Positions 1 to 32,000 of a DNA stretch of 32,000 nt are shown here, in pieces. The notes beneath the pieces were generated by a model that worked only from the letters and a program-made list of their open reading frames with translations, did no database searches and was not told where the DNA came from. Position numbers and translations under genes: made by a program. Within the stretch, counting starts at the first letter, position 1. The number at the start of each line of letters is the position of its first letter. Source of the stretch: Paenibacillus tyrfis (GTDB lineage Bacteria > Bacillota > Bacilli > Paenibacillales > NBRC-103111); assembly GCF_024158745.1 (NCBI RefSeq), contig NZ_JAMZAW010000016.1:148191-180190 (forward strand), given 5' to 3'.

Positions 1-368
1 AAGAATGGATCCGGCATACCGCCAAGTGGATCGAGGCGCATTATGCGGAGCCGCTGACCCTCGCCGTGCTGGCGGAAGCGCAGCATGCCAGCCCTTACCA
101 TCTGCACCGCACATTCAAGCGGCTGACCGGGATCACGCCTGCGGAGTATATCGCGGCTACCCGCGTGGAGGCGGCCAAGCGGCGGCTGAAGGAAACCGGC
201 GAGACGGTGACCGAAGTGGCGCTTCGCACGGGCTTTCCGAACGCCGCTTATTTCTCGACCGTATTTCATAAAAGAACCGGGCTCTCGCCGACCGCCTACC
301 GGCAGGCGCAGGAAGCCTCGGGCTCCTATCCGTCGAAGAAGAGAACAGAGGAGGGACGTTCATGTTAG
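1..368 (+). CDS. AraC/XylS-family HTH regulator, C-terminal part (5' end outside the window). AdaA-like by context.
   Basis: Frame 3 is open from base 3 (EWIRHTAKWIEAHYAEPLTLAVLAEAQHASPYHLHRTFKRLTGITPAEY...), so the listed 66..368 ORF continues upstream. It shows a tandem AraC-type HTH signature (TVTEVALRTGFPNAAYFSTVFHKRTGLSP). The stop at 366-368 overlaps the start of a methyltransferase gene, as in adaA-adaB operons. Confidence 0.8.
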   Translation, partial: EWIRHTAKWIEAHYAEPLTLAVLAEAQHASPYHLHRTFKRLTGITPAEYIAATRVEAAKRRLKETGETVTEVALRTGFPNAAYFSTVFHKRTGLSPTAYRQAQEASGSYPSKKRTEEGRSC

Positions 369-970
369 ATACAGCCGCCGTTTCCAACGCGCGGAACGCT
401 TCGCCGACTTCGCGCGGTTCTGTGGAGGACACGCAGACGCAGTACGTTTATTGGACCACCTATCGGGACGGGGATTGGATGCTGAAAATCGCGGCGACAG
501 ATCAGGGACTTTGCCGCGTTCGCTTCCCGAACGAGAAGCCCGGGGCGCTGGCTGCTTGGGCGAGGATTCACTGGCCCGGTGCAGCGCTTGTGGAAAGCGC
601 GGAGGCGCTGCGCCCTTATATGGAGCCGCTCGCCGCTTATTTCCGGGGGGACTGCACCCCGTTCGACCTGCCGCTCGACGTGCGGGGTACCCCCTTTCAG
701 CTCGAGGTCTGGGAAGCGCTCCGGCTCATTCCGTATGGAAGCACCTGGACGTATGCGGAGCTGGCCGCGGTGTTGGGAAGGCCGCTGGCCGCCCGGCCCG
801 TCGGTGCCGCCGTCGGCGCCAATCCACTGCCGATCGTGCTGCCCTGCCACCGGGTGATCGGCAAGGACGGTTCCTTGACCGGCTACCTCGGCGGCCTGGA
901 GGCCAAAAAGCGGCTGCTGCGCCTGGAGGGCTTCCCGCTCCGGGAGGAGCGCGGCTTGCGCAAAAATTAA
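362..970 (+). CDS. ogt: Methylated-DNA--protein-cysteine methyltransferase (Ogt/AdaB type).
   Basis: Active-site motif PCHRVIGKDGSLTGY plus LEAKKRLLRLEG. SD GGAGGG lies 6 nt upstream of ATG 362. The start overlaps the upstream AraC-type gene by 7 nt. Confidence 0.9.
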   Translation: MLDTAAVSNARNASPTSRGSVEDTQTQYVYWTTYRDGDWMLKIAATDQGLCRVRFPNEKPGALAAWARIHWPGAALVESAEALRPYMEPLAAYFRGDCTPFDLPLDVRGTPFQLEVWEALRLIPYGSTWTYAELAAVLGRPLAARPVGAAVGANPLPIVLPCHRVIGKDGSLTGYLGGLEAKKRLLRLEGFPLREERGLRKN

Positions 971-975
971 AGCCC

Positions 976-1014
976 AAAAAGCCGGCTCCTGCCTATCCGC
1001 AAGAGCCGGCTTTT
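976..1014. terminator. Bidirectional intrinsic terminator between convergent ogt and the MFS gene.
   Basis: AAAAAGCCGGCTC (976-988) pairs with GAGCCGGCTTTT (1003-1014). A 10-bp GC-rich stem is flanked by an A-run and a T-run. Confidence 0.7.
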
Positions 1015-1028
1015 CCGTTCATTTCCAA

Positions 1029-2318
1029 TCAAAATGATGCTTCTGCCCGATCCTTCTTCGCCGATCTGGCTTCGCGAACGGCAAAGACGGCGACGAGCAC
1101 AAACGACAGCACCCCGTACAGCAGCACCATGAGCTGCAACCCGATCAAATCCAGCAGCAGCCCCGTGCTCAGCAGAACGACCTGGAACACGACGCGGTCG
1201 AGCATGCTGCGGAACGAGAAGAAGCGGCCGTGGTACGCTTTCGGAATTTGCTTCTGGAACAAGGTCGCCGACGCCGGGAAAAATCCGCCCGCCGCCAAGC
1301 CGAACAGCCCGAACGAAAGCAATGCGCACAGCTTCGAATCGGCAAAAAACAGCAGGCACTGCGCCGCCGCCACAATCGCCGCAAACAGGAACAGGCGGTT
1401 CATCAAGCCGCCGCGGTCGGCCATCCACTTGACCAGAAAACCGGCCAGAATGAAGCTGACCCCTTCCACGGCATAGAGCAGCCCTTTCACCTGCGCATCG
1501 TGCTGCAGCTCGCTGATGTTGATAACCATCAGGTTGAAGCCGCCGATGAACAACGTCGGCACCAGCGTCAGCCAGAGCACCGTCAGCACGGTCGGCTCCG
1601 AACGCAGCAGCGGCAGAAGCGCCTTGAAGCCGCTTTGCTCCGCCGGCGGCGCCTGCCCTGCCGGATCGCTGCCGCGCTGGCCCTTTTCGGCCTGCTCCGG
1701 CTCTCCACGAGATACAGCCGCCGCCCCTTCGTCAGCCTCTTTCGCCTGCCGCAGGCCGGGCTCGGGCACGTTCAGGAAGGCGGTAGACGCAAGCAGCGCC
1801 ACATAAGCCACGAAGGAGGCGACATACAAGCCCTTCAGACTCATCACGGTCAGCATCAGCCCGGCCAAGGTCGTCCCCAGAATGCGCGCGATCGTACCCG
1901 CGTTCATATGTACGCCGTTTAAGGCAAGCAGCTCCCGCTCCTTCACGATCAGCGGAATGACGGACTGCAGTGCCGGGAAATAGAACGCGGCCGATATTTG
2001 CAGCGTCACGGCGAACAGCACCATCCACCAGATGGAATCGAAATACAGTGCAACAAACATAAAGCTGACGCTGACAAGGCGTCCGGCGCCCGAGATCAGC
2101 AGTACCTTTTTCTTCGAGGTCGTGTCGATGACTCGTCCGGCCAGCGGACCGAAGAGCACGCCGGCGAGCAGCCCGGCGAATAAAATAAGCGACTTCATGA
2201 AATCCGAAGGCACCTTCTGCTGCATAAACTCCAAGTTGGCAATAATCGACATCCACAAACCAAGCCCGGCGATAAATTCCCCTGCCAGGACAATCCACAC
2301 GTTCCGGTTCGTCCACAT
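1029..2318 (-). CDS. MFS transporter.
   Basis: About 12 hydrophobic segments with a charged central loop. I moved the start from 2408 to ATG 2318 (MWTNRNVWIVLAGEF...) because AAGGGAGAA lies 6-7 nt upstream. Confidence 0.85.
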   Translation of the reverse strand: MWTNRNVWIVLAGEFIAGLGLWMSIIANLEFMQQKVPSDFMKSLILFAGLLAGVLFGPLAGRVIDTTSKKKVLLISGAGRLVSVSFMFVALYFDSIWWMVLFAVTLQISAAFYFPALQSVIPLIVKERELLALNGVHMNAGTIARILGTTLAGLMLTVMSLKGLYVASFVAYVALLASTAFLNVPEPGLRQAKEADEGAAAVSRGEPEQAEKGQRGSDPAGQAPPAEQSGFKALLPLLRSEPTVLTVLWLTLVPTLFIGGFNLMVINISELQHDAQVKGLLYAVEGVSFILAGFLVKWMADRGGLMNRLFLFAAIVAAAQCLLFFADSKLCALLSFGLFGLAAGGFFPASATLFQKQIPKAYHGRFFSFRSMLDRVVFQVVLLSTGLLLDLIGLQLMVLLYGVLSFVLVAVFAVREARSAKKDRAEASF

Positions 2319-2406
2319 ATACGGTTCTCCCTTAATTTTGAAGCTGTCTCTGGATTGTATACCGAACCGGTCGAAAATGAAAGACTCGTCCGGCAAAATC
2401 AAGCGC

Positions 2407-2445
2407 AAAGCCCATTCTCTCCGGTTATCGAAGGGAATGGGCTTT
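2407..2445 (-). terminator. Probable intrinsic terminator of rsgA.
   Basis: AAAGCCCATTC (2407-2417) pairs with GAATGGGCTTT (2435-2445). On the minus strand the stem is followed by UUUGCGCUUGAUUUU. Confidence 0.5.
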
Positions 2446-2480
2446 GTATGGCTTTGTATGGCCTTGTATGACCTTGAACG
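2441..2480. repeat. Tandem decamer repeat: 2 perfect copies, 1 near-perfect and 1 degenerate.
   Basis: GCTTTGTATG (2441-2450), GCTTTGTATG (2451-2460), GCCTTGTATG (2461-2470), ACCTTGAACG (2471-2480). The first copy forms part of the terminator stem. Confidence 0.9.
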
Positions 2481-2486
2481 GCATAT

Positions 2487-3581
2487 TTAATCCAACGGAC
2501 GCTTCGGATGCTTTTTCATCGATTGGTTGAGCTTCTTCCACCGGTCTTTCTCCGCCCGCTGCAAGCCCTTGTCTTCCTTGCGGGCTTGGAACGCCAGCTC
2601 CTTCTGCAGCTTCACGTAGTTATGGTACCGTCCCCGGTCGAGCGTGCCGTTCTCCAGCGCCTCCTTGACGGCGCAGCCGGGCTCCTCCTGGTGCGTACAG
2701 TTGCCGAACCGGCAGCCCGCGGCAAGCAGATCCACGTCGCGGAAGGCGGCGTCCAAGCCGGATTCCGCATCCCACAGCTGCAATTCCCGCATCCCAGGCG
2801 TATCGATCAGCAGCGCGCCCCCGGGCAGCAGCACAAGCTCGCGGTGGGTCGTCGTATGCCGACCGCGTCCGTCTCCCTCGCGGATCTCCCCGGTGTCCAA
2901 GATGGCCTCGCCGTAAAGCATATTGGCCAACGTGGATTTCCCGGCTCCCGAGGACCCGAGGAGCGCCACCGTCCGTCCCGGCTTCAAATACGCGGACAGC
3001 GCATCCAAGCCTTCGCCTCGTGCAGAACTGATCGCATGCACCGGGACGCCCGGCGCCACGGCTTCTACATCGGCTATTTTGCCCGGTACGTCCTCGCACA
3101 GATCCGCTTTACTGAGCAGCACGACAGGCGCCGCGCCGCTCTCGTAGGATAAGGTCAAGTAGCGTTCCAGCCGCCGCACGTTAAAATCCGCATTCAGCGC
3201 ATGCACCAAAAACACCGTGTCGACATTGGACGCGACGATCTGCTCCTCGACGGCCGACCCGGCTGCTTTGCGCGAAAACTTGCTCTCCCTCGGGAGCACC
3301 GCGTGCACGATCGCGCGTCCGTCCTCCGCCCGCGCCTGCAGCGCCACCCAATCGCCGACGGCGGGATAATCGGCCCGGCCGGCCGCTTGATGCCGGAGCC
3401 GCCCCGATACTTCGGCCAGCAGCTCTCCGCCGGCCGTCACCACGCGGTAAACATGCTTATGCTCCAAAATGATGCGCCCGGGCTCGTGTCCGGCCTCACG
3501 GTAAGGGGCGAACGCCTCCTCCCGCCGGTCGTCCCAGCCCCAATCGCACAGATGGTATACGGTCAATTGTTTTCCTCCCAT
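2487..3581 (-). CDS. rsgA: Ribosome small-subunit-dependent GTPase A (RsgA/YjeQ/EngC family).
   Basis: Circularly permuted GTPase motifs (LLSKADL; GSSGAGKSTL; DTPGMREL) and a C-terminal zinc knuckle (CRFGNCTHQEEPGCAV). The start is ambiguous: ATG 3581 has no SD, whereas TTG 3566 sits 6 nt after GGGAGGA. Confidence 0.9.
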   Translation of the reverse strand: MGGKQLTVYHLCDWGWDDRREEAFAPYREAGHEPGRIILEHKHVYRVVTAGGELLAEVSGRLRHQAAGRADYPAVGDWVALQARAEDGRAIVHAVLPRESKFSRKAAGSAVEEQIVASNVDTVFLVHALNADFNVRRLERYLTLSYESGAAPVVLLSKADLCEDVPGKIADVEAVAPGVPVHAISSARGEGLDALSAYLKPGRTVALLGSSGAGKSTLANMLYGEAILDTGEIREGDGRGRHTTTHRELVLLPGGALLIDTPGMRELQLWDAESGLDAAFRDVDLLAAGCRFGNCTHQEEPGCAVKEALENGTLDRGRYHNYVKLQKELAFQARKEDKGLQRAEKDRWKKLNQSMKKHPKRPLD

Positions 3582-3774
3582 TCTTCATGCCGACAAAACG
3601 GCTGTACCATTTATTGTAATGAACCGGACCGACTGCATCAAAGTAAAAAAAGACTTCTAATCATCTTTTACCGAACTAGCCGTCACGGGAGTTTGTAACC
3701 AGATTGTAACTTTCTTGCCAGTCATTCGTCCTATAATCAAAGCATCAAATCATTACAACCTAGGAGGGACTTTT

Positions 3775-4911
3775 ATGAAAACACCGTTCAAACTATTGAC
3801 TCTCAGCATCGCAGGAGCTTGCCTATTGACCGCAGGCATCCCTGGTTCCCGGGTAAGTGCCGAGCCTTCCTCCGCGAGCGCTCCCGTTCAAGCCGTGCCG
3901 ATCTCCGCTCCCGTTCAGCAAGGTGCCGTCAAAGTATCGGCCAAGGCCGTACAAGAGAAGACCGATCTGTACTCCGCGGATCTGAGCATCCCGGTCATCG
4001 AAGGGCTCAAAGATAAAAAATACCAAGACGAGCTGAACGATATTCTGGAGCGTGATGCGATGAAAGACTTGGAGCTGCTGAAGAAGCAAGCGGAAAATGA
4101 CGCGGCCGAGGCCAAAAAATCGGGCTTTGAATTCAGACCGTACGAGGTCGCCGTCAAGTACGAAGTGAAAGCCGGGGGCGGTGCTGCCGATGCGGACATG
4201 TTCTCCATCGCAGTAACGACCTACGTGTATACAGGAGGAGCCCACGGTTTGCCGCGCACCGACACATACAACGTGCTGAATCAAGACGCCGCGAAGCGGA
4301 TCGAGCTGAAAGACTTGTTCGGCGCGGACTACAAGCAGACGATCGACAAGCACATCAAGGATGAGATCGCCAAGCATCCCGACGATTATTTCAAAGACGG
4401 CTTCGAAGGCATCGCCGATACGCAGTCGTTCTATATTCATCAAGGCAGCGCCGTCATCGTCTTCGGGCCGTACGAGATCGCGCCTTACGCCGCAGGCATG
4501 CCGGAATTCGCCATCCCGCTGCCGAAGCAAGCGCAGGCACCGGGCACCGAAGCGGGCGGCCCGCCGCAGAAGCTTGTCGTGAACGGCACCGAGCTGTCCA
4601 CCGTCGATGCAGCTGTCTACACTGATGCCAAAGGCTCCGTGACCGTGCCTTTGCGGAGCGTCGCCGAAGCTCTTGGCTACGAGCTGAAATGGAACGCCGA
4701 GCAGCAAGCCGTGGAGCTGCATAAAGGAGCCCAGTGGACGATCGTGCGGACGGGCAAGGATGAGTACGTGATCAACAAAATGGCTCCGATCTCCCTGGGC
4801 ACCGCCCCGGCGATCAACAGTGGAGGCAAAATGTACGTGCCGCTGGCCTTTTTCTCGGACATCCTGAAAGCGGACGTGAAGTCCGAAGCCGGGACGATCA
4901 CGATCCGTTAG
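3775..4911 (+). CDS. Secreted DUF4163/DUF3298 (RsiV/PdaC-like) protein with a C-terminal copper-amine-oxidase-N-like stalk domain.
   Basis: I moved the start to ATG 3775 (AGGAGGG SD; signal-peptide-like MKTPFKLLTLSIAGACLLTAG). DUF3298 hallmarks are YTGGAHG and YEIAPYAAGMPEF. The C-terminus (VNGTEL...VPLRSVAEALGYELKW...MYVPLAFF) is typical of the stalk domain. Confidence 0.75.
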   Translation: MKTPFKLLTLSIAGACLLTAGIPGSRVSAEPSSASAPVQAVPISAPVQQGAVKVSAKAVQEKTDLYSADLSIPVIEGLKDKKYQDELNDILERDAMKDLELLKKQAENDAAEAKKSGFEFRPYEVAVKYEVKAGGGAADADMFSIAVTTYVYTGGAHGLPRTDTYNVLNQDAAKRIELKDLFGADYKQTIDKHIKDEIAKHPDDYFKDGFEGIADTQSFYIHQGSAVIVFGPYEIAPYAAGMPEFAIPLPKQAQAPGTEAGGPPQKLVVNGTELSTVDAAVYTDAKGSVTVPLRSVAEALGYELKWNAEQQAVELHKGAQWTIVRTGKDEYVINKMAPISLGTAPAINSGGKMYVPLAFFSDILKADVKSEAGTITIR

Positions 4912-4931
4912 TTCCGCCTATAGACCAAGAA

Positions 4932-4954
4932 AGAGCGCTTAACGGCGCTCTTTT
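4932..4954 (+). terminator. Intrinsic terminator.
   Basis: AGAGCGC (4932-4938), a 6-nt loop, then GCGCTCT (4945-51) followed by TTTT. Confidence 0.7.
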
Positions 4955-5084
4955 GCTTTGCATAAAAAACAAACGTTAAAAAGCAACTTGTCGCTTTCTA
5001 TAAAAAGGATTCGGCTGCCCGGATGGAGAATTAGGCATGAACACCAACCGACATTAAATCGGAAACAAAGGACGGCTGCATTTT

Positions 5085-6026
5085 ATGAAACTCGACCGGC
5101 TGCTGGCCATCACCATGCTGCTGCTTAACCGCAAACGGGTAAGCGCCAAGGAATTGTCCGAGCGCTTCGAAGTGTCGCTGCGGACGGTGTACCGGGATAT
5201 CGAAGCGATCAATCAAGCGGGGATTCCGATCGTTTCTTACGCCGGTCAGACCGGCGGCTACGAGATTACGGACCGCTACCGGCTGGACCGTCAGCTCCTG
5301 TCCTTCGACGAGCTCCAGTCGCTCATCGTCGCGCTGCGCGGCATGCAGACCACCTTGGACGACCGGCATTTCGGCAGTCTGCTGGACAAAGTCGGCGCGC
5401 TTCTGGCGAAATCCGAGCAAGGAAGCGTGACAGACGCATCCAAGCAGATCATTATCGATATGAATCCCTGGAGGAACGGTACCGCCGACAAAGAAAAGCT
5501 GGAAACGCTGAGGCAGGCGATCCGGGAAAACCGGCTCACCGCCTTTGAGTATACGAACGGGAAAGGGGAGCAGGCCGAGCGTCTGTGCGAACCGATGAGC
5601 GTGGTGCTAAAAGGCTACGTGTGGTACATGTACGGCTATTGCCGGCTGCGGGAAGATTTTCGGATATTCCGGCTGTCACGGATGCGGAATTTGCAAGCCG
5701 GAACGGAGACGTTCGAACCTCGCCAGCTGCCGACGGAAGCATTGGATACCCGCTGGATGCGGCGCGATTCTCCCCATTCCGTGAATCTCGTGCTGCAATT
5801 CAATCCGAAGGTCCGGGTTCCGGTGGTGGATTATTACAAGCCCGAGCAAATCGAGTATGGCCCGGACGGGACGCTCATCGTTCGCGCTTCCCATCCGGAC
5901 GCGCCATGGACGTACGCCCATCTGCTGTCGTACGGTCCCCATGTGAAGGTGCTGGAGCCGGAAGCCGTCGCCCGGCGGGTGCGGGAGGAGGCACTAGCCA
6001 TCGCGCGGCTCTACGAGCAACCCTGA
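5085..6026 (+). CDS. HTH-WYL domain transcriptional regulator (YafY-like).
   Basis: N-terminal HTH_11-like sequence (RVSAKELSERFEVSLRTVYRDIEAINQAGIPI), a central WYL region (KGYVWYMYGYCRLREDFRIFRLSRM) and a C-terminal WCX-like tail. Confidence 0.85.
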   Translation: MKLDRLLAITMLLLNRKRVSAKELSERFEVSLRTVYRDIEAINQAGIPIVSYAGQTGGYEITDRYRLDRQLLSFDELQSLIVALRGMQTTLDDRHFGSLLDKVGALLAKSEQGSVTDASKQIIIDMNPWRNGTADKEKLETLRQAIRENRLTAFEYTNGKGEQAERLCEPMSVVLKGYVWYMYGYCRLREDFRIFRLSRMRNLQAGTETFEPRQLPTEALDTRWMRRDSPHSVNLVLQFNPKVRVPVVDYYKPEQIEYGPDGTLIVRASHPDAPWTYAHLLSYGPHVKVLEPEAVARRVREEALAIARLYEQP

Positions 6027-6042
6027 CATACAGTTGTCAGGG
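6021..6042. promoter_or_regulatory. Perfect 8-bp inverted repeat between the WYL regulator gene and the dinB-family gene. It could be an operator or a hairpin.
   Basis: CCCTGACA (6021-6028), TACAGT, then TGTCAGGG (6035-6042). It overlaps the regulator's stop codon and has no T-run after it. Confidence 0.35.
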
Positions 6043-6098
6043 AATCTATGCTATTGTAAAGAAGTACGCTAAATTGCGAGCACAGGGAGGAATTCGAG

Positions 6099-6599
6099 AT
6101 GTTTGTAAAAACAGCCGATTTTATAGCCGAATGGCAGCAAGAAGCAGCCGCTACCCAGAGAGTCATGGATACCTTGACCGACGAAGCCTTGGATCAGGCG
6201 GTTACTCCGGACCATCGGACGCTTGGACAGCTTGCCTGGCATCTGACGACGACCGTGCATGAGATGCTGTCTCGGACCGGCCTGGAATTCGCATCGGCCG
6301 GAGACGACCAGCATGCGCCGGCCTCGGCAGCCGTGATTGCCGAAGCTTACCGGAACGCCTCTCAAGCGGCGTTGAATGCCGTTCAAACCCAGTGGACCGA
6401 CGCCAAGCTGGCGGAAACGACGGAAATGTACGGCGACACGTGGCCGAATGGCCTGACCTTGCGGATTTTAATCCAGCATCAGATCCATCACCGGGGCCAA
6501 ATGACCGTCCTGATGCGCCAGGCCGGGCTCAGGGTTCCGGACATCTACGGCCCGACGCGGGAAGATTGGCTGGAAAGCGGCATGCAGCCGCATATCTGA
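6099..6599 (+). CDS. DinB-superfamily (YfiT-like four-helix-bundle) protein.
   Basis: Size and His-triad-type pattern (LAWHLTTTVHE ... IQHQIHHRGQMTVLMRQAG). SD GGGAGG upstream of ATG 6099. Confidence 0.8.
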   Translation: MFVKTADFIAEWQQEAAATQRVMDTLTDEALDQAVTPDHRTLGQLAWHLTTTVHEMLSRTGLEFASAGDDQHAPASAAVIAEAYRNASQAALNAVQTQWTDAKLAETTEMYGDTWPNGLTLRILIQHQIHHRGQMTVLMRQAGLRVPDIYGPTREDWLESGMQPHI

Positions 6600-6781
6600 C
6601 CAGGCTAACGCCACGACGCCGAGCGTTTCATCCGACTGAAAACAGTCAGCCTGAGTCTAAGAAGCAAGACATGAATATGTGGCGTATGCAGTGAATACGT
6701 GATATTTATAGATAGTATCAGTAACTGATATTTACTCCGATTAAATCAGAGATTGTCTCAGTTGAAATTTGGGAACACTAA

Positions 6782-6817
6782 AAAGAGCCGCAGTGCGCCA
6801 ACACTAAACGGCTCTTT
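6782..6817 (-). terminator. Orphan hairpin, terminator-like on the minus strand.
   Basis: AAAGAGCCG (6782-6790) pairs with CGGCTCTTT (6809-6817) across an 18-nt loop. On the minus strand the stem runs into CUCUUUUUAG. Confidence 0.3.
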
Positions 6818-6866
6818 GGATAAACGAAGCTGTGGTCTACCCCACGGCGCGCATAGTTTTCAATCT

Positions 6867-6921
6867 AAGCGAAAAACCACCGGTCAGGGCTGCAACCTTA
6901 TTGACGGTGGTTTTTTCGCTT
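6867..6921. terminator. Long orphan bidirectional terminator hairpin.
   Basis: AAGCGAAAAACCACCGGTCA (6867-6886) pairs with TGACGGTGGTTTTTTCGCTT (6902-6921). The GC core CCACCG/CGGTGG is flanked by A5 and T6. No listed gene ends here. Confidence 0.6.
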
Positions 6922-7026
6922 GCTTAGCTTCCGTTTGATCAACTTGAACAGCTTCCTACCGCTCAGCCATAAGCTGAGTATAGTTGCAATCCATTTGACT
7001 ACATCCAGCACCCTATCCTTTTGCAT
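6898..7026 (-). CDS. Possible 42-aa micro-ORF with a short hydrophobic segment and a strongly basic tail.
   Basis: By hand translation it reads MQKDRVLDVVKWIATILSLWLSGRKLFKLIKRKLSKRKNHRQ. The stop TAA (6898-6900) lies in the loop of the 6867-6921 hairpin. The SD is poor (GGAG directly abuts the ATG), so coding status is doubtful. Confidence 0.25.
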   Translation of the reverse strand: MQKDRVLDVVKWIATILSLWLSGRKLFKLIKRKLSKRKNHRQ

Positions 7027-7116
7027 CTCCGCTAACGCACATTTTCCCACTCACCCAATCAAGGGGCCTCTGACCATCATAAGGTATACTAGGTCAAACG
7101 GAAGGAGGATGGATGT

Positions 7117-7215
7117 ATGAGCTGCGTAAAAGGGGTTGGCGGTTTTACTTCTACGGGCGTAATCCTCGTATTGTTTATTTTGTTGGTAATCGTATCTTGT
7201 GCCGTCTGGTTCTAA
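7117..7215 (+). CDS. YjcZ-like small sporulation membrane protein (32 aa). It is too short for the ORF track.
   Basis: By hand translation it reads MSCVKGVGGFTSTGVILVLFILLVIVSCAVWF. The Gly-rich N-terminus followed by a VLFILLVIV core matches the YjcZ family pattern. A strong SD GGAAGGAGGA (7100-7109) lies upstream and an intrinsic terminator follows directly. Confidence 0.6.
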   Translation: MSCVKGVGGFTSTGVILVLFILLVIVSCAVWF

Positions 7216-7228
7216 TTCGAGGCACAAG

Positions 7229-7255
7229 GCCCGGGCGGCGGCCTGGGCTTTTTTT
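7229..7255 (+). terminator. Intrinsic terminator of the YjcZ-like micro-ORF.
   Basis: GCCCGGGC, loop GGCG, then GCCTGGGC (one G-U pair), followed by T7 (7249-7255). Confidence 0.7.
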
Positions 7256-7331
7256 CTTACATCACGGGCATACGGGAAGGGGGCTCGCTGCGAACCCCCT
7301 CTTTTGGCATTCCTCCAGCAACCTCAATTTC

Positions 7332-8204
7332 TCATGGCTTCAGCAGACGAATGAACGCCAGCAGCGGTTGCGACATCCATTTCTTGGGATGGACAAACAG
7401 CTGCAGATCGAACCGGATATCGGGGTGGACAAAAGGCAGCACCTTCAGGCGTCCGCGCCGTACCTCCTCTTCCACAACGATCTGCGGAAGAAGAGCCACG
7501 CCGAGTCCATTCATCACGCACTGCTTGATCGCCTCCGGGTTACCCAGCTCAAAACGGATAAGAAACGAGACGTTGTGCGCCCTTAACACGTTCTCGAACA
7601 TGCCCCGGTAATTGCAGCTCTCCTCCGACATGATTAGCTCGACTCCGTTCAGATGATCCACGCTTACACCGCCGGATAACTGCGTGAGCGGATGGCCGGG
7701 CGGCGCGGTCAGCACCAGGGGCTCTTCCCGGATCGTCTCGCAGCGAAGAGCCGGGTCGACCGGCTTGCCGTCGAGCAGCAGGCCGATGTCGAATTCCCCC
7801 TCCTTCACTTTGCTGACGATCAGCGACTCGCGTTCCGCTTGGATATGAATGTTCAATTCGGGAAACCGTTCTCTTAACTGCTGCAAATAAGGGGGAAGAT
7901 AGTAGGCCGCCAGCGAATCGATCGTGCCGATCGTCAACGTCCCGCCGACCTGATTTCCGACGATTTCTTTGGACTGCGCATACAAATCCAGCATCTGCAC
8001 AGCGAGCTTCAGCAGCACTTCGCCGGGCGGCGTAAGCCGAAGCAGCCTGCCGTGACGCTCAAACAAGGAAACGCCGTATTCCCGCTCCAGCTTCTGAATT
8101 TGCATCGTCACGCTGGATTGCGCATAGCCAAGCTCCTCGGCGGCCCGGGTAAAGCTTTGACGTTTAGCCACCTCGCGAAACGTCTGGAAATATGTCAGAT
8201 CCAT
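7332..8204 (-). CDS. LysR-family transcriptional regulator.
   Basis: N-terminal HTH (MDLTYFQTFREVAKRQSFTRAAEELGYAQSSVTMQIQKLE) followed by a substrate-binding domain. I moved the start from 8249 to ATG 8204, which gives the canonical LysR N-terminus. Confidence 0.9.
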   Translation of the reverse strand: MDLTYFQTFREVAKRQSFTRAAEELGYAQSSVTMQIQKLEREYGVSLFERHGRLLRLTPPGEVLLKLAVQMLDLYAQSKEIVGNQVGGTLTIGTIDSLAAYYLPPYLQQLRERFPELNIHIQAERESLIVSKVKEGEFDIGLLLDGKPVDPALRCETIREEPLVLTAPPGHPLTQLSGGVSVDHLNGVELIMSEESCNYRGMFENVLRAHNVSFLIRFELGNPEAIKQCVMNGLGVALLPQIVVEEEVRRGRLKVLPFVHPDIRFDLQLFVHPKKWMSQPLLAFIRLLKP

Positions 8205-8222
8205 GTGATGTTCGCCCCTATT

Positions 8223-8237
8223 ATCAATATTATTGAT
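8223..8237. promoter_or_regulatory. Candidate LysR box (ATC-N9-GAT palindrome) in the divergent intergenic region.
   Basis: ATCAATATTATTGAT is a perfect 7+1+7 palindrome lying 19 bp upstream of the lysR-type start. Confidence 0.4.
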
Positions 8238-8334
8238 GATGACTATCACTTATTATAGCTAACTCCGATGATTGAAACCATGGTAAAGTAGAGCCAAACA
8301 AAAATTATTCGAAACCCATGGAGGAATGTAAAAA

Positions 8335-9225
8335 ATGCTAACCCAAGAGCAGCTAACTGGTGTTTACGTCCCTATCGTCACCCCGTTCGACAGTAACGGC
8401 GCCGTAGATCTAACTTCATTCGAGCGGCATGTTCGCTGGCTTGCGGACCGCGGCATCCATGGCCTGGTCGTCAACGGAACGACAGGAGAATCGCCGACGG
8501 TAGCATGGGAAGAAGTCGAGGCGTTGGTAAAGACTGCCAAGAACGCGGTAGGCGGGAAACTGCCGGTAATCGTCGGCACCGGAACGAACGACACCGCTTC
8601 GACCGTGAAGCGTACGGAGCTTGCGGGACGGCTTGGCGCGGATGCCGTACTTGTCGTTGTCCCTTACTATAACCGCCCGTCGCAGGAAGGCATTGCCGCC
8701 CATTTCCGCAAAGCGGCGGAAGTCGGCATCCCCGTCATCGCCTACGATAACCCGTCGCGTACCGGGGTAGGGCTTACGGCGCAGACGGCCGGAGCCATCC
8801 TGGAACTGGACGGGGTGATCGGTTTGAAGGACAGCTCCGGCGGCATTCAGCTGCTTACGGAATTGTCCCGCTTGAATAGCAAACCGGTATTGTGCGGCGA
8901 CGACTCTTACGCTTACGCGATGCTTTGCTGCGGGGCCAAGGGCGGTATCCTCACCGCCTCCAACGTAGTGCCGGAAGCTTTAGTAGAAATGCACCGGCAG
9001 TTCGCCGAAGGAGACTCGAACGAAGCCAAGCAAACGTTCGAAGGACTGCTTCCGCTCATCCGGCTTCTCTTCAAGGAATCGAATCCGGCGCCGGTCAAGT
9101 GGATTCTGGCTCATCAGGGCATTATCGCCTCGGAGGCTCTCCGCCTGCCGATGACGAGCATCAGCGCGACGCTTCGGCAGGAGCTCGAAGCGTATTGGAG
9201 CCGAGCCGGTGTGCCGGTAAAGTAA
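8335..9225 (+). CDS. Dihydrodipicolinate synthase / N-acetylneuraminate lyase family class I aldolase. Substrate unknown.
   Basis: GTTGES motif, VVPYYNRP, and a Schiff-base lysine context (IGLKDSSG). SD GGAGGA upstream. The gene is divergent from the LysR regulator. Confidence 0.85.
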   Translation: MLTQEQLTGVYVPIVTPFDSNGAVDLTSFERHVRWLADRGIHGLVVNGTTGESPTVAWEEVEALVKTAKNAVGGKLPVIVGTGTNDTASTVKRTELAGRLGADAVLVVVPYYNRPSQEGIAAHFRKAAEVGIPVIAYDNPSRTGVGLTAQTAGAILELDGVIGLKDSSGGIQLLTELSRLNSKPVLCGDDSYAYAMLCCGAKGGILTASNVVPEALVEMHRQFAEGDSNEAKQTFEGLLPLIRLLFKESNPAPVKWILAHQGIIASEALRLPMTSISATLRQELEAYWSRAGVPVK

Positions 9226-9262
9226 ACCGACGGTCCGAACAAAACCAATCGTCAGACGCACG

Positions 9263-9295
9263 AAAAAGCCCTCCGCTGCAAGCGGAGGGCTTTTT
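9263..9295. terminator. Bidirectional intrinsic terminator.
   Basis: A5, GCCCTCCGC, loop TGCAA, GCGGAGGGC, then T5. Confidence 0.8.
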
Positions 9296-9305
9296 CGGAC
9301 CCAAC

Positions 9306-9410
9306 CTAATGTTTCATACGGGAAAACAAATCGATAAACGCCCCGCCAACGAGCCAGTAGCTAACGATGCAGCTTAGCACGATGAGGATAACGTTTTTCA
9401 AAAACTTCAT
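9306..9410 (-). CDS. Possible 34-aa small membrane protein. It is not in the ORF track.
   Basis: By hand translation it reads MKFLKNVILIVLSCIVSYWLVGGAFIDLFSRMKH. GGAG lies 8 nt upstream of ATG 9410. The ORF ends 10 nt before the 9263-9295 bidirectional terminator. Confidence 0.4.
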   Translation of the reverse strand: MKFLKNVILIVLSCIVSYWLVGGAFIDLFSRMKH

Positions 9411-9590
9411 TTCTTCAACTCCAATATCATTTAGGTTCGCCAACGATAGAAGCGCCAAGCTTCACCCGCTTCCGGCGTACGGTGCCTAAGCGCGGCTCCA
9501 GGTGTCATTGGACAAAAGGACCGTCATCTATTAGACGATTGAACCTGGGAATAAGTTTCAAGCAAATGTTCCCTCAGCCGGACCCCCGGA

Positions 9591-11036
9591 TCACAGGTGG
9601 CGCAAAACGGCGGCTAGACGACGGATGCCTTCCTCGATCCGGCTTTCCGGTTCCCGGGCGTACGACAGCCTTAACGAGCTGCCCTCCGCGCCGTATACGC
9701 TGCCGGGCATGACCGCGACGCGGTGCGCCTCCATCTCCCGGACCAGCTCGCCGTCTGGGATTTTCCGGTTCAGCTTGCACCACAGGTAATAGCCGCCCTG
9801 CGGCACGAGCCATTCGGCCCGATTCCCGAGATGCTCCTGCAGCGCGGTCAGCATCCGATTGCGGCGGCGCGTCAGCGCCTGACGCAGGTCCGCGAGGTGA
9901 CCCTGCCATACGCCCGACGTCAAGTACAGCTTCGTCACCTCTTGAAGGATCGTACTGTAGCCATAATCCATTTCCTGCTTCGCTTCGGCCAGCCGGCTCG
10001 CGACACCTGCCGGAGCAACGATCCAACCAGCGCGGAATCCGGGCGCGGCCATCTTGGACAGCGTACCTATATACAGCACATGGCCGCTGCCGGATGACAG
10101 CGCCTTAAGGGATAGAGGCGGCGGCGCAGCTCCTTCCAACGCTAACAAGCTGTAGGGGTCGTCTTCGACGATGGGGATGCGGCGTTCCTCGCACAGCTCC
10201 AGCAGCCGCCGGCGGCGGGAAAGCGAGAGCGTCGTTCCGGTCGGGTTCTGATAGGTCGGATTGACGAAGATCATCCGGATTTTATGCTTGTTATACAACT
10301 GAGCCACTTCCTCAGGAATGAGACCCTGCTCGTCCATCGGCATTTGAAACAAACGCAAGCCTGCCGAGACGAAGAGCGAGCGGGAGTAAGCGTATGACGG
10401 TCCTTCCAGCCCGACCGCGTCGCCCGGGTTCAGCAGACAGTGCGTCACGAGATGCAAAGCCTGTTGGGCACCGGATGTCAGCAAGATTTCGTCCGGAGCG
10501 GCATTCACCCGGTACTGCTCCTTCAGATGCACGGAAATCGCCTCCCGCGTCTCGGCTTCTCCTTTCGGATTGGCATAATCAAGCGGCATCGACAGCGTTA
10601 ACTTCCGAAGCAATGCGCTGAGCTGCTCCGACGGCAGCAGGTCGGCCGACAGCTCTCCTCTGGAGAAAACGACCGTATCGGGAGCTGCTGCGATCTCCCG
10701 GATCCGCCGGACAATCGCCAGCGTCGGCACAAACGAGCCTCCGCTGACATATGAGTGCCAATTCAAGCCGCGCTTCGGTGTATCGCCCCATAACGTTTCG
10801 CTTACACGCGTGCCGCTCCCTTGCGTGGACTGCACGAAGCCTGATGCGCGCAAATCGGAGTAAGCCGCCGTGACGGTGCTGCGGTTAATGCCGAGCCGCA
10901 CGGACAGCTCCCGTTCCGTCGGCAGCGCCGAGCCCGGCAGCAGCTGACCGGAAACGATCTGCTGCTCGAAATAACGGGCGATTTGCCGGTACCTCGGTTC
11001 CCGGCTATCCGTATCCAACCTCCAGTTCACACGCAT
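9591..11036 (-). CDS. MocR/GabR-type regulator (GntR HTH fused to a PLP-dependent aminotransferase-like domain).
   Basis: N-terminal GntR HTH (PRYRQIARYFEQQIVSGQLLPGSALPTERELSVRLGINRSTV) plus a fold-type-I aminotransferase region (YIGTLSKMAAPGFRAGW). The track start 11090 would overlap the divergent gene. ATG 11036 or GTG 11030 sits just after GGAGGGG. Confidence 0.85.
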   Translation of the reverse strand: MRVNWRLDTDSREPRYRQIARYFEQQIVSGQLLPGSALPTERELSVRLGINRSTVTAAYSDLRASGFVQSTQGSGTRVSETLWGDTPKRGLNWHSYVSGGSFVPTLAIVRRIREIAAAPDTVVFSRGELSADLLPSEQLSALLRKLTLSMPLDYANPKGEAETREAISVHLKEQYRVNAAPDEILLTSGAQQALHLVTHCLLNPGDAVGLEGPSYAYSRSLFVSAGLRLFQMPMDEQGLIPEEVAQLYNKHKIRMIFVNPTYQNPTGTTLSLSRRRRLLELCEERRIPIVEDDPYSLLALEGAAPPPLSLKALSSGSGHVLYIGTLSKMAAPGFRAGWIVAPAGVASRLAEAKQEMDYGYSTILQEVTKLYLTSGVWQGHLADLRQALTRRRNRMLTALQEHLGNRAEWLVPQGGYYLWCKLNRKIPDGELVREMEAHRVAVMPGSVYGAEGSSLRLSYAREPESRIEEGIRRLAAVLRHL

Positions 11037-11054
11037 CCCCTCCAGGTTACCCCA

Positions 11055-11102
11055 GTATACGCCAAATTGGCTGGCAATGGTACCCTCCAATTGGATGCAT
11101 AC
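11055..11102. promoter_or_regulatory. Imperfect inverted repeat in the MocR/MFS divergent region. Candidate MocR operator.
   Basis: GTATACGCCAAATTGG (11055-11070) faces CCAATTGGATGCATAC (11087-11102). Each arm contains a CCAA(A)TTGG palindrome. Confidence 0.35.
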
Positions 11103-11166
11103 AATCTCCGCAGGCTCTTTTATGCTCTCATTAGAACAAAATCGTCAGGTCAGGGAGGGCTTCCGC

Positions 11167-12462
11167 ATGTGGTTTGGAGAGAAAAAATACGCCTGGGGGC
11201 TTCTCGCGGTCCTCTGGGTTTTCGGTTGTATTGCAGCGTTATCCCGATTCGTCATGGCATACTACCAAGCGGCCATTACCGAGGATTTCGCCGTGGGGCG
11301 CAGCTTCATTTCGCTGTCCTGGTCACTGAACCTGCTGATCGCTGCGCTGTGTATGCCGCTCGGCGGGTGGCTGGTCGATCGATACGGTGTCAAAAAGGTG
11401 ATGGTGCTCAGCACGCTGCTCGGTGCAACGGGCTCCAGCGTGGTCTTTTTCGTACATCATCCCGTCGCCTTCTTTATCGGCTACGGCATCATTACCGGTC
11501 TTGTCGGGATCGGTTCGACCACAGTGTTCACGCTCGTGCTCCATTGGTTCAAACGCCACCGGGCGAAAGCCATGACGATCATTAACAGCGCTTCGCCGCT
11601 GGGCCTCGCTATCGTCAGCCCGATCTTCATCAGCTACGAAGGACAGCTTACGTGGGAATACGCCTTCCTTATCACCGCCGCACTCGGCATCGGACTCGTT
11701 CTCCCCAGTACACTGTTGTTCATCCGCGACGGGAGGAATTCCGGGAAAGGGACGGACTCCGGAGCGCCGGCTCAGGCCGCAGAAGCTTCTGGTCAGCCGG
11801 AAGAAACGGGCCAAGCAGCCGCCCCCTCCCGGTCCGGGCTACCGCTGCGCAGGCTGAGGGAGAAATTCGCGCCTTACTTCGGCTCCCCGGTTATCCCGGT
11901 CGTCATGTTCGCTTTATTCGCCTGCGGGTTCAACATGGGCACCGTCGAAATGAACATGGTAGCCATTCATCAGCATGCGCACGTTCCCGGCGCAATGATC
12001 GCATCGGCACTCAGTCTCCTCGGGGTCATGGAGGTGGCCGGCTCGTTCGTTTTCGGCTATTTATTGGACCGTATTTCGCGGGCGCTCGCCCTGGCCGTAT
12101 TATACGGCTTCCGGGTCCTCGGGTTCATGCTGCTCTGGTTTCATCTGGATTTGTCTCCGGTTCTGTTCTCCGTCTTGTTCGGCGCAACCTACATCGGCGC
12201 TATTCCGGGAGGACTGCTGCTTGCCGGGGAGACGCTCAAAGGAACGTCGACGCAGACCGGCTTTCTTCTGCTGTTCCATCAAGCGGGCGGCATTATCGGG
12301 GCGTTGCTCGCCGGATTTTTGTTCGACAGCTTCGGCAACTATCAGTCGCTGATCGGGTTGAACATCACGATTGCCGCACTCGTGGCCGCCGGCTACGCCT
12401 GGCTGCATCTTCGCAGCCGGAGCAAGCGCGAAGCCAGCCGGCCTTCTGCCGCACAGGCCTGA
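11167..12462 (+). CDS. MFS transporter.
   Basis: It has 12 TM-like segments and an Ala/Gly/Glu-rich central loop. I moved the start to ATG 11167 (AGGGAGGG lies 8 nt upstream). Confidence 0.85.
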   Translation: MWFGEKKYAWGLLAVLWVFGCIAALSRFVMAYYQAAITEDFAVGRSFISLSWSLNLLIAALCMPLGGWLVDRYGVKKVMVLSTLLGATGSSVVFFVHHPVAFFIGYGIITGLVGIGSTTVFTLVLHWFKRHRAKAMTIINSASPLGLAIVSPIFISYEGQLTWEYAFLITAALGIGLVLPSTLLFIRDGRNSGKGTDSGAPAQAAEASGQPEETGQAAAPSRSGLPLRRLREKFAPYFGSPVIPVVMFALFACGFNMGTVEMNMVAIHQHAHVPGAMIASALSLLGVMEVAGSFVFGYLLDRISRALALAVLYGFRVLGFMLLWFHLDLSPVLFSVLFGATYIGAIPGGLLLAGETLKGTSTQTGFLLLFHQAGGIIGALLAGFLFDSFGNYQSLIGLNITIAALVAAGYAWLHLRSRSKREASRPSAAQA

Positions 12463-12512
12463 ACGGAGGCTTCAGTCCCGCTGCTGTTCCAAACCGAACC
12501 CCGGCTTCATAC

Positions 12513-12570
12513 AAATCGCCGCCAGCGCTTCTGTACCAAGGTACAAGGCCGCCGGCGGCGATTGTTTATT
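12513..12570. terminator. Bidirectional terminator between the convergent MFS gene and gudB.
   Basis: AATCGCCGCC (12514-12523) pairs with GGCGGCGATT (12554-12563). There is an inner TGTACC/GGTACA helix, and T-rich sequence follows. Confidence 0.65.
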
Positions 12571-12594
12571 GCATATTCGATTCAGGCTCTACGC

Positions 12595-13857
12595 TTACAC
12601 CCAACCGCGGGCTTCCATCGCTTTGGAAATCCGTTCCATCGAGATCATGTAAGCGGCCGTACGCAGATCGGTTTTGTATTGGGTCGCCAGATCTTGAACC
12701 GCGCGATACGCTTCCGTCATCGCCGTCTTGAGCTTGAGGTTTACCTCTTCTTCGCTCCAGTAATAGTTCATCAGGTTCTGAACCCATTCGAAATAGGAAA
12801 CCGTCACGCCGCCGGCATTCGCCAAAATATCCGGAATCACTTTCACGCCATTGCCGAACAAAATTTCGTCCGCTTCCGGGGTCGTCGGTCCGTTGGCCGC
12901 TTCCGCCACGATGCGCGCCTTGATCTGAGCAGCATTCGCCGATGTAATGACATTCTCAAGCGCAGCCGGCACCAAAATATCGACATCCAGCTCCAGCAGC
13001 TTCTCCGGTTGAATGGCGGACGACGCGCCGTACGCGGACAGGTCTCCCTGATCCTTCAACTGCTCTACGCGGTCCAAATCCAGTCCTTGCGGGTCGTAAA
13101 TCGCGCCGCGCGAGTCGCTGACGGCCACAATGCGGCAGCCCAGCTCCGACAGCAGCTTCGCCGCAATCCGGCCGGCATTGCCGAAGCCTTGAATGGCTAC
13201 CGTCGCGCCTTCCGGCGTCTTGCCCATATCCTTCAGCGCCTCTTGAATCGCGAAGACGCAGCCGCGGGCCGTCGCTTCGTTTCTTCCCTTGGAGCCCCCG
13301 ATAATCAGCGGCTTGCCGGTAATGACGCCCGGGCTGTTGAAGCCCTTCAAACGGCTGAACGTATCCATCATCCAGCCCATAATTTGCGGGGTCGTATACA
13401 CGTCCGGAGCCGGGATGTCTTTCTCCGGTCCGACGATATCGGCGATTGCTTCCATGAATCCCCGGCTGACGCGCTCCAGCTCGCCCTTGCTCATTTCGCG
13501 CGGGTCGCAGATGACTCCGCCCTTGCCGCCGCCGTACGGGAGGCCGACAACGCCGCATTTGAAGCTCATCCACATCGAGAGCGCCTTAACCTCGTCCAGC
13601 GTCACGTCCGGATGGAACCGGATGCCGCCCTTCGTCGGACCGACCGCATCGTTATGCTGAGAGCGGTAGCCTTCAAATACGCGGACTTGACCGTTGTCCA
13701 TCTTCACGGGGAACGTGACGGACAGCACCCGTTTCGGATGCTTCAGAATTTCTACGGCCTCTTTGGGCAAGTTTAATAGAGAAGCCGCATGTTCGATTTG
13801 CCTTTGGGCGATTTTAAACGGGTTTAGATTCTCGGCAGTCAGTGTAGTAACAGTCAT
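12595..13857 (-). CDS. gudB: NAD(P)-specific glutamate dehydrogenase (GudB/RocG type).
   Basis: GPTKGGIRFHP and GLPYGGGKGGVICDP catalytic motifs, plus the GFGNAG dinucleotide fold. Length 420 aa. Confidence 0.95.
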   Translation of the reverse strand: MTVTTLTAENLNPFKIAQRQIEHAASLLNLPKEAVEILKHPKRVLSVTFPVKMDNGQVRVFEGYRSQHNDAVGPTKGGIRFHPDVTLDEVKALSMWMSFKCGVVGLPYGGGKGGVICDPREMSKGELERVSRGFMEAIADIVGPEKDIPAPDVYTTPQIMGWMMDTFSRLKGFNSPGVITGKPLIIGGSKGRNEATARGCVFAIQEALKDMGKTPEGATVAIQGFGNAGRIAAKLLSELGCRIVAVSDSRGAIYDPQGLDLDRVEQLKDQGDLSAYGASSAIQPEKLLELDVDILVPAALENVITSANAAQIKARIVAEAANGPTTPEADEILFGNGVKVIPDILANAGGVTVSYFEWVQNLMNYYWSEEEVNLKLKTAMTEAYRAVQDLATQYKTDLRTAAYMISMERISKAMEARGWV

Positions 13858-13917
13858 CGATTCATCTCCATCTCCTTCTATGCTTTAACGTAATGCTGAA
13901 ATAATGAGTTGTTTTTT

Positions 13918-13946
13918 ATTCTATAGGTATCGACTTCCACTTTCAA
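13918..13946 (-). promoter_or_regulatory. Probable sigmaA promoter of gudB.
   Basis: On the minus strand: TTGAAA (13946-13941), a 17-nt spacer, then TAGAAT (13923-13918). It lies about 60 nt upstream of the start in an AT-rich region. Confidence 0.5.
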
Positions 13947-14087
13947 CCGTTTTTTTTGACAATATTCGCAAATTACTGGCGTCAGAAAACTTCAAAAAAC
14001 CTTTCACTATCTGTTATTTTTATTCTAAAAATAATGTATAATATAATTGACATATATTCAAAATTTATCTGACGGAAAGAGGAAAAT

Positions 14088-14561
14088 ATGCTGACGTTTG
14101 AGGAAAAGATTGCCGTAATCGAATCGTTTGCGGAGCTGGAGAGGAAAAACGTATCCTTGGGCCGGGTAAACTATCACTATGAGCAGAGCGCTTACGACAA
14201 GAAAACCGTTGTCTATCATTTGCACCCGAACGGCAACGGCTTCGTCTATGCCGGTCATCTGTCCGGTTACGACATTGATGAGCGGGGGATGGTGAACATC
14301 CGGGACTTCACAGCAGATGAGCTCCGCTCGATTGTCGAAGCCTCGATCCGCTCCCTTGCGCCCAAGACGGCAAAAGAACAAGCCGTCACCGGCGAAGCGG
14401 AGATTGAGGAACGCTGGATCGGTCCGGATAAGCAGACCTTGATGCTGCTGTACGAGAACGAGCTGTGGTGCGTCTATGCCGGTTTGAATCTCGAAGCGGC
14501 CTTCGAAACGTACGGGGAAGCCGAAGAGTATTTAGCGGAGGAAGGCTTCTCGCGGCAATAG
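14088..14561 (+). CDS. Hypothetical protein (157 aa), family not recognised.
   Basis: Codon usage matches its neighbours, AGAGGA lies upstream of the ATG, and the C-terminus is acidic. I recognised no motif. Confidence 0.6.
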   Translation: MLTFEEKIAVIESFAELERKNVSLGRVNYHYEQSAYDKKTVVYHLHPNGNGFVYAGHLSGYDIDERGMVNIRDFTADELRSIVEASIRSLAPKTAKEQAVTGEAEIEERWIGPDKQTLMLLYENELWCVYAGLNLEAAFETYGEAEEYLAEEGFSRQ

Positions 14562-14577
14562 CCCTCTCCCACCTGCG

Positions 14578-14610
14578 AAGGACATGTCTGGCAAGGGCGG
14601 ACATGTCCTT
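14578..14610 (+). terminator. Perfect 11-bp hairpin after the hypothetical gene, with no U-tract.
   Basis: AAGGACATGTC (14578-14588), an 11-nt loop, then GACATGTCCTT (14600-14610). It is followed by ATCACGG, so it is not a canonical intrinsic terminator. Confidence 0.3.
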
Positions 14611-14671
14611 ATCACGGCTGTCGGACTGCAAGCAGTTTACACTTCAAGCTGAGACGGACTTCTTCGCTCCG

Positions 14672-15295
14672 TCAGCTCCCCTTCTCCGGCTGTAGCCCGC
14701 CTGATGTGGCGACCGCTGCCGTGCCGGTTTCAGCCGACCTTACAGCCACCCTTCTCAGGTCCTCCACGAACAAACGCATAAGCCCTGGCCTGCGCCGGAC
14801 GGCGAGCGGATGGTAGCTGACGGTCGTCGGCAGCCCGCCGATATTGTACCAGCTTCCCCTGAGCTGCTTGACTTCGGCTTCCGGGTCTTGAAAATACGCT
14901 TGTACCGCCACGTTCCCCAAGCAGATCATGAGCCTCGGCCGCTTCTGCTCCAACTGGGAAAGCAGGTGTGCCCGGCAGGTATTCCTAGCGGCTTCTTTGT
15001 CGTATTTGCGAATCGGCCGGCATTTCAACACATAGGTCACGTAAACGTCGCTCATATCGAGTCCTGCCTCCGCCGCACCGAGCTGCAGCGTGGCCCGGGT
15101 ACCGCAGACGAAGGCACGGCCCTCCCGGTCCTCCCGCGCTCCGGGATTATCCAGCAGCATAATGATCCGGCCTTCCGGATTGCCTTCCCCCCATATGACG
15201 CGGGTCCGCTGGTTTGCCAACTCGCATAGCTTGCAGGATGCCGCATGCTGCGGCGCAGCTTCCTCCGGCAGAGCGATTGGATCGTTGTCGGTCAT
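14672..15295 (-). CDS. Uracil-DNA glycosylase superfamily protein (family 4/5-like).
   Basis: CKLCEL Cys pair, WGEGNPEGRIIMLLDNPGAREDREGRAF, and YVTYVLKCRP. SD GGGAAGGAAG upstream. Confidence 0.8.
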   Translation of the reverse strand: MTDNDPIALPEEAAPQHAASCKLCELANQRTRVIWGEGNPEGRIIMLLDNPGAREDREGRAFVCGTRATLQLGAAEAGLDMSDVYVTYVLKCRPIRKYDKEAARNTCRAHLLSQLEQKRPRLMICLGNVAVQAYFQDPEAEVKQLRGSWYNIGGLPTTVSYHPLAVRRRPGLMRLFVEDLRRVAVRSAETGTAAVATSGGLQPEKGS

Positions 15296-15397
15296 GGATT
15301 CGGCTTCCTTCCCGATAGGATTGTCGGTTTACAGGATGTTCCGGAAGCCCTGAGTTTATACGGTTGCACGATTCTTTTAAGCGAAGTCCGGCTATCG

Positions 15398-15434
15398 AAA
15401 AAGCCGAAGCCGCCCTCCGGCTTCTTCGGCTTTT
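15398..15434 (-). terminator. Intrinsic terminator of the flavoprotein gene.
   Basis: AAAAAGCCGAAG pairs with CTTCGGCTTTT around a GC-rich inner helix. On the minus strand a U-run follows. Confidence 0.7.
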
Positions 15435-15450
15435 CACCTTGTCGTCTCCG

Positions 15451-16884
15451 CTACATCCGCTCCACGATCGACCGGGCCATCCACACGCCGGCTGCGCCCG
15501 CTTGGGCCAGCCCCCGGGTCACGCCCGCGCCGTCGCCACCACAGTACAAGCCGCGGATCATCGTTTCCAGCTGCGCGTTCAGCTTCGGCCGGGCCGAATA
15601 GAACTTCGCCTCCACACCGTAGAACAGCGTATGGTCCGATGCGATGCCCGGCGTCACTTTATCCAGCGCCTCGACCATTTCGATCAGACTTTTCATCGTG
15701 TTGTACGGGAGCACGAGGCCCAGATCCCCCGGAACGGCCTCCTTCAGCGTCGGCTCCAGAAATCCTTCCTGAATGCGCCCTGCCGTCGAGCGCCGGCCGC
15801 GAATGATGTCGCCGTACTTCTGAACGATCACGCCGCCGCCCGACAAATCGTTCGCCCGCTTGCAAATTTCCCGCGCGTATTCGTTCGGCTTGTCGAACGG
15901 CTCGGTAAACCGGTGGGAGACGAGCAGCGCAAAGTTCGTATTGAGCGAGCCAAGCGCCGGGTCCTTGAAAGCATGCCCGTTTGCCGCCATCACCCCGCTG
16001 TGGTTCTCAACCACGACATGGCCCGACGGATTGCTGCAGAACGTCCGCACCCGCGTGCCGACCGAGGTGTTGAAAATAAATTTGCCCTCGTACAAATGCT
16101 CGTTAATTTCGCGCATGACCACATCGGACGTCTCCACCCGGACGCCGACGTCCACTTGGTTGTTGAACATCGGGATGCGCCGCTTGCGGAGAATTTCCGT
16201 CAGCCAAGCCGAACCGTCCCGTCCCGGCGCGACGATCACAGCGTCCGCTTCCAGCTCCTCGCCGCTGGACAGCACGACGCCCTGCACCCGGTAGCCTTCC
16301 GCTTCTTTCACCGTCAGCACGTCGGCCACTTCCGTCTTGAACCGCATCTCGATATGCCGCTTCAAATAGTCGTTGATCGACTTCAGAATTTGCAAATTTT
16401 TCTCGGTGCCCAGATGCCTGACCTGCGCCCGCAGAAGCTTGAGTCCGGCCGCATAGCCGCGCTGCTCGATCGAGCGCACGACCTCGGTCATCGGGTCGGT
16501 GATCGTATCGGGAGCGCCGTGCCGCAGATTGAGGCTGTCGACGTAGCGAATAAGCTCCAGCACCTGCGACGGCGGCAAATAGTCGGTCAGCCATCCGCCG
16601 AATTCCGTCGTAATGTTGAACTTCCCGTCACTGTAAGCGCCCGCTCCGCCGAACCCGGCCGTAATCGAACAGGCCGGCAGACAGCCCGCGTACTCCTTTT
16701 TCCCCGCCGGGGGAGGACAGAGCCGGATCTTCTCTTCCAGAATCGGACACCGGCGGCTGTCGATATCGTGCCCTTTATCGATTAACAAAACGCGTTTGTG
16801 AGGCGCTTTCAACGTCAGCTCATAAGCGGCAAAAATCCCCGCCGGTCCGGCTCCTACAATAATCACATCAAAGCGCTTGCCCAT
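15451..16884 (-). CDS. FAD-dependent oxidoreductase (COG2509-like uncharacterised flavoprotein).
   Basis: N-terminal Rossmann motif DVIIVGAGPAGIFAA and a C-terminal GGDGAGVTRGLAQA motif. SD GGAGGG upstream. Confidence 0.85.
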   Translation of the reverse strand: MGKRFDVIIVGAGPAGIFAAYELTLKAPHKRVLLIDKGHDIDSRRCPILEEKIRLCPPPAGKKEYAGCLPACSITAGFGGAGAYSDGKFNITTEFGGWLTDYLPPSQVLELIRYVDSLNLRHGAPDTITDPMTEVVRSIEQRGYAAGLKLLRAQVRHLGTEKNLQILKSINDYLKRHIEMRFKTEVADVLTVKEAEGYRVQGVVLSSGEELEADAVIVAPGRDGSAWLTEILRKRRIPMFNNQVDVGVRVETSDVVMREINEHLYEGKFIFNTSVGTRVRTFCSNPSGHVVVENHSGVMAANGHAFKDPALGSLNTNFALLVSHRFTEPFDKPNEYAREICKRANDLSGGGVIVQKYGDIIRGRRSTAGRIQEGFLEPTLKEAVPGDLGLVLPYNTMKSLIEMVEALDKVTPGIASDHTLFYGVEAKFYSARPKLNAQLETMIRGLYCGGDGAGVTRGLAQAGAAGVWMARSIVERM

Positions 16885-17390
16885 CTTCGCTTTCCCTCCA
16901 TCGAACGAATAATCTCGTGCCTACCCGTCCGGAGACGCAAAAAATCCCGGCCTCGAACGGGTATGGAAAACCCGCCGCTCGTAGCCAGGAATTGTCGGTT
17001 CCTTGTAGAGACCCCCGGCCCGTCATGCCGAAGATATACGAACAGTCTCATCTGTGACGCTTATTCGGTTTACGTAAATTACGTTACCGGAATTTCAGAT
17101 CGGTGTCAAGGGAATATCTTATTTTTGTTCGTGTTTTACAGAAAAATTATACGTTTGTCCTGAGGTCTCGTCCAATATAAAACAAAATCACGAACATTAT
17201 CACATATCCTCGCTCGATGTTCCATCGTTCGAGAACCATGCCACTTCTGAATCCGCTGACGAACCTTTTTGCTCCGGTGAGGCATCTACAATAACTTAAC
17301 ACTATCTTCGGAGACGTTCCTGTAAGATGGAAATATATAGTTCCATTGGCCCGATTCTTTAGGTCTACGATAACGAAAGGATCGATCTCT

Positions 17391-19082
17391 ATGAACCTGT
17401 CTATCGCCAAACAAATCGTGATCGGCTTCCTCGTGGCGCCTCTGCTGCTCGGCGTCATCGGCGGCATGTCCTTCTACTCTTTGCAGTCCGTGAACCGTTC
17501 TTACTCCGATTTGATCCGCAGCGATATTCAAGCGGCGCTGGATACCCATGTCATTCAGTTCGACGCCGCGCAGCAGATGAACTTCCTTAATGCGTACTTC
17601 GTCGTACAGGAAAGCCAGTACTTGCAAGGTTTTCAGCGAACGAATGCAGATTTGAGCGAACTGGCGGACAAAGTAAAGCCCATGCTGGCTCAGCCCGAAG
17701 ACCAGGCCGCCCTGGCGCAAATTACCGAATGGAACCGAACGCTGCAACAGAGCGCGGACAAAGTGGTCACCCTGCTGAAAACGGATCCGAAGCAGGCGCG
17801 GGCGGTCGTCAGTCAGGAGGTGCTGCCGGCTGGCACGGAGATCAAAAATCAAGCCAAAATCATCGTCGACCGGCAGGAAGAAGCGATGCGCCATGCCTAT
17901 GAAACCAACGCCGCCCGTGTCGCCTTCACCCAGCAGCTCATTGTGACGGCCAGCGCCGCGGCCATTGGAATTGCCCTTGTTTTCGGCCTGATCGTAGCCT
18001 CTCGGGTATCGAAGCCGCTCGTGATGGTTAACCGGCAGCTGAAAGAAATTGCCGAGGGGGAAGGGGATTTGACCAAGCAGCTTGCGATCCGGTCGGGAGG
18101 CGAATTTCAAGAGCTGGCTTCGTCGTTTAATCAGATGGTCCGGCACCTGCAAGGACTTGTACGGCAGGTTGGCACTCATGCGGAACGGTTCGCGGCGTAT
18201 GCGGTTCAGCTCAGCGTCCGCGCCGAGGAAACGAGCCGGGCATCCGAGCATATTGCGGCAACGGTCGGGGAGGTCGCAAGCGGAACGGAAACGCAAAATG
18301 AAGCCGTCGGGCATAGCTCCGAAATTATCGGGATGATTGCCCTGAACGCCCAACAGACCGCCGCCAAATCCGGAGACGTCTTCACTGCGATCCAAATGAC
18401 GGAGGAAGCCGCGCTGCAGGGCAATCAAGCCATCCACACTTCCATGAAGCAAATTTCCCTCGTGCATGAAACGATCAGCCGGATGACCGAAGCGGTGAAT
18501 CGGCTCGATGCCCGTTCCCGGGAGATCGGGACGTCCATTCAGCTCATCACGGACCTCTCGCGTCAGACGAACCTGCTGGCCCTGAACGCCGGAATCGAAT
18601 CCGCACGCGCGGGCGAGCAGGGCAAAGGCTTTGCCGTCGTCGCCGGCGAAGTTCGCAAGCTAGCCATGCGGTCGGCCGAATCGGCACAGACCATTACCGA
18701 GCTGATCGAATCCGCCAGGACCGAGATTCAAGCGGCGATCGAGATGACGCGACGCAGCGCGGCCGAGGCCGACTCCGGCCTCCAAACGGTGAACGAAGCC
18801 GGCGCTTCGTTCGACCATATCGTCCTGGCCATCCGAAGCATCCGCGGGCAGATGGAGGATGTGGCCGCCGCCTCAAGCAAAATGGCCGAGGACAGCGGGC
18901 ACATCGCCGGCTCCATCGGGTCGATCGCCGACGCTGCGGCGGCCAATGCCGAAGGAACCCAGCATATCGCCGGAGCCAGCAGCAAGCAGCTCGATGCCAT
19001 GGCGGAGATTGCGGCGTCGGCCGGTCATTTGCTGGAGATGGCTCAAGAGCTTCAACAATCGATCCACCGCTTTAAAGTTTGA
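17391..19082 (+). CDS. Methyl-accepting chemotaxis protein (four-helix-bundle sensor, HAMP, signalling domain).
   Basis: Two TM segments, a HAMP region ([22 protein letters not shown]), and a conserved hairpin tip ([31 protein letters not shown]). I moved the start to ATG 17391. Confidence 0.9.
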
Positions 19083-19115
19083 AGCCTGCAACATGGATAG
19101 CCCGGGCTGGGCCCG

Positions 19116-19982
19116 TTACCTGAACATGTCCACATGCTCGCGCAGAAAAGCATCCAGCGTGCGCGGCTCTCTACCGAGCAGACGTTTCACGGTATCCGTA
19201 GGCTTTTCCGGCAGCGCCACCGACATGGACTGAATTCCCGCCACATGGTTCGCAAGCCAGAGAGGCATATGGCCGAATTCCATCAGATCGCGGCGCAGCG
19301 CTTCGGGGTCCATATTGATGTACCGGACTGGCTTGCCGAGCAGGGCAGACAGTTTGTCCGCAATCTGCGGATAGCTGAAAACCTCCGCCCCAGTAAGTGT
19401 GTACACATGGCCGGCGACCTCGCGGTTGGTCAGCGCCTCTGCGGCAACGTCCGCAATATCCCGGCAGTCGATGAAATTGCATGCCGCTTCGCCCATGCAG
19501 CCGTAGAACACCCCTTGATTGACGACTGTGGGGGCAAGACGCTGCAGGTTTTGCATGAACGCATAGGGACGGAGCACGGTATGTATGAGCCCGGATTCGG
19601 ACAAGACTTTCTCGATTTTGTGGTGCCATCCCGCGACGGCCACCGGGGCGCTCGGATCGTAGGCGGGGCTGGATATTTTTACGATATGCCCGATTCCGGC
19701 TTCGGCGGCCATCCGAATGATCGAAGTCTCCAGCTCGACCTGTCTCGGACTGTTGGACATCGCCAGGAAAAGCTGGCTGGCCCCTGCGAAAGCGCGCCGC
19801 ATCGACTCAGGATCGACTGCGTCGGCCGCTGCGATCTCAATCGTCGTTACGCCCCACTCCCCAAGCCGATGCCGCAGCTTCTCCGGCTCTCTGCTCAGCG
19901 CCCGCGCGGGCACACCGAGTTCAACCAAACGTTTCACAAGCGCACTGCCAATCGTACCTGTTGCTCCCAGAATAACAATCAT
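19116..19982 (-). CDS. NmrA-like / atypical SDR NAD(P)-binding oxidoreductase.
   Basis: N-terminus MIVILGATGTIGSALVKRLV. I moved the start from 20405 to ATG 19982 (AAAGGAGAAG SD). That start overlaps the upstream gene's stop (ATGA). Confidence 0.85.
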   Translation of the reverse strand: MIVILGATGTIGSALVKRLVELGVPARALSREPEKLRHRLGEWGVTTIEIAAADAVDPESMRRAFAGASQLFLAMSNSPRQVELETSIIRMAAEAGIGHIVKISSPAYDPSAPVAVAGWHHKIEKVLSESGLIHTVLRPYAFMQNLQRLAPTVVNQGVFYGCMGEAACNFIDCRDIADVAAEALTNREVAGHVYTLTGAEVFSYPQIADKLSALLGKPVRYINMDPEALRRDLMEFGHMPLWLANHVAGIQSMSVALPEKPTDTVKRLLGREPRTLDAFLREHVDMFR

Positions 19983-20488
19983 TTTCTCTCTTCTCCTTTG
20001 AATGAAAATTTTTTGCGGACGGCAAGCCGCCAGCGCCATGTGATTATCGTGCTTGCAATCGTGCCGGACAGCGGAAAATCGAACCATACCCGGTCCAGCC
20101 AAGCCGCGTGATCGAACGGCCGTACGATTCCGAACAAATAGATCGTGGCCCAGGCGGCCAATAAGCCAAGCGCAGCCCCGCCCAAGGCAAAAGCACCTGT
20201 GACAACTACGCGATTCGCGCTGGCGATCCACCGATTTCTGCCTCCCGCGCTTCGCAGCCAGAGGCCCAGCATCCAGGCGATCAAGGCCGATGCTCCGCCA
20301 ATGGTGGTCAGCGCCGCAATTTGAAGACCCTTGTCGGCGGTAACCAATCCTCCGATTCCTGCCATGACGGCAGGGGAGGCATAGGCCATGACGACTTCTC
20401 GCCACAGCACAAAATGGCTCGCGCCAGAACCGGCAGACGCGCTGTAAGGAGCGCCTCCGCGCTTATCCGCGGATTCCATCCTGTTCAT
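19979..20488 (-). CDS. Small integral membrane protein (about 4 TM), family not confidently recognised.
   Basis: Ala/Gly/Leu-rich hydrophobic segments. AAAGGAG lies 7 nt upstream of ATG 20488. It is translationally coupled to the NmrA-like gene. Confidence 0.6.
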   Translation of the reverse strand: MNRMESADKRGGAPYSASAGSGASHFVLWREVVMAYASPAVMAGIGGLVTADKGLQIAALTTIGGASALIAWMLGLWLRSAGGRNRWIASANRVVVTGAFALGGAALGLLAAWATIYLFGIVRPFDHAAWLDRVWFDFPLSGTIASTIITWRWRLAVRKKFSFKGEERK

Positions 20489-20530
20489 ACACTTGCTCCT
20501 TTCTCTTGCGAATATCTATACCACATATAA

Positions 20531-20545
20531 TTAGGAACCTAACTA
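20531..20545. promoter_or_regulatory. Candidate MarR operator 1, upstream of the membrane-protein/NmrA operon.
   Basis: Palindrome TTAGGAACCTAA (20531-20542). It shares the 9-mer ACCTAACTA (20537-20545) with the marR promoter region (21188-21196). Confidence 0.45.
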
Positions 20546-20555
20546 TATGGGAGTG

Positions 20556-20584
20556 AAAACGGGCTAGTTATTCTAGCCCGTTTT
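20556..20584 (-). terminator. Intrinsic terminator of marR.
   Basis: AAAACGGGCTAG, loop TTATT, then CTAGCCCGTTTT. It starts directly after the marR stop codon. Confidence 0.75.
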
Positions 20585-21173
20585 ACTCTTTGCTGCTGCG
20601 CTTCTTTCTTTGCAGCTCGCCCGCCGGTTTGTCTGGTTCAATCGTCTCGTCTGTAAGTGCCGAGATGCCTTGCGTCACCCGGCCAAGCAGGTCAAGAAAT
20701 ACGCCGCGCTCCTCGATACTGAGAAGGCCAACCATCGCTTCCAGCCTCGCGAAGTGCTCCGGAGCCATAGCTTGAAGCTTCTTCGCTCCTTCCTCCGTCA
20801 GAACGACCGATCTCTGACGGCCATCTTGAGCGCTGGTCCGGCGGGATACGAGTCCGTCCCGCTCCAGAGTGTCGATAAGCCCTGTCATTGTAGCCCGCGT
20901 AACACCCAAATTCTCTGCCAATTGCGACGGCAACGCTTCTCCCTCGTTATCCTCCAGCTCGACCAGCACCCGGTACCGCCCTGTCGATAAACCGAATCTT
21001 GCAAAATGAACCTCCGAGGCATGCCCAAGCTTCGTCCCCGCTGCCAACAGCCTGGTAGCGACAAGGATGGCCTGCGCGTCAACGTCCAGCCCATAACGCT
21101 CAAGCTGCCGCTTCGATTGGACAAGCGAGGGAATCGCATCATTCTGATTCCAAACTTTGTTATCGTTAGCCAT
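20583..21173 (-). CDS. MarR-family transcriptional regulator.
   Basis: Winged-helix core (LPSQLAENLGVTRATMTGLIDTLERDGLVSRRTSAQDGRQRSVVLTEEG). Confidence 0.9.
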   Translation of the reverse strand: MANDNKVWNQNDAIPSLVQSKRQLERYGLDVDAQAILVATRLLAAGTKLGHASEVHFARFGLSTGRYRVLVELEDNEGEALPSQLAENLGVTRATMTGLIDTLERDGLVSRRTSAQDGRQRSVVLTEEGAKKLQAMAPEHFARLEAMVGLLSIEERGVFLDLLGRVTQGISALTDETIEPDKPAGELQRKKRSSKE

Positions 21174-21179
21174 GAATAT

Positions 21180-21208
21180 AGTATGGCACCTAACTAATTT
21201 TGTGTCAA
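21180..21208 (-). promoter_or_regulatory. Probable marR promoter with an embedded operator 2. The geometry suggests a leaderless mRNA.
   Basis: On the minus strand: TTGACA (21208-21203), a 17-nt spacer, then CATACT (21185-21180). Only 6 nt separate the -10 from ATG 21173, and there is no SD. The 9-mer ACCTAACTA (21188-21196) sits in the spacer. Confidence 0.4.
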
Positions 21209-21335
21209 GAAATTTTTTCTTGCTCGTCGAGCTTGAATCCGGGGATACCGCGCATTAAAATAAAATCGGTTTGCAGCTTGCAGTTCGGCAAGGTTATTGC
21301 ACGCCATCATCACATGCAATACATTTAGAGGAACT

Positions 21336-21635
21336 ATGGGACTGGATATTATCCTATACGATGACAAAGGCGCCAAGGCAGGATTCATTGAAATTCCGAG
21401 CAGTTTACACGAAGCTATATTCATGGGTGGGCCGCATTGGAGCAGTTATCCCTATTTAAGAAAAATCAAGGATTACTACAAGACGAATATCCGGTTTCAT
21501 CAACCCGATCTGCACCATTTTGTCGGAGATTTGAAACAAATCAGATTGTTTATAGATTACAGGCATCATGCAGCGTTGGACTGTTTAATCGATGCCTTGA
21601 GCCAAAGCCAAGCGATCCATGTGGCCGGCGATTAA
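21336..21635 (+). CDS. Hypothetical 99-aa protein in the low-GC islet.
   Basis: MGLDIILYDDKGAKAGFIEIPSSLHEAIFMGG... I preferred the internal ATG 21336, preceded by AGAGGAA, over the track start 21297. I recognised no motif. Confidence 0.45.
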   Translation: MGLDIILYDDKGAKAGFIEIPSSLHEAIFMGGPHWSSYPYLRKIKDYYKTNIRFHQPDLHHFVGDLKQIRLFIDYRHHAALDCLIDALSQSQAIHVAGD

Positions 21636-21677
21636 ACGTGAGCCAGACGCATTGTAGTAGAATAGTTAGGATCACGT

Positions 21678-22391
21678 TCAATTTAGCCGCGCTTTTCGGA
21701 ATAGATTCGATTTCATTTTTTTATCCGGTGTACCCTCTCCCGGAGCCACGAAACAATTCAGGCCATCAGACGTTACTGCCTTTTTGTCAATGGCAAGCTC
21801 TAGTATGGAATAAGCTCTAATTTCAAGCAATTTACGAATATCCCCGGAATCTAAGATCACCCCTGAATCTATTTTTTTACGAAAAGAACAAGCCAGGTAC
21901 TCCTTTTCAAATACTTTGCTTGTCAATACAGACTTGGCTTTTTCCAGTTGCGAATCTGTCAAAAAATCCGATTTTACCGCTTGTATAATAATGCTTTCGA
22001 TACCCAGCGACCTAGAATCGATGAATTCTTGAATCATTTCATCAAAAAGCTTTGCGTCAATGCTGTCGCCACTTTTCGAGACTTTCCCACTAAAGTATCG
22101 CCATACGAGATGCTCTTGTACTGCCGGAGCGACGGCCAATCTTTTTCTAAAAGAATAAATCATGCTTAAGGCCTCCTCCGAAAGCAAACTGTGCAACTCC
22201 AATTGTTGCCCCAATTCAAGTTGAGTTATCAGAAGTTCAAGACTCTTTATCATCTCTTCTTCCGAATAACAACAGTCTCTCGCCAACTCGTTAATTGCCT
22301 TGGCTGCATCAGACAAATCGAACCACTTCCCGTTGTAATTTCCGCCTCTTTTGCCGAAAGCTATCCTCTTTGATCTATTATACTCCAGCAA
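21678..22391 (-). CDS. Hypothetical 237-aa protein, predicted mostly helical, with no recognised domain.
   Basis: The frame is open from TTG 22391, which lies 2 nt after the upstream stop. The first ATG is at 22253. Low GC. It is co-directional with the 80-aa gene. Confidence 0.6.
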   Translation of the reverse strand: MLEYNRSKRIAFGKRGGNYNGKWFDLSDAAKAINELARDCCYSEEEMIKSLELLITQLELGQQLELHSLLSEEALSMIYSFRKRLAVAPAVQEHLVWRYFSGKVSKSGDSIDAKLFDEMIQEFIDSRSLGIESIIIQAVKSDFLTDSQLEKAKSVLTSKVFEKEYLACSFRKKIDSGVILDSGDIRKLLEIRAYSILELAIDKKAVTSDGLNCFVAPGEGTPDKKMKSNLFRKARLN

Positions 22392-22393
22392 AT

Positions 22394-22636
22394 CTAATGA
22401 TACTTACTATCTTGCCTAGCTTGCTCAAGGTTGACATGGAGCAATTCGACCCGGAAATCCATCTCCATCTGGTGAATGAGCGTAAGGATATCTTCCATCG
22501 TCAACATATGCAACGTTTTTCCACGCTGACGAACAATACTTTTGAGTGTGAAAATAACTTCTTGGCACGTTTGAATCTGCAACAGTAACTTAGCTTCTTC
22601 ACCTAACAAGATCTTATGCTTGGCTGCATCTTCCAT
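22394..22636 (-). CDS. Hypothetical 80-aa protein, first gene of the islet operon.
   Basis: I moved the start to ATG 22636 (GGGAGGG lies 6 nt upstream). Sequence MEDAAKHKILLGEEAKLLLQIQTCQEV... I recognised no motif. Confidence 0.6.
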   Translation of the reverse strand: MEDAAKHKILLGEEAKLLLQIQTCQEVIFTLKSIVRQRGKTLHMLTMEDILTLIHQMEMDFRVELLHVNLEQARQDSKYH

Positions 22637-22677
22637 ATTTGTCCCTCCCACCAATGTTTTGATACTTTTATGAGTCT

Positions 22678-22691
22678 TACTCTTAAGAGTA
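22678..22691. promoter_or_regulatory. Perfect 14-bp palindrome. Candidate operator for the XRE repressor.
   Basis: TACTCTTAAGAGTA lies immediately downstream of the -10 of the islet operon promoter, at about +2 to +15. Confidence 0.5.
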
Positions 22692-22698
22692 TGTAAAT

Positions 22699-22727
22699 AT
22701 TATATTACCTTTAAGCGTAAGTTTCAA
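22699..22727 (-). promoter_or_regulatory. Near-consensus sigmaA promoter of the 80-aa/237-aa operon.
   Basis: On the minus strand: TTGAAA (22727-22722), a 17-nt spacer, then TATAAT (22704-22699). Confidence 0.65.
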
Positions 22728-22808
22728 TGATATCTTTTGATTCTTATGCTATAGTAATTTGTGAGTTATACTGTTAAACGTAGCTTCTCTTTAGTGGAGG
22801 AATACCAT

Positions 22809-23036
22809 ATGAAAATTAAAATCCGATTGAAGGAACTGTTAGAGGAAAGAGGAATTAGCCAGCGGCAGCTCTCACTGAGAATGAATATGCGCCCCGCAAC
22901 CATCAACCATCTCTGTTCTAATTCCGTAGACAGAGTCTACATTCGCACATTAGAGCAAATTTGCGAAGCCTTGGATATTACCGTCGACCAACTTATTGTC
23001 TCGGTAAACGAGAAAGAAGACGTGGCCGATAAATAA
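22809..23036 (+). CDS. Small XRE/Cro-C1-type HTH transcriptional regulator (75 aa).
   Basis: MKIKIRLKELLEERGISQRQLSLRMNMRPATINHLCSN matches the HTH_3/HTH_26 pattern. I moved the start to ATG 22809 (GGAGGA SD). Confidence 0.85.
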   Translation: MKIKIRLKELLEERGISQRQLSLRMNMRPATINHLCSNSVDRVYIRTLEQICEALDITVDQLIVSVNEKEDVADK

Positions 23037-23332
23037 CATGCCTGCGAAGCCTTCTATATACATCTATTTTCCGTGCATCCTATCTTGGCGGTGTTCTTAG
23101 GTATACAAAAAAAGCCCTTCCTCCCCCAACATCTGATTTTCCCCCGCTTCCTACCATCAATGAGCAGCTTATAGCGCACACGGTTTCTTTCTGTATGAAT
23201 CGTATCACCCACAACTGACGCCGATTATAGTAAAATGGAGATGGCATTTTCACTCCGGTATACATAAGAAGTGTGTTGCCGCATACAAACCGATCAAGGA
23301 TTGCATTTTGACAGATTGAAGGGATAAGAAAA

Positions 23333-24541
23333 ATGAAACACATGTTAGGCAAATTGCTCAACAATTACTGGAGCCCCTATGCCGCGATGGGAATTGCAGG
23401 TATTCTGAGCGCACTCTACTTCGGAATTACCGGAACCGTGTGGGCTGTAACCGGTGAATTCACTCGTTTGGGAGGTCACGTTTTGCAGCTTTTCGGCGTG
23501 GATATTTCCGATTGGGCCTATTACGGCTTGATTCATATGGATGGAACGACCTTCAGCAGAACAGACGGCTGGATCGTGTGGGGCATGTTCATTGGCGCCT
23601 TGATTATGATTTTGCTCAGCAATAATTTTAAGGTAAGAGTTCCGAAGCAAAAGCGCCGCTTGCTGCAAGGGCTGATTGGCGGATTCATCGCGGGTGTTGG
23701 CGCCCGTTTGGCTCTAGGCTGCAATCTGGCTGCCCTTTTTACCGGCGTGCCTCAGTTTTCATTTCATGCTTGGATATTTATGATCGCCACCGCAATCGGC
23801 ACTTACGCGGGCGTTAAAATCGTCAATACAAGATGGTGGAAAGGCAAGCCTGTCCTGCAAAAGGGCAATATGGCCCAAAGCGCTGCCAAGGCCAGAAAAA
23901 TTCAACCCATTGCAGGGACCGTCGTTGCATTGTTATATACAGGTCTTATCGTTTACTTTTTTATCTCGGGCCGCACGATGTTGGGCGTAGCTGCTCTATT
24001 CGGGGCCGCATTCGGCATTTTGATTGAAAGAGGGCAAATTTGCTTTACATCTGCGTTCCGTGATCTATGGATCAGCGGGCGGGCCACCATGACAAAAGCA
24101 ATCACGGTCGGCATGGCTTTTAGTTCCGTGGCGACACTGCTAATCATTCTGATTTACGGCTTAGACCCCATTACCAAGATCGCCGCACCAAGCACATTTA
24201 TCGGCGGCGTATTGTTCGGCATCGGCATCGTACTGGCTGGCGGCTGCGAGACAGGCATGATGTACCGGCTGATGGAAGGACAAATCGTGTTCTTGCCCGT
24301 ATTTATCGGCAACATTATCGGGGCCACGGCCCTCGCCTACGCTTGGGATCATCTTGGTGTCTACAACGTTCTCGTACAAAGCGGCGCCAAAATCAATCTG
24401 CTCACGATCATGGGGCCGACTGGCGCGCTGCTGGTGACATTGATCTTGCTGGGCATCGGATATGCCGTAGCCGCATACTGGCAAAAAAACTACCGCTTCG
24501 GCGTTGGATTCAAGAAAGGGGACTATAAAAATGTCGGTTGA
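23333..24541 (+). CDS. yeeE: YeeE/YedE-family sulfur-compound (thiosulfate) transporter.
   Basis: Two repeated halves with conserved Cys motifs (LALGCNLAALFTG; LAGGCETGMMYR). It is paired with a TusA-like gene. Confidence 0.85.
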   Translation: MKHMLGKLLNNYWSPYAAMGIAGILSALYFGITGTVWAVTGEFTRLGGHVLQLFGVDISDWAYYGLIHMDGTTFSRTDGWIVWGMFIGALIMILLSNNFKVRVPKQKRRLLQGLIGGFIAGVGARLALGCNLAALFTGVPQFSFHAWIFMIATAIGTYAGVKIVNTRWWKGKPVLQKGNMAQSAAKARKIQPIAGTVVALLYTGLIVYFFISGRTMLGVAALFGAAFGILIERGQICFTSAFRDLWISGRATMTKAITVGMAFSSVATLLIILIYGLDPITKIAAPSTFIGGVLFGIGIVLAGGCETGMMYRLMEGQIVFLPVFIGNIIGATALAYAWDHLGVYNVLVQSGAKINLLTIMGPTGALLVTLILLGIGYAVAAYWQKNYRFGVGFKKGDYKNVG

Positions 24542-24764
24542 AGTTGATTTCACGTTGGATCTTAGAGGGGAATCTTGTCCATACCCTGTTATTTATACAC
24601 TGGAAACATTACGGGACATGAAGAAGGGGCAGCTGCTTCATGTGATTGTCGACTGTCCGGCGGCTTTCCGCAACGTCCCGGAAGAAGTCGTCAAGCACGG
24701 CTATACGCTCGCACAGGAACCAGTCAAAAACGGGCAGGATTTAAACTTTTATATTCAGGCCTAA
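24531..24764 (+). CDS. yeeD: TusA/SirA/YeeD-family sulfurtransferase.
   Basis: LDLRGESCPYPV (CPxP active site). I moved the start to ATG 24531 (AAAGGGGA SD), which overlaps the end of yeeE by 11 nt. Confidence 0.85.
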   Translation: MSVEVDFTLDLRGESCPYPVIYTLETLRDMKKGQLLHVIVDCPAAFRNVPEEVVKHGYTLAQEPVKNGQDLNFYIQA

Positions 24765-24773
24765 ATAAACCAG

Positions 24774-24812
24774 AGGATTAGGCGCGAAAAATTCGCGGCC
24801 TAATCCTTTTTC
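24774..24812 (+). terminator. Intrinsic terminator of yeeE-yeeD.
   Basis: AGGATTAGGCGCG pairs with CGCGGCCTAATCCT, followed by T5. Confidence 0.75.
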
Positions 24813-24888
24813 TTATTGCGGCTTCGGCTATTCTATCAGCAATTTAGGCGTTGGTACGACATTTGAGGCGTCATTTCCAAGCCAACAC

Positions 24889-24930
24889 AAAAAAAGGCCC
24901 AAGCTGCGCTTTCCTAAGCGCACTTGGACC
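24889..24930 (-). terminator. Intrinsic terminator of the GGDEF-EAL/ThDP/CMD cluster.
   Basis: On the minus strand GGTCCAAGTGCGC pairs with GCGCAGCTTGGGCC, followed by a U-run (forward-strand A-run at 24889-24895). Confidence 0.7.
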
Positions 24931-24939
24931 GTTAGCATT

Positions 24940-25350
24940 CTACGCCGTAACCGGCGTAATGTTCCGTGCTTTGAATACTTCACTGACCACATTCAAGGCT
25001 CCGCATGCTTTCGGGAACCCGGCGTAGCCTGCGCAGTGCAGGACGATCTCCAAAATTTCCTCCGGCGTCAAGCCGACGTTCAGCGCCGCATGCACATGGA
25101 ACGGCAGCTGCTCCGTCGCCCCCTGCGTGATGAGCGAGGTGATCGTAATGATCTCCCGCTGCTTCAGGTCCAGCGTTTTGCGCGAATACAAATCGCCGAA
25201 TCCGAAGGACACGATCTGATGCGCCATATCCGGAAAAAAAGCGCCGATATTCCCGATCGTCTGCGCTCCTTCCTCTCCGACCATCTCCACTAACGTCTTC
25301 ATGCCCCGTTCATACCGCTCGGCATTCGTTAATCGGTCTTCACTTCCCAT
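24940..25350 (-). CDS. Carboxymuconolactone decarboxylase (CMD/AhpD-like) family protein.
   Basis: ERYERGMKTL...GDLYSRKTLDLKQREIITITSLITQG...EILEIVLHCAGYAGFPKA. I preferred ATG 25350 (AGAGGTGA SD) to the GTG at 25359. Confidence 0.85.
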   Translation of the reverse strand: MGSEDRLTNAERYERGMKTLVEMVGEEGAQTIGNIGAFFPDMAHQIVSFGFGDLYSRKTLDLKQREIITITSLITQGATEQLPFHVHAALNVGLTPEEILEIVLHCAGYAGFPKACGALNVVSEVFKARNITPVTA

Positions 25351-25389
25351 CGTGCTCACCTCTGCTTATATATTCATAACCCTCTCCGG

Positions 25390-27036
25390 TTACCCGCGCG
25401 CCATCGTCGGCGGAATTTCCAGCGGGTCGGCCATCACTTCGATCACGGCCGTACGCCTCATCGCCAGCGCCTGCTTCACCGCAGCGTACAGCTCCGCTTC
25501 GGTCGAGCAGCGGAACGCCTCCGCTCCCATCGCTTCCCCGAACTTGGCGGCGTGCACCGGCACCGTGTAATTCGTTCCGATCGCACGGCCCAGATGCCGA
25601 GCCATCCCTTTCTCCACCATATCCAGACTGCCGTTGTTCATCACAACGAAAATGACCGGAGCGCCGGCATTCACCGCCGTCGATATTTCCGTGCCGTTCA
25701 TGAATAGACATCCGTCCCCGGTCAGGCAGACGATCGTCTTGTCCGGCTCCGCGAGCTGGGCGCCGACGGCATATCCGATGGCGCGGCCCATCGTCGCGTA
25801 CACTTCTTCGAAGTAGAACGTCCCCGGCACTTCGATATCCAAGTGCTTCACCGCATAAAAGGAATGGCTGCCCGCATCGCCGTACACCACGGCCTCCTTC
25901 GGCAGCGCCGACCGCAGGACGCGCATCGTCTGCCGGCCGGTCAGCCAGCGGCTCTCCGCCGGCTCCTCCGCTTCGACGACCGGTTCCGACGCGGCTGCAA
26001 CCTCGGCATAAGAGCTTGTAAGCTGTACCCGACGGCCATCCGTCAAGCGCAGCAGTTCTTGAAGATTGCGCTTCAAGTCCCCGAGCACCGGAAGCACCGG
26101 CACGGGTACCGCTTTGCCGATAAACGTCGGCTCGTAGTCGAAATGAATCATCCGCTGCGGGTACATGTCCGGCGTCAGTCCGGGCAGCTCCAAATCGCTG
26201 AGCTGGCTGCCCACGACAATCATTACGTCGACGCCATCGCTCATATAGGCTTTGGACGTCTCGTTGCCGCCAAGACCAAACGGTCCGAGCGACAGCGGAT
26301 GTCCGGATACGAACGTGCCCTTGCCTCCCGGCATCGTCATCACGGGAATGCTCCATCGTTCGGCCAGCTGCCGGAGCTCTTCGTAAGCCCGGCAAGCGTG
26401 CACGCCGCCGCCCACGAACAGCACCGGACGCCTTGCCATATCGAGCCATTCGATCACTTGATCAAGGTTAGCAGAAAAAACCGCCGGATAATGCGTCGGC
26501 AGCGGAATTAGAAAAGGTCGGACTTCCTCTGTCAGAACGTCCAAGGGGATGGAGAGATGGACGGGGCCTTTCACCCCGGTGCAGGCTTGTTCGATCGCAT
26601 GGCGCAAGTACGTCTCCAGCAGCTCGCCGCGCTCGATGCGCGCGCTGAATTTCGTCACCGGCTCGAACATCTTGACGAGGTCGGTGCCGAACAGCGTGCT
26701 GTCCTGCCCGAGCACCTTGCCGATCTCTTTGATCGGCGGCTGCCCGGTCAAGAACAGGACGGGCACGCCCGTCGCCTTCGCTTGTCCCGCGGCGGTCAGC
26801 ATGTTGACGCCGCCCGGCCCCGCCGTGCCCAGCGCCGCGCCAAGCCGCCCGCCTTCGAAGGCGTAGCCCGCCGCTGCGAACCCTGCGCCGCCTTCATGCT
26901 TGCTCAGCACGAAGGCGATGCCCTGCCGGTCCATCTCCATGACCAGAGGCGTCACCGGCTTACCTGGGATGCCGAATACATGGGTAACGCCCCATCGAAT
27001 CAAATGCTCCACTAATAATTGAGCCACAGTTTTCAT
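25390..27036 (-). CDS. Thiamine-diphosphate-dependent enzyme (acetolactate synthase large-subunit-like).
   Basis: N-terminal GVTHVFGIPG, a GPGGVNML motif, and the ThDP motif GDGCLFMNGTEISTAVNAGAPVIFVVMNNG. I moved the start from 27162 to ATG 27036 (AAGGGGA SD). Confidence 0.9.
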   Translation of the reverse strand: MKTVAQLLVEHLIRWGVTHVFGIPGKPVTPLVMEMDRQGIAFVLSKHEGGAGFAAAGYAFEGGRLGAALGTAGPGGVNMLTAAGQAKATGVPVLFLTGQPPIKEIGKVLGQDSTLFGTDLVKMFEPVTKFSARIERGELLETYLRHAIEQACTGVKGPVHLSIPLDVLTEEVRPFLIPLPTHYPAVFSANLDQVIEWLDMARRPVLFVGGGVHACRAYEELRQLAERWSIPVMTMPGGKGTFVSGHPLSLGPFGLGGNETSKAYMSDGVDVMIVVGSQLSDLELPGLTPDMYPQRMIHFDYEPTFIGKAVPVPVLPVLGDLKRNLQELLRLTDGRRVQLTSSYAEVAAASEPVVEAEEPAESRWLTGRQTMRVLRSALPKEAVVYGDAGSHSFYAVKHLDIEVPGTFYFEEVYATMGRAIGYAVGAQLAEPDKTIVCLTGDGCLFMNGTEISTAVNAGAPVIFVVMNNGSLDMVEKGMARHLGRAIGTNYTVPVHAAKFGEAMGAEAFRCSTEAELYAAVKQALAMRRTAVIEVMADPLEIPPTMARG

Positions 27037-27059
27037 GGTGATCCCCTTTTTTGAAGACA

Positions 27060-29312
27060 TCAATATTTTCTTTTGACCTTTTCCTGCAGCTCCTGAAAAT
27101 GCAGCTCGAACTTCTCTGCCGGGATCGGCTCGCTGAAGTAGTACCCTTGCACTTCGTTGCATTTTTGGTACTGCAGGAAACGGAGCTGGTCTTTCTCTTC
27201 GACGCCTTCCGCAATAACCTCCAGCCCCAGATTGTGCGCCATCGCGATGATGGTGCCGACGATGTCCGAATCGTGGGAATTCGTCATAATATCCCGCACG
27301 AACGATTGGTCGATCTTCAGGCGGTCGATCGAAAACTTTTTCAAATAATTGAGCGAGCTGTACCCCGTTCCGAAATCGTCGATGCTGATCTGGACCCCGA
27401 GACTATGAAGCTGGCGCAGCGTCGGGATCGTATGCTCCACATCCATCGTCATCGTTTCGGTAATTTCCAGCTCAAGGAATTTCGGCTCAAGCCCGGTCTC
27501 CTCCAAAATGCTTTTGACCGTCTCGGCCAGATATTCTTTGGAAAATTGCTGGGAGGACAAGTTCACGGCGACGCGCATCGGCGGCAGTCCTTTTTCCTGC
27601 CAGCTCTTGTTCTGCATGCAAGCGGTGCGCAGCACCCATTGATCCATCTGGATAATCAGTCCGGTTTCTTCGGCTAATGGAATGAATTCATACGGAGACA
27701 CAAGCCCGCGCTCGGGGTGCATCCAGCGGATCAACGCCTCGGCACCCTTGATATCCCCGGTTTTGATATCGATTTGCGGCTGGTAATACAGCACGAATTC
27801 GTTATTGTCGATCGCGCGGCGCAGCGACGTTTCCATCTTGATCTTCTCGTGGGACTTCGTCTGCATGTCATCGGAATAAATGACATATTGATTTTTGCCG
27901 CGCTGCTTCGCCCGGTACATCGCCGTATCCGCATGAATCATCAGCATCTCGATGTCGAGACCGTCGTCCGGATAGAACGCGATGCCGATGCTGGCCGTAA
28001 TATGAAACTCGTACCCATTCATGTTGAACGGATGCTGGAACAGACTCAGAATGCGCTCGGCGCGATGGACGACCTGCTGCTCGTCCGTCACGATCGGAAA
28101 CAGGAACATAAATTCGTCGCCGCCCATGCGCGCCACCAGATCCGTCGCCTCAAGACTGCTCGTCAGCCGCTCGGCAATTTGCTTGAGCAGCAAATCTCCG
28201 TTGGAGTGCCCCAACGTGTCGTTGACCAGCTTGAAGCGGTCGAGATCCAGATACATAATGGCGATGCCGGACGGATGCAGCCCCCGCTTCGCCCGCTCCA
28301 GCAGAGGGACGAGCACTTGCTTGTAATACCTCCGGTTCGGCAGCTTGGTCAGATCGTCGTGATTGGCCAAATAATTGTATTTTTCCTCCGCCTCGTACCG
28401 GTCGGTAATGTTCCGGAACTGGCCGAAGGCGCCGATGAGCCCTTTGTACTCGTCATAGATCGGAAACGCGTCGAACAGGCACACCGTGCGCGTTCCGCTT
28501 CCCTTACGCTCGAAGCTGATTTGAATATCTTCGTACTTTTTCCCGTGGCGGATCACATCATAGATGTATTGCCCCATGGGTTCAAGAAACAGCACCGACC
28601 TCCCCAGCGTTTGCTCTTTGGACAGACCTGTAAGATCTTGAGCAAAATGATTAAAATCCGTAATTTCCCCCTCTTTATCGGTGATAATGATGCCGTTTCG
28701 CGTGTTGTCCATCAATATCTGATTCATAATGTCCAGCTTGCGGTTCTGCTTCCGAAGCATCAACTCCCTCTCGATCGAGTCCACGGTGGTGGACAGCATG
28801 GTCACCATCAGCGGATTCTGGTATTCGAGCGCCGTCATAATGATGATGCTTCCGAGCAGGTTGTTGGCATCGGTATAATGAAAAGCTACGGCGTAGCAGG
28901 CGGTTTGATGCAGGTATTCGTGGTAATGATCGGGGCCGATCAATTGGATGGCGTAGCCGTTGTGCTTCAAAGAAAGGTTCACCACATTGGTGCCCATGAC
29001 TTCCTCGGAGAATTGAATGCCGGTGCGGATGCCGAGCTGATTGATCATGTTCTTGATGGTTTCATCCCCCATCATATGCAGGATGAATCCCCGTGCGTCG
29101 GCAACCGACAACAAGATCGGCGTGCCCTTCATCGAATCCAAGATTTTGTTTCCAAAAAACTGGACGACGGACAAGATTTCCTCGTAGTCCTGACGCTTGT
29201 CCTCCAGCTCTTTCGGCGTCATCACGACTTTGGGAAACGGAATCTCTTGCGGATTCATCCCCGCATGGTTACAAAACGACTTGGACTCCATAATGTAGTT
29301 ACTTAGCGACAT
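27060..29312 (-). CDS. GAF(AcoR-type)-PAS-GGDEF-EAL c-di-GMP signalling protein. Both catalytic motifs are intact.
   Basis: N-terminal AcoR-like GAF (FSEEVMGTNVVNLSL...GPDHYHEYLHQTACYAVAF), PAS, GGDEF (ARMGGDEFMF), and EAL (GAEALIRW, DDFGTGYSSL, KIDQSFV, QGYYFSEP). I moved the start to ATG 29312 (GAGGGTGGGGG SD). Confidence 0.9.
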   Translation of the reverse strand: MSLSNYIMESKSFCNHAGMNPQEIPFPKVVMTPKELEDKRQDYEEILSVVQFFGNKILDSMKGTPILLSVADARGFILHMMGDETIKNMINQLGIRTGIQFSEEVMGTNVVNLSLKHNGYAIQLIGPDHYHEYLHQTACYAVAFHYTDANNLLGSIIIMTALEYQNPLMVTMLSTTVDSIERELMLRKQNRKLDIMNQILMDNTRNGIIITDKEGEITDFNHFAQDLTGLSKEQTLGRSVLFLEPMGQYIYDVIRHGKKYEDIQISFERKGSGTRTVCLFDAFPIYDEYKGLIGAFGQFRNITDRYEAEEKYNYLANHDDLTKLPNRRYYKQVLVPLLERAKRGLHPSGIAIMYLDLDRFKLVNDTLGHSNGDLLLKQIAERLTSSLEATDLVARMGGDEFMFLFPIVTDEQQVVHRAERILSLFQHPFNMNGYEFHITASIGIAFYPDDGLDIEMLMIHADTAMYRAKQRGKNQYVIYSDDMQTKSHEKIKMETSLRRAIDNNEFVLYYQPQIDIKTGDIKGAEALIRWMHPERGLVSPYEFIPLAEETGLIIQMDQWVLRTACMQNKSWQEKGLPPMRVAVNLSSQQFSKEYLAETVKSILEETGLEPKFLELEITETMTMDVEHTIPTLRQLHSLGVQISIDDFGTGYSSLNYLKKFSIDRLKIDQSFVRDIMTNSHDSDIVGTIIAMAHNLGLEVIAEGVEEKDQLRFLQYQKCNEVQGYYFSEPIPAEKFELHFQELQEKVKRKY

Positions 29313-29465
29313 ACCCCCACCCTCTTCCAACGTGACATTAAGGAATGTGCGATCCCCTTGTAAAACGATAGGTATATAGTATACTTCGCCACAGGAGCGG
29401 CGATAGTGAATAGGGAAACCAACTTTCATGTCCGCTTTATTCTGATGGCGCGTTGAAGTGGCTTA

Positions 29466-29505
29466 GCGAAAGCGGAAGGTACGGCACCTCGCCGCTTGCC
29501 TTTTT
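29466..29505 (+). terminator. Orphan plus-strand terminator-like hairpin.
   Basis: GCGAAAGCGG...AGGT, loop ACGGC, ACCT...CCGCTTGC, followed by CTTTTTC. No annotated plus-strand gene lies upstream. Confidence 0.45.
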
Positions 29506-29547
29506 CGGGCTGGTTCTCGGTCTTGGCGGTGCGCGGGGGACTGCAAC

Positions 29548-29579
29548 AAAAAAACGGAGGCGTCATGTGCGTCTCCGTT
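29548..29579 (-). terminator. Strong intrinsic terminator, mainly on the minus strand.
   Basis: AACGGAGGCG (29553-62) pairs with CGTCTCCGTT (29570-79). On the minus strand it is followed by U7 (forward A-run 29548-29554). Confidence 0.75.
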
Positions 29580-29605
29580 TGTTAGCGTGCGATGATGTAC
29601 TTCTA

Positions 29606-29634
29606 TTGAATTGCATGCAGAACCATGCTAAAAT
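29606..29634 (+). promoter_or_regulatory. Probable sigmaA promoter of helD (extended -10).
   Basis: TTGAAT (29606-11), a 17-nt spacer, then TGC-TAAAAT (29626-34). Confidence 0.55.
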
Positions 29635-29688
29635 GGAGATTGGTCGCCACCTATATTGTGGTTCCACTCTTTAAATTTACCCACTATC

Positions 29689-29718
29689 ATAGTAACACAT
29701 GAATCGGCGATTTGTCAA
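29689..29718 (-). promoter_or_regulatory. Near-consensus minus-strand sigmaA promoter inside the helD 5' UTR.
   Basis: On the minus strand: TTGACA (29718-13), an 18-nt spacer ending in TGT, then TACTAT (29694-89). Confidence 0.55.
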
Positions 29719-29743
29719 ATCTTTTGAAAAAAGGGGCGGTAAC

Positions 29744-32000
29744 GTGGTTAACATGCAGCAAGTGTGGCAGGAAGAGCAGGAGCGGGTCGAACGGGTAACC
29801 CGGGACATCGGCAAGCGCATCGACACCCTCCAGCGGGAGGTCGGCGAGCTGAGGTCGGATATCGTCGATATCCGCAAGCATTTTTGGGACGATGTGACCG
29901 TCAACCTGGACGCTCCCGACGAAGTCGCGGAAACGTACGCAAGCTTGAAGCAGCAAGCGGAGGTGCTTACCGGCCGCGAGCACAGCCACCGGCACGCCCA
30001 GAAGCAACTGACAAAGCTGAAACGATTGCAGACGACCCCGTATTTCGGACGCATCGATTTTCTGGAGGACGGGGAGCGGCGCGCCGAAGCCGTGTACCTG
30101 GGCATCGGATCGTTCCTGGACGAGAGCGGCGAGCAGTTCCTGATCTACGACTGGCGCGCTCCCGTATCGAGCCTGTACTACGACTACCCGCCGGGACCGG
30201 CGCAGTATGAGACGCCCGGCGGCGTCATCTCCGGCGAGATGGAGCTGAAGCGGCAATATATTATTCGCGACGCGGTCATCCGCAGCTTGTTCGACACCGG
30301 CGTCACGATCGGCGACGAGCTGCTGCAGGAAGTGCTCGGCAAGCATTCGGACGCCCAGATGAAGAGCATCGTCGCCACGATTCAGAAGGAGCAGAACCGA
30401 ATCATCCGCAACGAGCGCAGCCGGCTGCTGATCGTGCAGGGCGCGGCGGGCAGCGGCAAAACGTCGGCCGCCCTGCAGCGGGTCGCGTACCTCCTGTACC
30501 GGTACCGGGAAACGCTGAGCGCGGAGCAGATCGTGCTCTTCTCGCCCAATCCGATGTTCAACAGCTACGTCTCTACCGTGCTGCCCGAGCTCGGAGAGGA
30601 AAACATGCAGCAGACGACGTTCCAGGAATATCTGGAGCACCGGCTCGGCGGCACGTTCCGTGTGGAAGACCCGTTCGAGCAAGCGGAATACACGCTGACG
30701 GCGGCCGGAGACCCCGGCTATGACGCGCGAATCGAAGGAATTTTGTTCAAAGCGGGCACTTCCTTCATGCATATGCTGGAGCGGTATGCAGAGCGGCTCG
30801 GCAGCGAAGGGCTGTTGTTCAAGGACGTGAGCTTCCGCGGGGAGCCTATCGTCGCGGGCGGACAGATCGCAGCCTATTTCTACAGCCTCGATCCGGCGCT
30901 GCCGATTCCGAACCGGATGATCCTGACCTCCGAATGGCTGCTGAAGGAGCTGAAGCGGCTGGGGCGGCGGGAGCGGTCCAAGCCGTGGGTCGAGGACGAG
31001 ATCGAGCTGCTCGACAAGGAAGCGTACCTGCAGGCCTACCATCAATTGCAGCGCAAAAAACAGTATGCCGAAGACACGTTCAACGACTTCCAGCGCGAGC
31101 AGGAGCTGCTGGCCGTCATGGTCGTCCAGGAACATTTCAAGCCGCTCCGCGTGAGCGCCAAGCGGCTCGAATTCATCGACATCCCCGCCGTGTACCGGCA
31201 GCTGTTCGCCGAGCCGGGACGCTTCGCGGACCTCACGCCCGAAGCCGGCCTGCCGCCGCATTGGGAGGACATATGCAAGCAGACGGCAGAGAAGCTGGAG
31301 CGCGGCGAACTGGCCAGTGAAGACGGGGCGCCGTATTTGTACTTGAAGGAGCGGATCGAGGGCTTCCAGACGAACAATACGATCCGTCACGTCTTCATCG
31401 ACGAAGGACAGGACTACACGCCGTTCCAATTCGCTTTCATCCGGCGGCTGTTCCCGCGCAGCAAAATGACCGTGCTCGGCGATTGGAACCAAGCCATCTA
31501 TGCGCATGCCTCCGCCAATACGGACGGCTTCGCGCCGCTGACTTCGCTGTACGGGACGGAGCATACGGAGACGAACGTGCTGACGCGAAGCTATCGCTCG
31601 ACACGGGAGATCGTCGAGTTCACCCGCGGCCTGCTGGCGGACGGCACGGCCATCGAGCCGTTCAACCGCGGCGGCAGCCTGCCGGTCGTTACGGAAGCGG
31701 CAGATCGGGCCGATCTGAGCGCCAAGGTCGCCGGGCGCATCCGGGCCCTGCTGGCGGACGGCCACAAGACGATCGGCGTCATCTGCAAGACGGCGTCGGA
31801 GAGCCGGGAAGCATGCGACGCGCTGCAAGCCGCAGGGGTCCCGCTTCGCCTCGTCGGGACGGAGACGGCCTCCTTCGAGCCCGGCGTGCTAGTGATCCCG
31901 TCGTACTTGGCCAAGGGTGTCGAGTTCGACGCGGTCGTCATCTACAACGCCTCGATGGAGCAATACGGCCGGGAAGCCGAACGCAAGCTGTTCTACACGG
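29744..32000 (+). CDS. helD: HelD (helicase IV-like, RNA-polymerase-associated UvrD-family ATPase). The 3' end is outside the window.
   Basis: By hand translation it reads (V)VNMQQVWQEEQERVERVTRDIGKRIDTLQ...TPYFGRIDF...LIYDWRAPVSSLYYD...LLIVQGAAGSGKTSAALQRVAYLLY...HVFIDEGQDYTPFQF...TRSYRST...ERKLFYT. The frame stays open to base 32000. It is absent from the ORF track because it has no stop codon. GTG 29744 lies 7 nt after AAGGGG, and ATG 29753 is an alternative start. Confidence 0.85.
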   Translation, partial: MVNMQQVWQEEQERVERVTRDIGKRIDTLQREVGELRSDIVDIRKHFWDDVTVNLDAPDEVAETYASLKQQAEVLTGREHSHRHAQKQLTKLKRLQTTPYFGRIDFLEDGERRAEAVYLGIGSFLDESGEQFLIYDWRAPVSSLYYDYPPGPAQYETPGGVISGEMELKRQYIIRDAVIRSLFDTGVTIGDELLQEVLGKHSDAQMKSIVATIQKEQNRIIRNERSRLLIVQGAAGSGKTSAALQRVAYLLYRYRETLSAEQIVLFSPNPMFNSYVSTVLPELGEENMQQTTFQEYLEHRLGGTFRVEDPFEQAEYTLTAAGDPGYDARIEGILFKAGTSFMHMLERYAERLGSEGLLFKDVSFRGEPIVAGGQIAAYFYSLDPALPIPNRMILTSEWLLKELKRLGRRERSKPWVEDEIELLDKEAYLQAYHQLQRKKQYAEDTFNDFQREQELLAVMVVQEHFKPLRVSAKRLEFIDIPAVYRQLFAEPGRFADLTPEAGLPPHWEDICKQTAEKLERGELASEDGAPYLYLKERIEGFQTNNTIRHVFIDEGQDYTPFQFAFIRRLFPRSKMTVLGDWNQAIYAHASANTDGFAPLTSLYGTEHTETNVLTRSYRSTREIVEFTRGLLADGTAIEPFNRGGSLPVVTEAADRADLSAKVAGRIRALLADGHKTIGVICKTASESREACDALQAAGVPLRLVGTETASFEPGVLVIPSYLAKGVEFDAVVIYNASMEQYGREAERKLFYT

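Follow-up and report, generated by a model that had tools for sequence, protein, structure and literature searches.

The low-GC islet at positions 21174-23332 of the window, the 32,000-nucleotide stretch of a Paenibacillus tyrfis contig analysed here, is a mosaic of two modules and not one two-gene operon of the toxin-antitoxin (TA) type. We consider it reasonably probable that one module is an orphan immunity gene against an RHS toxin and that the other is a switch formed by an XRE regulator and an 80-aa protein. The most likely identity of the large gene of the islet is that of a stray immunity gene directed at a toxin injected by rival Paenibacillus strains. The islet, its genes, and its variable segment are listed below.

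21174..23332, no strand: low-GC islet between marR and yeeE; GC 41.2% against approximately 57% in the flanks
21257..22392, no strand: presence/absence segment of 1,136 bp that carries the 212-aa gene and the 99-aa ORF; P. elgii L004 and L005 lack it
21336..21635, plus strand: 99-aa ORF, convergent with the 212-aa gene
21678..22316, minus strand: 212-aa orphan immunity-like gene with start TTG at 22316; its family adjoins RHS genes
22317..22393, minus strand: 77-nt spacer separating the 80-aa stop codon from the likely 212-aa start, with a lone TATAAT and the Shine-Dalgarno-like GGGAAGTGG
22394..22636, minus strand: 80-aa gene, found only in the P. elgii/tyrfis clade
22809..23036, plus strand: 75-aa XRE/HTH_26 regulator

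The GC content of the islet is the minimum of the whole window; the left flank has 57.7% and the right flank 56.5%. The initial annotation had described this sharp drop between marR and yeeE, and its hand counts (14/60, 23/60, and 36/60) were exact on recounting; the four ORFs that it reported are all present where it had placed them. The surrounding genes are marR, an NmrA-like gene, yeeE/tusA, and genes of CMD and TPP enzymes; no defence island was found among them, and IS200/IS605 copies lie near the marR-CMD interval. The four islet proteins were scanned against Pfam, NCBIfam, PHROGs, and PADLOC, and the XRE protein alone matched. It is a true XRE-type HTH protein, as first proposed, with Pfam scores of 54.3 bits for HTH_26 (cut-off 22) and 38.8 bits for HTH_3 (cut-off 23) over residues 6-64; PADLOC returned generic HTH matches only. 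The 99-, 80-, and 237-aa proteins, in which no motif had been recognised, had no significant match in Pfam, NCBIfam, PHROG, or PADLOC (cut-off E<0.001 for the 80-aa and 212/237-aa proteins).

The initial annotation had read the XRE, 80-aa, and 237-aa genes as one compact module, of TA, abortive-infection, or anti-phage type, with the small and the large protein as partners. The tandem arrangement on one strand, behind a strong and probably repressed promoter in low-GC, strain-variable DNA, fits such a module. The spacing is different from that described. The large gene had been given 237 aa and a start 2 nt past the 80-aa stop, and its ORF is indeed open upstream to 22391. NCBI annotates a 212-aa product, and the remote homologues (84/84, approximately 215 aa) align only from query residue 24; hence, TTG at 22316 is the likely start and the gap is likely 77 nt, not 2. 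The lone TATAAT in this spacer weighs against joint transcription of the two genes on either side of it.

The presence/absence polymorphism that had been proposed as a check was found in P. elgii. The segment 21257-22392 is missing in L004 and L005, and these strains retain the XRE and 80-aa genes, so the 80-aa and large genes are not a single unit in evolution. The junction has 1 nt of microhomology; target-site duplications, terminal repeats, an integrase, an att-like repeat, and a tRNA target were looked for at the segment borders and not found. A second deletion, 21606-22471, is present in L006. Two independent deletions thus remove the large gene in P. elgii (L004/L005 and L006), within a marR-CMD interval that has undergone several independent deletions and rearrangements among relatives. 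The dN/dS values were 0.04-0.11 for the 80-aa gene, 0.07-0.12 for XRE, and 0.10-0.11 for yeeE. By these sequence comparisons, XRE and the 80-aa gene form a module of their own, on which strong purifying selection acts in the P. elgii/tyrfis clade.

Wherever the large gene occurred among the variants, an intact 80-aa gene lay upstream of it, and losing the large gene while keeping the small one is a pattern that an antitoxin would permit. Against pairing, the 80-aa gene is strongly constrained in P. elgii strains that lack the large gene, and an 80-aa homologue, whose co-occurrence the initial annotation had put up for checking, was present in 0 of the 12 other large-gene neighbourhoods. PADLOC, also suggested at that stage, matched neither protein, nor did Pfam and NCBIfam; the family of the large protein is tied to RHS toxin genes instead. 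With the 77-nt gap and flanks that are not a defence island, we regard a TA, abortive-infection, or anti-phage module as highly improbable. The earlier view of acquired-looking, conflict-related DNA stood as far as distinct composition, variability in close relatives, and biological conflict are concerned; a coupled TA/Abi/anti-phage system did not.

The family of the 212-aa protein was recovered by an index-free HMMER search, which gave 84 representatives of approximately 215 aa each at E<=1e-3. It comprises at least 84 sequence clusters, mainly from Paenibacillus. Word-indexed searches with the 237-aa and 80-aa queries returned P. tyrfis and P. elgii proteins only, and a word-indexed search with a 53-sequence family profile recovered 5 proteins. 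No Pfam family was found in the members (0/53), the family profile matched no PDB sequence, and tblastn of the 212-aa protein against plasmids gave no match. The AF2 model has 14 helices with a pLDDT of 97; the protein is accordingly modelled as an all-alpha solenoid from a family without annotation.

Neighbourhoods of the family were sampled at 13 loci, including that of the window; 3 of these came from a member subset sharing AKEHI[TVS]WxY. An RHS gene or fragment lies just upstream of the family member in 5/13, at a gap of 5-28 nt or with an overlap of 4 nt, so that the member and the preceding RHS tip are co-oriented and tightly spaced. In L007, the member lies 18 nt 3' of a gene for a 1,655-aa RHS protein; in L013 (Paenibacillus sp. 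FJAT-26967), 22 nt 3' of an RHS gene; and in L017 (P. vulneris), 28 nt 3' of an orphan RHS C-terminal fragment. In L009 and L010, genes with the same tip are cut by contig ends, and the member follows after 5 nt or overlaps by 4 nt, respectively. The four long tips share 44-62% mutual identity, and the L010 fragment, which is short, has 51% identity with the L007 tip. The family members share 28-36% identity, as against 44-62% for the tips, and are thus the faster-diverging partners. Each of the 5 tips is directly followed by a family member.

When four tips were tested alone, DUF4160 (PF13711) was the best Pfam match in three and the sole match common to all four, at 12.3-21.5 bits, which is below the gathering cut-off of 23; the tips carry the motif DHxxPHVHV. 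A profile of the toxin tip matched no PDB sequence. In the DhiTA TA pair, DUF4160 is the toxin (PMC8198452), and the Menshen study, working from domain architecture and neighbouring genes, predicted it to be an effector domain (PMC12065111). Polymorphic toxin loci encode the cognate immunity protein directly 3' of the toxic tip (PMC3150448). As the members lie directly 3' of mutually homologous RHS tips in 5/5 cases, we infer, by guilt by association, that the 212-aa family has a cognate immunity role. Because it occupies the immunity position, protection would be interbacterial and not anti-phage. The 212-aa protein would bind and neutralise a DUF4160-like toxin domain delivered by the RHS protein of a competitor. 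The family would be a new immunity family, outside the described Imm/SUKH families, if this reading of its gene neighbourhoods holds.

Secretion adaptors are usually encoded upstream, and it is the N-terminal delivery domain that they track. This bears on another role for the family, either as an RHS accessory factor (chaperone, adaptor, or stabiliser) or as a housekeeping alpha-solenoid that stands beside RHS genes by accident. The majority of copies (8/13 neighbourhoods) are solitary beside ordinary metabolic or regulatory genes, and this high orphan fraction would also fit some other role; alpha-solenoids are generic protein binders, and L007 has a known immunity family, Imm64, further downstream. 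These points are answered by the post-tip position of the cognate immunity gene, by the member tracking the C-terminal tip even where the tip is a lone fragment (L017), and by the faster divergence of the family than of the tip. The L007 Imm64 gene lies 416 nt beyond the member, as expected for an orphan array. A non-immunity role is, in our estimation, very unlikely.

Orphan immunity genes are well documented (PMC10539506, PMC12247911, PMC3150448). Among the solitary copies, that of L012 is followed by a Colicin_Pyocin immunity-like ORF. The toxin tip had no tblastn match in the window at E<=10, and no toxin-gene remnant was found 5' of the window's 212-aa gene. The window copy is an orphan on the grounds that the window holds no toxin and that the upstream gene is the unrelated 80-aa gene; with it, P. 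tyrfis would be protected without a toxin at this locus. The string EYNRSKR was considered as a remnant of the RYNNSDKY toxin tails, and the resemblance was too weak. The 212-aa gene has a dN/dS of 0.40, so the window copy may be decaying rather than functional. Plasmids of Priestia megaterium carry homologues of the convergent 99-aa ORF at 44% identity, among arrayed small DUF genes that include DUF3885, DUF4304, and DUF5412; the literature on these three families was uninformative for the 99-aa ORF. The hairpin between the 212-aa and 99-aa genes is modest (z = -2.3) and has no U-tract.

The second module is organised around two back-to-back promoters, with the following control elements.

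22663..22782, no strand: four operator-like sites TACnnTTAAnnGTA, each with at most 3 mismatches
22663-76, no strand: operator-like site matching TACnnTTAAnnGTA
22678-91, no strand: operator-like site, a perfect palindrome
22699..22727, minus strand: 80-aa gene promoter, TTGAAA-17-TATAAT, 11/12
22706-19, no strand: operator-like site inside the 80-aa promoter spacer
22727..22755, plus strand: weak promoter-like site for XRE, ATGATA-17-TATAGT with TG; back to back with the 80-aa promoter
22769-82, no strand: operator-like site at the XRE promoter

The near-perfect promoter and the palindrome by its start site, both noted initially, were confirmed. The promoter is unchanged in 4/5 related loci aligned, with TATAGT in L006. 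The perfect 14-bp palindrome TACTCTTAAGAGTA lies at 22678-22691, just 3' of the -10 element, and is one of four related sites. All four TACnnTTAAnnGTA-type sites fall within 22663-22782, against a chance expectation of 0.35 per whole window; none of 100 shuffles reached four, and the cluster is unique within the window. The XRE/80-aa intergenic region is 95% conserved, compared with an XRE dS of 0.28-0.37 substitutions per site. The earlier picture of a strong promoter guarded by a repressor is plausible, given four operator-like sites around the divergent promoters. The 75-aa XRE repressor would bind the four TACnnTTAAnnGTA sites, which would span the spacer and early transcribed region of the 80-aa promoter as well as the XRE promoter. 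As the putative sites cover both promoters, the XRE protein is a candidate switch for the 80-aa protein, whose predicted fold is a two-helix hairpin and which had no tblastn match in phages. Assignments of the 80-aa protein as Spo0E-like, WXG100-like, or SinI-like were dropped for want of a motif or family match. The XRE/80-aa pair is, as read from its sequence, a small lineage-restricted regulatory switch.

No intrinsic terminator was predicted in the spacer between the 80-aa and 212-aa genes, which makes read-through probable. The XRE/80-aa switch would thereby probably control the immunity gene as well. A fuller version holds that the islet is a regulated, acquired cassette for interbacterial defence, in which a signal leads the XRE-held promoter to express the orphan immunity protein together with the 80-aa protein as a protective or anti-repressor factor. 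We think this version distinctly unlikely.

The islet could also be what a small integrated mobile element, or the tail of an RHS locus, left behind on decay, with XRE as a CI-like repressor, the 80-aa gene as the first gene of a divergent early operon, the 212-aa and 99-aa genes as cargo, and no working system left. Two RHS loci contain close XRE homologues (74% and 61% identity) at 2-3 kb from immunity genes, and an IS110-like fragment, a Rep-like 307-aa ORF, or a gene for an HTH_36 protein adjoins them; identity to known phage proteins is at most 35%. The repeated independent deletions and rearrangements of the marR-CMD interval, the nearby IS200/IS605 copies, and the plasmid-borne 99-aa homologues fit the same origin. 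The strong constraint on XRE, the 80-aa gene, and the control region across the P. elgii/tyrfis clade favours current function over mere debris, and the borders lack an integrase, an att-like repeat, a tRNA target, and a target-site duplication. A remnant with no working system is on balance unlikely. This reading overlaps with that of two modules, and the two are not mutually exclusive.

To our knowledge, DUF4160 has so far been described only as a TA toxin and as a predicted Menshen effector. If the reading of an orphan immunity gene plus a switch is true, the approximately 215-aa immunity family (at least 84 clusters) and the DUF4160-like RHS tip would be a new toxin-immunity pair. The islet would then hold a Gram-positive orphan immunity gene, in a soil Firmicute and outside any toxin locus, that was lost by independent deletions in sister strains; this would bear on the resistance of soil bacteria to contact-dependent or secreted toxins. 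The XRE/80-aa pair would be a small, clean, lineage-specific regulatory unit. If the regulated cassette were true, a new toxin-immunity family pair would be joined with inducible control of orphan immunity. Current ideas are not overturned; a plausible but wrong reading as a new defence operon is corrected.

Compared with known systems, the islet resembles type II TA and compact anti-phage modules in its small tandem genes, low-GC variable DNA, and adjacent HTH regulator. It differs in that the 80-aa and large genes are not paired elsewhere, known TA and defence families are unmatched, and the regulator is divergent and outside the operon. The XRE/80-aa pair resembles the CI/Cro-like switches of phages and ICEs and XRE-controlled divergent promoters: a strong promoter points away from a small XRE HTH gene, the two promoters stand back to back, and several related palindromic sites overlap both. 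Unlike in those switches, the divergent product is a predicted helical hairpin and not an HTH protein, phage or element genes do not follow, and the pair keeps a single chromosomal position within a single clade. The tips resemble the toxin of DhiTA, the DUF4160/DUF2442 type II TA pair of Dickeya dadantii (PMC8198452), in that DUF4160 is their best and only consistent Pfam match and they carry DHxxPHVHV. In contrast to DhiTA, the tip scores (12-21.5 bits) lie under the cut-off of 23, the candidate neutralising partner is a 215-aa alpha-solenoid and not DUF2442, and an RHS delivery shell carries the toxin domain as a fusion, with no toxin in the window. For the 212-aa gene, the comparators are the Serratia Rhs NADase immunity proteins (PMC10539506), orphan rhs-CT/rhsI modules (PMC3150448), and orphan immunity genes in Bacteroidales (PMC12247911). 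It is unlike these in that its putative immunity family is unannotated in Pfam and elsewhere, the tip is DUF4160-like only, and the window copy lies outside a toxin locus or recombinase-associated immunity island, behind a putatively repressor-controlled promoter shared with an unrelated 80-aa gene. As in Rhs toxin-immunity pairs, homologues lie directly 3' of a variable RHS tip, co-oriented and tightly spaced, and the family diverges faster than the tip; an orphan tip-plus-immunity module occurs in L017, and toxin-free solitary copies, sometimes beside other immunity genes, occur as in Rhs orphan immunity.

The low-GC islet (21174-23332), between marR and yeeE, has a GC content of 41.2%, and its flanks have 57.7% and 56.5%; it is the lowest-GC stretch of the window. 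A recount gave exactly the 14, 23, and 36 G+C per 60-base line that had been counted by hand in the initial annotation, and the four small ORFs claimed there are present:

21336-21635 (+), 99-aa ORF
21678-22316 (-), 212-aa gene
22394-22636 (-), 80-aa gene
22809-23036 (+), XRE gene

The XRE, 80-aa, and 212-aa products each have an identical counterpart among P. tyrfis proteins. The XRE gene product is a bona fide HTH_26/HTH_3 protein. The 99-aa, 80-aa, and 212/237-aa proteins had no significant match in Pfam, NCBIfam, PHROGs, or PADLOC. The 99-aa ORF is absent from the called proteins of the source genome and is kept open in P. tyrfis (87% protein identity, 3-codon indel). Nine Priestia megaterium plasmids carry homologues of 44% identity; in both plasmids examined (L015 and L016, both 7001-7884), a gene for a 185-aa hypothetical protein lies 20 nt past the homologue. 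This conserved pair is set in arrays of small DUF genes (DUF4304, DUF5412, and DUF3885), and an NB-ARC protein gene adjoins it in one of the two plasmids.

The larger minus-strand gene had been read as a 237-aa product starting 2 nt past the 80-aa stop codon, a model that was not upheld. Because the NCBI annotation gives 212 aa and all 84 remote homologues (approximately 215 aa) align from query residue 24 onwards only, the start is likely TTG 22316, which leaves a gap of 77 nt after the 80-aa stop. GGGAAGTGG lies directly upstream of this codon. The gene may alternatively start at TTG 22391, where the open 237-aa ORF begins, and in a second P. tyrfis strain the 75-nt extension upstream of TTG 22316 is likewise open, with its sequence conserved. 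The 212-aa model is used hereafter.

An index-free HMMER search yielded 84 family representatives of the 212-aa protein, 65 of them at E<=1e-10. Conserved positions include KEHxxWxY, LES, and P..GE..KK.K..LY.KA. No Pfam family was assigned to any of 53 family members, and the family profile had no match among PDB sequences. With the family alignment, AF2 predicted an all-helical solenoid of 14 helices (pLDDT 97.1, pTM 0.90). Foldseek returned only non-significant ARM/HEAT/Sel1-type repeat proteins for this model; rank 14 of these non-significant matches was the P. aeruginosa immunity protein PA5088.

The neighbourhoods of the family were compared in related loci from other genomes and proved decisive for reading its role.

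Position of family members relative to the upstream gene
L007: begins 18 nt past a 1,655-aa RHS/YD-shell protein; followed by Imm64
L013 (Paenibacillus sp. FJAT-26967): begins 22 nt past a frameshifted RHS gene
L017 (P. vulneris): begins 28 nt past a 333-aa orphan RHS C-terminal fragment
L009, L010 (short metagenome contigs): upstream gene cut by the contig end; 5-nt gap (L009), 4-nt overlap (L010)

All five upstream products have in common a C-terminal domain of approximately 215 aa, and a family member lies downstream of it at each occurrence seen (5/5). The four long tips are 44-62% identical, with invariant GYIEH...DHxxxHVHV...RVGxNGxP, and the short L010 tip fragment is 51% identical to that of L007. 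The downstream proteins are less alike (28-36%) than the tips, indicating quicker divergence. DUF4160 was the only consistent Pfam match of the tip domain, at sub-threshold scores (12-21.5 bits vs 23). The toxin of the Dickeya DhiTA pair is DUF4160 (PMC8198452), which is also an effector domain inferred in Menshen from domain architecture and gene neighbourhoods (PMC12065111). This pattern is the standard signature of the cognate immunity protein of a polymorphic toxin system (PMC3150448). In the other eight of the 13 neighbourhoods, including the window, solitary family copies stand beside unrelated genes. Because its relatives sit behind RHS tips and the window holds no trace of this toxin domain, 21678-22316 probably encodes an orphan immunity protein from a new family, which would neutralise a DUF4160-like RHS toxin.

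Several of these loci have further features. In P. tritici (L012, 5977-6945), a 101-aa ORF lies 10 nt past the solitary family member and scores above the Colicin_Pyocin immunity (PF01320) cut-off (22.6 bits vs 21.2); the two form a small orphan-immunity array. In P. vulneris (L017, 4971-6645), the orphan 333-aa RHS fragment has the core end motif and the same toxin tip and is accompanied by an immunity gene; no full-length RHS shell was found within 5 kb upstream. In the L013 RHS locus (6849-11369), the immunity gene is followed by a 199-aa ORF and a 307-aa ORF weakly matching Phage_CRI (replication protein), and then by the homologue of the XRE gene and an IS110-like fragment. Further on, past a masked stretch, an orphan RHS C-terminal module (236 aa, different tip) overlaps a 153-aa putative immunity gene.

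The same four genes lie between marR and yeeE in other P. tyrfis strains (L001-L003). In two P. elgii strains (L004 and L005), exactly 21257-22392 (1,136 bp) is missing: the gap opens one base past the stop codon of the 80-aa gene and ends 83 bp upstream of marR. Both the 99-aa ORF and the 212-aa gene are gone, and the XRE gene and an intact 80-aa gene are retained. A third P. elgii strain, L006, has a different deletion (21606-22471); its 80-aa gene is cut down to encode 71 aa, and part of the 99-aa ORF survives. The segment was therefore formerly present in the L006 lineage too, and because of this remnant its absence from the P. elgii strains is most simply explained by independent deletions. 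At the junctions, microhomology spans only 1-4 nt, and target-site duplications are absent. The modules are under unequal selection: dN/dS was 0.04-0.11 for the 80-aa gene, 0.07-0.12 for the XRE gene, 0.10-0.11 for yeeE, and 0.40 for the 212-aa gene. Among 5.8 billion proteins, only 3 clusters contain the 80-aa protein, all from the P. elgii/tyrfis/oleatilyticus clade. The low-GC islet largely stands as an observation; its interpretation in the initial annotation as a coupled 80-aa and 237-aa defence operon largely does not. Co-occurrence of the two genes elsewhere, a check named there, was not found.

The marR-to-CMD interval as a whole looks like a rearrangement hot spot. The yeeE-tusA segment (23039-24937) is of intermediate GC (0.47-0.52) and is missing in P. 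elgii L006, where the XRE gene abuts the CMD gene (5361-5601). P. tyrfis L001 has additional genes between CMD and tusA (5144-7382), and 82 bp from the XRE 3' end are also duplicated in it (6488-6569). At positions that differ between the related strains L001 (13902-15360) and L004 (10296-11405), IS200/IS605-type elements (Y1 transposase and OrfB/TnpB) occur a few kb past marR. Upstream of marR, a good promoter-like site (TTGACA-17-CATACT with TG, 21180-21208, -) falls within the islet part common to the window and P. elgii; marR thus probably has its own promoter, with or without the 1,136-bp segment.

The 80-aa gene has the ribosome-binding site GGGAGGG and the promoter TTGAAA-17-TATAAT (22727-22699, -; 11/12 matches), with the perfect palindrome TACTCTTAAGAGTA at 22678-22691. 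Across five loci, the 172-bp intergenic region shows 95% conservation, compared with an XRE dS of 0.28-0.37 substitutions per site, and both promoter hexamers are invariant in 4/5 aligned loci. Four palindrome-like sites (<=3 mismatches) occur in the 32-kb window, all inside 22663-22782; 0.35 were expected by chance, and four were reached in 0/100 shuffles. One is in the 80-aa promoter spacer, two are just past its -10, and one is at a weak XRE promoter. This layout is that of a divergent switch under repressor control, in which XRE would bind the four operator-like sites; we consider these regulatory details about as likely right as not. A 14-nt direct repeat flanks the 80-aa promoter (ATGTTTTGATACTT, 22654-22667, and ATCTTTTGATTCTT, 22732-22745; 78 nt apart). 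The 80-aa protein is predicted to fold into a hairpin of two helices (pLDDT 74, moderate confidence), and no structural or sequence relatives were found outside its clade. Since no terminator is predicted between the 80-aa and 212-aa genes, read-through into the immunity gene is plausible.

Of the three RHS loci with sufficient flanking sequence, a small sample, two carry an XRE homologue 2-3 kb away from the immunity gene (74% identical in L013 and 61% in L007). The closest phage and plasmid relatives are only 34-45% identical. In L013, the likeness is limited to the coding sequence, which is surrounded by a Rep-like ORF and an IS110-like fragment. These homologies hint at one kind of source locus for both the XRE and the immunity genes.

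The best-supported picture is an independent conserved XRE switch with an orphan immunity gene parked behind it, which is of moderate interest for research on interbacterial antagonism in Firmicutes. Orphan immunity genes are a known phenomenon (PMC10539506, PMC12247911).
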